A DNA stretch of 63,560 bases, counting the filler, from Octopus bimaculoides (lineage: Eukaryota), in assembly GCF_001194135.2 (NCBI RefSeq). It is 5 parts of 5 records of this genome, joined end to end, with 100 filler letters (N's around TTAATTAATTAA, not from the genome) between each part and the next. Parts side by side here need not be neighbours in the genome. Positions count along the whole stretch, not along the records: positions 27,608 to 50,152 come from NC_069005.1; 4 more parts are not named here. One strand, written 5' to 3'. A program made the position numbers and the translations under genes. The notes under the pieces are model-generated. The model was not told the origin of the DNA and did no database searches. It worked only from the letters and a program-made list of their open reading frames with translations. Numbering within the stretch: the first letter of the stretch is position 1; each line of letters opens with the position of its first letter. Positions 1-63,560 of this stretch are shown here, in pieces.

Positions 1-70
1 ATATACACACACACATACATACATATATACACACATATATATATATATATACACACACACACATGTATAT

Positions 71-101
<31 letters not shown>

Positions 102-162
102 CACACATACATACATATATATACACACATACATACATATATACACATACATACATATACAC

Positions 163-203
<41 letters not shown>

Positions 204-300
204 TATATATACACACACACACACATATATATATATATACACACACACACACATATATATATATATACACACACACACACATACATATATATATATACAT
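1..300. repeat. Compound (TA)n/(CA)n/(TACA)n microsatellite
   Basis: Directly visible; explains the IY/HT-repeat ORF 63..416. Confidence 0.95.
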
Positions 301-540
301 GCACATCCTTTAACATCTGTTTCCCATGCTGGCATGGATTGGACAATTTGGCAAGAGCTGCCCAGGCTCCAATTGTCTATTTTGGCATGGTTTCTACAGC
401 TGGATGCTCTTCCTAACATCAACCACTTCACAGAGTGTGCTGGGTGCTTTTTACATAGTGCTAGCACAGGCGCTTTATATATAGCACCAGCATGGGTACT
501 TTATATGTGGAACGAGCACAGGTGCTTTTTACATGGTCTT
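300..540 (-). mobile_element. RTE LINE 3'UTR fragment (family with ATG/GAT tail)
   Basis: tttaacatctgtttcccatgctggcatgg...tttctacagctggatgc...cctaacatcaaccac, homologous to the copies at 8430, 10500 and 20500. Confidence 0.8.
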
Positions 541-838
541 AACACATATATAGATATATAACACACACAAGTTTTAAACCTAATTTTAGTTGTTATTCCA
601 TGCTGTCAAACCATGTAACATTACATGACTGATGAATAGTCTCTGACCTTAGTCTGAAGATGAGTTCTGGTAGGTAGTAGGAAGCATAGCTGAGAAAACT
701 TCTCTCACAAAAGATAAATGCCCAACATTAGCTAAAAGCAATCTGTAGTATTGCAGAAAATTAGAAGTAATTTATCAACGATGATTAATGATATAATTCA
801 TTAGTTTAATAAAACAAACTAAAACCCATTGAACTCAC

Positions 839-998
839 CTGTAGCAACTTGATGACCCATTCCACGACTACCACTGTGAATCATGACACAGACCTGCCCA
901 GTGTGATCAATCCCCATCTTTCGGGCAGCATAGTCATCATAAATCTCATCAACAACCTGGACTTCAGCATAGTGATTGCCTGCACCAAGGGTTCCTAA
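839..998 (-). CDS. RTCB: RTCB coding exon 7 ([53 protein letters not shown]); the gene continues beyond the window start
   Basis: Conserved GNHYAE and IHSGSRG catalytic motifs. cactag acceptor, GTGAGT donor; 160 nt, phase 0/1. Confidence 0.97.
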
Positions 999-1123
999 CT
1001 AGTGCCAGAAATAAAAAAATAAAATAATAAACTCTGTTTCATTTATTAAATAAAGGACATAACTACTTGGTAAATTTCTGTATTTTAAATTATTTCTATT
1101 TATATATAGATTAAAATATAATT

Positions 1124-1327
1124 TGACTGATCCAGTGACCTGTCACTCTCAAGCTTACTCAATGTGTTATTGGTTCCTCAGACAAGAAAAAACTGAGTTT
1201 AGCCAGGCATGTATCCCCCCTTACCTGTTGTCACAATGATGTGCTATTATTCACCATCCAGTCTATTCCTGTCTGAGGAATGAACTAATCAAGGAAACTC
1301 CAGAGTAAAAAGTCATTGGATCAGTCA
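1124..1327. repeat. MITE-like foldback with terminal and internal inverted repeats
   Basis: TGACTGATCCAGTGAC (1124) vs GTCATTGGATCAGTCA (ending 1327); TTCCTCAGACAAGAA (1174) vs TTCCTGTCTGAGGAA (1266). Confidence 0.6.
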
Positions 1328-3605
1328 GAATAAACTATTGCACTCTTCTACTACAGTATTGAGTATCCTTACTCCTTCTTGTTAAAAACCAAAACATAAA
1401 GCTAAAAATATGTCTTTTTTTTAGTACAGGTCATTAAAAAAACTATGTACAAAGAGCATGGCAAGTAAAATAATAAGTTTGGAAACTACTACAAAAGAGT
1501 ATTGAACTTAAAAGCCTTAAAGTATTTAGTTTTGTTGTGTAGCTCTAAAGTCAGTAGTTTGTTCAAAGGCACTCCAACTGTAATCATCTTGTCTTTTTTT
1601 CAAGTAATTATCAAATGTGTCCCTTTTTACTTAAGACAGTTATATGTAATTTGAAGGAGACTTGGCTGAATTTTATGTTCTATGTAATTTTGCTGTTTGT
1701 TTATAGTTCAAGCCCTGTTTATCTTTCAGTCCCACCGGTATCAATAAAATAGTGATGGACAAGCAATGAAGTTGATTTAACTAACTGTATTAACTTAACT
1801 GTATTGCATTCTCACATGTAAATTTATAACTTTGTGCTGATGTAAAATTTAATGTTCTGGATTAGATAAGGACATGGTCATAATAAAGTTAGACTATACT
1901 GCAGCAATTGTGTGGTGAACTTGGATACCATGTACAACTTTACTTACTATTTGACTGACAATAGGTTTCATTATCTACTTCAACACAACAGTGTATATCA
2001 ATAAGAGAATCTACAGCTGTAAAACCAATTGTTCCTAAGACTATGAAATCAACAAGTTTACAAAACTGCCTCACTTGAATTTGAAGAAAGAAAATAGGTG
2101 TACAATAGTATAATATAGATAAATAAAATAAGAGGGTGGTAGATGGCAGAATCAGAACAATGAATAATAAAATGATTTGGGTATAGTTAGTGACATTATT
2201 TTACATTTTGATTAAATCCTGCCAAGGTTGATTGTTGCCATTCATTCTTCAGAGCATCAGTAAAAGAAGTTCTAGTAGTATCACACTGTCAGTTAAATTG
2301 ACTACACCCTACCCATGAAAAAGTGTAGAATTGTGCCTATGTATGATATCTTTATTGATAAGCTGTGTGTTTCTGCCTTACAATGTCTTAATTTGCTGAA
2401 GATATCTTCTATCTGAGTCTTGCAGTACATAGTTACATTTCTTTACATCCAAGTTCAAATCCTTTGGAGACTGATTTTATTATTTTATTTTTTATTTGTC
2501 CAAGAATGATGAAAAGTAAAGTACTAGTCTCATACTGAGGCTGATTTAAATGACTGCCTTGCATCCACTCAAATTGCAAGCTCATCTCTAAGTTACAAAT
2601 CATTACCATTATAGTATTTCTATTTATGCTGTAGACTGTACCAAAATTAACAGCATAATTAAAGTATTTTATTACCAATTTCAAAGCCATAAGATTTGCG
2701 CTTTTCTGCACCCACTGGATTCTATTTTTAAGCAACACATATTTATTGCATTTGTTGGAGCCAGGAGATAAAACTATTTCCAGTAGGTCAGTTTTTGCTG
2801 TTGAGTAGCTAATACCAATCATGGACAGCAAATAGATAGTATTTGGAACAACTTGTCATATTCTAGTAAGGAACAATATCTTCACAATAATTTGCTAATG
2901 AATATATGTGCGCATGTGTGATTCCAATGAAAGAATAGTGTTTTCCCTAATATTATATAAGTTTAAATATTACGTGTATTTTATCTCTCATGGAAACAAC
3001 ATTTAAAGAGGAAGTTTAATTGCAAATTGAAAGTAAATTATTTCAATCACAGGGAGTTTACTAAGCAGATGTGTTGAGTTTGACTTCATGTGTCACCAAA
3101 GAAAAACAGTGTTGTGTCTTTTGTTAAAACACTTTCTTTAGTTTACTAAGGAAAAATATTAAGCAACTACTGACTGGTTGTTTAGTTAAAAAGGACAAAA
3201 AAATTGACAAATGGCTGTTTTCATAACTGATTTTGAATATTACAAAAGCAAAGGCAATATATGGAAAGACAGATTCTAGTAGGCTACAGAATATGTAGAA
3301 AGACAGATTCTAGTAGACTGCAGAAGACTTTTACAGACACCTTGTTGGAATGTTTGACAACATGATGATGATGTTGGAGGAGATGGCAGATAAGAATAAG
3401 AAACCTGAGGCAGAAAAAGCTACAAAAATAAAAGTGGAGGATTAAAGAAAGAAAGAAAGAAAAAAAAATGAATTGATAAGGAAGATAAAAGCAAGAGGGA
3501 GAGATGAAGATGGATAATAACAAAAATAAAGTAGTGTGTAATGTATCATACAGACATATTAAAGCAGTAATGATGTTTTTGTAGCTTGGTTCAAAGATAT
3601 TTTAC

Positions 3606-3712
3606 CTGAGGAAGTCCCCTTTTTTTGGCTCGGTTACTAACTTTAGAGGGATCTGCCTGTAACATACGCCCATATTCTTCACAATGCTCTTTGTCTTCAG
3701 CCCAGGAATAGC
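3606..3712 (-). CDS. RTCB: RTCB coding exon 6 ([36 protein letters not shown]); not in the ORF track
   Basis: Matches human [36 protein letters not shown]. cattag acceptor, GTAAA donor; 107 nt, phase 1/0. Confidence 0.97.
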
Positions 3713-4436
3713 CTAATGTGTGCAAACAAAGTGGAAAAGAAATTAGTACTAATCATTCCAGAAAATATACAAGTGATAAGTCGAAAGTTTTTGATATTGA
3801 TAGGTTTTTATTGGTGTGGGTAAAATGTTTGATATAAACTCTAGCATATCACTTTTATATTATAGTAAGTAGATTGGGATGGAGGAGGGGGATGATTCTC
3901 TCATCAAGTATGGTGTTAATTAACAACTAAGTTTGTTTTTAAAGTAAGTTTAAATGACAAGTTTTTTTTTTCTCACTGACATTTTAAGGGAAAGTTGCTC
4001 AAAATGTCAATGCTGTGAGAAAAATAATAATAAAAATAAAAACATGAAAGAAAGAAAGTACAAATTAAATAGTTCAAACCCAGAGAAAGATGACAGTTTA
4101 TAAGTAAAAGGTAAAGTTAGCTAAAAAATAGAATTGAAATAGTTATCCATGTTCTGATAGTATAGTTATATCGGTATAATAAAATAAGATGCCATGTGTG
4201 TCAACTTATTTAATACAATTTGGATGAAAATGCAAATAATAGTTAAAAAAAAAAATAATCCAAGGTAAAGTGAAAATTTTATATCTATAAAGAAATACCT
4301 AAAGAAGGCAATTAAAATAGCTATTATTTAAATCAGATGTTTAAATTTCTAGATTCATCTAAAAACATTGTCAAGATAGCAAAACAGCTGAAAAATACTC
4401 ACACACACAAATAAATAGAAGTATAAAATAACTCAC

Positions 4437-4486
4437 CCTCTCTCAATGACCAATCCATACCCATTTCTAAAGCTTCTTCCAAAGCT
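4437..4486 (-). CDS. RTCB: RTCB coding exon 5 (Q-ALEEALEMGMDWSLRE+G); not in the ORF track
   Basis: Matches human DLEEALEMGVDWSLREG. ttttag acceptor, GTGAGT donor; 50 nt, phase 2/1. Confidence 0.95.
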
Positions 4487-4799
4487 CTAAAATTAAACAA
4501 AAATTAAATCAATATTAACTAAAAACTGAACTATATGCATTTTGTAAAAATCTCTAGTTTCTAACAGCTTTGAGAGATTAATATAGAGAAAGCACAAGAC
4601 TTTAAGCATTAATTAATAAATAGTGCCATATAAATGGTATCAACATTTATCTTGCCATTTATCTACTACTGCCATTGATACAAAAAAAAATACACAGTCT
4701 TTTAATTTGATGATCATGGTTTCAATGATGTTGTTAAATTAATGAGTACTAGCAGTAATTCTCAAACTGAATAAGCGTGACACATTATGTGACAAAACG

Positions 4800-6130
4800 G
4801 GTCTTTGAATTATAGGATACGAAAACAGGGAAGACCCCAACCCTTCAGGAATCACCACTGAGATGCTTAAAATATCCGGTGGAGTGGGATATGGCCTAGT
4901 CACTCATATAGTTAATCAGATTATCCATGAGAGAGTCATTTCCCATGACTGATGTAACAGCATTATAATCAACTGCTACAAAGGTAAAGGTGAGACCTTA
5001 AACAGAAATATTTACAGAGATATCAAATTGCTAGACCAGGTCATGAAAGTTAAAGAGAGGGTCATAGCTCAAGTAAGTAGGAAGTTAACCTAGATGAGAT
5101 GCAGTTTGGTTTTGTGCCAGAGAGAAACACTACTGGTAAGGCAATTGCAGAAGAATTTAGTCAAGAATACACCTCTGTACTTGGCTTTTATAGACCTGAA
5201 GAAAGCTTTTGACAGTCTCCAGCTCCCCCATCTGGTGGTCAATGCAGAAGCTAGGGATAGATGAGTGGTTGGTGAGAGCAGTACAAGCCATGTACAAAGA
5301 TACTGTCAGTAAGGTGAAGGTCGGCAATGACTACAGCAATGGATTTAGTGTACAAATAGGAGTTCACCAAGTGTCAGTCTCAGCCCCATCTTGTTTATTA
5401 TAGTCCTCCAGGCCATAACAAACAGGGGAATTTAAGATTGATGACCTTGTTCTTATAGCTGAATCACTACCAGAACTAGAGAGGAAATTTCAGGTCCGGA
5501 ATCTAAGGACCTTAGAGCTAATTTAGATATAATTTTAGAGAAAAATTGTGTATAAGAGGCATCAGTTGTAGTGTGCAAAAGAGAAGACTTCGCTGGTGTG
5601 GTCATGTGATGTGTTTGGATGAGGATAGCTGTATGAAGAAGTGCCAATTTCTAACTGTGGAGGGAACCTGTGGAAGATGTGGGACAAAGTAGTAAGAAAA
5701 GATCTAAAGACACTAGACCTCACGTAAAGACACTGAAGATGACAAAGAACTGAGACTTGTGATAGTTTGTGCTTGAGAGACAAGTCAAGCTAAGTAAAAC
5801 TATGACTGTCCATACATATAGATATGTTCTCTACACCTCTCTCTCAGTCAAGATGTACTTCTCATGAGGGCTTGTGTGTGCTAGAGTGACATAAAAACAC
5901 CTGCGCTTATGTCATGTAAAAGTGCTCATGCTGGTGCCACGTAAAAGCACCTGTACCAGTGCCACATAAAAGCACCCATGCTGGTGCCACATAAAAAGCA
6001 CCCAGTACTCTTTGTGAAGTGGTTGGCATTAGGAAGGGTATCCAGTCAAAATAGACAATTGGAACCTGGGCAGCTCCTCAGCTCCTGTCAAACCATCCAA
6101 CCCATGCCGGCATGGAATCTTTCATATAAT
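4800..6130 (+). mobile_element. 5'-truncated, internally deleted RTE-clade LINE (RT remnant plus 3'UTR)
   Basis: Decayed RT motifs: NCYKGKG...YRDIKLLDQVMKV, MQFGFVP, AFIDLKKAFD, IWWSMQKLGIDEWLVRAVQAMYKD, GVHQ, DDLVLIAES. Followed by the family 3'UTR with GTGCCACGTAAAAGCAC units. Confidence 0.9.
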
Positions 6131-6645
6131 GATGAATTCATCCAGTGAGTTTCTATGCAAAAGGCTTGGATCAACCCGAGTATATGGTAGAAGGCATTTG
6201 ATGCCATGCAATGGAATCAAATTTGGGACTTCAGGATTATAAAGTAAACATCTTAGTCAAGTGGTTATGCCTGTGTCCTCAACTTAGGGATTCCTGAATG
6301 CATATACTAGTTTGAACATAAAAAAATACATTAAAATAAGCTCCTGTAAGAGGCACAAAAACAGGGAAAGAACATAAACACATTCTGAATGTAAGGAAAA
6401 CCCTCCTTAATTTTCAAATAGAAAATAAAATCTTTTTTGTTTAGCATGAATGCATAAAATTCTTATCGTCAAAAGAGCATTTACACATTGATATTTAAAA
6501 TCATTTATTGCCTATACACAAAATTTTGAGGCAAGATTTCAAAACATGAAATTTTCTAAAACACAGCCACTAAATTTCTAACATGATATCATAACCTGAT
6601 GTTTAAATAGCAGTTTCTTATATGAATAATGGTAAATTAACTTAC

Positions 6646-6853
6646 TGAGCATTCATAGGGATTATTCCCTTTGAACCAACACCAACTGGAATATGGTTAA
6701 ACATGCACTGGCACAGCTGTTCCTTAATAGGAGTGACATCTTTTTCATCCAAATTGGTTCGCAACAAACGTACACCACAGTTTATATCAAAGCCGACACC
6801 ACCAGGGGATACCACAGCTTTTGGGTTACTCATATCAAATGCAGCCATATTAC
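6646..6853 (-). CDS. RTCB: RTCB coding exon 4 ([34 protein letters not shown]...[15 protein letters not shown])
   Basis: Contains the metal-binding GFDINCGVR motif. catcag acceptor, GTAAG donor; 208 nt, phase 1/2. Confidence 0.97.
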
Positions 6854-7084
6854 CTGATGATATAAAGAAAAAAAAAGTTTCATGTTGTTACAGCAAAAGT
6901 CACATTTATAGCTTTGCTCAACGACAATTTTGTTGACTTACTAATCACTATGCAATGACAATAAATAGCCAACTGTGCCCCCCACCCACAGACACATCAT
7001 GTGATCTAATGACGGGCCATTAAAATTTCATTTTTACAAGGAAACAAAAAGATGATATAGATAACTAATATCTATTTCTTCTTT

Positions 7085-7448
7085 TTTTTTTTTTACTTGT
7101 TTCTATCATTAAACTGTGGCTATGTTGGAGAATGACCTTAAACGATTTCATCTATTAAACTGACCCTGGTACTTATTTTAAAGTTTGGTATCTTTGCTAC
7201 TAAGTTACAAGAATATAACAAAACTAACACCAACTGTCAAGCAGTGAGAGATAAACACAAAGATGCATACACTGACACACAAACACACATATGGGCTTCT
7301 GCATAGATTCCATCAACTAAATTCACTCACAAGGCATTCGTTGGTTAGCCAGAGGCTATAGTAAACATTTGTTCAAAGTACCACAGAGTGAGACTGAATT
7401 AGAAACCACACAATCATGATGCCAACTTCTTAACCACATGACTATGCC
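7085..7448 (-). mobile_element. tRNA-derived SINE family A, decayed copy
   Basis: Homologous to the intact copy at 50641-51046. Confidence 0.65.
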
Positions 7449-8429
7449 TGCACTTTTGATAACAATGACTAATAACTAATATTCATCAGGTATAATAATG
7501 TTTCTTCACACCTTAAGTATGAGTGTGGGGAAGGAGGATTTGAAGCCCTTGCATATGATGGAGATGTAGTCTGTTTTTCAAAATTCCCCAAATATTTGAG
7601 CTACTTTTGTCTCATATTTTTCCAACTGTAGTTGAGCTGGCATTTTGGCATACAGAAATATGAACTCATCAAAGGAGAGGGAAGAAGAGTGATTATGATG
7701 CACTTTAACTTGCCTAATAACAGTCAAATGTGGAAATATCCAGTCCACTCAGCTGGCAAAAATGAGTCATACCTGTAATTCAAAGGGCCAGCCTTGTCAT
7801 ATTCTGTGTCACGCTGAATTTCTCTGAGAACTATGTTAAGGGTATGCATGACTGTGGAGTGCTCAGCCACTTGCACGTTAATTTCATGAGCAAGCTGTTT
7901 CATTGATAAGAACAACTGGAACATTTGTAATTGTAAATGTCCTGCCAGTTCAGAAATAATGAGAAAAATGGTGTGGTGGCTTTAGTGAGGTTTATCTTCT
8001 CCTCATTAACTCACAAAACTTTATCCCCACCAGAACAAAACATTTGAAATCTATACTCATTTCAAGAAATCCAACATCTTTTAGCTGTTGAGATCCTGAA
8101 ATTACTCAATCCAGCACTTGTGACTTATGAAGCTTGATCCCTTCCCCAAAGGGCACAAAACTAAATTTATCTTCCACTGACTCAGCAGAAACAACTGAGT
8201 ATGATCTGAAATAGACATGTGCATGAGAGGATGCTATATAGGAAGTAAATTAATCTTCAAATTTAACCAAATTACCAATATGCAACCCAAGTGGATCTTA
8301 GTCTTTCATTTGAATTTTTCCCAACTTTTTTTCCACATGAATCTATCTGAATGGCAAATCATTTAAATTCAAATTCCAACTTCAGGTGGAATATTTTAAA
8401 ACTCCTATTTCTTCAAGGTTCATCAGTAT

Positions 8430-8790
8430 CATCAGCATTGTTGTTTAACGTCTGCTTTCCATGCTGGCATGGGTTGAATGGTTTGACTGAGAATTGGCAG
8501 GCTGGGAGGCTGCACCAGACTCCAATCTGATTTGGCAAGGTTTCTACAGCTGGATGCCCTTCCTAATGGCAACCACTCAAAAAGTGTAGTGGGTGCTTTT
8601 TACGTGCCACTGGCATGGGAGCCAGTCAGGCGACAACGGCATCAGCCATGCTTGAATGGTGCTTTTTACATGCCAGTCTGACGGCACTGGCATCGGCCAT
8701 GTTCAAATAGTGCTTTTTACGTGCCACCGGCACAGGTACCAGTCAGGCGGCACTGGCATTGGCTACACTCAAATGGGGTTTTTTATGTGC
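8430..8790 (-). mobile_element. RTE LINE 3'UTR fragment
   Basis: (CAT)n tail then tttaacgtctgctttccatgctggcatggg...ggatgcccttcctaa...gtgcttttacgtgccac. Confidence 0.85.
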
Positions 8791-9559
8791 AATATGGCAG
8801 ACTGCAATAGTCTGCACTTTTGGGGTTTTTAATGTGTTTATGTGGTACTGAAACTTCACATGCAACCAGATTGAATTAAGGATGTACTGAAGGATGGTAT
8901 TGACATCTCCAGAATCACAAAATGTAAGCTAGTTTGGCTGCTGTAACTCATTAGAATGAGTTCCAGCCAATGTGAGCAATTTAGAGGTGGTGGTTTTTCT
9001 TTCTGTCCATAAGAGTCAACTTGGTAATGATCATAACATTATTGGAGTTGCCTAAATATTCCCTGATAATAATTTCAGGAGCATTGGTGAATAGCAGACA
9101 AAAAGTATTGTTACTTTCTGTTGGGGAGGAGACTACTTGAGAGTGCTTTGAATTCAATACAAAGTCAAAGAAATCATTTTTCAGCCAGTGAAAGGTTTCA
9201 CCATCAATTTCTAAGGGTAATACTAAAAAAAATTTCTTTGAGAACATATGGCAAGAGCATCTAATAGCACATGAAATGAAATAAGCAACAAAATTAATTA
9301 AAGATGACTAAAACACTGAGCCACTATTACTTTTTCTTTTCTTCAGGCTTACACACACACAATAGTCAAAAAGTGACCAACACACACTGATACAAAGTTA
9401 GCAACTGTTGAATTTCTGGATATAAGAAAAGGGTCTAGAAAGAAGTAACCCAATGGCAAAATACCAAAAACAAAAGAACTATTTTGTAAAAAGAGTTTAT
9501 TTAAAATCAGTATATTGCATATCAAAGGGCAACAAAATAACATTTAAGTATCATCTTAC

Positions 9560-9608
9560 CTATAGCAAATCCATAGCCTGAATGGACATCTGGTAATCCA
9601 ATGGATTT
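9560..9608 (-). CDS. RTCB: RTCB coding exon 3 (KSIGLPDVHSGYGFAI+G); not in the ORF track
   Basis: Manual translation gives the conserved SIGLPDVHSGYGFAIG motif. ttctag acceptor, GTAAG donor; 49 nt, phase 0/1. Confidence 0.96.
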
Positions 9609-9950
9609 CTAGAATTAAGAAAACTATTTTAAGTTAAGATCTTTTAAACCATTGTTCAATATGCTTTTGCAACAAAAATTACACCATACACACTACCATC
9701 ATTATCCCATTACATTTGCTTTCCATACTATTAGGGAATGGATAGGTTGTCATGGTTAAATGAGTTCTTATTCTGATCTAGCCCTCCTAGATGGATCTGC
9801 TTTTATGTTTCCTCTTTAGCTTGGTTTCAACAGCAAGATGTCTTTCCTACCACCAACCATTTTACAGAATGTAACGAGTGTATTTTATCACAGCATCAGT
9901 ACTAAAGAGGTTGTCATTTTCTTGACAAGACTAAAGGATTCTCTTTACAT

Positions 9951-10697
9951 AGGCCTCACCGAGGCAATGACTCGTGACTGAGACCTTTGGAAATATGCTG
10001 TGCGTGAGAAGACCTGGCAAGCCAAGTGAGACCATAATCCAAGGCCTCTGCCAGGGGTGTAGCCAGCCCACTTATGCGTACCTTTCCTTCATTGGACACT
10101 AAACTCCGCTTGCAAAGACCTGTTGAGGCAATTGAAATTGAAATCGAACTAAATTCGACGACTGGCACCCATGCCAACATCTCCTTCATTGGACACTAAA
10201 CTTGGCTTGCGAAAACATGTTGGGGCAAGTGAAAGCGAAATCGTGATGGCACCTGTACCAGTGGAGCGCTAAGAGCACCGTCCGAGCGTCATTGTTGCCA
10301 GAGCAGCTATCTGGCTTCCGTGCCAGTGACATGTAAATAGCACCATTTGAGCGTAATTGTTACCAGCGTCGCCTTCCTGGCACTTGTGCCGGTAGCACGT
10401 GAAAAGACATTTGAGCAAGGTCGTTGCCAGTGCTGCTGGATTGGCTCCTGTGCAGGTGGCACATAAAATACACTATTTTGAGCGCGGCTGTTGCCAGTAC
10501 CGCCTGACTGGCCTTCATGCCGGTGGCACGTAAAAGCACCCACTACACTGTCGGAGTGGTTGGCGTTAGGAAGGACATCCAACTGGAGAAACTCTGCCAA
10601 ATCAGATTGGAGCCTGGCGTAGCCATCTGGTTCACCACTCCTCAGTCAAATTGTCCAACCCATGCTAGCATGGAAAGCAGACGATGATGATGATGAT
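9951..10697 (+). mobile_element. RTE LINE 3' end: last ORF2 codons (GLTEAMTRD*DLWKYAVREKTWQAK*) plus the full repeat-rich 3'UTR and (GAT)n tail
   Basis: The ORF2 C-terminus resembles the ends of the 4800 and 23130 elements; tandem ~65-nt units; ttggcgttaggaagg motif; GAT tail. Confidence 0.85.
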
Positions 10698-12192
10698 ATT
10701 ATATATATATAAAACCATTGCTACTCTGTATTATAATCAATTTCATGTTCATCCATTTATTGTTTCAGTGTAAAGTACTACGACATACAACTGATCCTGA
10801 CAAGGCAAAAGTTTGTAACAATGGAAAAGTATTAGGCAAGTAGTCTAAAACACTTAGTTTATCCTCTCTCCATTGTTAGTAAAATAATTCATTATCAGTG
10901 GATTTGAACACAGAATCAGCAAACTCTAAACAATATTTTACTGCATTGTCTCTGCTACCTCTAATACTTTCATTTTTTAAAATCAATACTCAAAGACCAA
11001 ACCTGTGCCAACAAGAGAATTTCTTTCAAATTCATAAATAAGATTACAAGTTTTAAAAATTCTAAATTATGGGCTAACATAAAGACAAGATGTTCATAAC
11101 TAAAATACTAATCAAGTGCTTAGATCTATGCAAATGGAATTGATTGGAACTCCAAGATAACAACAATTATATTGCTAAGGATTAAATGGATCTGGAATAC
11201 AAACTCTTTCCATGCATCTCAATCTTGTAGTTGTCTCTGTGAACAATGTTATCATTTAAAAAGTTAGCTTTGCTTGAACAAGACAATTTTGATATCTTCA
11301 GTATTTCAATCTCATTGTTTTGACTAATATATATTCTAAGAATTTCTTCCTGAACAGATAACCACATACCTTAATTGATAATATTTTATGAAATTCTCTA
11401 GAAATTAACACAGAATAAGTTGAACATATTCATATCTGAATCACTGTATTCAGTAAGATATTCTGAGAATATCTTTAAGAGAAGGCAAAATTTCTAACAA
11501 ATATCTCACCAACTGAAAAGAAATTTGCAGTGATATTAGCCCAAAATATCCAATGATACAATCATCCTGAGACAGATTCCTATTCTTAGAAGTATTCCAA
11601 TCTGCTGCAGTCAAGGGTTTTGTCAAGTTCATTTAAAACAATTTACTCGTTGTGCTATTGACTAGTTGAAAATGATTGCCCTCAGATAATGTTGGTACTC
11701 TTTTTGAGTGATGAAGAAATCTGATTAGCTGTAAGCCTTGCATTATACAAAGAACAGTTGTGCTAAAAGGACAGCACCTATACTAATCAATATGAAAATA
11801 ATGAAAAATAACTCTTTCAGATTGATTACTACTGAAACTCTGTGTAACATGGTTCTTTTTCTGAAAAGCTAATTACAAATCTAAGAAGCTTATTGTACGA
11901 AGAAGAGATGCAAATACTGTATACATTTTTCATTCCCTGCTAGATCAGTATCTAGCAGGGAATGTAAAGATTACCCTATTTTCGTTAACACATATCTTAC
12001 AGTAATTTTACTGCCTTTGAATAATACAAAATTATTTCTCATATATGGCACAAATCCACATATTTCCAGGAGTTGAGCATATTCAATGGCATCAATTCTC
12101 TGTATGCCAATAAATCCTATTCCACCAACTAAATAGTATAAAGTCCACTGTTCCACCATTCCCAGTGAAATCAAAAGACTTTTACTTTTTAC

Positions 12193-12339
12193 CTGTACAA
12201 TACCAGGAAGTGCGGCAACGTTGCCAATCTGTTTCATAGCAGGTAAAAAGCCTCCAAATCCACGGTTGTTACAAGACTGTTTTAATTCATCAAACATCAG
12301 TTTCTCCAAGTGATCATTTACATAAAATAATCCCTCCAC
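12193..12339 (-). CDS. RTCB: RTCB coding exon 2 ([49 protein letters not shown])
   Basis: Near-identical to human VEGVFYVNDALEKLMFEEL...[21 protein letters not shown]. tttcag acceptor, GTAAAA donor; 147 nt, phase 0/0. Confidence 0.97.
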
Positions 12340-13163
12340 CTGAAAGTAGAATATTCCAGAAATCTAATGATTCACTAAAAAGAATAATACATAGATAATA
12401 ATGTTTGGTGTTTCAATTGGTGTTTCTAAAAAATGACAAAATAAAATATGTAAATGAGAAATGTAGGTCATTCTCCTCAGAAAATTTGATGTAAGCCAAG
12501 GGCTCTCAACTAGTTTCTTGAGTATTTTTGTGGGCCATTTGAGCATAAAATATATGAAATTAAACAGAAGAAATTCAATTAAACATCAAATAATGCAACC
12601 TAATGGAAAACAAAATAGGTAAATGCAGGAACACACACTGACAAATCATAACGTTTAATTGCATCCTAGTATGTGACAGATGAATTTTCTGTAGATCAGT
12701 GAAAATTGCCATGGACATCACTGGTTGTTAAGAGTTAGTTTGGTACTCTACAACAGAATCATTTCATTACACATCTACTTTTACAGTTACAATGAACAAA
12801 GCACAACTTGACATCATTTAGGATATGTTTTTATAAAAATCAAACTTAATAGGAACTAAGTGAAAAATTTTAATAAATTGTGGATTTGATGATGTACAAC
12901 ATCCATGAAGCATAATGAAGCCTCACAAAACCCAATCCAACATTGCAGTATGTTACAAGTCCACAGGGCTCACCAACAGAATACAAAAATAGATTAAACT
13001 ATAGAGAATGTATGCACCCAGTCTGGCACACTGCACCTCAGATTATTAACAACTCTGTGTAGGAATATGCAGAATGATTTTTAAGTAGATGACGGCATAT
13101 TTGAAAGAAGACATCTACATCTAGGCCATAAATCTGCTCAGAGCTGATTGGGGTTACATAGCA

Positions 13164-13391
13164 AATGCTTCCCATTATTTTGAAAAAAAGATGCATAAAA
13201 ATATTTCAAAGCCATCACGCATTAAACTATTTATGAGAACATTCTTATTCTGGTTGGTTGTTATTCTGCCTATGGAGTTGAAGTGAAATCTATTTTAAAG
13301 GCAAAATAAGACAAACATATCTTGCCCTTAATCTTTTAGCATTCAGATTATTATCAAATATAAAGCGTGTTTATTTACATTAATCAGGCAT
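13164..13391. repeat. Copy 1 of a ~228 bp local direct duplication (copy 2 at 14484-14712)
   Basis: Manual alignment; about 145 bp (13194-13338) are identical. Confidence 0.95.
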
Positions 13392-13625
13392 TAATCTTGC
13401 AGTTTCAAGATTTCAATGATATGATTGTCTATTTTTGAAATGACATTGTAGTGTAGGTGTGAGGGGCCACATATGGCCAGTTGAAATATTAAAAGGTTAA
13501 AACAGAGTTTGAACTTATGACTTTGTTGTAAACATTCCAGTACTTGTACTTGAGCATTTCAGTTATTTTAGTTTTCTTTTGTTAAAATTTAAATAATATT
13601 TGAAAGCCAACTTTCATGCACTTAC

Positions 13626-13715
13626 ATTCATATTGGCAACAAAACCTTTCTTGATTCTCCAACTGCGAGGAGTAACCTTCTCCAGATATTTGAGTTCTTC
13701 ATTGTAGGTTCTCAT
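13626..13715 (-). CDS. RTCB: RTCB coding exon 1 ([30 protein letters not shown]); the exon begins at 13734 with 19 nt of presumed 5'UTR
   Basis: Matches the RTCB N-terminus (human [31 protein letters not shown]). ATG at 13715 in ACAACCATG context, GTAAG donor at 13625, tacag acceptor ending at 13735; 90 nt, phase 0. Confidence 0.96.
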
Positions 13716-14406
13716 GGTTGTAAGTAACGAGAAACTGTACATAGAGAAAACAAACATGTCCATAAAATTAGTGAAAGTTTTTGGCTTGTAAAAATTTAGC
13801 AACATTAATAAATGACAAATTGTAATGAATGACAAAATATGGTGTGACCATGAGAGTTGTATATCATTATAGGATAAACTTTCTATCATAGACAATTTCA
13901 GAGTATGGAAAATACAAAAAATAAATATATAAAGCTAATAACCTGATCAGTAAGCCTAATACCATGTTCAGTTCAATCCAGCAGGTATCAAAAAAGAATT
14001 AATCAAAGAAGGAGACTTGATAAATCTGTTAGAATTATCAACCAAATCTCCCTCAGTCGACCCCTAACATCTTAAAAAAGGAAGAATATAGGATAATATA
14101 CTCTTAGATATATGACCGCAACAAAATGAACTGGTCAGGACTGGAACATCTTTCATCATAGGTCTGTTCAATCGAAACTGATCAGTGCTAAAACAAAGTA
14201 ACTGTCAAATTGAGATACATTATCTTTAAAGATTATGACTTAGAGAATAAGGGAGAACTGTGTAAGAAGTGTGTGAGTTCAAGTCCAGTTAGTGGACATG
14301 TACACAAACATGGTAACTTTATCACCTTATGATAGAAAAGATCACATCATTTGAAAAAACATTACTCATGGATGACAGCAGCATGAAAAATAGTAAAATT
14401 AAATTT

Positions 14407-14995
14407 GTATTATTATCATTGCCTTTGCACAGCTTCTAACGCTGGAATGTACTACGGTGTCAGCTGTTCACTACCAGTGAACTAATGCTTCCCATTGTTT
14501 AGAAAAAAAAGACACATAAAAATATTTCAAAGCCATCACGCATTAAACTATTTATGAGAACATTCTTATTCTGGTTGGTTGTTATTCTGCCTATGGAGTT
14601 GAAGTGAAATCTATTTTAAAGGCAAAATAAGACAAACATATCTTGCCCTTAATCTTTTAACATTCAGAGTATTATCAAATATAATGCGTATTTATTTACA
14701 TTAATCAGGCATCAGTTTTTCAAGTACCTCCGGAGTATTCAAGCGGTTCCAAGCAGTGCTGTTTTCTGCAAGTGCTCCACCCTTATTGCAATCCCTATTT
14801 GTTCCATGTATTTCTCAAGATTTTTACTTACTGTTCCCAGGGCTCTGACAAGTATTGGTATTACTACCACCTTTTTCATCAAACACAACTGCTTAAACCT
14901 CCCAAGCTAACCTGTCATATCTATCGACTTTTCTTTCTTCCTTATCGCATACCTTGTTGTCAGCTGGGCATGCTATATCTGTGATCTGGCACAGT
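14407..14995 (-). mobile_element. 3' end of a restriction-like-endonuclease LINE (R4/Dong-type), interrupted by the 14484-14712 duplication
   Basis: With one frameshift and one CGA>TGA stop it translates to CQITDIACPADNKVCDKEERKVDRYDRLAWEV.KQLCLMKKVVVIPILVRALGTVSKNLEKYMEQIGIAIRVEHLQKTALLGTA*ILRRYL, typical of the RLE C-terminus; short TAA-like tail near 14407. Confidence 0.8.
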
Positions 14996-15484
14996 TTTTA
15001 TTATTATTTTTTAAGACTTTGTGTATTAAAATATATTAACTGGGAATATTTGTGCATTTATGGAAACAACAGTAGTTAATGACTGATATTGTTTTTATTT
15101 TTTACAGCAATTATGGGAAACAATTCTAAACAAGTTTTGGTTTCATTTTAACACCACCAGTGAAACATAGCCATCGACTTACTGCTGCAGTAGTAATGGG
15201 AGAATTACTGTGTACAGTCATGTATATTAGTTGAGCCTGGGATGGTGTGATGTCTTCTTGACTTGCATTGATATGGATTTAAGGAAGGTTGACCATCATC
15301 TTCTGCCTCACTCTCTTGTCCCTTCCTGATTCCAGTGGCAGAACAAAGTCAAGATGACTAGAGATATTATTATTATTATTAGCTGAGCAGGAAATAGCCT
15401 TAAAAGAATAAATAATTCAGAGATACCTCTCTATGAAAAACAATACAGAGCATCACTATTAAGGCAAGTATGTTAAAGAATATG

Positions 15485-15523
15485 TTTCACTGATGGAGTG
15501 ATAAGTTCAAAACATGTCTGCAG
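15485..15523 (+). ncRNA. Degenerate minimal type-I hammerhead-like motif
   Basis: TTTCA-CTGATGG-AGTGATAAGTTC-AAAA-CATG-TC-TGCAG; palindromic stem III (ACATGT) and GUC site, but core positions are mutated. Confidence 0.35.
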
Positions 15524-16059
15524 CATTCTGCCATACTTGTTGAATAATAAATGATTATTTCTGATTTAGGTACAAGGCAAGTAGATTTGAGGGGAGGGAA
15601 TTAGATGATACTCTCAATCCTAATACTTGACTGGTGCTTTATTTTATGGAAAGCAAAGTTGATCTCAGGGGATCTGAACTCAGAACAAATGAGATATTTT
15701 TCTGATACTCTAACAATTCTGCCAGATCACCACCTTAAATAATAATACTATTAGCCATCATATTCTGTTTACCAGTATTTCATAAATTATATATGTTAAC
15801 ACTAATTAAACAGCTGAAACAATGTACTACAAAATAGATAAGATGAGATTAACTGTAAATTTCAAATTTTGCAGTTCAATACCCAGCAGCAATGGTTGCT
15901 TAATAGACCACCACTAGTGAGATGGTGAGAAACATCATCTTTTATTTTTTTTCAGACCTTTCTAAATTTATTATTATTTTCAAAATCAGTGTAACAATAT
16001 ATTCTTGTTAGAAATGTGACTAAGAAAAAGCTAACATATGAATGTCTTAATAATAATTT

Positions 16060-16270
16060 CAAATTTTGGCACAATGCCAGCAAGTTCAGGGAAGGGGGCA
16101 AGTCGATTACATTGACCCCAGTACTCAGCTGGTACTGTTTTTATAGCCCCCCCCCCCCGAAAGATAAAAGGCAAAGTCAATCTCAGCGGAATTTAAACTC
16201 AGAATGTAAGGATGAACAAAATATTACTAAGTAAGTTTGCCAGGTGTGCTAATGTCTCTGCCAGATTGTC
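16060..16270 (-). mobile_element. tRNA-derived SINE family B copy
   Basis: Reverse complement of gctggcaga...ctgagttcaaattccgc...gactttgccttt...aagtaccag...ggggtc. Confidence 0.75.
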
Positions 16271-16304
16271 TCCTAGAATGTTTTAATATTGGGGTTTTTA
16301 AAGG

Positions 16305-16535
16305 CAGCGAGCTGGCAGAATCGTCAGCATGCTGGGCGAAATGCTTAGCGGTATTTCATCTGCCATTATGTTCTGAGTTCAAATTTCACCAATGTCAACT
16401 TTGCTTTCATCCTTTTGGAGTCAATTAAATAAGTACCAGTTATGCACTGGGGTCGATATAATCGACTTAATCCCTTTGTCTGTTTCTGTTTGTCCCTTCT
16501 ATGTTTAGCCCCTTGTGGTCAATAAAGAAATAAAT
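16305..16535 (+). mobile_element. tRNA-derived SINE family B copy (central domain resembles the MetaSINE-type core)
   Basis: A box gctggcagaatcg, B box gagttcaaatt, core tcaactttgctttcatccttttggagtc...aagtaccagtt...ctggggtcga, A-rich tail. Confidence 0.8.
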
Positions 16536-17989
16536 ATTAAGGTTTTTTTTCTTTTGCCAATTTCTCTATTTATTGAAGTTCAAGAATGGAGGGAAGATCT
16601 TTCCACAACAAAGACATAACATCTTGTAGGACTGTTACAATAAAATGGAAACATTGATAATGAGGAATACCAAGAAAAATAAAAAGGAACATGGAAGAGT
16701 AGAAGACAAAATTATTTTCAGTGCCTAGCCAAGAAACTGATTTCTAATATTGGCACTAAGTTACTGATTGATTATATTCATCCGAGTCCTTAGTCAGAAC
16801 TTTTACAATGGAATAAAGTTAGAAGGAAAACAATATCATCATCATCATTTTAACATCCTCTTTTCCATGCTTGTTTATTAAAGCAGATCTTCCATATTTG
16901 GATGTCCTTTCTGTCAGCAACCCCCATCTGTTTTCAAGCAAGGTAGTATTTGTCTATAGCCAACATGTTCTCACAGAATATTGGAAATGAATGATAATGC
17001 TTATATGAGAGTGACTATCAGGTAAAGTTATTAAAGGGAGACAAACACACATGTGCATGTGTGTGTGTGTATCTCTAATACATTAGAAGTCATCTTGAAT
17101 GTTGCTTGCTTGCAATGTTATCCAGCATAATGGGAAAATACTATGAATTAAGTTGCCCCTGAAATGTTAATATAAAAGGAATAAAACAAGTTTCACATAA
17201 ATCACACAAATGGTTTTTGAGGTATTAGGGGTTTTCGGGGTATAAATACCCAAAATGGTGCATAATGGGAAAATATTCCAATAATAACTTAATCCTGAAT
17301 AGGAAGAAACTCTTACCTTTTGATTAGACACAGTGACTTGACAAGGAAAATATTTGATTTGCTTTTTTACAGTAAATGTTTCTACACGATATTTTAATCA
17401 TTTAGAAATATTTTTAAGTGAATGTGATTTCAAAAATGTAAGTTGTTTGTACAATAAGTATTTATATTTCAGCTTTCTTTAAACAGACAATATTTTAATG
17501 TTTCTTTAAATTATTTTTTTTTGTGTGCATTCAACGTATCTCACCTCCAAAGATTTGGCTGCTATTTCTAGCACGCCCTGCTACCACGTAACAGCTATTT
17601 GTGATAAAGGACCCCAAATAGCTATTACATGGTAGCAGGGTATGCAAGAAATAACAGCCAAATCTTTCCTTTTCTGGGTAAAGGAGCCGTTTATGCGTGA
17701 TTCTGATGTCATATTTGTTGAAAGCATGTGAAACAACCCATTAGTGGGAAACTCAGAGGTCCCTACAACCCTTCCCCACTTTCTTTTCTGGAAGAAAGTG
17801 GCTTGTGGTGGGTTTGGAAGTGAGATACATTGAATGCACTTGAAAAAAAACAGTGGGAAAAGTTATTTCACACCAAAGTATGAATAGGTTCTTTACGAAA
17901 TATTTACCTAAGATCGGAACAGACATGCAAATAGAAGGGTCAATGAGACTGATAAAGCAAGGGCAGAGTATCTGGCAGAACAGAAAGAA

Positions 17990-18366
17990 AGAGACAGAAG
18001 CAGGAGAGATCAGGAATTGGACACTTGGATAGCTGAATGTCTGGCGAAACAGAGGGAAAGAGACAAAAGCAGGAAATGTCACAAATCGGATGCTCATGTG
18101 AATACAAATGGAATAAAACAAATTTTGTGTAAATCAGACCATAAGTTACTGAGCTATGTGGTTTTTTCGGGTACCTTTATAAATAACCAAACTGGCGCAT
18201 AATAGGAAAAATGCTTTGAAAGTAAGGTACCATTGAAATGTGAATACACATGGAATAACAGAAGTTTCGCGTAAATTGGAACATGGATTCCTGAGAGATG
18301 CAGTTTTTTCAGATACCATGAACTATTAGTGACCCAATGGGTCGCGGGTAGGGTAGTCTAGTCTAG
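17990..18366 (+). mobile_element. Probable Helitron-like non-autonomous element, 3' terminal part; related fragment at ~17170-17280
   Basis: GACCC-AAT-GGGTC hairpin (18331-18343) followed ~14 nt later by CTAG|T; internal repeat tgtgaataca.atggaata. Confidence 0.5.
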
Positions 18367-18370
18367 TGTA

Positions 18371-18432
<62 letters not shown>

Positions 18433-18589
18433 TATATATATATATATGATGGGTTTCTTTCAGTTTCTGCTCACAAGGTTTCTATTGGCTTGGGGCTATA
18501 GAAGACACTTGTGCAAGATGCCACACTACACAGCTACTCATACACATGATATTACAGATACATATATATTATATATATATATATATAGT

Positions 18590-18848
18590 ATTTATTTATT
18601 TATTTATTTATGTGTTTCAGCCAAGTGGCTGCGGTCATGCTGGTGCACCACCGTGATTTTCACGTTCCTTGCATGGCTCTTCTCCCCCACCTGACATGGT
18701 CCAATCAAGAGTTTTGATGGCACATCTGGTGTATAAGAGAATTTGACATAGCTGCCCTAAACTGCGTCTCATTACGAGCCATTGGTTCGTCTGGTATCGT
18801 GGAGAGGAAAGCGTCAAGTTTTGTCTTGAAGACCTCCGCATCCATGTA
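18590..18848 (-). mobile_element. 5'-truncated CR1-group LINE 3' end with (TAAA)n tail
   Basis: Translates to MDAEVFKTKLDAFLSTIPDEPMARNETQFRAAMSNSLIHQMCHQNS*, the FK..LD.FL..IPD.P...RAA.SNSL pattern of invertebrate CR1-group ORF2 ends; the clade assignment is tentative. Confidence 0.7.
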
Positions 18849-19079
18849 TTGTTGATCAGTCACAGGTCATCTCTGATAAAAGACCTGTGATCAAAGGAAC
18901 TTCAGCTATGATTATTCTATCCGTTTACATACATTGTTTACATTATCTCATGTGTACTTCATTTCTTAAGGCAGTATTATTTGGGGAAGATTTGGTTGCT
19001 ATTTTTAAATAAGTTGAGCAATCATGTAGAGGCAACCGTAATAGCTAATTCTTAAATCAGAAAAGAGTGGTATATCATA

Positions 19080-19720
19080 ATTCTGGCATGGTCTGTTTTA
19101 TAATCTATGATATGCCATCCAATCAACTAAAAATCCAAATAGATAAACAATTTATTCCTATATTTTTTGAACAACTGAAATGATACTTGAATTACTTCTT
19201 TATTCTGTGAATACACAAGCTTAATCAATAAGTTCAAAACTTTAACAGTATAAATATTAGTATTCAATTTGCAATGGAATACAGTAAAAAACAGATTTAA
19301 TATTTGAAGTTGGCAAGAAGAGTTTGTAAAATTGCATCTGTTTTAGAAATACAGATAAATAACTTAAAAAGTTTAAGAAAATATTTGGAAAGACAGTACC
19401 CAGCAACATTAGTTAATACTGAAACAGAGTGTGCCAAAGTGATAGATATTCAGCAATTGCGAAGGACTGAAGATATGTCACCTACTTTCAATCATCTACA
19501 TAACATATAAGCCCCAAAATACGGAAGCATATGTCATTCATTAGTATACACCATTATTGAGGAAAGACCTGAAGATGAAAAAGACACTTGGAATATAATA
19601 AAAATAATTAAAACAATCAAAATTCTTAAAGATTTCACTAACTTGTACCAAATTACCAACTGAAAATACAATTCTAATAGTCAAGAAATGTGGATGCCAT
19701 AATTGTAGGATCTATATCAA
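19080..19720 (+). mobile_element. Decayed Penelope-like element ORF (region between RT and GIY-YIG)
   Basis: KLARRVCKIAS...LKSLRKYLERQYPATLV...AKVIDIQQLRR matches the PLE LARRIC...L..R.YP..LI pattern; many stops and frameshifts. Confidence 0.65.
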
Positions 19721-20142
19721 TATTAACCCTTTTGATATCAACCCAGCTGAGAGCATCCTTGATTCTATGACATAAAGTTCCTGCTTTAAAATGATTTAAA
19801 TTAAAACCTTCCATCAAAATTTATGTTAATTCCTGTTTCAAATACTAGCTTTATAATGATAAAGTAATTTTAGTAAATTCTTCATTGTTTTCAACATAAA
19901 TTGAAGTAAAGGTAGAATATTTCAACAGAAGTATGGTGATTAATAGTGTTAGGAATTTTTACCATAAGGAATAACTTGTGCATCAGGAAATTTATGTTTT
20001 GAAATGTAATGAAGATTACTTAGGACAAACAAGATAAATTTTTAGAAAACTGTTTATCAACAAATCCAAAATCTCAGGACACAAAAGAAACTCATTAGTG
20101 AACATTTGAATTTATACGCATTAAATAAATTCCCTAAATATT

Positions 20143-20265
20143 GGTTTCAAATTTTGGCACAAGGCCAGGATTAAATTGATTCTGGTGGAATTTAAACTCA
20201 GAATGTAAAGACAGATGAAATACTGCTAAGCATTTTATTCTAATGATTCTGCCAGCTTACTGCCT
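20143..20265 (-). mobile_element. SINE family B copy, internally deleted, with a 17-bp target-site duplication
   Basis: TAAATTCCCTAAATATT at 20126-20142 and 20266-20282; head aaggcagtaagctggcagaatc on the minus strand. Confidence 0.8.
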
Positions 20266-20283
20266 TAAATTCCCTAAATATTA

Positions 20284-20735
20284 AATTGAAATCGAACTAA
20301 ATTTGACAACGTCATCTCCTTCATTGGACACTAACTCGACTTGCAAAGACCTGTTGGGGCAAGCGAAAGCGAAATCGTGATGGCGCCTGTGCCCAGCGTC
20401 GCCTTCCTGGCACTTGTGCCGGTGGCACATGTAAAGACATTCAAGCGAGATCATTGCCAGTGCCACTGGACTGGCGCCTGTGCAGGTGGCACGTAAAATA
20501 CACCATTTTGAGCATGGCCGTTGCCAGTACCGCCTGACTGGCCTTCGTGCCGGTGGCACGTAAAAGCACCCACTACACTCTCAGAGTGGTTGGCGTTAGG
20601 AATGGCATCCAGCTGTAGAACTCTGCCAAATCAGATTGGAGCCTGGTGTAGCCATCTGGTTCACCAGTCCTCAGTCAAATCGTCCAACCCATGCTAGCAT
20701 GGAAAGCAGATGTTAAATGATGATGATGATGATGA
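20284..20735 (+). mobile_element. RTE LINE 3'UTR copy, relatively young (retains CpG)
   Basis: Highly similar to 10135-10697; (GAT)n tail. Confidence 0.88.
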
Positions 20736-21574
20736 TTAAACTTTCTCATTGTACCTCGTGGATGAAACCTTTGCACCACTCAGGCGACAACCCACCAATC
20801 CATAGATCTGTTTGAGTAGTCATTGCTGGTGAGGGTTTTATGAGGTCAGAGTGCAAATCCTACCTCAACATCTTTTAGCTGCCTTTTAAGAAATGCAGAG
20901 GAAACATTGGGTTCATTCTTAGACATGCTAGTCCCCACACAGAACTAGAGCAATGTGAAATGAAGAGTCTTGCTCAAGAAAACAACATACTGCCTAGTCT
21001 GGGAATTGAACCCATAACCTGGTAACCATGAGTACAACACCCTCACCACTAGGTCATGTGCCTTCACAATCTTTGTCAAAATTCATTGATGAATATTGCT
21101 TCCTACATAGCTTCATCAATAAACATCAAACCATTTTTTTCAAATTTGATTTAAGATGTTATTTTTGTAGTGTTTTAGATGAAATTTTACATGCTTGATG
21201 TGTACACTTTAACAAATTTTTATTGATTTCTTTTAGAATATAATATTGAGGTGCAGAAATCCTTAATTTCAAACATGAAAAAAGAAGAAATGTATTTACT
21301 TTTTTTTGCATTAATTCAAGCTTGGACATAATACTTCCCAAACAGCTGCCAATATCAAGAGCATGGGGTGAGGGATGTGATCAGACAGTACACTAGTCGT
21401 TTGAGAGATTCCATGGTGGAGATGAGAGCCTTGAAGGTCAAGGAAGTAGAGAATGTCCATCCACCCTTGATGATTAGCATTTGAAAACAACAGTTAACAA
21501 AATCCATGACAAAGTGTCAGAGAAATGTTTCATATGCTTGGTATCTGTAAGAAACTGGAAGAAATGAGACCTGC

Positions 21575-21885
21575 ACTTGTTAATCAATGAGGTCCAATTC
21601 TGCTCCACAACAATGCTTGACTGCACATTTCCAGGGTGGCACTGCAGAAGCTCACAGACTTGGAATACAAGACTTTACCACATCCTCCATATTCCCCTTT
21701 TCACTCACTGACTACCACTCTTACAAGCATCTAGACACATTTTTAAGGCAAAAACTTTGTTCCAAAACTGAGGTCGAAACTGAATTCAAGGATTTCTTGG
21801 CATCAAAACCTTTGGATTTATAAATGATCTTGTTAATCAATGAGAGAAATGCATAGCGATTCAGGGATCATATTTTGAATAATTA
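21575..21885 (+). mobile_element. Mariner transposase C-terminal remnant
   Basis: PILLHNNA..H...LQKLTDLEYKTLPHPPYSP..LTDYH.YKHLDTFLRQK...EVETEFKDFLASKP, i.e. HDNA and YSPDL motif remnants. Confidence 0.85.
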
Positions 21886-23129
21886 AATCTTTGTATAAAT
21901 TCAGTTTTTCAAAAATATAAACTTATATTAAACAAAGACATTTGAAGGCCTAGATATACAGAGTGAAAAAATACAGCCGGTTGGTCATGAATGCTCTTTA
22001 CTCACAAGCCTACCTTTAAGTTTAAAAAAAAAATTTATTATAACAGCTCCAGTACTTCTTTTAGTGACCTTAGGGGGAAGGAAGGCCAAGTTGATCAGAG
22101 TGCGAAGGGATAAAACCAATTACCACAAGGTAGTACTGTCCACCATTTCATTGATTTTGCCACCATTCTCCTCTGACACACACACACAACTAGATTCTGC
22201 ATAGCTTCTATCTACCAACTTCTATTTTTAAAGATATAGCAAGACACTTGCCCTGGGTGCCATGCAATGAAATTGAAACTGGAACCACATGAATGCAAAG
22301 TGAACTTTAAAAATAGGATAGAACTAGAATGTATTTATAAGCATTTCTTTATTGATGTACACAACATATTTATTTCTTTTTATCTATTTCTCCATAAGAT
22401 AGCTTTTTATAATTTAGCACATTGGTATATTTTAAGGAAAATTAGTTTTTTTACAGGTACTTCTCATAACTGTGAATTACAACTGAGGCTTTTTGTCATC
22501 TTGACAAACTGTATCAAAAGGAAATATCTATTATTCATGAGAAATCCTGGCAAAATGTTGCACATGAAGTTATCTTGATTACCCACAGACGATACTCTTC
22601 AATACAATACAAAAAGATTTTTCTTCCCACATACAACCATATCATCTGCTACCAGTCTTGAACATTTGTAAATTTGAAAACCAAATCTAATTTGTCAAAC
22701 CTAAAACACAAGCATGGCACACCTCATAACTGGCAGGATGGAGAACTACACAGGTATTTACAAACAAATCTATTCAAATCACCTATATCTATACCAGTAT
22801 CTGCCTGACAACAATTCATTACTTTGTGTTGGCCTTATGTAACACCTAGGAGTCATCTTAGTGTTTATACATTTCCTTCTTTATTTGTGTATTGTTTGAA
22901 TGCTTTAGGTGGTTTGTTGTATGTATGTTTATATAAAGTGCAGATTTACCCACTACTAGAATACATGATATACACTGGGGCACATCTTCGACCATGTTAA
23001 ATTAAAAAGCTAACAAACTAAATGGTCTGTTAATACACATCTTTAAGTAACTATTATTTCATATGAAGTTTCTAATATCTTTCGTCTCTTTTGTTGTCGG
23101 TGATAAGTGTGAGCAGATGCATAATGGTA

Positions 23130-25900
23130 CACTTACTGATGTTGAAAATAAAGATGCGTGGAAGTGCTACAATAAAAAGTTATTAAATATGGAGAATGCA
23201 TAGGAGAAAGAGGGGTTTTCTTAACACGGACCCAACAGAAGAACCAGCTATCCTAGTCAACAACAGTATGAAAGATAAAGCAATCAAAGATATGAAGGCA
23301 AGGAAAACCCCTGGGCCATCAGGAATCATTGCCAAGATGTTTCTAATATCTGGCAGGGTAGTTTATAGCCTAGTCAGCCATATATCTAGTTAATTGAGTT
23401 TAACAGCCAGTGTAGCAATATTGCAGTCAACAGTTACAAGGGTAAAGGAGATGCTTTAGACAGAAGTAATTATAGAAGTGTCAAATTACTGAACCAGATT
23501 ATTACAGAAAGTTATAGTCCAATTAATTATGAAGAGAATTAGGACAGATGAGATACAGTTAAGTTTTGTGTCAAGAAGTACTACTGGTATCTGCTTCCTT
23601 ATAAGATTTAGCTAAAAGTAAGCCATTGTACTTGGTATTCTCTGACCTGGAGAAAACCTTTGACAGGGTTTCTCACTTTGTGATCTGGTGGATTCCGAGG
23701 ATGCTAGGAGTAGACATATAGCTTGTGATAGTCATACAAGTACAGGAGTGTTGTTAGCAAAGTGAGAATTAGCAACAAGTACAGCAATGAATTTGGTGCA
23801 CAGATAAACATTTAGCAATGTTTAGTTACCAGTTCCCTCCAATTTATCATAGTTCTTGAGACTACAACAGAGGAATTTAAGACTAGCTACCCTTAGGAAC
23901 CACTCTATACTGATGACCTCATTTGTACAGCAGAATTTGCATTAGAATTAGAAAAAAATTTCCAGGTGTAGAGGCAAAACCTGGAACCAAAGGGCCTTAA
24001 AGCTAACTTAATAAAGACCAACATTCTAGTTAGTAAGAAAATGGCTCTGCTTGATATGTAGGAACATGTAGAAAAGGTGTAGGTAAAAATTCCATATGGT
24101 ATACTCAATGCAACTTATGGACTCATAGGGGAGATTAACTGAGAAAGCAGGCTTTGTCTGTGGCAGATGTGCAGGAACAATAAACTCTAAGAACACATGG
24201 GAAATAAATTTTCTCGGATGTCCTAAAGGTAGAAGATAGTTTCTGTGACTTAGTGGAGGAAGGATGTTCTAAAAGTATAGTTGCTAGAATAAGCATAAGA
24301 AGGAGAAAGCTCAGAGAGCTATCACTTCTGTTGGTAACAAAAGGGCTTCCTTTCAGAGTAAAAGGCAGATTGTATGATGCTTATGTATGAACAGCAATGC
24401 TTCATGGTTGTGAGAAGGGCCCCATATGCAGAAAATATGTTAAGACTAGAGAGGAATGAAGCTTGTATGCTCTATTGGATGTGCAATGTCAGTGTGCATG
24501 TACAAAGCACAAATCTTGAGAGAAAAACGGGACATAAGAAGACTTAGATGTAATCTGCAAGAAGATGATTTCACTGGTATGCCAGTGTGATGCATACAAA
24601 TGAGAAGTGTTGATTGCTAAGTGTAGATGGAACTTGTGGAAGAGGGAGATACAAGAAGGCTTGGCTTCTTGCTCTTGCTTGACAGGGCTGGAGTCATTCC
24701 AAGTTAGTGGTCCCAGAGGTGTCATCATGCAAGAAGTCGACCAGGTTTACCAGTGCTCTCCATCACTGGTGGTTCCGTGCCAGCCCCTCTGCATCCTCCA
24801 AGGTGATGTTGAGCATCTGGAGATTTTCCCCAATCATGTCCAGCCATCGGGTGCTGGGCCTGCCTTGAGGCCACTTCCAACCCACAGCTGCTGCATCGAA
24901 TGAAAGTAAAGCCCTGGTAGGATGATCTAGTTGGAGACAGTGGACATGTCTGAACCAGTAGATAGCTACAAGGTGGGAGGCTGTGGGCTGATATGTGTGC
25001 GTGCAGTTCTTTGTTGGAAACATGATGGTACCATCTGATGCTTTTCAGCACTCTGCTATCGAAACCTTCGATTATCTTTCCAAGGGTCTTCAAGAGGGGC
25101 CAAGATAAAAAAACAAAAAAAACGAAGGCTGATCTCAAAATACCAAGCCTCATGGATATGACAATGGACCGAGATGAATGCCGAATTGTTGTGCCTGAGA
25201 AAACCTGTCTGAATAAAAGTGAGGTCGTAAAAAGAACTAGGTTTATGTCTATCCCAGTCAAGTCTTCACCACCACATCTTCCAACTATAGCCCCACTCAA
25301 TTGTTATGAGAGCAGAATATGAACATATTTCATCCCCCTTTGTGCTACCAGGTACCTCCCCATTCTTCCTGGAACCATTTGCTGTTAACATCCATCCCAC
25401 ATTTTCAATATCATCCCATTCTGTGCCTCCATGAGATACATCTGAGGATTGTCATAACCTTATCTGTAACATCCTCTCTTATCTGCTATCATTCTCATCA
25501 CCCTCTTATATCAGCTATTTATAGCTTCCTTTGACCTTTGCCCCCCATTCACTATAGCCACCCTAACATACCTAACATCAATCTCTGTCACTGTATATCT
25601 TATTCCAATCACTCCTCCAACCTGCACATCATCTCCATATTTACTGATCTAACTTCAGGTTTATTATGCTGTTAGTCCCTTTCCTTTCTGTACTCCCACT
25701 TGCCACATCCTTCTCCCTAAGCCACTTATATTCTTCCACCCCCACCTCCCTTGCCATATTGATATTTACCACTGACCACATGTCCACCCATGCTTCATTA
25801 ACTACATTCACCTCTACAACCATTTCTAAAGCATCTACACTTCCTGGTTATGTGTTTGTATTCTCTCTAATACACACCTTCTTGTATCAGGAGTGCATCT
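23130..25900 (+). mobile_element. Decayed RTE-clade LINE with pyrimidine-rich 3'UTR, interrupted by a nested antisense LINE
   Basis: KLLNMENA, KAIKDMKARKTPGPSGI, KGKGDALDRSNYR, DLEKTFDR, YTDDL, KGRLYDA..R.AMLHG motifs; homologous to 4800-6130. Confidence 0.88.
24660..25102 (-). mobile_element. Nested 3' fragment of a second RTE-type LINE with a CAAG-like tail
   Basis: WPLLKTLGKIIEGFDSRVLKSIRWYHHVSNKEL / WFRHV..LQLDHPTRALL...W..PQGRPSTRWLDMI...LEDAEGLARN; tail caagcaagagcaagaagccaag. Confidence 0.8.
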
Positions 25901-25923
25901 ATTTGTCTGATTGTGTGTATGTG

Positions 25924-25959
<36 letters not shown>

Positions 25960-26094
25960 TAAACCTTCATCACCGCCACTATCTATCATAAACACCCAAC
26001 ACCCAAACCAATACAATCATTATCATCTCACCAACTCCTTAATGACCAACAACAGTAACATTAGTATGAACAAGTTAAGCAGCTCCATCTAAAT

Positions 26095-26960
26095 CATCAT
26101 CATTTTAATACCCATTTTCCATGCTGGCATGAGTTGGATGGGTTGACAAGAGCTAGCAAGCTGGAGAGCTGCAACAGCCTCCAATTGTTTTCATATGGTT
26201 TCTACGTCTGAATGCCCTTCCTAACACCAACCACTGTACAGAGCTTTTTACATGGCACTGGCACAGGTGCTTTTTATGTGGCACCAGCACAGGTGATTTT
26301 TACATGGCACCAGCACAGGTGATTTTTACATGGCACCAGCACAGGTGATTTTTACATGGCACCAGCACAGGTGATTTTTATGTGACACCAGCACAGGTGA
26401 TTTTTACATGGCACTAACACCAGTGGGGTTGCCAATTAACTTGCAAGACAAAAACCTCTTTGTTGAGAAAGGGAGTGGAACAGAGTAAAGTGGTTGTGTA
26501 CTAGGTGAGAGGTTAGAGTATAATAGAGGGACAAATAATTGTTTTATCCCAAGGAGATATTTGGTTACCCTGGGAGAAGGAAGAGAGAAAGTTAGAGACA
26601 GTCAGAATGAGAGAGGAAAATTGATGACTTGAAGATTTATTAGGGGCCTACCTACAGGGAACAGTGGAGGGAGGAGTATAAGAGGGTGATGTTCAATAAA
26701 AGTGTGAGGAGAGATGTTTAAAGATAGGAAGACATAAGTATAGCAAGTGATGGTGAGGAAAATTGGATTGGCTGGGAGTAAGGTAAATATGTGAAGGCAT
26801 AGAGAATGTGTAGATAGGCACATGAGAGAGATTGGAGGGGCCTGCAGTAGGCATTGAGAAGATGGAATTTAGGCAGAGGCCAGATAATGGGTGTGTGGGT
26901 AGGGGTGGGGAGGAGGGATGGCTGGAATAAGACAAGTTTTTACTCTTACAAAACAATTTA
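26095..26960 (-). mobile_element. RTE LINE 3'UTR copy containing a 26-bp minisatellite
   Basis: (CAT)n tail at ~26095, family terminus, tandem block and purine-rich (antisense pyrimidine-rich) UTR. Confidence 0.75.
26250..26420. repeat. 26-bp tandem repeat GCACCAGCACAGGTGATTTTTACATG, about 6.5 units
   Basis: Units start at 26255, 26281, 26307, 26333, 26359, 26385 and 26411; no spacers. Confidence 0.92.
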
Positions 26961-27116
26961 AGCCATCAAGTGAAATTGAAGGTAGTAGCATGAAAAGGAA
27001 CTGTAAATGTATAACATTGGATATTTAACTAGACCTTATAAAAAAGTGGGAGAAAAAATCAGCTACATTGCCAAAACATTAAAGTTTGCAACATACCACA
27101 AAAGATGTTGACTACT

Positions 27117-27505
27117 CTATGAAGGATGGTGGGAGGATGAGGGACACAATCTTCTAATAGTTCATCAACAGCTATTTGAGGGGTGAAAAACTGGTCCAGA
27201 TGGACTATATGTAATCTGAACCCTAACCCTAACCCTAACACTAGTTTTGTGAGATTTGGCTGTTATTTCTAGCATGTAAATAGCCTGCTTGGTGGGGGGG
27301 GGATTGAAATTTTTCAAAAAATTTTTTTTCAGAATCGGAATCTCCATAGCCTAAAACGTGGGATTCCGTAAAAAAAAATTAATAAATAAGGGGGGGAAAG
27401 GTTCAGATTACATATAGTCCATCTGGACCAGTTTTTCACCCCTCAAATAGCTGTTGATGAACTATTAGAAGATTGTGTCCCTCATCCTCCCACCATCCTT
27501 CATAG
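27117..27505. repeat. Perfect 106-bp inverted repeat (27117-27222 / 27400-27505) around a spacer beginning with CCCTAA hexamers; abuts a gap
   Basis: Base-by-base reverse complement; right arm ends 2 nt before the N run. Confidence 0.85.
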
Positions 27506-27640
27506 ATNNNNNNNNNNNNNNNNNNNNNNNNNNNNNNNNNNNNNNNNNNNNTTAATTAATTAANNNNNNNNNNNNNNNNNNNNNNNNNNNNNNNNNNNNN
27601 NNNNNNNAAAAAAAAAAAAAAAAGCTGGCAGAAATTGAAA

Positions 27641-27687
<47 letters not shown>

Positions 27688-27929
27688 GTCTCCTTGCCTT
27701 GACATTGCGTAATAGTTGTAAGCAAGTGTCACTGTCATACAAGCAGTGTTATTAGGTTTCCATTTCTTCAGTGGGAACCTGTCTGGCCAAGGGGTGGGGA
27801 AATACTACCTTATTTGGAAACGCGTGAGGGTTGATGGCAGGAAGGGCATCCAGCTGTAGAAAGTCTACTTCAACAAATTCTGTCCGACACATGCAAGCAT
27901 GAGAAAGTGGACGTTAAAACAATGACGAC

Positions 27930-28200
27930 TGGAAAGCTAAGCTACCCTTCGTAGGCTTTGGATTAGACCAGTAAAAGAAAGATTAACGACCGTCTGGTAT
28001 TTATTTTCGTCTGCTGTTTAACCATTCCGGCTATCGCTGCCACATTCTCTGATACAACAGTGATGATGATGATGGCTACTTAAATAACTGCGTTTGTCTT
28101 TAGAATTCTTGAAGCGGTTATGGTCGGAATCGGAAGCACGGATGCCTTTTCGAAAAGATTTAAAAATAAACACAGGATTTCTTTCTTCTGTTTAAACAAT
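27930..28200. promoter_or_regulatory. Small CpG-rich unique segment; candidate RTCB promoter or first exon
   Basis: Dense CpGs within CpG-poor surroundings, ETS-like CGGAAG near 28131, position upstream of RTCB; no transcript evidence. Confidence 0.3.
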
Positions 28201-28346
28201 GAAGAGATGAAATATGTCCTATTATATTACTGGTATACATATATACATATATATTAAGAACATTCTATATTTTGTTCTAGGATTAAGTTTCGTTGATTAG
28301 TTTACATTGGAGATAATCATATAGATTGGTTATGGATTTTGTTTCA

Positions 28347-28400
<54 letters not shown>

Positions 28401-28425
28401 GTATGTATGTATATATATATATATA

Positions 28426-28790
28426 TCATCATCATCATTTAATGTCCACTTTCCATGCTAGTATGGGTTGGATGATTTGACTGAGGACTGGTGAAACCGG
28501 ATGGCTACACCAGGCTCCAATCTGATCTGGCAGAGTTTCTACAGCTGGATGCCCTTCCTAACGCCAACCACTCAGAGAGTGTAGTGGGTGCTTTTACGTG
28601 TCACCCGCATGAAAACGGCCACGCTCGNNNNNNNNNNNNNNNNNNNNNNNNNNNNNNNNNNNNNNNNNNNNNNNNNNNNNNNNNNNNNNNNNNNNNNNNN
28701 NNNNNNNGTCTTTTATGTGCCACCCGCACAAGCCAGTCTAGGGGCACTGGCAACGATCTCACTCGAAAATCCTACGGGAGCCACGATAGC
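28426..28790 (-). mobile_element. RTE LINE 3'UTR copy (gapped)
   Basis: Same terminus as 20500-20735 in reverse orientation. Confidence 0.85.
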
Positions 28791-29167
28791 TTTATGAACT
28801 AAGCCTGAAAGATTGCTTGGAGATACATGACAAGTTATATAAATCTATCAATTTAATGTATTTCAAAGCATGAAACTACTAGTAGCGCTTTTGTAATTAT
28901 ATATATATATATATATTAAATGATACTGAATTTATATATATGAATGTAAAAAGTGGTGGTTGTTGGTAATAAGCAGTATTTAGTGAATTTTGTGAGTTTG
29001 GATGAGTTCCTTGCTGTGGAGGCAGAAGAGGAATCTGGTGTTTTTTCAGTATGCCTCTCTGTCTTAAATGGCACACACACACACTCATGTGAGGATTTAT
29101 GTATATTTGTAAGAACAGAGTTAGGAGATGCAGTAATTGCTATTTTAAGAAGTAATGTGTATGTATG

Positions 29168-29610
29168 CGCTTTAAGGACTGTGTTAAGTCCTCATTCAAG
29201 GCCTGTGATATGCAGGACACTGACTGGGAGAACAATGCCTGTCATCGCCACAGATGGAGGAAGCAGGTTAAGGAGGGGATCGACACTTTTGAGAGAGCAC
29301 GTATCCAGCATGAAGAACTTAAGCGAGCTGCGTGAAAGTGCACGGCTCGTATAGTGAATGGGGAAAGCTTGGTCTGCAATGTTTGCAGTCGTGTATGCTN
29401 NNNNNNNNNGTGAAAGTGCACGGCTCGTATAGTGAATGGGGAAAGCTTGGTCTGCAATGTTTGCAGTCGTGTATGCTTGTCAAGGGCAGGGCTCATTAGC
29501 CACCAACGGAGCCACAAATGCAAAATATAAGTTAGTCCTAGAGCACACAATGTTCCTGAAGGTCGGCAATGGTCTTCCTCGGTCACGAGTGGACGGCCAT
29601 CATCATCATA
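29168..29610 (+). mobile_element. 5'-truncated RTE (BovB-like) LINE 3' end with C-terminal C2H2-type finger and (CAT)n tail
   Basis: RFKDCVKSSFKACDMQDTDWENNACHRHRWRKQVKEGIDTFERARIQHEELKRAA*K...LVCNVCSRVCLSRAGLISHQRSHK; loosely similar AATGT(G)TATGTAT flanks on both sides. Confidence 0.82.
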
Positions 29611-30598
29611 TAATGTATGTATATGTATACAATAATATATGTATGTATATAAACTCCAACTAAAGAGAACAGGAGAGATTCATGATCAAAATTATCCGTT
29701 TGGTGCTTAGAGAAGTGGAAAGAGTTAATGATGGTGCTTTGGACATTGTCTGTCTTTGGAGTGAAAAAGTGGATGGTAAACCACCCTAAATTGGAAGAAA
29801 AATATCCAATGGGGAATTGCCAACATGTGTTGCTTGTCTGCACAGTTGACATGTTAATTAGATGAGTTTTACAAAGTTAAGTGAATTGGAATTAACTGTG
29901 TAAAACAAACATAGCACACAACAAATGGCTGGTTAGATCAATATCTGGCAATAAAATGAAGTTTTGGATGCTGTCTGTAATGCTGCAGTGTGTCTATGGC
30001 CAAGAGAGTTTAATTCCCTACAGCTGAGTCGACCTGGCTGTAAATAGGCAACACATTGTGTGTAGTTTATTACTGTAAGCTGCACTGATTGCACTGAAAT
30101 TGTTTCACTGGCTTTCTCTGCTAAGTTCAGTTCCTCTGGTGAGCATCAGTTTATGAAAGACTAGCTTCCTATCCTGGTTGAGATTTATTTCTCTTTCACT
30201 TAACATTGTTGAAAACCAGTTAGTTAACTACTCTTTGGATGCAGGTTGTTTGGAAATGTTGTGTAAATGTAAAAATAAATATCTTTGTGATGAGAATAGC
30301 TTGAAAAATCATCTTAAGTCCTTTTAGATAGTTAAACATTAAAAAAAATTAGCTAATTCTTTTGATACCAGCTTGCATAAAATTCTTCTTCTTTAATACA
30401 CAATTCCATTCTAAAGTGTTTGTATTTACATTAAAGCCATTTCCACAGTTTTTATTCCAATGGTATTTGGAACAAAGCTTGAGAAAAGAGAAATTAATAT
30501 TGGTATATTAAACTGGTGTTTGGAAGCTCAGAGAACAACTGTATATTAAGATGGTTATTTACATTTGATGGATATTTGTCCTCATCTTGTTTGTTGTT

Positions 30599-30644
30599 AA
30601 CACAATGTTTCGGCTGATATATCCTCCAGCCTTCATCAGGTGTC
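30599..30644 (-). ncRNA. Minimal type-I hammerhead ribozyme, family 1, stem III mutated (ACAT instead of ACGT)
   Basis: GACAC-CTGATGA-A-GGCTG-gaggatatat-CAGCC-GAAA-CA-TT-GTGTT. Confidence 0.7.
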
Positions 30645-30710
30645 TTGGGGAAATTTCAAACCTGGGTTCTCATTCCTAAGGTATTTTTTGATGTTATAAT
30701 TTAAGGTCAT

Positions 30711-30770
30711 TGCCTGGAATCAAACTCAGAATCTTGGGGTTAGTAGCCTGTGCTCTTAACCATATGCCAG
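30711..30770 (-). promoter_or_regulatory. tRNA-derived Pol III head (A and B boxes) of the HHR element
   Basis: TGGCATATGGTTAAG...GG-CTACTAA-CC...GAGTTTGATTCC; anticodon-loop-like CT-ACT-AA. Confidence 0.65.
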
Positions 30771-30976
30771 TGGGCAATCATGGAGTGAATTTTAGGGTTT
30801 ATAAATCTAATATTTTCCTATCCTGAAGGCTGGATGGTATATCAGCCGAAACTTTGTGTTAACAACAAACAAGATGAGGACAAATATCTGTCAAATGTAA
30901 ATAATGTACATAATTCCTCATCTCTTGAATATAGAACTGTAATATATTAAGATGGTGTTTGGAACAGTTTCTTAGA

Positions 30977-31021
<45 letters not shown>

Positions 31022-32533
31022 GTGTGTGTGTGCCTTTTATATCATTGTGTATGCCTTGTATTATAAAAATCATTTTAATATACCAAAATATATTTGTTTT
31101 TTTTTTTTGTTATATTCCAATCACCAGTCTTAATAATGAACAAATTTATTTTATTAAATCCCTACAAATTCTTGATAATTTTTAAAGACTTGATTGAAAT
31201 GATGTAAAAGGTTGGAACAAGTCAGAAAATATCCCCCAACAAAGGGTTTAGCAGACAAACGTCCAGGTGTCTGCATTTGAGGATTTATAACAGAGGACAT
31301 GGTTTTATCTAAACGGAGAACTGGTGGTGATAACTGCTGTGGTCAAGGCATTGGACAAGGGGTGTTGTGGCATATTTTTCCCAGTGTTTTGCGGTCTGAT
31401 TTCAATTCCTACTGAGATCGACTTTACCTTTTATTCTCCTTGTTTGTGGCAGGAGGGATGAGGGGAGAGGGAGGACGTTTCTAAACTGCACTGGCCGAGG
31501 ACGGTGGACTTGCGGAACCATTGAGCCATTGGATTTCGTGGTATATATTTTGCCACTTGGCATGCCAAGTTCAAATCACATCGAAACCAACTTTGCTTGT
31601 ATTCCAAGATCCACTTTGCCTTTCTTTCTCCTCATTGTTGGGGTGGAGGTCGATAAAGTACACCAGCCCAGGATGGTGGTCTTGTGGAACCATTAAGCCA
31701 TCGGACTAAATGTCTTGTGATGTTACTTTCAGCTTTTTGTGTTCAGAGTTCAAATCCAACCATAGCCTATGTGTTTGGTAGACAACCTGTTGCCTCGTTT
31801 AACTCCCCCACCTGCTACCCTTGGGAGCCTTTAGTGGAGTCCATTTTGTTTCTTTATTTTTATTTATTTAAAAAAATTTTTATATAAGTGTTTAAGCTGA
31901 GCTTCTAATTCAAAAATACCTTCTTCCTTTCCTCCCTCCCTCCTTTGTTCCTTCTAGATTTGGAGGCTCCGCAAAGGGTCAGGAGCTCTGCCCCTCCTTC
32001 CTGACTAAGCAATAAAAAAAAAAAAGACGTGCTTTTAAATTAGCAAAACAAAAAGGGAAAAAATGGAAACAAAGCCTCAATGAGTTTGGTGGGTGAGAAA
32101 AAAACGAAACAAAACGACAGAAGATGATGCAAGTTTGAAGACCGTTGGTTAAACAAGACACTCGTCTAACAAGGTGTTCAGTGTTCAGGGCTTCACTTGT
32201 TGAAATTCTAGATTTTACTTTTGATGACTTGCAAATATGCACCTGCTGATTACTTTTATTATTGTTGTTGTTGTTGTTGTTGGTATTGTTCAGGGGACGC
32301 AAAGCAAGCAGCAAGCACCTCCCACCACAACCAGTTCATTTGTTGACATTGTGCACACACACACCACACACATTCTCACAAACGCATATGTAAATGTGTT
32401 CATGCATACACTTATGTAAATAACATTTACACACACACACACACACAAACACACACCTACATGTCCACTATCACACAATATGTAAACACATTCACACACA
32501 CTTAACCCACGTCCTTTTGTGTGTATGTATATA

Positions 32534-32567
<34 letters not shown>

Positions 32568-32605
32568 CACCCACACACCCAACATTACATCCATCCAGTA
32601 TCTGC

Positions 32606-32665
<60 letters not shown>

Positions 32666-33739
32666 ATATATGTAAATATATGCACACACATACAGGCAAT
32701 GCCATTTGTACAATCGCTCTCTACTTCTCCTCCCNNNNNNNNNNNNNNNNNNNNNNNNNNNNNNNNNNNNNNNNNNNNNNNNNNNNNNNNNNNNNNNNNN
32801 NNNNNNNNNNNNNNNNNNNNNNNNNNNNNNNNNNNNNNNNNNNNNNNNNNNNNNNNNNNNNNNNNNNNNNNNNNNNNNNNNNNNNNNNNNNNNNNNNNNN
32901 NNNNNNNNNNNNNNNNNNNNNNNNNNNNNNNNNNNNNNNNNNNNNNNNNNNNNNNNNNNNNNNNNNNNNNNNNNNNNNNNNNNNNNNNNNNNNNNNNNNN
33001 NNNNNNNNNNNNNNNNNNNNNNNNNNNNNNNNNNNNNNNNNNNNNNNNNNNNNNNNNNNNNNNNNNNNNNNNNNNNNNNNNNNNNNNNNNNNNNNNNNNN
33101 NNNNNNNNNNNNNNNNNNNNNNNNNNNNNNNNNNNNNNNNNNNNNNNNNNNNNNNNNNNNNNNNNNNNNNNNNNNNNNNNNNNNNNNNNNNNNNNNNNNN
33201 NNNNNNNNNNNNNNNNNNNNNNNNNNNNNNNNNNNNNNNNNNNNNNNNNNNNNNNNNNNNNNNNNNNNNNNNNNNNNNNNNNNNNNNNNNNNNNNNNNNN
33301 NNNNNNNGGATTTATAGAATTTTGAGTAAAAATAAGAATATATTGATGCTTCTAATTTTAGACACATTCAGAATCTTAAAATAAAATATGTAGGCACAGG
33401 AGTGGCTGTTTCCCAACCACATGGTTCTGGGTTCAGTCCCACTGTGTGGTACCTTGGGCAAGGGTCTTCTACTATAGCCTTGGGCCGACCAAAGCCTTGT
33501 GAGTGGATTTGGTATATGGAAACTCAAAGAAGCCCATCCTTGACCAAAATTTAAAATGCTAAAGGGTTCAAGCAATCTGTGGATAAGGTTAATTTGCTAA
33601 GGGAAAAGAAAAGTCTGATATCTTTGAGCAGGGTTCCTTGACCGAAATTTCAAATCTCTAGCTCTTAACCCGTCAGTGTTCAATTTACTATGACGAGTGT
33701 AAAGTTTATTTATTCATATTGTCTTCAATTAGCCATGTA

Positions 33740-33885
33740 TTGTTTCATAGCTTTGAAATTTCAATGATATTGTCCATTTCTAGAATGGCGTTGTAGGGTA
33801 GGTGTAAGAGGCTAGATAGACCTGGCCAGTTTGAACTTAAAAAATAAGGGGCTGGATATGGCTGGTTTTAAATGCTAAAGGGTTA
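33740..33885. mobile_element. MITE fragment ending in AATGCTAAAGGGTTAA; related fragments at 41342-41490 and 13400-13500
   Basis: The opposite terminus TTAACCATTTAGCATT occurs at ~41343; shared internal ctaccctacaatgtcattct. Confidence 0.5.
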
Positions 33886-34944
33886 ATGTACATAGCTTCT
33901 GTATTGGTCCATCTTTGTTGGAGGTGGTTTGGGATTAAAGATCAAACTCTTGTTGATATTGTCATAAAATGGTTTTTGTTTTCAATATATTTACATTAAT
34001 GTACTTGGAACAACTGAAACACAACTGCACCATACTTCGCCATTAACACTGAACAAGCTCAACCCAGAACCAGTTCTCCGTTGCCGAACAAACTAAAAAG
34101 CAACAAGTAGAATTGCTTGCATCGGACAAGCTTTCGTTGCTTTCATAGGACTGGCTAAACCTGCAGGAAAATTTGCTCTGCAAGTTTAGCTTGTTTCTTC
34201 CTTCTCGTTTTTTAATCTTTCTTGGTTTATCTGCCACCCACCATTGTTTTACTGCCGGCCAGTTGATGTAATAATGCCAGGTCTGACTTCATTTTACAAC
34301 CACTCCTCTCTCCCTCCCCTCATCACTCTCCTACACACACACACACTCACACACACACACTCACACACACACACACACACACACACGTTTTTATATGAAT
34401 ACATATACAAACGAGTCGGTGATTAAATGAAAGAAAATTGTACTGAAAGCAGCTGGAGTTATTAATAGCATGTTAACTCAGCACTCAAGTTAGATTCGAA
34501 GGTGCAGAGATGCAACTGTTTCCTCTGGTGGGTGTATATATATATATATATATGTGTGTGGCTGTGTGGTTAAGAAGTTTGCTTGCTAATCACGTGATTT
34601 CAAGTTCAGTTCCTCCGTGTACTATCTTGAGCAAGTATTTTCTGTTATAGCCATAGGCCAACCAAACCCGTTGTGAGTAAATAATATATTAATGTAACCC
34701 ATGTTAGCATGGGAGATGGACATGAAATTGCACACGCGCGTATGTAAGTGCATTCCACACTGAATTATCTGATGTCTCTTACCTTCCTCTTAGAACAAGA
34801 TGTAATTTGAGGTAGATTTGGCTGCTATTTCTTGCAGGTGGAGTGACCGCATTAATTTTCCTGTCGATTCTTTGGGGCTCTTCAGTGGAGGTGGGCAAGG
34901 TAGCCTCAGTCAGAGCCCAACACTTCCTATTTGTGCTTTGTGGT

Positions 34945-35190
34945 ATAAAAAGATGAAGCCCCTTTCCAAGTCATAAAGACTTATAGGACCGGTTTCTCAG
35001 ATCCTCTGGCATGTACACTCCTCCCCTGGATGGGACGCTGGTCCATTGCAGGATTACTCATTTTTGGCAGCTGAGTGGACTGGAGCAATGTGAAATAAAG
35101 TGTTTTGCTCAAGAATACAACACATCACCCTGGCCTGGAATTGAATCCACAATCTCACGATCACGAGTCCAACACCTCTAACCACTAGGC
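34945..35190 (-). mobile_element. tRNA-derived SINE family C with a V-SINE-like central domain; partial copies at 20870-21065, 37460-37580 and 51560-51660
   Basis: Minus strand CCTGCAATGGACCAGCGTCCCATCCAGGGG resembles the V domain; tRNA-like head ggcctagtggttagagg...ggattcaattcc. Confidence 0.65.
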
Positions 35191-36432
35191 CATGTGCCCC
35201 CCCCCCCCACTTAGTGGTATGTCTCCTGTTATGATGTTTGAGGATTTATCGAAGCTCTTGATGTTGTTGCCGCTATTGTTGTTATTTGTGTCTTGGTCTG
35301 AATTATTTAGAAATACATTGTTTTACCTTTAAATGCCAATTCATTAAATTACAGATTTGTTCCGTTTCCGAGTGGGAGGAAGCTCAGGTAGCTTAGTTTT
35401 ACCTGTCACTTTTACCTTCTGTGACTTACTGCCTCTAAACCCCAGTTCGCCTTCTCTCTCACCTGCTCTCTTCCAAATGATAGAATTAACTATTTATTTA
35501 ATATTCAGGTAAATTAGTTTCACATTTCAAATACCTTTTATTCTCTGTTTGATTAATTACTTTAATCTGCGATGCCAATAGTCATTGATTGGGTTACTTT
35601 AGGAAGTTGTGGATTAACTGTTGCGTTATCATGGTCTTCGCTAAGGTCATTAACTCTTTTGTTACCATTCCAGCATGGAAAATGGGCATTAAAGAATGAT
35701 GATGATGATTTCTGTTGAAGTAAACTGCCTTTGTTTCAATGACTTTGCGAAATAATGAAGAATTTATTAAAATGACTTTGAGCTGGTGTTTGGAATATAA
35801 ATTAGCATGAAATTTTGATGGAAGATTTTAATTTAGATCACTTTAAAATGAGATGTTTGTATTGTAGAACTCTGGGTGGTCTCAGAAAGTGGTTGGCATC
35901 GAAAGAGTTAATCTTTTTGGTATCATCTTTCTATAGAAATACATTCCCTTTGTTTCAATTAATTCTGAAAATGAAGAATTGAGTAAAATTTAAATAACTT
36001 GGCCATTATTAATTAATCTGGTGTTTGGAATGTAAAAGAACATAACATTTTGACTCAAGGTTTTAATTTACATCAGTTGAAAACAGGAAACTTGTGTTCC
36101 ATCAAAGCAGGAACAGTTTCAGGCAGGTTGGCATCAAATAGGTTCACACTTTTTGTTAACCATATTTCTGTTGAAATACATTGCCTTTCATCATCATCAT
36201 CATCATCATTTAACATGTTTTCCATGCTGGCATGGGTTGGACAGTTTGACCGGAGCCATTAAGGCCAGGGACTGCTCTAGGTTCCATTGTCTGTTCTAAC
36301 ATGGTTCCTATGATTAAATGCTCTTCCCAATGGACAAAAAAAAAGAAAATTCTTGGTTGTTTATATCAGTGTGGTAAATTTCCAGAAAAAAAACACTATA
36401 AAATGTTTATGCAATTATGTGTTATTTTTTTA

Positions 36433-36618
36433 CTCTTTTACTTGTTTCAGTCATTTGACTGCGGCCATGCTGGAGCACCGCCTTTAGTCGAATCAAATCG
36501 ACCTCAGGACTTATTCTTTGTAAGCCTAGTACTTATTTTATCGGTCTCCTTTTGCCGAACCGCTAAGTTATGGGGACGTAAACACACCAGCATCGGTTGT
36601 CAAGTGATGGTGGGGGGA

Positions 36619-36669
<51 letters not shown>

Positions 36670-36696
36670 GATGGGCTTCTTTCAGTTTCCGTCTTT
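36433..36696 (-). mobile_element. SINE family A, 3' half
   Basis: Near-identical to 50641-50905. Confidence 0.85.
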
Positions 36697-37880
36697 ACAA
36701 AATAAATATAAGATGAAAGAAATTGTCAACTTTTATTATATTCATTATATATATTGTTTCCGGTATAAATTAATATTACTAAGAAATATTACCGGTCCCT
36801 GGCACATTGGTGGTGGTGGTGGTGGTGGGGGGGAAACTGCCAGTACGCCACATCAGATAGTTTGGGAAGCACTTGTGTATATGGTGCCAGGTTGAAGTTG
36901 ATGTACTTCCTGTTGTTTAGGAATAAAGGTTTGCAGTTCTATAATCCAGTCTGTTGCCACGACAACCAGCATGGCTAGAGTGTCCTGACTAAAGATCAGT
37001 AAAAGCAAAAAATATTGATGTGTGACAGTTGTGAGGAAACCTGATGCTTTGTTCCCCTCATTAGTCACAGCTCATAATGGGACAAGATGTGTCAATCACC
37101 TGACACCTGTTGGAGTCGTCAAGGTTAGGTTCACCTGTCTGGGATGGTTTCAATGCTTAGGTTCACCTGTCTGGGGCAATTTCAATGAGGATACAAAAGT
37201 TGTATTTACCTGTCTACAATTTCAATGAGATACTTTAATTGGGTTGATCTACCAGAGACAGTTTCAATATGGTACACTGGTTGTAGAGTGTTGGTGAGTG
37301 ATGTTTGTCTCCTTGGGAACTTTAGGGCTTTTATAATAATATGATGATGACGATGTTGCTGATGCTGGTGATGCCATCCCAAATCCAATCTGATTAAGTT
37401 GATCTTTAATCACAGATAATCCAGTAGTGATAATCAAGTAAATTTCTTTGTAGTTGATGTCAGTACAACTGTGAACTGAAGTAATGTGAAATAAAGTGTC
37501 TTGCTCAAGAATACAACACACAGCCCGGTCACAGAATTGAACTCACAATCTCATGATTGTGAGCCTTACACTTTAACCACCTTCAGACACTCTATTTTTG
37601 TTCTTTTTTTTTGTATGTATGCCACACCTAGAACTAGCCCTACTGTTTAAATTGGATTTTGTACCCCCCATATCTACAGTGTCCTACCAACATCTGATAC
37701 CTTCATAGTTGTTTTACCTCACTGTGAACTCTGTTATTATTGTACCTAGCCATTTCTGGCATCCTACCTGTTGAAGTGCCTAGATTCTATTGAATCCTAT
37801 AACTAATCTCTCTCTCTCTGTCTCTGATATATATATATATATGTGTATATACTTTATTAAAAAGCAGCAAAAATATCACA

Positions 37881-37926
37881 AAAACTGTTACTCAGAGTTT
37901 CATGTTGCCATTTGTCGGACAGTTTT
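37881..37926 (-). ncRNA. Minimal type-I hammerhead ribozyme, family 2 (U4C core variant, G8>A decayed)
   Basis: AAAACTGT-CCGACAA-ATG-gcaa-CAT-GAAA-CTC-t-GAG-TA-ACAGTTTT: 8-bp stem I, GNRA-capped stem II, ACTC/GAGT stem III, GUA site. Confidence 0.65.
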
Positions 37927-37942
37927 GTTTAGATTCTAAACC

Positions 37943-37985
37943 AAAACTGTCCGAATGGGAACGCGAAACTCTGAGTAACAGTTTT
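37943..37985 (+). ncRNA. Degenerate family-2 hammerhead (3-nt core deletion)
   Basis: AAAACTGT-CCGA-ATG-ggaa-CGC-GAAA-CTC-t-GAG-TA-ACAGTTTT. Confidence 0.55.
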
Positions 37986-38156
37986 TGTGATAATTTTGCT
38001 GCTTTTAAATAAAGCNNNNNNNNNNATGGGAACGCGAAACTCTGAGTAACAGTTTTTGTGATAATTTTGCTGCTTTTAAATAAAGCATATTACTCTACCT
38101 CTGGTATTTGAGTACTCTTTTTTCCACCTTGTTGCACATTTATGTGCTTACTCCGG

Positions 38157-38197
<41 letters not shown>

Positions 38198-39099
38198 ATA
38201 AATAAAATATGTGTGTATAATGTATGCATTCGTATTTGATGTATGTATGTAGTTTATAAATTCTCTTGGATTTTGGTTCTTTTTATTCCATATTTTCCCT
38301 TTTCGAGGGAATTCCTCTGAGATTGCTAAAAAAAAAAAATTCAAATTATTTTCAATTCCACCCTTTTTGTTCAGATATTTTGTGTGTTTGTGTGTTCCCA
38401 TATTTTAGGACCTCCCCCCTCCTCCTCATGCATAAATTTACTTCCTGGTAAACATTCCTTCAAGTAATTAAGTGAGACTGAGGCTAATAGATTGATTGTT
38501 AGATATAAATTGTAATGTTCTGGTTTCCTTGTGAAAAGGTTAGATTTTTTATTGCCAGAGGGAGTAAGGGATAATAGAGACAACAGCCGGGGTAATGGCT
38601 GGCTGGTTGGTCGGTAGGTGAGCCGTTGGTTCCTTTAAAAGCCATTGTTGTGGTTATTTTATATCGTTGTTAATATTTGATATTTCTGAGGTTCTGATAT
38701 GTTTCTTTACATCTTGAAAATTGATACCCTCCCCAACGTGGAATGTCTTTGGTATTTCTGAGGTAAGAAACGATGAGTGTTTGTGTGGCTGAGTGGTTAG
38801 GGAGTTTGCTTACCAACCCTTCTATTATGGCCCTGGGTTAAGCAATACCTTGTGAGAAGATTTGGTAGACAGAAACTCAAACAAGTTTGTCTTTATCTTC
38901 GAAACGTCTAGTTAGAATAGAGGCAGCTGACGAAGGATTAATTCCAAGTGGCTATCTGTTTTCCTATGTGTTCGTCCCGTGGTCTGTAGTTCATTTTCCC
39001 AACGTCCTGTAACTTGATATGCATCTATATACACATGTAGATGTGTGTATACATGCATACATATTCTTTGTATTTTATATATATATATATATATAAAAG

Positions 39100-39390
39100 G
39101 TGCAGGAGTGGCTGTGTTTAAAAAGCTTGCTTCCCAACTAAATGGTTCCGGGTTCAGTCCCACTGCATGACACCTTGGGCAAATGTCTTCTACTATAGCT
39201 TTGGGCTGACCAAAGCCTTATCAGTGGATTTGGTGTTTACTTCCCTGTAACTTAGCGGTTAGGCAAAAAGAGACCAATAGAATAAGTACTATTCTTACAA
39301 AGAATAAGTCCTGGGGGGGGGGGTCGATTTGCTTGACTAAAGGCAGTGCTCCAGCATGGCCGCAGTCAAATGACTGAAACAAGTGAAAGA
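39100..39390 (+). mobile_element. SINE family A, internally deleted
   Basis: Head ggtgcaggagtggctgtg...gggttcagtcccactg joined to tail ccagcatggccgcagtcaaatgactgaaacaag. Confidence 0.8.
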
Positions 39391-39569
39391 ATATATATTG
39401 TATATTTGTGTGTGTGTGAGTGAAAGTGCATGGCTTGGTGGTTGTTGTCAGGCNNNNNNNNNNGTCAAATGACTGAAACAAGTGAAAGAATATATATTGT
39501 ATATTTGTGTGTGTGTGAGTGAAAGTGCATGGCTTGGTGGTTGTTGTCAGGCATACAACTGTGAAGCTT

Positions 39570-39718
39570 GTGGCTGGATCTGTCCTACATGTGACAGCAG
39601 GTGTTCAACATAAACCCACAGGTCAGCAATGCTCGGGCACTGGACGAGGGTGTGCAGAATGGTTTTGTCTCTCAGCGTGCACCTCGGGCAGGCTTGGCTG
39701 ACAGCACTTCTGTACCTG
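39570..39718 (-). mobile_element. L1/Tx1-type LINE ORF2 zinc-knuckle fragment
   Basis: RYRSAVSQACPRCTLRDKTILHTLVQCPSIADLWVYVEHLL, a CX2CX8HX4C motif typical of L1-clade ORF2 ends. Confidence 0.75.
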
Positions 39719-40894
39719 GGAAGAAGTTATTTTGTTGTTTAACCCCCAAGAGACTCCTGAATGATCAAACAACACTCCACCCCTGACCATCTCCCCCTAA
39801 TATTCAATTTATCTATAACCGACTTTATCTACTTTTGACTTTCCATTTTCTTTTTCTTGTCATGGTTGTGAGTGATTCATAGATTTCACCATTAATTCTA
39901 GGAGGTTTGGGTGATTGACAGAAGAATGGAAGATGTTTGCAATGGGACAATGGGTGGGGTGGGATTTGGTAAGGGGGGGAAGACGTTTTTATTGTCTGTC
40001 GGCAAGTTCAGAAAGAACAAACTACTTTTAATAGGAAAGTGGTAGACTCTGAGGAGGCTAGTGGCTGTTCTGCATTGTCGACCAAAAGTAATGGAAATAA
40101 TAAATTCAATGGTGTGAGGAAGAATTAGAGAAGTGGCAAGGGAGGAGAAGGAAAGGAAGAGGACAGTTTTATGGTAGAATATTGGTCGTAAAGAGTTGAG
40201 GAATGAAAACTTGTTTACATGTGGAATTTCTTTGTTGTTTTTGTTACTTCATATCTATGTATATGATGGTGATTCTGTAGCCAGATGGTAGTTATAGTAT
40301 TAATGTGGTTTGTGTAATGCTGAACAAAAGAAAATTGAAATATGTTAGACAATATAAGTCATAGATATTGCAAAAAAAAAAAAAAAAATGTTATGATGGT
40401 CATGGCTGGACTACTTTTGATTATAAATTTGCTAAAATCAAGACTGGCTTTGAGCTATAGATCAGTATATTATCTTACTGACTATATTTTCATTCTCTTC
40501 TCGGTTTGCCGTTAGTATATACCATTTTCAAAGGTATATAATTGATTTTATCAAAACTTTGACAGACGAAGAGCAAAGCTGACTGCTGTGGGATTTAAAC
40601 ACAATATAAATGGACATGGCTAAATACTGCCAGGTAGTTTGTCTGACAGTTTACCAATTCTGCCAAGCTTCTTGTAGTAAAGTAAAATATGTAAATATAT
40701 TCTGATGCAGTTTGCACTGGCTTTGCAGTGCGGCTGCACCAAGTGCACAAGACACAAACTGCTTAAATAAAATGAGGAGATTAAGTGCAGACGTCACTCG
40801 ACTGTTGCACTATTTGTGCATAATTTATATTTCAGCTGTGGTGCACACATTATGTCTGCCTGTGTGTATTGGTTTTAATCCAATGTTAAAATGA

Positions 40895-41291
40895 GACCTT
40901 TAGAACCAACATGTTCTGGGTTCAATCGCTTGTGGTGCAGTACCTTGAGCAAATGTCTTTTACCCATAGTATGCAGCTCTGTCTTCACTCCCACCTTGAG
41001 AATAAAATTGAGAATATGTAGATGGAAACTGAAAGAAGCCTGTTGTATATATGTATATATATATATATATGTATGTGTGCATGTGTTTGTATGTCTGTGT
41101 TTGTCCCCCCCCAACATCGCTTGACAACCGATGCTGGTGTGTTTATGTCTCCGTAATCTAGCGGTTCGGCAAAAGAGACCGACAGAATAAGTACTAGGCT
41201 TACAAAGAATAAGTCCTGGGGGTCTATTTGCTCGACTAAAGGCGGTGCTCCAGCATGGCCACAGTCAAAAGACTGAAACAAGTAAAAGAGT
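40895..41291 (+). mobile_element. SINE family A copy
   Basis: Head, internal TA/TG microsatellite, body and AGTAAAAGAG tail. Confidence 0.8.
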
Positions 41292-41487
41292 AACTGTGAA
41301 GAAGTCTGTTATGTAGTCTGTACCTGTTCTTAGGTAGATGGTTTAACCATTTAGCATTTCAGTTGACCATATCCAGCTCAAATATCCTATTTTTATGTTC
41401 AAACTGGTCAGATCTGGCCTTTCACACCTACCCTACAATGTCATTCTAAAAATGTACAATCACATCATGAAAATTTCAAAGCTATCG

Positions 41488-41672
41488 GATATCGTGGGTG
41501 TTACGTTCCAAAAGCCCCCACAGAAATAATTGAAATTTCCCCAAAATATAAATTCCTCTTGGCTGCAGAAACCTGTGATATATTGAGGTGTCTGCGAATA
41601 AATTTACATACATTAAGCAGAAAAATCCATGATGTACTGAGTGCACGATAGGTGAACCATGATATGGTTAGG
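41488..41672. mobile_element. Tigger/pogo-like MITE remnant
   Basis: Terminal gaaccatgatatggttagggattactgta and internal gttacgttccaaaagcccc. Confidence 0.4.
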
Positions 41673-41704
41673 GATTACTGTAATCCAAAACAAAAAAATA
41701 AGTA

Positions 41705-41850
41705 CATTATTTACATTTGACGGATATTTGTCCTCATCTTGTTTGTTGTTAACACAACGTTTCGGCTGATATACCCTCCAGCCTTCATCAGGTGTCTTGG
41801 GGAAATTTTGAACCTGGGTTCTCAGTCCTAAGGTATTTTTCTATGTTATT
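41705..41850 (-). mobile_element. 5'-truncated copy of the family-1 HHR element
   Basis: Nearly identical to 30556-30700. Confidence 0.85.
41751..41796 (-). ncRNA. Structurally intact minimal type-I hammerhead ribozyme, family 1
   Basis: GACAC-CTGATGA-A-GGCTG-gagggtatat-CAGCC-GAAA-CG-TT-GTGTT: complete core, 5-bp stem I, 5-bp stem II, palindromic ACGT stem III, GUU site. Confidence 0.8.
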
Positions 41851-41899
41851 AATAATAATAACACACGACTGGCTTCTTTTTACTTTCAAAAGCATGTGA

Positions 41900-42130
41900 G
41901 TATGGCCGATGCCAGTACCACCTGACTGGCCCTCGTGCCTGTGGCACGTAAAAGCACCCACTACACTCTCGGAATGGTTGGTGTTGGGAAGGGCATCCAG
42001 CTGTAGAAACCTTGCCAGATCAGATTGGAGCCTGGTGCAGCCTTCTGGCTCGCTAGCCCTCAGTCAAACCGTCCAACCCATGCCAGCATGGAAAGTGGAT
42101 GTTAAATGACGACAATGATGATGATGATGC
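41900..42130 (+). mobile_element. RTE LINE 3'UTR terminal fragment
   Basis: Same terminus as 10480-10697; GAT tail. Confidence 0.85.
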
Positions 42131-42267
42131 TGCACTGAGTATGCAAAATATTTAATCACCATATATAATCCCAGTTCCTATTTTTTGTGTTTTTCCAACG
42201 CAATTTCTCTGAGGGGAAAGATATTTCACACAAGTTACACCCAGATTTTGGTTATATTTTTATTGCT

Positions 42268-42608
42268 CATCTTTTGTTTTAGTCATTAGACTGTGGCCAT
42301 GCTGGGGCATTGCCTCGAAGAATTTTTAGTCCAATGAATCGACCCCAGTACTTACGTTTTAAGTCTAGTATTTTATTGGTGTATTTTGCCAAACTGCTAA
42401 GTTACAAGGGACGTAAACCAGCAAACACGGACATGATGGTCTCTGCTCCCTCCTCCCCCCACGACTTTCAGTTTCCATCTAGCAAATCCATTCACAAGGC
42501 TTAGGTTGGCCCGAGGATATAGCAGAAGATACTTACTTGAGGTGCCATGCAGCGAGACTGAACCCAGGACCATATGGCTGCGAAGCAAACTTCTGACCAC
42601 ACAGCCAT
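42268..42608 (-). mobile_element. SINE family A copy
   Basis: Homologous to 50641-51046. Confidence 0.75.
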
Positions 42609-43495
42609 GACTATTTTTTTTTTTAAACACACTCAAAAAAAAAAAAAAAAAAGGGGAAACAAATTCAGTTTTCCATCCTGATTGTTAATCTTGCATAATT
42701 TACATCCCTGAAATGGTTTTGTCTTCTTATTGCTGTTGATGTTGTTGTTAGGGGTGGTGGCATGTGTCTGGAACAACAGTGCTAGAGAAACAGAAAAATG
42801 GTTTAATCTCTGTGGCTGCTGCTGCTTTTGTTGTAGTGGGTGTATGTCAGACATGGTTGTATGAAAGAGACAGAAAATGGTTTTATCTTTTATTGTTGTT
42901 GTTGTAAGAGGCGGTAGTGGTGGTGGTGGTGGTGTTAGAGAAAAATGGTCTGAGGTCTTTTAGTTCCACCCATTTGATGTTTGGCCTCTCATCCCTTCAG
43001 AATCGATAAAATGTGAAGTACGAATCGAGTCAATAATTAGTGGAGATGATTAAATCAACCGCAGGGGTGTGGGGCGGTAGGACACCCCCCACCTCACACC
43101 AAAGTAATTTGGGGCATGTGTCTAATGAGAAAAATGTTAGACATCATTTATTACTCATCGTTATTTAATTATTATTAATGATAATAATAATAATGACAAT
43201 AATAACAACAATAATACCAATAATAATAGTAGTAGTAGTGGTAGTAGTAGTAGTAGTAATAATGATGATAATAACGATACTAATGATAATTATTATTAGG
43301 GTGGATTGGTTGAATCATTAGCATGTTGGAGCAGAATGCCTTGCAGTATTTTCTTAAGGTTCTTTATGATCTGAGATCAAATCCTGTCGAAGACAAGACG
43401 GTCATAATATACAAACATTTCTCATGGCACCAGTACACTGTTTACAGATGCTTAGATTTTTTATGCTTACTGTGAATTTTTCACGGGTCCAGCTA

Positions 43496-43540
<45 letters not shown>

Positions 43541-44404
43541 AGATGGCTTAGTAAAAAGGATTATTATTATTATAATAAGACAGTGAGCTGGCAGAATCGT
43601 TAGCATGCTGGACGAAATGCTTAGCAGCTTGGAACATTTTTGGTCATGGAACTACTTGATCAGAAGCTGACTTTTGATAAAACACACAATGCAGGCATCC
43701 CAGCTTGTTTGAGAATGTAACCTGCAATTTACTGCCACGCTCGTCTGTGGAAATATAATCCCTCCCCTCACCCCCATCCTTCCCTGGCCACTTAGCACCA
43801 TGAAGATGGGGTTAAACTATGAGATTTCTCAAGTGTCGCAGACATTTGACATTTAGAGTCTTGGTTGAAATGTCCTCTCTTCAGTGTCTTAGTTTTGCAG
43901 AACTCTTGGCAGTCAGTATTTCTGAACCATTACATTATTATAATGTTAATTACTGACTGGGTTGTTAACCTTTCGTCACAAGTTTCTAACAAAATACACA
44001 TTATCTAATGTTTTTGAATTATGGTTTGGTTGGAATTAATAAAATAAAGTTTTCCGTTGTTGAACATTTAGAACATTTCTTAATGAAAAGGAGGTTATAT
44101 GTGCATAAATTATAGTTGTTTTAATTAGGGTTTAATTTAAATTGAACCCTTTAAAACAGCCTTGTCTTGTGTTGGGTCGTCCCTTAAATAATGTTTTTTT
44201 TCAGTTGCATGAACTAAGTCGAAGGGGGACAGGATAAACTACCTGCATCAACTTGCTATAAAAGCAGGTAGTAATTTTAACTTGTGCTTACTCTTAGTGC
44301 AACTTGTGAAGAGTGCAGTTCGATTTTAACAGTTATTTTTTCAGAGCTATAATGGAAGTGAGAAAGGGGCATATGAATTCAATAAAGGCAACAATGCCTT
44401 CTTC

Positions 44405-44995
44405 TGTATATGATCTGAGTTCAAATTCCGCTGGGGTTGACTTAGCCATTCATCCTTACGGGGCTTATAAAACAGGTACCAGTTGAGCACTGGGGTCAAT
44501 CTAATTGGCTTACCCCTGTCCCTGAAATTGTTGGCCTTGTGCCTAAATTAGAAATCATTATTATTGTTATTAATAATAATAATAATAATAAGGTGTTGAG
44601 CTGGCAGAATCGTTAGCACCTTGGGCGAAATGCTTAATGGTATTTCACCTGTCTTTATGTTCTGAGTTCAAAATCTGCTGAGGTCGACTTTGCCGTTCAT
44701 CCTTTCAGGGTTGATAAATTAAGTACCAGTTGTATACTGGGTTTGGTGTAATCGACTCACTCCATCCCACCAAAGTTTGGGCCTTATGCCTCCAGTAGAA
44801 AGGATTATTATTATTATTATGGTGGTGAAATGCTTAGCGGTATTTCGTTTCATCTGCTGCTTCCGTTCTGAGTTCAAATTCTGCCAAGGTCGACTTTGCC
44901 TTTCATCCTTTCGGGGGTCGATAAATTAAGTACGAGTTGCATATCGGGGTCGATGTGATTAGGCCTTGTACTTACAGTAGAAAGGATTATTATTA
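44405..44995 (+). mobile_element. Cluster of three head-to-tail SINE family B copies separated by (TTA/TAA)n tails
   Basis: The core ctgagttcaaa...gactt.gcc.ttcatcc...aagtac.agtt repeats at ~44415, ~44660 and ~44868. Confidence 0.8.
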
Positions 44996-45452
44996 TCATT
45001 ATTATTATTAATTACTAGTTATTATTATTATTAATATTATTATTAATTACTAATTATTATTATTGTTATTATCTTAAACACAGAAATTAGTGTTAGATCC
45101 TGCTTCAAGCCTTCCAGGAATTAAAATGTTTTGCCTTTGACTTCTTTTGAAGTATCAGGAAATGGTTTGATGTATGGTCACTGATATTAATTGCTAGGAT
45201 TCACTATCTTTATTAAGTGTAAAACAATCACTCACTGTTAATTTCCATGACTAATGACCGAGATTTTTCTATTTTTGTTTTAGGAGGACAAGGCTTTCTA
45301 TATATGGTAGCCATGCTATAGGCGTAGGTGTGGCTGTGTGGTAAGAAGCTTGCTTCCCAACTCCATGGTCCTGGGTTCAGTCCCACTGCATGGCGCCTTC
45401 TGCTATAGCGTTGGTCTGACCGAAGCTTTGTGGGAGGGTTTGGTGGATGGAA

Positions 45453-45485
<33 letters not shown>

Positions 45486-45713
45486 CTTTGTATATGTCTC
45501 TGTAATTTAGCAGTTTGACAAAAGAGACAAATAGAGGTACCAGGCTTTAGAAGAAAGGAAAGAAGTACTGGCACCTTGGGCAAGTGTCTTCTACCAACCA
45601 AAGGAGGATATAAGACCAGGAAGATGTTGTAATGCTGATGGATTTGGGAAGCCTGTTGCGTCATGGAAAAAACATCAGCACAAAAAGGCAGACAATGAAC
45701 AATCATGATAGGC

Positions 45714-45747
<34 letters not shown>

Positions 45748-45749
45748 AG

Positions 45750-45987
45750 TGAGGGAGTGCTGAAAAGTTCCTGGCTTTGGGTAACAGAAAATACAGGTGG
45801 ATAAGTTATGATTTTATTCAACATATTCCCCTCTCAGATTCACACACTTATTGCAGCAGTCCTCCAGTTTTTCTAAGCCCTGTAAAAGAAGTCAGAAGGT
45901 TCATCGTCCAGCCAGGCCTTTTGCGATACCCTTCAACTAGGCCTTTTGCAATACCCTTAAAGCCAAGAACTTTTCAGCACCCCCTTG
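45750..45987. mobile_element. Complete mariner-derived MITE; partial copy at 50500-50640
   Basis: TIRs GAGGGAGTGCTGAAAAGTTCCTGGCTTT and AAAGCCAAGAACTTTTCAGCACCCCCTTG. Confidence 0.8.
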
Positions 45988-45993
45988 CATATG

Positions 45994-46099
<106 letters not shown>

Positions 46100-46794
46100 G
46101 TGTCATAATTTGGTATCCGTATTCCATGTTCAACAAGGATGTATTGGAAAAAAAAACCCCCCAAAACACCCAATGAAACAGTCTTGAATAAAAATGCTGA
46201 TACTGGAATTTTTGGTTGTGTTGGTTCCCAAGAATAATATCCAAAGGAAAATCCAGTTCCTCTGACAAAGTCTCACTCCCAGACATTTGGCACCGATCAA
46301 CCTTTGCAATAATCCTGCACTAATTCTCTTAGTCATTATGTTGCTAGAGTTTTTTGTGTTAATTGAAATGGTATTTAAGATAATTTCGCTAACGGATCTA
46401 TGCACTCTATTACTCTTTTGAGTCATTGGACTGTGGCCATCCTGGAGCATGTCTTGATCCTGAAAGAAATAGTTTTTTTTTTTTTTAAATTTGACATTTT
46501 TTTTTTGTTTTTGTGGTTTTGTACTGGATACTTAATTTAATTGTGACATGGTTGTTTAATTACTCAGACATTCCAAAGAACTTTCTCCAATGGTTTTTTT
46601 GTTTCAAGAATATAAACTGTAATTGAAGGGAGATTTGGCTGCTATTTCTAGCTGGTTGCCGGAGACACTGTAGAGCAGGGATTCTCAACCATTTCGATTA
46701 TGCCTTTGGACCCCTTTGATCCCTATATTACTCTCCTGGACCCTCAGCCCTTTTATACTTTTGAAAAATCCTATTCTATTTTCATAATATTATA

Positions 46795-47142
46795 GTTGTG
46801 GCTGAGTGGTAAGAAGTTTGCTTCCAAAGTACATGGTTCCAGGTTCAGTCCCACTGTGCGACAACTTGGGCAATTGTTTTTTACTGTAGCCTCAGACCAA
46901 CCAAAGCCTTGTGAATAGATGGAAACTGAAAGAAGCCTGTGTGTGTGTGTGTGTTTCTGTTTGTCCCCTATCACCACTTGACAACCGGTGTTGGTGTGTT
47001 TACATCCTCGTAACTTAGCAGTTCCGCAAAAGAGACCAATAGAATAAGTACTAAGCTTAAAAATAAGTTCTGGGGTTGATTTGCTCGACTAAAACCCTCC
47101 AAGGCAGTGCTCCGGCATGGCCGCAGTCAAATAACTGAAACT
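46795..47142 (+). mobile_element. SINE family A copy
   Basis: Head gtggctgagtggtaagaagtttgcttcc through tail ggccgcagtcaaataactgaaac. Confidence 0.8.
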
Positions 47143-50118
47143 AAGATAATTATATCAGAAAATTGTTAGAATATTTTGTGTCTTGTAGAAATAGAACCAG
47201 TTTGTTGCCCATGCTTTTGAACAACAAACTCCTTAATGTAGGGCTGTGAATTAAGCTGTCCCTTTTCATCCAGGACCTAAGTTACTGTAAAATAAAACCA
47301 CCCCTCGAAAACCTACATTTACAGGGTAAAGAAATAAAAATGCAGAAAAAAACTTTCTCAACTCACTTTCCCACACTTTTATTTCCCTGTCATTGTAACA
47401 ATGGTGAATTGCTTGAAAGGTCTCAGAATTGATGAAAAAGATAGAATAAAATAAAATAAAATATAGTGTTTGGGGTTGTGTGAAAAGAGGGTGACTAGCT
47501 AGGGTATGTGTATAAATAAAGTACCCTTTTTTTTTTGTTTTTTGACCCAGTCCAAACACAGTAATTTATTTCAGTGATGTTGTTGAATATTTTGGTGACA
47601 CTTGAATGAACAATTGTTGTGTCTAAGTAAAGCCAGCGACTCACTGCCTGCCTGACTGCCTCAGATACCTGGGTATTCAATACAGACAAGGTGATGGGTA
47701 GAAAGTTAATTATCAGAGCCATGTGAATTTTTAGGAAGGTTTTGGAAAGAAAAGAAAAATGAAATAAAAAGTTAAAATCCATTTAATTTGATTTGACCTT
47801 TTTGACACCAGTCTGTTGTGGAAGACCACCCTTTCTGTCATGTAAAAGAAAAAAAAAAAAACCTGTCCCTTTTAAAATCTTTTATTAAACTGTGACCATG
47901 CTGGGGCACCACTTTCAAGAATTTTTTAGTCGTATGAATCAACCCTCAGTATTTTTTATTTATTTTAAATCCTAGTACTTTATTCTGTTGGTCTATTTTG
48001 CCGAACTGCGAAGTTATGGGGACATAAACATACCAACACCGGTTGTCAAATAGTGGATGATGCAAACGAGAGAGGATCTTGTTTCTAAAGTGTTGTACGT
48101 ATTTTTTGCGGGGGGTGGGGTGAAGTGGTAATGGCTTCTATGTCCCTTTCTTCANNNNNNNNNNNNNNNNNNNNNNNNNNNNNNNNNNNNNNNNNNNNNN
48201 NNNNNNNNNNNNNNNNNNNNNNNNNNNNNNNNNNNNNNNNNNNNNNNNNNNNNNNNNNNNNNNNNNNNNNNNNNNNNNNNNNNNNNNNNNNNNNNNNNNN
48301 NNNNNNNNNNNNNNNNNNNNNNNNNNNNNNNNNNNNNNNNNNNNNNNNNNNNNNNNNNNNNNNNNNNNNNNNNNNNNNNNNNNNNNNNNNNNNNNNNNNN
48401 NNNNNNNNNNNNNNNNNNNNNNNNNNNNNNNNNNNNNNNNNNNNNNNNNNNNNNNNNNNNNNNNNNNNNNNNNNNNNNNNNNNNNNNNNNNNNNNNNNNN
48501 NNNNNNNNNNNNNNNNNNNNNNNNNNNNNNNNNNNNNNNNNNNNNNNNNNNNNNNNNNNNNTTGTGCATTTAGAATCTTTGTGAAAGACTTTGGAGGCTT
48601 TTGTTTATTGCCCGTGGGGGTGGGGTGGGGTGCGGGGTTATATTGGTTGTTGTTGTTGTGCATTAGATCTGACACCTTTTTAGTTGTGTATTGTATCGTG
48701 TTAGGTAACTGCCAGTCAGCTCTACCACAATGGATATATGTATGTGTGTATGTGTATATATGTGTGAGTGTGCATGTGTGTGGGCGTGTGTGTATATATG
48801 TGTATGGGCGTGTGTGTGTATATGTGTGTGCATATGTGTGTATGTGTGTGTCTGTGTGTGTGTGTGTGTATTTGTATGTGTGTGTGTCTGCCTGTCTGTG
48901 TAGGCATAGCTGTATGGTAAGAAGTTAGCTTTGCAATCAAATGGTTCTGGGTTCAATTCCACAGTGTAGCACCTTGAGCAAGTTATCGTCGTGTGTCTAC
49001 ATGTACCTCCTAATAGAGAGGAGAGATATATACACAAAAACTATTTATTTGTGTATAAGTTGCACTATTTTATATTTGATTTTTAATTGTGACATATGTA
49101 TGGGGCAAAAATAAAACTATGTAGTGGAAAAATTTTGTACCAAAATTTAATGTTAAATTAGGGATGCGACTTACACATGAGAAAATATGGTGTGTGTGTG
49201 TAATCTTGGCTTGACCCTTATTTCACTTATCCCCTAATAAGGTTTCTCAGTTCCCTTTGATATTTTTCAATTATCCAGGCTTAGCCAGATTGATAACGTG
49301 CCGACACTGACTTTCATATACTTTGAAATTAAACTGTTGATACCAGCTGATAATGAACTAAGGTCAAACGGGTGGAGAACAGTTTAATTAGGTCAACGAA
49401 CGGGTTAATTTAGTCAGTGATATAAACAACAAAACAATGTCGATTCGTTGCTGGTTTCGAAACGATCCTTTTTGCATGTCGTATTTACAAAGATTTACTG
49501 ATTGACAAACGGAAATAAAAATTATGTAGGGGTCGCAGACTCTATAGTCTTTAATTTATAGAAATGGTAAAGGTGCAGACTTGGCAGAATCGTTAGCATG
49601 CGGGGCAAAAATGCTTAATGACATTTCATCTATTTTTACATTCTAAGCTCAGATTCTGCTGAGGTCGACTTTGCCTTTCATCCTTTTAGGGCCAACAAAA
49701 ATAAGTACCAGTGACGTATTGGAGGGAGGTGGGCGATGTGCCAAAATTTGAAACCAGTTTCTTGAAATAAGAATAATTGGAATATATTTGACTCTTTCTG
49801 ATATTTTTTATAGACATGACCCTGTAAACTGAATTCTGTTGCTATAGTCTCCATGGAAACAGAAACGTCTGGAATCACTTGATTCTTTCATTTTAAATCA
49901 AATGTTTTATGTTCCGTTTTGCCAGTTTTTGTTTGTTGCTCAAAACTAGAAATAAAAACCAACACAATTAACCGATATTAGCTTGGTTAATTGCACATGC
50001 AATTAACCAAGTGCGTTTGCATAATGGTTCAGTGTTTTCAAGAGTTATTCAATTAACCATCTTGTATACATGCACGTGCGTGTATGTATGTATGTATGTA
50101 TGTATGTATGTATGTATG

Positions 50119-50152
<34 letters not shown>

Positions 50153-50252
50153 NNNNNNNNNNNNNNNNNNNNNNNNNNNNNNNNNNNNNNNNNNNNTTAA
50201 TTAATTAANNNNNNNNNNNNNNNNNNNNNNNNNNNNNNNNNNNNNNNNNNNN

Positions 50253-50294
<42 letters not shown>

Positions 50295-50640
50295 AAGTGT
50301 TGAAGAATATATGCCATATGGTTAACATATGCATTCATATATACATACATACTGCACATACGAACAGACACACACTGCTGGCATCTCTAGCGGAAGTATT
50401 TATTGGTTCAAATTGCCACGATAATCTGCAAATCCAAGTCCCTCAACACGTTGTATTACATCTCAAACATTCTGATGAGTATATATATGTACATATATAC
50501 AAGTGGGTGCTGAAAAGTTCCTGCTTTAAGGGTTTCGCAAAAGGCCTGTTTAGAGACTCAAACTTTCCGAGTTCTTTTAGAGGACTTAGAAAAAAATTAA
50601 AAGACTGCTGCAATAAGTGTGTGAATCTGAGAGGAGAATA

Positions 50641-51046
50641 TACTCTTTTACTCTTTCACTTGTTTCAGTCATTTGACTGCGGCCATGCTGGAGCACCGCC
50701 TTTAGTCGAGCAAATCGACCCCAGGACTTATTCTTTGTAAGCCCAGTACTTATTCTATCGGTCTCTTTTGCCGAACCGCTAGATTACGTGGACGTAAACG
50801 CACCAGCATCGGTTGTCAAGCGATGGTGGGGGGACAAACACAGACACACAAACATATACACACACACGCATATACATATACATATATACGACGGGCTTCT
50901 TTCAGTTTCCGTCTACCAAATCCACTCACAAGGCTTTGGTCGACCCGAGACTATAGTAGAAGATACCTGCCCAAGGTGTCACGCAGTGGGACTGAACCCG
51001 GAACCATGTGGTTGGTAAGCAAGTTACTTACCACACAGCCACACCT
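50641..51046 (-). mobile_element. Full-length, young SINE family A (tRNA head, internal microsatellite, LINE-like hairpin tail)
   Basis: A box gtggctgtgtggtaag, B box gggttcagtccc, CpGs retained, (AGTAAAAG)n-type tail. Confidence 0.9.
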
Positions 51047-51165
51047 GGTTGTATGGTATGAAATTTGCTTCCCCATNNNNNNNNNNNNNNNNNNNNNNNN
51101 NNNNNNNNNNNNNNNNNNNNNNNNNNNNNNNNNNNNNNNNNNNNNNNNNNNNNNNNNNNNNNNNN

Positions 51166-51196
<31 letters not shown>

Positions 51197-51415
51197 GTGT
51201 GTATGTGTGTGTGCGTGCGTGTGTGTCTGTAGTTGTCTCCCGCCAATTGTTTGATACCCGGTGTTGCTATCTTTACATCCTGTAACTTAGTAGTTCGGCA
51301 TAAAAAGCCGATAGAATAAGGACCAGGCTTTAAAAAATGAACTGGAGTTGAATCTTTCGACTAAAATTCCTCAGGACAGTACTCCAGCATGGCCGCTGTC
51401 AAATTGCTGAAACAG
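51047..51415 (+). mobile_element. Older SINE family A copy, head-to-head with the previous one (gapped)
   Basis: Head ggttgtatggtatgaaatttgcttccc; tail ctccagcatggccgctgtcaaattgctgaaac. Confidence 0.65.
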
Positions 51416-51689
51416 CTCAAAGAAAATTCCCATGACGCTTGGCAGGACTTCCGTGAGTGTTGAGAGGGACGTAGGGAGGTGGCCTGAATCCTCGCAAGAG
51501 GGTGAACCTCCGTAAAAGGCACCGAAGGTGTCACTTGGTAAAAGTGAAAAGCATATTAGCTCTAGGTCTCTCTCATAAGGCTGGTTACCCAGTTTCCAAG
51601 GTGTATAAATAGCCGCAGTAACAGGGTAACCCTTGAGTAGGACGCGGGCAGTTGCAGAGTTCATGGTTAGCAAATTTTGAAACAAGAGA

Positions 51690-52150
51690 CATGTCGATTA
51701 CATCGACCCCGATACTTAACGGCTACTTATTCTTTCGATGGCGAAAGAATCACAGGAAAAGCTGACCTCGGTTGGATTTGAATTCAGAAGGTAAAGAGCC
51801 GGGAGAAATGCTGCAAAGCATTTTGTCCGGCGTTATCACGATTGTGCTAGCTTGCCGCCTTAGCGTTTGTTCATTAAGGTGACGAATTAAATTTACTGCA
51901 AAACGTTCGGCCATGGCAAGATCTGAACTCAGAATGTAAAGAGTCGGAAAACATACTACAAGGTATCCGACTCGACAATCTTACGGTTGCACTTTCCATT
52001 CTACTGCCTTTGGTTGTTGCTATTTTATCAATCTCGAAAGAATGAAGGGCAAAGTTGAACTCGGTCGGATTTGAACTCACACCAAAAAGAGTTGGAAGAA
52101 ATACGGTGACGCTTTTTTTGTCCGACGCTCAAACCACTCTGCCAGTTCGC
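51690..52150 (-). mobile_element. Cluster of SINE family B copies
   Basis: Repeated gatttgaa.tcagaa...gctaa/gcatttt..ctgccag..cgcc antisense heads. Confidence 0.65.
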
Positions 52151-53323
52151 CGATCATACATGCATGCATTCATTGATACATACATGCATACCTGTATGCA
52201 TGTATAAACAGTGCTAGTTACTCTCATCCGATTGTAAATTCACATTTATGATCACAATTCGTGCGGTCAGCAACATACAAAGTTAGTGTTTGCAACGGCG
52301 TGCAGTATCCGGCTGATGGACATTTTGCATATTAAAATTTGTAAGCGGAGCAGTAAAACTATACAAGATATTTCTAAATTTCAATCTCTATTTAGTGTTT
52401 TATCTTTTTGGGAAGAATCCAAATACTACAAATAAGATAGGGGCAGAGAATATACATAATGGCATACGCTCAATAATCAATGTTTATATATATATATATA
52501 TATNNNNNNNNNNNNNNNNNNNNNNNNNNNNNNNNNNNNNNNNNNNNNNNNNNNNNNNNNNNNNNNNNNNNNNNNNNNNNNNNNNNNNNNNNNNNNNNNN
52601 NNNNNNNNNNNNNNNNNNNNNNNNNNNNNNNNNNNNNNNNNNNNNNNNNNNNNNNNNNNNNNNNNNNNNNNNNNNNNNNNNNNNNNNNNNNNNNNNNNNN
52701 NNNNNNNNNNNNNNNNNNNNNNNNNNNNNNNNNNNNNNNNNNNNNNNNNNNNNNNNNNNNNNNNNNNNNNNNNNNNNNNNNNNNNNNNNNNNNNNNNNNN
52801 NNNNNNATATATATATATATATATATATACTCTTTATGCTGTATGTCTCGTTTTTCTGTTTGATTTTTTTCGTTGTTCGAAAAAAAGTTCGTCTTTATGT
52901 TTTCATTTCTTATTGTGTTTAACGCTTTTTTGTGATGTCCTGTACCCATATATGCTTGTATGTATACATATAGATGTAGGTATCTACATATATGTATGGA
53001 TATACGCATATGTCTATATAATATATATATAAACATAAATAAACATATATATATATATATATATATACGTATATAAACATATGTTTATATAATTAAATTA
53101 ATAATATATATATATGCATGTATACACATATATACATGTACATGCCTACACATCTATGTATATATATACATGCATATATGGGTACAGGACGTCAAGAAAA
53201 AAAAATGCGAACAAAATGAGAAACGAGAACATAAAAAACATAAGCATGGAAAACGAACTTTTTTCGAACAACGAAAGAAACAAATATATACATACACACA
53301 CACATATATAATATATATATATA

Positions 53324-53381
<58 letters not shown>

Positions 53382-54402
53382 NNNNNNNNNNNNNNNNNNN
53401 NNNNNNNNNNNNNNNNNNNNNNNNNTTAATTAATTAANNNNNNNNNNNNNNNNNNNNNNNNNNNNNNNNNNNNNNNNNNNNATATATATATGTATGTATA
53501 AATGTATGTATGTATGTATGTTAGTATATATATATATATATATACATATGAGTAAAACGAGCAATATTGATTAACAATATTGATATTATATTATATTACG
53601 TGTGTGTATGTGTGTGTATAAATGCTTGGTTTTCTGTTATTATAAAACCAATTTTACGTGAAGTTGAAGGATTACTCAATACAATTTCTAGTGTCACAAT
53701 ATCACAAAATAAAAGGTGCCCTGATATAATTATGATGTTTCAAGATAAATAATCAAACGGAAAGTGGGAAATGTAACTTCAGAAAAATGACAATGTCAAT
53801 ATAGTTCTATCACGGAGAATTAGGTTGAGATGGCGTGTGGTTATTTCCTTTATACCTTTTTCTCTGTCCTTCCCCTCTCTCCCTTTCTCTCTCTATCTCT
53901 CTCCCTCTCTCTCTCTATCTCTAGTTCCTTCCCTAATTCTTCAATGCCTCTAACTCCAACCTCTCTTTGTTCCCTCCACGCGACCGGTATTCGTCTAAGC
54001 ATGATCTTTCCTTCTCGACCTAACATATATGTGCCTCAAGGCTTTCACTCCATACGCCAGCTTAACTTAACAAATTATTAGTCGAAAGACACTTATTATT
54101 CTCTTGTATTTGTAATCTTGTATCTGTAATCTTGTATTTGTAATCGTGTAACATTTCCTCCGTTTTCTCGTTTTATATATTTTTTTGTGTGTGTTGTACA
54201 CATTCGCTTGCTTTCTTCAAAAAATGTAATGCTCTTAGCTTAGATTTTTGGGGCCTACCAATTTGAACAGTCTCAAGCGTAACAGACCGGAACTGTAATG
54301 ATAATTGGAAGCTTGACTGATGAATAGAGGTCCCCGAATGGTCTGTCCTGGTTTTTCCTGACCGTCTTTGTATCGTCCGTACGTTTTTATTGCCATCTCT
54401 AT

Positions 54403-54489
<87 letters not shown>

Positions 54490-56361
54490 CTCGTTACAGA
54501 AATCTGTATAAGAGTCGAAAGCAATTATTTAAACTGAGAATAATGTTTATCATTCTAACCCATGGGTGTTCTTTTAGCACAGACGATACTGCTATTTTAA
54601 CACCAGGTGGACGTCTCCTCTCATAGGTTAATCAGTGCGCTTCGCACTCGATATATTTTCCAAGCGGGAAGGGAACTCCCTACAACCAACCACAGAGATC
54701 ACCAGACCGGACGGTGGTCGTATATATGTCTAAGGAATCGAGGAGACTCGTGGTAATCAGGTGCAGCGAATTTTCTATTTATTAGGATTCAGGTAAAATT
54801 ACTTGATTTGGATTTCTAATGAAAGGGTAAGTCATCAACAGTTCAGTGAAAATACGTCTTCAAAACAGAAATGTAGGCGTGCAACCACTGAATGTGTGAC
54901 AACCACGAAAAAATATATTTTGCGCAAGTTCGGAAATATATTTTTCCGCAAGTTAGGAAATACAGATTTAAGTAATTATAGCGATTATAATATGGCGTTG
55001 GTTTTCATAAACGAAATCTCATAATATGAGAAATCAGCTGTCAGATTATTTATTGATTCATTAATCGGCATTTACAAGTGTAAGCGCTGCCAGAGCAATA
55101 CTGCATATTTCCCTCCAACGGTGAGAATTTACTGGCAGTAGTTTCAACAGCTGGCTGGAATGCCTCTTCAGATTCAGACATAAAAGCCGATTATATCTCT
55201 ATAAGAAATGATTAACGTCCTTTGTCTATGAATATAGGCATCACATTGTCATTAAGCAATTAACTATTGTAATGAACACTGAATTTAGCAATGTCATTAA
55301 CCCGAAGTAGGCCGATAATGAATTTAACAGTAATGAGATATTTTCAAAATGCATGCAGCGTAATAGTCATATTCTAGCGCGTAATACACCCAAAATTTCA
55401 TCAAATATCTATGTCTGAATATACGTAAAGAAGTAAGAATAATTTCAGATATTCAGTAGTTGAGAGGATATTACACCCAACTCTGAGTATTACTGATCAA
55501 TACTAGATAAACAAGCAAAGTCAGCACCGCAGGAAATTAAATAGCTGAATAAACACTCACAAGTGTCTTTATTAATTCCTTTGAAAATTAAAGAATTATG
55601 TTTGAATTTTGTGAAGTGAGATAGAAGAATAACTGAAGAATAGTGGTTGGACAATAATTCGTGTGAAGAATTGTTTAGACAACAGTTATTGCATCCTTGT
55701 TATCTAGCCCGTGATACACGAACACAGAAACCGCATATATGTGCGTATATAGTTTTAAACGTAATAGAAAAGCGTTATGTTACTACACTCTGGGGGGAAA
55801 TAGCATGTCAGTTATCGAATGGCCCAATAATAATAGTACGTAAGCATACGCAGACATCTTACGCTGCATGAAACCGTTTATTTATAGCTCTCAGTACTAA
55901 AGTCTATTCTACAAAATGTTTTTAACACGTTCTATATCATGTAAGTCTATTTCATCTACAACTGACATCAGCTTTGTATTCTAGGCAACTACTGCTATTA
56001 ATTGACAATAAGAAAAGACTTTATTTTTTCAGGTTTTCCCGAATACAGATAATAGGTGTAAAATGTATTTGATCGCAATAATATAGACTTTGGATTGTTT
56101 GCACAATTGTTTTTTTTTTTTGTGACTTTAGAGACATAATTTGATGGGGGAGCAGTCTCTAAGTTTCTTCAAATAGGAACAGTAAAGAATTAATCATAGT
56201 ATGCTCTGCAGTAACATAGTGAGGTATACTCCGATGGGAGATTGACAGTTTTATAGATAATACATTAGCTTTTCGATACTGTATTCACCGGAAGGTCAAC
56301 TAGAATATATTCGAGATTAGCAAATGCACTAATAATATACACGGCCTTCTTCAAAATTTAG

Positions 56362-56402
<41 letters not shown>

Positions 56403-57020
56403 NNNNNNNNNNNNNNNNNNNNNNNNNNNNNNNNNNNNNNNNNNNNNNNNNNNNNNNNNNNNNNNNNNNNNNNNNNNNNNNNNNNNNNNNNNNNNNNNNN
56501 NNNNNNNNNNNNNNNNNNNNNNNNNNNNNNNNNNNNNNNNNNNNNNNNNNNNNNNNNNNNNNNNNNNNNNNNNNNNNNNNNNNNNNNNNNNNNNNNNNNN
56601 NNNNNNNNNNNNNNNNNNNNNNNNNNNNNNNNNNNNNNNNNNNNNNNNNNNNNNNNNNNNNNNNNNNNNNNNNNNNNNNNNNNNNNNNNNNNNNNNNNNN
56701 NNNNNNNNNNNNNNNNNNNNNNNNNNNNNNNNNNNNNNNNNNNNNNNNNNNNNNNNNNNNNNNNNNNNNNNNNNNNNNNNNNNNNNNNNNNNNNNNNNNN
56801 NNNNNNNNNNNNNNNNNNNNNNNNNNNNNNNNNNNNNNNNNNNNNNNNNNNNNNNNNNNNNNNNNNNNNNNNNNNNNNNNNNNNNNNNNNNNNNNNNNNN
56901 NNNNNNNNNNNNNNNNNNNNNNNNNNNNNNNNNNNNNNNNNNNNNNNNNNNNNNNNNNNNNNNNNNNNNNNNNNNNNNNNNNNNNNNNNNNNNNNNNNNN
57001 NNNNNNNNNNNNNNNNNNNN

Positions 57021-57070
57021 AAGAAGAAGAAGAAGAAGAAGAAGAAGAAGAAGAAGAAGAAGAAGAAGAA
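57021..57070. repeat. (AAG)n microsatellite next to a gap
   Basis: Directly visible. Confidence 0.95.
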
Positions 57071-57559
57071 CGCGGGTGTGCTATGACAGTAGTAGGATGT
57101 TAAATAGTTAAGTGTGCTGAAAGTGACTTATTGTGGATGGTAGCAGTGATTGAATTCTTGAGACATCTCTTTTGAATGTATTACTCTTTTACTCTTTTAC
57201 TTGTTTCAGTCATTTGACTGCGGCCATGCTGGAGCACCGCCTTTATAATATTGTTTATAATATTTGCGTAGGTGTTATTCTAAACAGCAGTAGTAGTAAA
57301 GTACCGAAGGAGGAGGCGAAGAGGAAGAAAACGAAGAAGGAGAAAGAGAAGGAGAGAGAATAATTAGGGAATGCGGGATGGTATGATAGTAGTAGGATTT
57401 TAAATGATCGAGTGACTTAAAAGTGGCTCATTGTGGGTTATAGCAGTGATTGGGGCTGATTTTAATGAATTCTTGCGTATTTCTTGAATGTATCATTTCT
57501 AATATTTGCGTGTGTGTTATTCTATATAATGTGTGGGTGTGAGTGTGCGCGTGCGTGTG

Positions 57560-57622
<63 letters not shown>

Positions 57623-58537
57623 CCCTCTTCTCGTCGTATATATCTTAACATTGGACGCCATTTTATAATTGGCTTATTTCTGTTTTGCATCTTATTTGCA
57701 AGTCACAGACAGGCGAGATAACTCACCCAGATCCCATTCAGGAGGAGTAATGGTCATCGATGTTTCGCCAGTTTTGTGTTTTATCAACTCTACGTCTCAG
57801 AACCGAATTGGAGGTAAATTGAATAGCTTGCTCATAACTATATGCATGGTACCTTATATTATAACTCAATCTCAAAACGAAGTCGTTTTGTGATGAAATG
57901 ACATATATGTCTGTAAATATATTTATGTTGTTTGCACATGAACAAAGGGAGTAGATGTAGAAAATGACAATGAAAGTTTGAAATATCATTCAGATATTTA
58001 TTTTGTAAAGCCTACAAATTGTGTTTTTAACTCACTGATGTAACTAATCGGATAGATAAAAAACAAAAACGACCATAGTATTCCTGTCCACATCAAATAC
58101 ATAAATATCAACACTCTCAATATATGTACAACATCTACACAATGAAACAAACATATACTACAAATAACAAAAGATTGTATGTATTAATAATGAACAGCAA
58201 CACAATATAGTGTTTAACGCTGATTGCACGAATGCGTAAACAAATGATCAGAAGAGGAAAAAATAAATTAACGATAATGCGCTGACTCACAAGAACAGTT
58301 TCACATTAATAACATTCTATTGATACAAAAATTGGCATCTATGTCATCTATAGCAAAAGACAAGTTCGTAAAACTTTAAACAATCTATTAATCACAGCTG
58401 TCACTCCGCAACTTGATTGCAAACATTGGAATTATAAACATCGGGACACTAGATGTTATATTGGGCATGCAGCTATATATATTTTCCACGAGCTTGGCAG
58501 CCACATCAATTGTGATATTACGGATGTCCTGCACACG

Positions 58538-59100
58538 TACGAGGAGGTATCAAAAAGTTACCGGACTAGTTAAGGATAATAATTGATAACCTATTTACTT
58601 AAATCTTAACATGATCTTTTTCGAAATAGTCACCTTGTGCAACAATACACCGTTCAGTGTGTTCCTGCCTGGAAGTCGTTTTCCGTAAGCAAGCAAAGGA
58701 CCTTCTGCGATTCACTCTTGATACCGACAACGTCGTTAAAACAGAGATATTTGACATACATTTTCCTCTTGGAGAAGAGATAGAAGTCTGCAGGTGTTAA
58801 ATCTGGCGATTAGGGGGGGGGGGGTGCAGAAGCATTACCATGTTGCTTTTGGCGAGAAAATCACGAATGAAGAGAGCTCAGTGACAGGGTGCATTATTGT
58901 GAAGAATTCAATTCTTCGCAGACGTTAGGTTTGCTTGCACGAACCCAAACAACAGACGAGCACCATCATTAATGTCATTGATTGTCCTCCGATGATCTTC
59001 AAGCAGAAGTTGTTGAATTTTCTCTTGGCTGGTCTTCCAGATCGCTCATTGTCTCCCAGAGACTTTCTTTCGCTTTTGAAGTGCTTATGCTACTCGAAAC
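58538..59100 (-). mobile_element. Internally deleted mariner element with one TIR
   Basis: TA|CGAGGAGGTATCAAAAAGTTACCGGACT terminus; minus strand NAPCH*ALFIRDFLAKSNMVMLLHPP.SPDLTPADFYLFSKRK. Confidence 0.8.
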
Positions 59101-61087
59101 ATTGCGTACAAACATTGCGTACAAACATTGCGTACAAACCAAATGGATGGATGGATGGATGGATGGCTTTTGTTCTTCACATATTATTGTTTTGTATATT
59201 TCAAAGCTTCGTTTCGTTTTCTTAAAAATGTAAAGAAAATTAACTAGACAGATTGAGACTTTTCACATTAAACAACAAATTTCTGTCCCATACTAGCGCT
59301 AAATTTGTCTCCCTCTTTGGATACTTTTCAAATTAAGTTTACGATTTCATCCATTTATTTACATAATCTATTCGTTTCTGTAATTTCTTTCTGCCATTCT
59401 TCTTTGTTTCATTCATTGCGTTTTATCATATTTCCCTCATCAGCGATTATTGTTTACAACAATTTATTATAAACTGTGTATCTGAAATATACATATATAC
59501 TGATGAATCAATCATGCAGAGAAATCCAGATTCCTGTAAGTACTATGTAACACCCTGTCCATTAATTGAATAATTCAGAATTATATGAAGCTGATGCCAA
59601 TTCAAACCGATCAAGTCAGGCAACAAATGAGTAAAGAAACATATGTATGGGTGAACTTCTTTCACTATAATGTTTTACAAGTAAGAGTTATTCACCAGAA
59701 TCAACGTCAAAAGAAATTTTATGTTATCAGAAAGAAACAATAGGAAATTGAGAGGCCATAATATAGACAGAAACAGCAAATAGATAAACCTCGATATATC
59801 AAATATCTACTCGGTTGGACCAAACGAATGTGATCTTTCGAAAATGGAAATAAATCTCCTCCTAGTAGTATCAAAGTACTCTGTTAACATAGCAAATTTC
59901 AGACTGAATATATTTACAAGATATATGGACGCAAATAAATTCATCCTTTCAAAACGAAAAATCCTACCAAGATTATAGATGTAGAAAGATTCCACAGGGA
60001 TCCATTTCAACCCAATATGCCATCTTCCACTTGCATTCTTCTTTAAACTCTGGATATACATTTCGCAGCAAACGCCCCGAAACCACTGTGCAGATATTAA
60101 TAATCTTATTTGCTAAAACCACCATTTATGGGATTTCTAGCAAGTTTTTTTTCACTCCTTGGAAATATAACTTTCCACTCACTCACAGCATATGCTGGAG
60201 CACATAAATTCTAGACAATTTTATACACTGAAATAAAATCTACGAAAAAAACATATTTCAGCTATCTTAATTATTGGCAATTCAAAAGAAGAAGCATCAT
60301 TCTAATTAAATGTAAGTTACTGCGCTTACAAGAGAATGTTCTATTTACTCATTTCTACAATGGTTTGTGGCGATTCAATAATCATTAGTTACGTTGCAGT
60401 ATACAAACTGAGAGTTTAAATATGGACGCAAAGAAAAGACGGAAATTCCAGTTGAGTACAAGCTAAATACAATATGCTCTATCGGAAATTTCAATCAAAA
60501 TTGAGGCCAGAAGCTATTTCGGTCACTTATTGATTCCCCCCACCACACTCTCTCATGCTTTCTCTGTTTTCCACTGTCTGAGTAACACAGATACATACGT
60601 TGCTTATATATACACACTGGCACATATATGATCATTTAAAGCAAAAAGGTGAAATTTGTGGTATAAATATATAGGAATATTTCTCATTGGTTTGGCAATG
60701 ATTACGATATAGCAGAGGTAGTGAAAATTTCTTTGGCAACAGATCGGCTCCAAACATATGAAAGTATCAATCACTACGTCTAAATACATTAAATTTTTCG
60801 ATCATTATAACACTTACCAAATTCATTATTCAGGTTTTAAAAACTTATTGGAGTTTCGCTTGTGGAACTCTTACTAACTGTTAACGATGCTTTTTACCTG
60901 TGAAACATGTTGTTAAAATGTTCAATGAGGTAAAATTTAAACCTCTTTTTTCTTTAATATTTCGATGCCTGTTATAATTTTATCTCAGTTTATTAAGTGA
61001 TAATGATTTGATTTGTTGATACGACAACAATTTTAACTGTTGATTTTTACGCCTACCTAGCACATTTAATATTTGTCGATGCGAAGT

Positions 61088-61305
61088 TGGCGAACTGGAA
61101 GGATCGTTAGCATGCCGGGAAGAATTTTTCGCTGTATTTCGTCCGTCTTAACGCTCTGACTTAATATTTCGCCGAGGTCGACTTTGCCTTTCATCCTTTC
61201 GGTGTCAATAAAAAAGGCACCAGTTGAACACTGGGATTGATGTTATAACTTAACTCACCCTAGTCCCGAACCTGCTGGCCTTGTGACAACATCTCGAAAC
61301 CAGTA
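61088..61305 (+). mobile_element. SINE family B copy, CpG-retaining
   Basis: ggcgaactggaaggatcgttagcatgccggg...ccgaggtcgactttgcctttcatcctttcggtgtc. Confidence 0.8.
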
Positions 61306-61482
61306 TTACCGTCCAATAGAATTACTTGTTAGGACATAGACGGAAAGCACGATAAACAAATGTTTATATCATTTGTTCATAAGTACATTATACTATGTTA
61401 ATTCTTTAAAAATATGCATTAGATATTCCAAGTGAAATTGGATACATAACCACAACGGATCGTCGAGGAACACAGTTTGCAA

Positions 61483-61514
<32 letters not shown>

Positions 61515-62522
61515 TGCACAGGTGTATTTATGTGTATGTGTGTTAGCACGGGTGTTTTGAATTCTATCAAAAATCTGTGTTGTGGAAGACAATTACCGGC
61601 AGTTTTGTACAACAAAATTGAACTCGAGTCAAATGATTGCCAAAAGATCTTCACCATAGCACCCTGCTTTTCAAAATGCTTTTGTGGGAACTTGGTTAAT
61701 GTCTGAGTAACACGTAATGTTAGTTTAGATAAAATGTATCTACAAAGTGAATGCGCTAAAAATATTCTTGCTGTCAATATGGCGGCTATTACATAAATTT
61801 CAAGGCAGTGGAGTGAAACCTGAAAAAATTACAAAAGCATATAATTTATGTTTTGCTGTACATTCTTTATTGGTACATATATAATAGCTTCAAACTCCGA
61901 CAGAGTCTATGCATTGTATGCCTAAATGAGTAACAGATTGTAGTTCAGTAGCATCTAACGAGATGAATACTTACAAAAACATCGGGACGCTGTCGTATAT
62001 TTGATGCTCATACAGTCATAGGAACGAATCCTTGTTGAGTCGTTTGCTCACTGTACCTAAACATCGCAGTTAAACCAATCAAGTTTACATAGTCTATATT
62101 CGTATGCTTACTATGTCACACACCTACTGTCAGGTATTTAAGTTGTCCCAGCATATATAATTGCTCAGTAGATGCCATTGTGCGTCGACGAATCTTCTTT
62201 TTACGACTATATCCTGTAACAAAATGTTTGTCAAATATAGTTTAACAACGTGTATGTGTGTGTGTGCATATATGTATATATATAATTTAATAAACACAAT
62301 ATATATTTTTTTATGAGCTACTATTATTTTGATGCGATGAAAACAGGCTCAGATGACACTTTTCNNNNNNNNNNNNNNNNNNNNNNNNNNNNNNNNNNNN
62401 NNNNNNNNTTAATTAATTAANNNNNNNNNNNNNNNNNNNNNNNNNNNNNNNNNNNNNNNNNNNNACGAGTGTAATAAATAATAAAAAAAACTACCTTTTT
62501 CTTCGGTAGAAATGTAAGAGAT

Positions 62523-62749
62523 TATTAAATTGGTTCATAATTATTGCGGCTTTGTTTTTTTTAACAAATTTTACCCAACGAAAACAGTAAACAACATGTA
62601 AGAAAAATATATTCACCATTTTGCTTCGATGACTGTTTCCCATTTGCTTTGCAGACGATGGGATTGTCGTTTAAAAATGCTTCAGTTAAATATTAAATAT
62701 TGCTTTTACTGAATAAAATTTGTTGAAATAATTATGTCCCAACCTAATA
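62523..62749. mobile_element. Mariner-type MITE
   Basis: TIRs TATTAAATTGGTTCATAATTAT and ATAATTATGTCCCAACCTAATA. Confidence 0.65.
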
Positions 62750-63560
62750 AAACATCAAAAAGTGTCCAGTATTGACATTGTGTGTGGTTTAATGGTTTAA
62801 TTGTAAAACCAGTCTGTGTCTATATGAATGTTAAGGCGTTATATATATAATCAATGTTGGAGGATTTTGCTTTCTAAATTAACTTAATTAATTAAATATT
62901 TGAGTGAATTCTCTTCTGTTTATATGTGTGAGTTATTTCTTCAAATGACCGGACTTGCTTTTCACTGTTTTCTTTAAAAACAATTGACGATGTTCAACAG
63001 AAACTTTCGGCGAAGTCTTCTTGTCCACCATAAGAGGAGAAATGAGAGAGAAAGCACACGACAGATTGAGCAGAAGCGCATGCGCATACGTGTGCGCGCG
63101 TGCATGAATGCGTATGTCGTTGTGCGTGTGTGGGGGTGTCTGTATGCATATATGAATGTCTTTCTGTATGTGTGTGTGTCTGAAAATGTGTATGTATATA
63201 CATCTGTACATATACATGTTTATGACTGCGTTAATGTCTTTATGTATGTATGTATGTATGTATGTATATGACTGTTAGTCTATCTGTCTGTGTGTATATG
63301 TTTGAATGTGTGTGTGTCTGTGCATGTATATTCGTATGTGGGAGTAGATCTGAATGTGTGTGCATATGAGTGTATTTATGGCGCTGTGAATGCGCTTGTA
63401 TGATAAAACGAGTGTGTCTGAGTCAAGAGGGACAGACATAGACTTTCGGAATCGTTGTCAAACAGAAATTTAAATTCCACCATTCGATGTTTTTTTGGGT
63501 TTTTTTAAAATTTCCCCACATTTCAATACCTTTGGGGATGGCCATTTTGATTAAGAGATT

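What the first reader, a model, noticed from the sequence alone, without database searches (positions are those of the whole stretch)
30542..30956. tRNA-headed, hammerhead-containing retroelement with Penelope-style inverted arms and a 14-bp TSD
Seen in sequence: on the minus strand a tRNA-like head (A box TGGCATATGGTTAAG, B box GAGTTTGATTCC, 30770-30711) is followed about 65 nt later by a type-I HHR (30644-30599) and a tail. There is no TTTT Pol III terminator between head and tail. An inverted, 5'-truncated second arm starts inside the HHR core (~30822), and TATATTAAGATGGT flanks the whole insert. Established: minimal type-I HHRs with a palindromic helix III are a hallmark of Penelope-like element (PLE) pLTRs. 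Inverted truncated terminal repeats are typical of PLE insertions. Pol III-linked HHR repeats exist in Schistosoma (SM-alpha), and animal retrozymes make circular RNAs. Inference: this is a non-autonomous SINE/retrozyme hybrid, transcribed by Pol III, self-cleaving and mobilised by a PLE. About 50 nt of element-like sequence lies upstream of the tRNA head, which would fit a circularly permuted or tandem monomer. I cannot tell whether this family is already catalogued.
Basis: partly seen in the sequence, partly recalled or inferred. Interest (0 to 1): 0.85.

Follow-up and report, generated by a model that had tools for sequence, protein, structure and literature searches.

The report
Octopus SINE carrying a Penelope-type ribozyme
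This is one decayed copy of an octopus short mobile element that joins a tRNA-like front end to a tail carrying a minimal hammerhead ribozyme; it was inserted the way Penelope-like retrotransposons insert, which links tRNA-type SINEs, ribozyme repeats and Penelope elements.

Summary
A 14-bp target-site duplication (30542-55 / 30943-56) flanks a 387-bp non-coding insert. It consists of a 266-bp main copy on the minus strand (5' leader, tRNA-like A/B-box head, A/T-rich linker, minimal type-I hammerhead at 30644-30599, tail) and an inverted, 5'-truncated second copy (30822-30942). The second copy starts inside the ribozyme core and carries a one-sided 38-bp tail extension.

The hammerhead shows the published marks of Penelope-like-element (PLE) min-HHRs. 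In this copy a CpG decay (ACGU to ACAU) breaks the helix-III palindrome. A 5'-truncated sibling at 41849-41696 keeps it intact.

Related DNA shows that the head-ribozyme linkage, the inverted arm, the long/short tail asymmetry and the variable TSDs are family features. They occur in octopods and in two sister families, one of which has tandem ribozyme units.

Not shown: Pol III transcription, self-cleavage, circular RNA, or the autonomous PLE partner. ARAGORN and Rfam recognise neither the head nor the ribozyme. There is no tandem or circular permutation at this locus.

The closest known relatives are the schistosome Sm-alpha/Sj-alpha hammerhead SINEs and the PLE min-HHRs.

Verdict: real, partly as interpreted, and a new variant of a known kind.

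The parts
30542..30555 (.). Left target-site duplication, TATATTAAGATGGT
   Evidence: Exact 14/14 repeat of 30943-30956.
30556..30821 (-). Main copy of the element (266 bp): leader, tRNA-like head, linker, 3' module with HHR, short tail
   Evidence: No ORF longer than 44 aa. No TTTT on this strand.
30783..30821 (-). 5' leader upstream of the tRNA-like part, with a TTTATAAA motif
   Evidence: Homologous to L004 640-690 (CTAAAATTCACTCCAT...), so it belongs to the family and is not filler. It does not resemble the element's tail.
30700..30782 (-). tRNA-like head: A box 30769-30760, B box 30726-30716, closing stem ATTGCC/GGCAAT
   Evidence: A+B scan with shuffles. Alignment to two other SINE heads in the piece. 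The head is conserved in L004 (two copies), L010 and L012. Not recognised by ARAGORN or Rfam.
30645..30699 (-). A/T-rich linker and start of the conserved 3' module (ATAACATC...GGTTTGAAATTTCCCCAA)
   Evidence: The 5'-truncated or headless copies el2, L008, L009 and the L006 3' segment all begin at model positions 122-125.
30599..30644 (-). Minimal type-I hammerhead: GACAC CUGAUGA [A] GGCUGG-loop-UCAGCC GAA A-CA-U U | GUGUU. The helix-III palindrome is broken by G16.2>A
   Evidence: Descriptor scan; 0 hits in 3000 shuffles. Helices I and II appear in the MFE, both alone and in context. Feature list from PMC4209133.
30556..30598 (-). Short form of the 3' tail (AACAACAAACAAGATGAGGACAAATATCCATCAAATGTAAATAA)
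   Evidence: Identical block in three window copies. About 81-85% identical over 68 nt (HHR plus the start of the tail) to the unit of sister family C in L003 and L011. By eye it also closely resembles the tail of family B in L012.
30822..30942 (+). Inverted, 5'-truncated second copy: HHR remnant 30822-30860 (lacks UGA of the core), tail 30861-30904, 38-bp extension 30905-30942
   Evidence: The extension is family sequence, also present in P0001, L001, L006 (inverted arm), L009 and L012.
30943..30956 (.). Right target-site duplication, TATATTAAGATGGT
41696..41849 (-). Second, 5'-truncated copy of the same family (no head), with an intact min-HHR at 41796-41751 (ACGU palindrome, GUU triplet)
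   Evidence: BLAST 94%; sequence; descriptor hit. Over the 81 nt it equals the inferred ancestor of both el1 arms.

Best explanation
The insert is one old, decaying copy of a non-autonomous retroposon family of octopods. The family is a tRNA-related SINE whose 3' module (about 180 nt: a conserved stretch, a minimal type-I hammerhead and a tail) is of the kind found in Penelope-like-element (PLE) pseudo-LTRs.

Most likely life cycle:
1. (Inferred) A master copy is transcribed from the internal A/B-box promoter by RNA polymerase III. The sense strand has no T4 terminator, so transcription runs through the ribozyme and tail.
2. (Inferred) The 3' module is recognised by the reverse transcriptase/GIY-YIG endonuclease of an autonomous PLE.
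3. (Shown as anatomy, mechanism inferred) Integration at a staggered break gives a TSD, 14 bp here and 10 bp in L006. PLE-style resolution leaves an inverted, 5'-truncated second copy abutting the 5' end, and a 34-38-bp tail extension on one end only.
4. (Inferred) The hammerhead belongs to the module shared with the partner. It has a 1-bp helix III closed by the palindrome ACGU, so it should cleave only as a dimer and a lone SINE transcript stays largely intact. In the sister family with tandem units it could release ~125-nt monomers.

In this particular copy the ribozyme is probably dead (ACGU>ACAU) and the inverted copy lacks part of the core. The two arms have diverged by K2P 0.065, largely at CpG sites.
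For: - TSD, inverted arms and the one-sided 38-bp extension are present.
- These are the hallmarks listed for PLE insertions in PMC8557442.
- The HHR shows the non-descriptor features of PLE min-HHRs from PMC4209133: a bulged nucleotide between A9 and G10.1, a G10.1-C11.1 pair, a short helix I (5 bp), and a palindromic 15.2-16.2 in the sibling and the consensus.
- No chance hits in 3000 shuffles.
- It is a family: only O. bimaculoides proteins match the tail peptide, and 132 representative ORFs match its profile.
- The head is linked to the HHR tail in el1, L004 (two copies), L010, L006, L012 and L011.
- The same inverted-arm architecture recurs in L006 (with a 10-bp TSD), L012 (140-nt arms, 94%) and L011 (95-100%).
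- At least 10 ORFs cross an antisense-to-sense arm junction. In 6 ORFs of the sister family the antisense 5' terminus of the head is fused directly to a sense arm. That fits a defined transcript start at the head.
- One helix II pair covaries between families, U-A to C-G.
- There is no TTTT on the sense strand.
Against: - No autonomous PLE with this 3' end was found, and none could be searched for.
- Neither ARAGORN nor the Rfam tRNA model accepts the head, and even the multi-copy alignment gives a poor T stem.
- This copy and L004 carry ~40-45 nt of conserved sequence upstream of the tRNA-like part. A Pol III transcript starting at the head should not contain this.
- Covariation support for the HHR is statistically weak: 123 of 500 shuffles reach the observed score.
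- Most individual copies carry core mutations, so activity can only be argued for the consensus.
- Rfam hammerhead models do not hit.
Confidence: 0.72

Rival explanations
1. It is a heavily 5'-truncated copy of an autonomous PLE. The 'tRNA-like head' would then be part of that PLE's 3' UTR or pLTR, not a SINE promoter.
For: 5' truncation is the rule for PLEs (PMC8557442). This copy and L004 extend ~40-45 nt upstream of the head. The head fails the tRNA detectors.
Against: Several independent copies end at or just upstream of the head: L006 at model positions ~31-33, and L011 and six family C ORFs exactly at the head terminus. No copy continues upstream into coding sequence. No RT or GIY-YIG Pfam hit was reported on any fetched locus.
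Confidence: 0.1
2. It is a retrozyme in the strict sense: a tandem hammerhead repeat whose RNA self-cleaves, circularises and is copied by rolling circle. The locus would be a permuted or partial multimer.
For: Sister family C has tandem HHR units with a 125-nt period (L003 10089-10130 and 10214-10255). Ten ORFs carry at least 2 units. A 2026 preprint argues that animal retrozymes derive from PLE pLTRs.
Against: This locus and every family A copy fetched have one sense HHR per element and no direct tandem. The leader is not a continuation of the tail. The RNA fold is ordinary, z = -0.72. The second HHR here is inverted and truncated, so no unit-length RNA can be excised.
Confidence: 0.1
3. It is an ordinary LINE-mobilised tRNA SINE. 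The inversion would come from twin priming, and the hammerhead would be a chance motif.
For: Octopus genomes are rich in SINEs, most of them unclassified (PMC13282606). HHR covariation is weak.
Against: Twin priming inverts a different, more 5' segment. Here the same 3' sequence is present twice, and this recurs in four loci. The HHR motif has 0 hits in 3000 shuffles. It is conserved, together with its unusual bulge, across three families.
Confidence: 0.05
4. It is a MITE or foldback DNA transposon with terminal inverted repeats and a TSD.
For: 81-bp terminal inverted repeats and a flanking direct repeat.
Against: The arms are unequal: one is 38 bp longer and the other continues into 188 bp of unique sequence. 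The TSD length differs between copies (14 vs 10 bp). Many copies have a single arm (el2, L008, L010).
Confidence: 0.03

Closest known systems
Sm-alpha / Sj-alpha SINE-like elements of Schistosoma (Ferbeyre 1998; Laha 2000; summarised in PMC2770079)
   Same: A short non-coding retroposon. A tRNA-derived, Pol III-type head is joined to a type-I hammerhead in the body. Copy number is high, and copies are both dispersed and tandem.
   Different: As I recall it (not checked here), Sm-alpha has a canonical HHR with loop-loop contacts that cleaves efficiently. The HHR here is the minimal PLE type: 1-bp helix III, a bulge after A9, dimer-dependent. Sequence homology was not tested. The host is a cephalopod. 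The PLE-style inverted-copy insertion signature is explicit here.
Minimal hammerheads of Penelope-like element pLTRs (Cervera & de la Pena 2014, PMC4209133; Lunse et al. 2017)
   Same: The core boxes, the unpaired nucleotide between A9 and G10.1, the G10.1-C11.1 pair, a 4-5-bp helix I, a palindromic 15.2-16.2, and frequent pairs of motifs 100-700 bp apart on opposite strands.
   Different: The motif sits in a ~300-bp element with a tRNA-like head and no RT/EN ORF. Helix II is 6 bp rather than the 7-8 bp of the schistosome families. Association with an actual PLE is not demonstrated.
Animal non-LTR retrozymes (Cervera & de la Pena 2020, PMC7229834; Li et al. 2026 preprint)
   Same: Non-autonomous, hammerhead-bearing, proposed to depend on PLEs. 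Sister family C has tandem units.
   Different: Retrozymes are defined by tandem units that each carry an HHR and give circular RNAs, and no tRNA-like head is reported for them. This family has one HHR per element, a Pol III-type head and ordinary predicted folding.
Octopus tRNA-derived SINEs OK, OR1 and OR2 (Ohshima & Okada 1994)
   Same: tRNA-derived SINE families of octopus. This family could be one of them or a relative.
   Different: No hammerhead or PLE link is mentioned for them in the papers I could read.

Membership tests
PLE-type minimal hammerhead (min-HHR) | Catalytic boxes CUGANGA and GAAA in type-I order, with an H17 cleavage site | tested here: met
   CUGAUGA...GAAA...U in el1 and el2. 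The consensus of 14 copies keeps them.
PLE-type minimal hammerhead (min-HHR) | Unpaired nucleotide between A9 and G10.1, and a G10.1-C11.1 pair | tested here: met
   Bulged A then GGCUGG/UCAGCC. The bulge column is A in all 14 copies of the alignment.
PLE-type minimal hammerhead (min-HHR) | Helix III reduced to 15.1-16.1 with a palindromic 15.2-16.2 (dimer formation) | tested here: inconclusive
   ACGU in el2, L003, L011 and the consensus. ACAU in the finding's copy and ACUU in its inverted arm.
PLE-type minimal hammerhead (min-HHR) | Located in the pLTR or 3' end of an RT/GIY-YIG-encoding PLE | not testable with these tools
   No eukaryotic genome search is available. No RT or EN domain was reported on any fetched locus.
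PLE-type minimal hammerhead (min-HHR) | Self-cleavage as a dimer | not testable with these tools
   Needs in vitro transcription. Cofold gives only a domain-swapped duplex.
Rfam hammerhead families (Hammerhead_1, HH9, HH10 and others) | Match to the covariance model | tested here: not met
   No hit at E<=10, even on 71-521-nt windows.
PLE-mode insertion (non-autonomous PLE derivative) | Inverted 5'-truncated copy immediately adjacent to the 5' end | tested here: met
   30822-30942 against the main copy. It recurs in L006, L011 and L012.
PLE-mode insertion (non-autonomous PLE derivative) | 30-40-bp tail extension at only one end | tested here: met
   38 bp on the inverted arm only. About 34 nt on the arm of L011. 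Criterion from PMC8557442.
PLE-mode insertion (non-autonomous PLE derivative) | Target-site duplication of variable length | tested here: met
   14 bp here and 10 bp (ATAAATAGTA) in L006. That PLE TSDs vary in length is my own knowledge, not taken from the papers read here.
PLE-mode insertion (non-autonomous PLE derivative) | Partial head-to-tail tandem (pLTR) | tested here: not met
   No direct tandem at this locus. The region upstream of L004 is not tail-like. Tandem 3' units occur only in family C.
PLE-mode insertion (non-autonomous PLE derivative) | 3' end shared with an autonomous PLE of the same genome | not testable with these tools
   See decisive next steps.
tRNA-derived SINE | Internal A and B boxes at tRNA spacing | tested here: met
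   43 nt start to start. 3 hits in the piece against 0.19 expected; with the closing stem 1 against 0.01.
tRNA-derived SINE | Recognisable cloverleaf or similarity to a tRNA model | tested here: not met
   ARAGORN finds nothing down to 70% and only a poor model at 60%. No Rfam tRNA hit. Two other SINE heads in the piece are also missed, so the test is weak.
tRNA-derived SINE | 5' end at the Pol III start just upstream of the tRNA-like part | tested here: inconclusive
   L006, L011 and six family C ORFs start at the head. This copy and L004 carry an extra conserved leader of ~40-45 nt.
tRNA-derived SINE | Short, non-coding, dispersed copies with TSDs and no internal T4 terminator | tested here: met
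Non-LTR retrozyme | Tandem units that each carry a type-I HHR and yield circular RNA | tested here: not met
   One sense HHR, no tandem, fold z = -0.72. Circular RNA is not testable here.

The most novel reading that the evidence does not exclude
Cephalopods (at least octopods) carry a superfamily of Pol III tRNA-type SINEs whose mobilising partner is a Penelope-like element rather than a LINE. The minimal hammerhead would be part of the shared 3' recognition and processing module. One branch has multiplied that module into tandem, retrozyme-like units. This would be, as far as the literature I could search shows, the first explicit SINE-PLE partnership. It would also be a direct structural bridge between SINEs, retrozymes and PLE pLTRs.
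Probability: 0.4. Interest if true: 0.75.

Novelty: new variant of a known kind. Interest (0 to 1): 0.62.

Why it matters
SINEs are classified by the LINE whose tail they borrow. I found no paper that describes a tRNA-headed SINE with a PLE-type tail. A recent O. vulgaris repeat annotation lists 893 of its 900 recently active SINE families as unclassified (PMC13282606).

What PLE hammerheads do, and which element mobilises animal retrozymes, are open questions (PMC7761336, PMC8557442, 2026 preprint). A short, abundant element could address both. Here the ribozyme, a defined 5' end and the PLE-specific insertion scars occur together, and there are sister families with single and with tandem ribozymes. 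That gives a tractable system for three questions:
- Is the ribozyme needed for recognition, for 3'-end processing or for circle formation?
- How do PLE integrations generate inverted copies?
- Are retrozymes simply multimerised SINE tails?

The family may also explain part of the unclassified SINE load of octopus genomes. At least one copy has been annotated as the N-terminus of a predicted dystrobrevin isoform.

Tried and rejected
1. Rfam cmscan on the whole piece, on 521 nt, on 101 nt and on 71 nt gave no Hammerhead or tRNA hit. The only hits were microsatellite-driven 'miRNA' matches.
2. ARAGORN at default and relaxed thresholds gave nothing usable.
3. Exact-pattern scans of metagenome, viral and GTDB genome contigs for the HHR and for the tail gave 0 hits.
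4. A protein word-index search with the antisense-head peptide, and one with a concatenation of all other frames, found nothing.
5. The DNA of the O. bimaculoides dystrobrevin locus could not be fetched because the gene range is too long. P0001 is not on record.
6. Circular permutation or tandem: the leader does not resemble the tail, and the region upstream of L004 scores below the shuffle mean. Rejected for family A.
7. Only the triplet differs (AUU here, GUU in the sibling).
8. I suspected a fixed breakpoint of the inverted arm inside the HHR core. The arms of other copies start at model positions ~64, ~150 and ~231, so the breakpoint is variable.
9. Covariation test: only one compensatory pair, not significant against shuffles.
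10. Supplements of the two key PLE papers are not held.
Full report
**1. What is at the coordinates**

Reading both strands and running the repeat finder confirm the anatomy.
- TATATTAAGATGGT occurs at 30542-30555 and again at 30943-30956.
- Between the two lie 387 bp whose ends are inverted repeats: 30555-30635 and 30824-30904, 81 nt, 94% complementary.

On the minus strand the insert reads as follows.
- The reverse complement of the + arm comes first.
- The main copy, 30821 to 30556, follows. It has a ~40-nt leader, then a tRNA-like segment with A box TGGCATATGG (30769-30760) and B box AGTTTGATTCC (30726-30716).
- An A/T-rich linker comes next, then a conserved stretch (ATAACATC...GGTTTGAAATTTCCCCAA).
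- The hammerhead GACAC-CUGAUGA-A-GGCUGG(8-nt loop)UCAGCC-GAA-ACAU-U^GUGUU is at 30644-30599.
- A 43-nt tail ends the main copy.

The + arm starts at 30822 inside the ribozyme core (CCUGA^AGG, one UGA missing). It continues 38 nt beyond the point where the main copy ends (30905-30942).

The pre-insertion site lies in a small local duplication (30504-30525 resembles 30943-30964). It is ~20 bp from a (TG)n(TA)n microsatellite.

**2. Is it more than chance?**

Hammerhead.
- I wrote a descriptor in the spirit of Cervera & de la Pena (PMC4209133).
- It finds none in 3000 dinucleotide shuffles.

A/B boxes.
- An A-box/B-box scan gives three hits against 0.19 expected. The other two are heads of unrelated octopus SINEs at 46799-46852 and 35192-35137.
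- With a 6-bp closing stem only this element remains, against 0.01 expected. The criteria were fixed after seeing the sequence.

Standard tools.
- ARAGORN and the Rfam tRNA and hammerhead models are silent.
- They also miss the two other SINE heads. PLE min-HHRs lack the helix III that the Rfam models expect. The negatives therefore weigh little, but they are recorded.

**3. The ribozyme**

Features.
- The features that Cervera & de la Pena list as emerging independently of their descriptor are present: a nucleotide between A9 and G10.1, a G10.1-C11.1 pair and palindromic 15.2-16.2. A short helix I is present too.
- The palindrome (ACGU, triplet GUU) is intact in the sibling copy el2 and in the consensus. 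In the finding's copy it reads ACAU and in the inverted arm ACUU.

Decay.
- Each of the two arms differs from el2 at three sites. At two of those the other arm agrees with el2. At the third (position 30 of the 81-nt alignment, the G of the ACGU palindrome) both arms differ from el2.
- Several of these sites are CpG. K2P between the arms is 0.065.
- By the rough calibration in PMC13282606 (JC 0.065 for about 18 My), ~3.7% per arm suggests an insertion roughly 10 My old. This is an inference.

Folding and covariation.
- Helices I and II appear in the MFE, both alone and in the 266-nt context.
- Across 14 copies from three families 80.5% of cells pair, against 18-47% for slid registers. Only one pair shows a double change, U-A to C-G in helix II. 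The covariation score is not significant.
- Most individual copies carry a core mutation, as expected for dead retroposon copies.

**4. The family**

Finding relatives.
- Translating the tail gave a probe. The word-index search hit only two Octopus bimaculoides proteins.
- P0001 carries the 38-nt extension in its peptide.
- P0002 is annotated 'dystrobrevin beta isoform X1'. Its N-terminus reads as antisense head followed by a sense arm.
- A profile search of the representative library returned 132 ORFs. I sorted them into family A (octopus type, ~14), B (7), C (88) and unclassified (23, including two plain false positives).

DNA fetched for some of them.
- Logan contigs from runs SRR11869385-94 carry family A copies. 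They also carry the major octopus SINE, so the source is an octopod.
- Contigs of ENA assembly ERZ21867824 carry families B and C. The organism is unknown. GC is ~35%, and it shares nothing with the window except this module in 37 kb.

**5. What the relatives show**

(a) Head and tail are linked.
- The link is seen in el1, in both copies in L004, in L010, in L006 (5' part of the head, then an expanded A-rich linker), in L012 and in L011.

(b) The leader upstream of the head is family sequence.
- L004 has CTAAAATTCACTCCAT too. The leader is not a permuted tail.

(c) The 5' ends vary.
- Four copies begin at the linker, model positions 122-125. They are either truncated or represent a headless form.

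(d) The inverted arm recurs.
- L006: 46 nt at 80%, flanked by a 10-bp TSD, ATAAATAGTA.
- L012: 140 nt at 94%.
- L011: 75+19 nt at 95-100%.
- At least ten ORFs read from an antisense arm into a sense arm.
- In six family C ORFs the antisense 5' terminus of the head (peptide MCPAG) is fused to sense arms that begin at different positions. The main copies there start exactly at the head, as a Pol III transcript would.

(e) The long/short tail asymmetry recurs.
- It is 38 nt in el1 and ~34 nt in L011.

(f) Family C carries two or three tandem HHR units.
- The period is 125 nt (L003 10089-10130 and 10214-10255, 95% identical).

(g) By eye, the family B tail in L012 closely resembles the octopus tail, including the extension.

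**6. Interpretation**

The insertion scars match those listed for PLEs by Craig et al.: an inverted 5'-truncated copy at the 5' end, and a 30-40-bp tail at one end. Variable TSDs are also seen (a PLE trait from my own knowledge). Twin priming by LINEs or a DNA transposon would not produce this pattern. Together with a PLE-type min-HHR in the 3' module, this makes PLE-dependent mobilisation of a tRNA-type SINE the best explanation (confidence ~0.7).

Inferred, not shown:
- Pol III transcription. The supports are the boxes, the defined 5' ends in relatives and the absence of T4 on the sense strand. The transcribed leader counts against it.
- Recognition of the 3' module by a PLE RT.
- Ribozyme activity.

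The 'retrozyme' reading is not supported for this locus or for family A. There is a single sense HHR and no tandem, and folding is ordinary (z = -0.72). It is plausible for family C.

**7. Comparison with known elements, and novelty**

Closest relatives.
- tRNA-derived SINE-like elements with hammerheads are known from schistosomes. Sm-alpha/Sj-alpha copies are called tRNA-Gln by tRNAscan (PMC2770079).
- Min-HHRs are known from PLE pLTRs (PMC4209133).
- Retrozymes have just been argued to derive from PLEs (2026 preprint).

What I could not find, in nine literature searches:
- an element that combines a tRNA-type head with a PLE min-HHR tail and shows PLE insertion scars;
- any hammerhead/PLE link for cephalopod SINEs.

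Whether the family is already in Repbase, Dfam or SINEBase (for example OK or OR1 of Ohshima & Okada 1994) could not be checked. I therefore rate it a new variant of a known kind, with interest about 0.6.

Noticed in passing
L003 10084-10340; L011 9745-10195 (ENA ERZ21867824): Sister family C. It has a tRNA-like head (GCAGGACACATGGCGTAACGG...GGTTCAATCC), a ~150-nt body, then two tandem min-HHR units with a 125-nt period. L011 shows a full-length antisense copy fused at its head terminus to an inverted sense arm. The organism is unknown.
   Followed up: partly
L012 2606-3190 (ENA ERZ21867824): Sister family B. The head and HHR are homologous to the octopus element and, by eye, the tail is very similar to it. 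It has 140-nt inverted arms (94%) and its 3' end abuts a (CA)n(TA)n microsatellite. The window copy also sits next to (TG)n(TA)n, which may reflect a microsatellite target preference as reported for some PLEs.
   Followed up: partly
P0002 (O. bimaculoides 'dystrobrevin beta isoform X1', GCA_001194135.2): The first 33 residues of this predicted 94-aa isoform are translated from a copy of this element (antisense head, then sense HHR arm). This is either an exonised copy or an annotation artefact.
   Followed up: partly
window 46790-46935 (+) and 35205-34950 (-): Two other tRNA-headed SINE families are present: the very abundant octopus SINE, and a second one beginning GGGCACATGGCCTAGTGGTTAG. Neither head is recognised by ARAGORN or Rfam.
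   Followed up: partly
window 41860-42110 (-), also around 28491-28802 and 36050-36262: Another repeated element (…CATCCACTTTCCATGCTGGCATGGGTTGGACGGTTTGAC…) lies directly upstream of el2. It was not identified.
   Followed up: no
window 41530-41544: A 15-nt exact inverted match to the element's spacer (TTGAAATTTCCCCAA) lies ~150 bp beyond the 3' end of el2 (E 0.026). It could be a remnant of an inverted arm or a chance match.
   Followed up: no
window 32385-32700, 50056-50152, 38132-38202, 39016-39085: The Rfam 'mir-297/466/3149/5014' matches are (TG)n/(TA)n microsatellites well below gathering scores. They are not miRNA genes.
   Followed up: yes
window 30504-30525 vs 30943-30964 (and 30451-30472): The target region contains an older local duplication (TATATTAAACTGGTGTTTGGAA versus TATATTAAGATGGTGTTTGGAA). 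The true TSD is the exact 14-mer only.
   Followed up: yes
piece 27608-50152: The piece holds 1090 N in several runs (for example around 32730-33300 and 48140-48570). These are scaffold gaps typical of a short-read assembly. No convincing protein-coding ORF is present.
   Followed up: no
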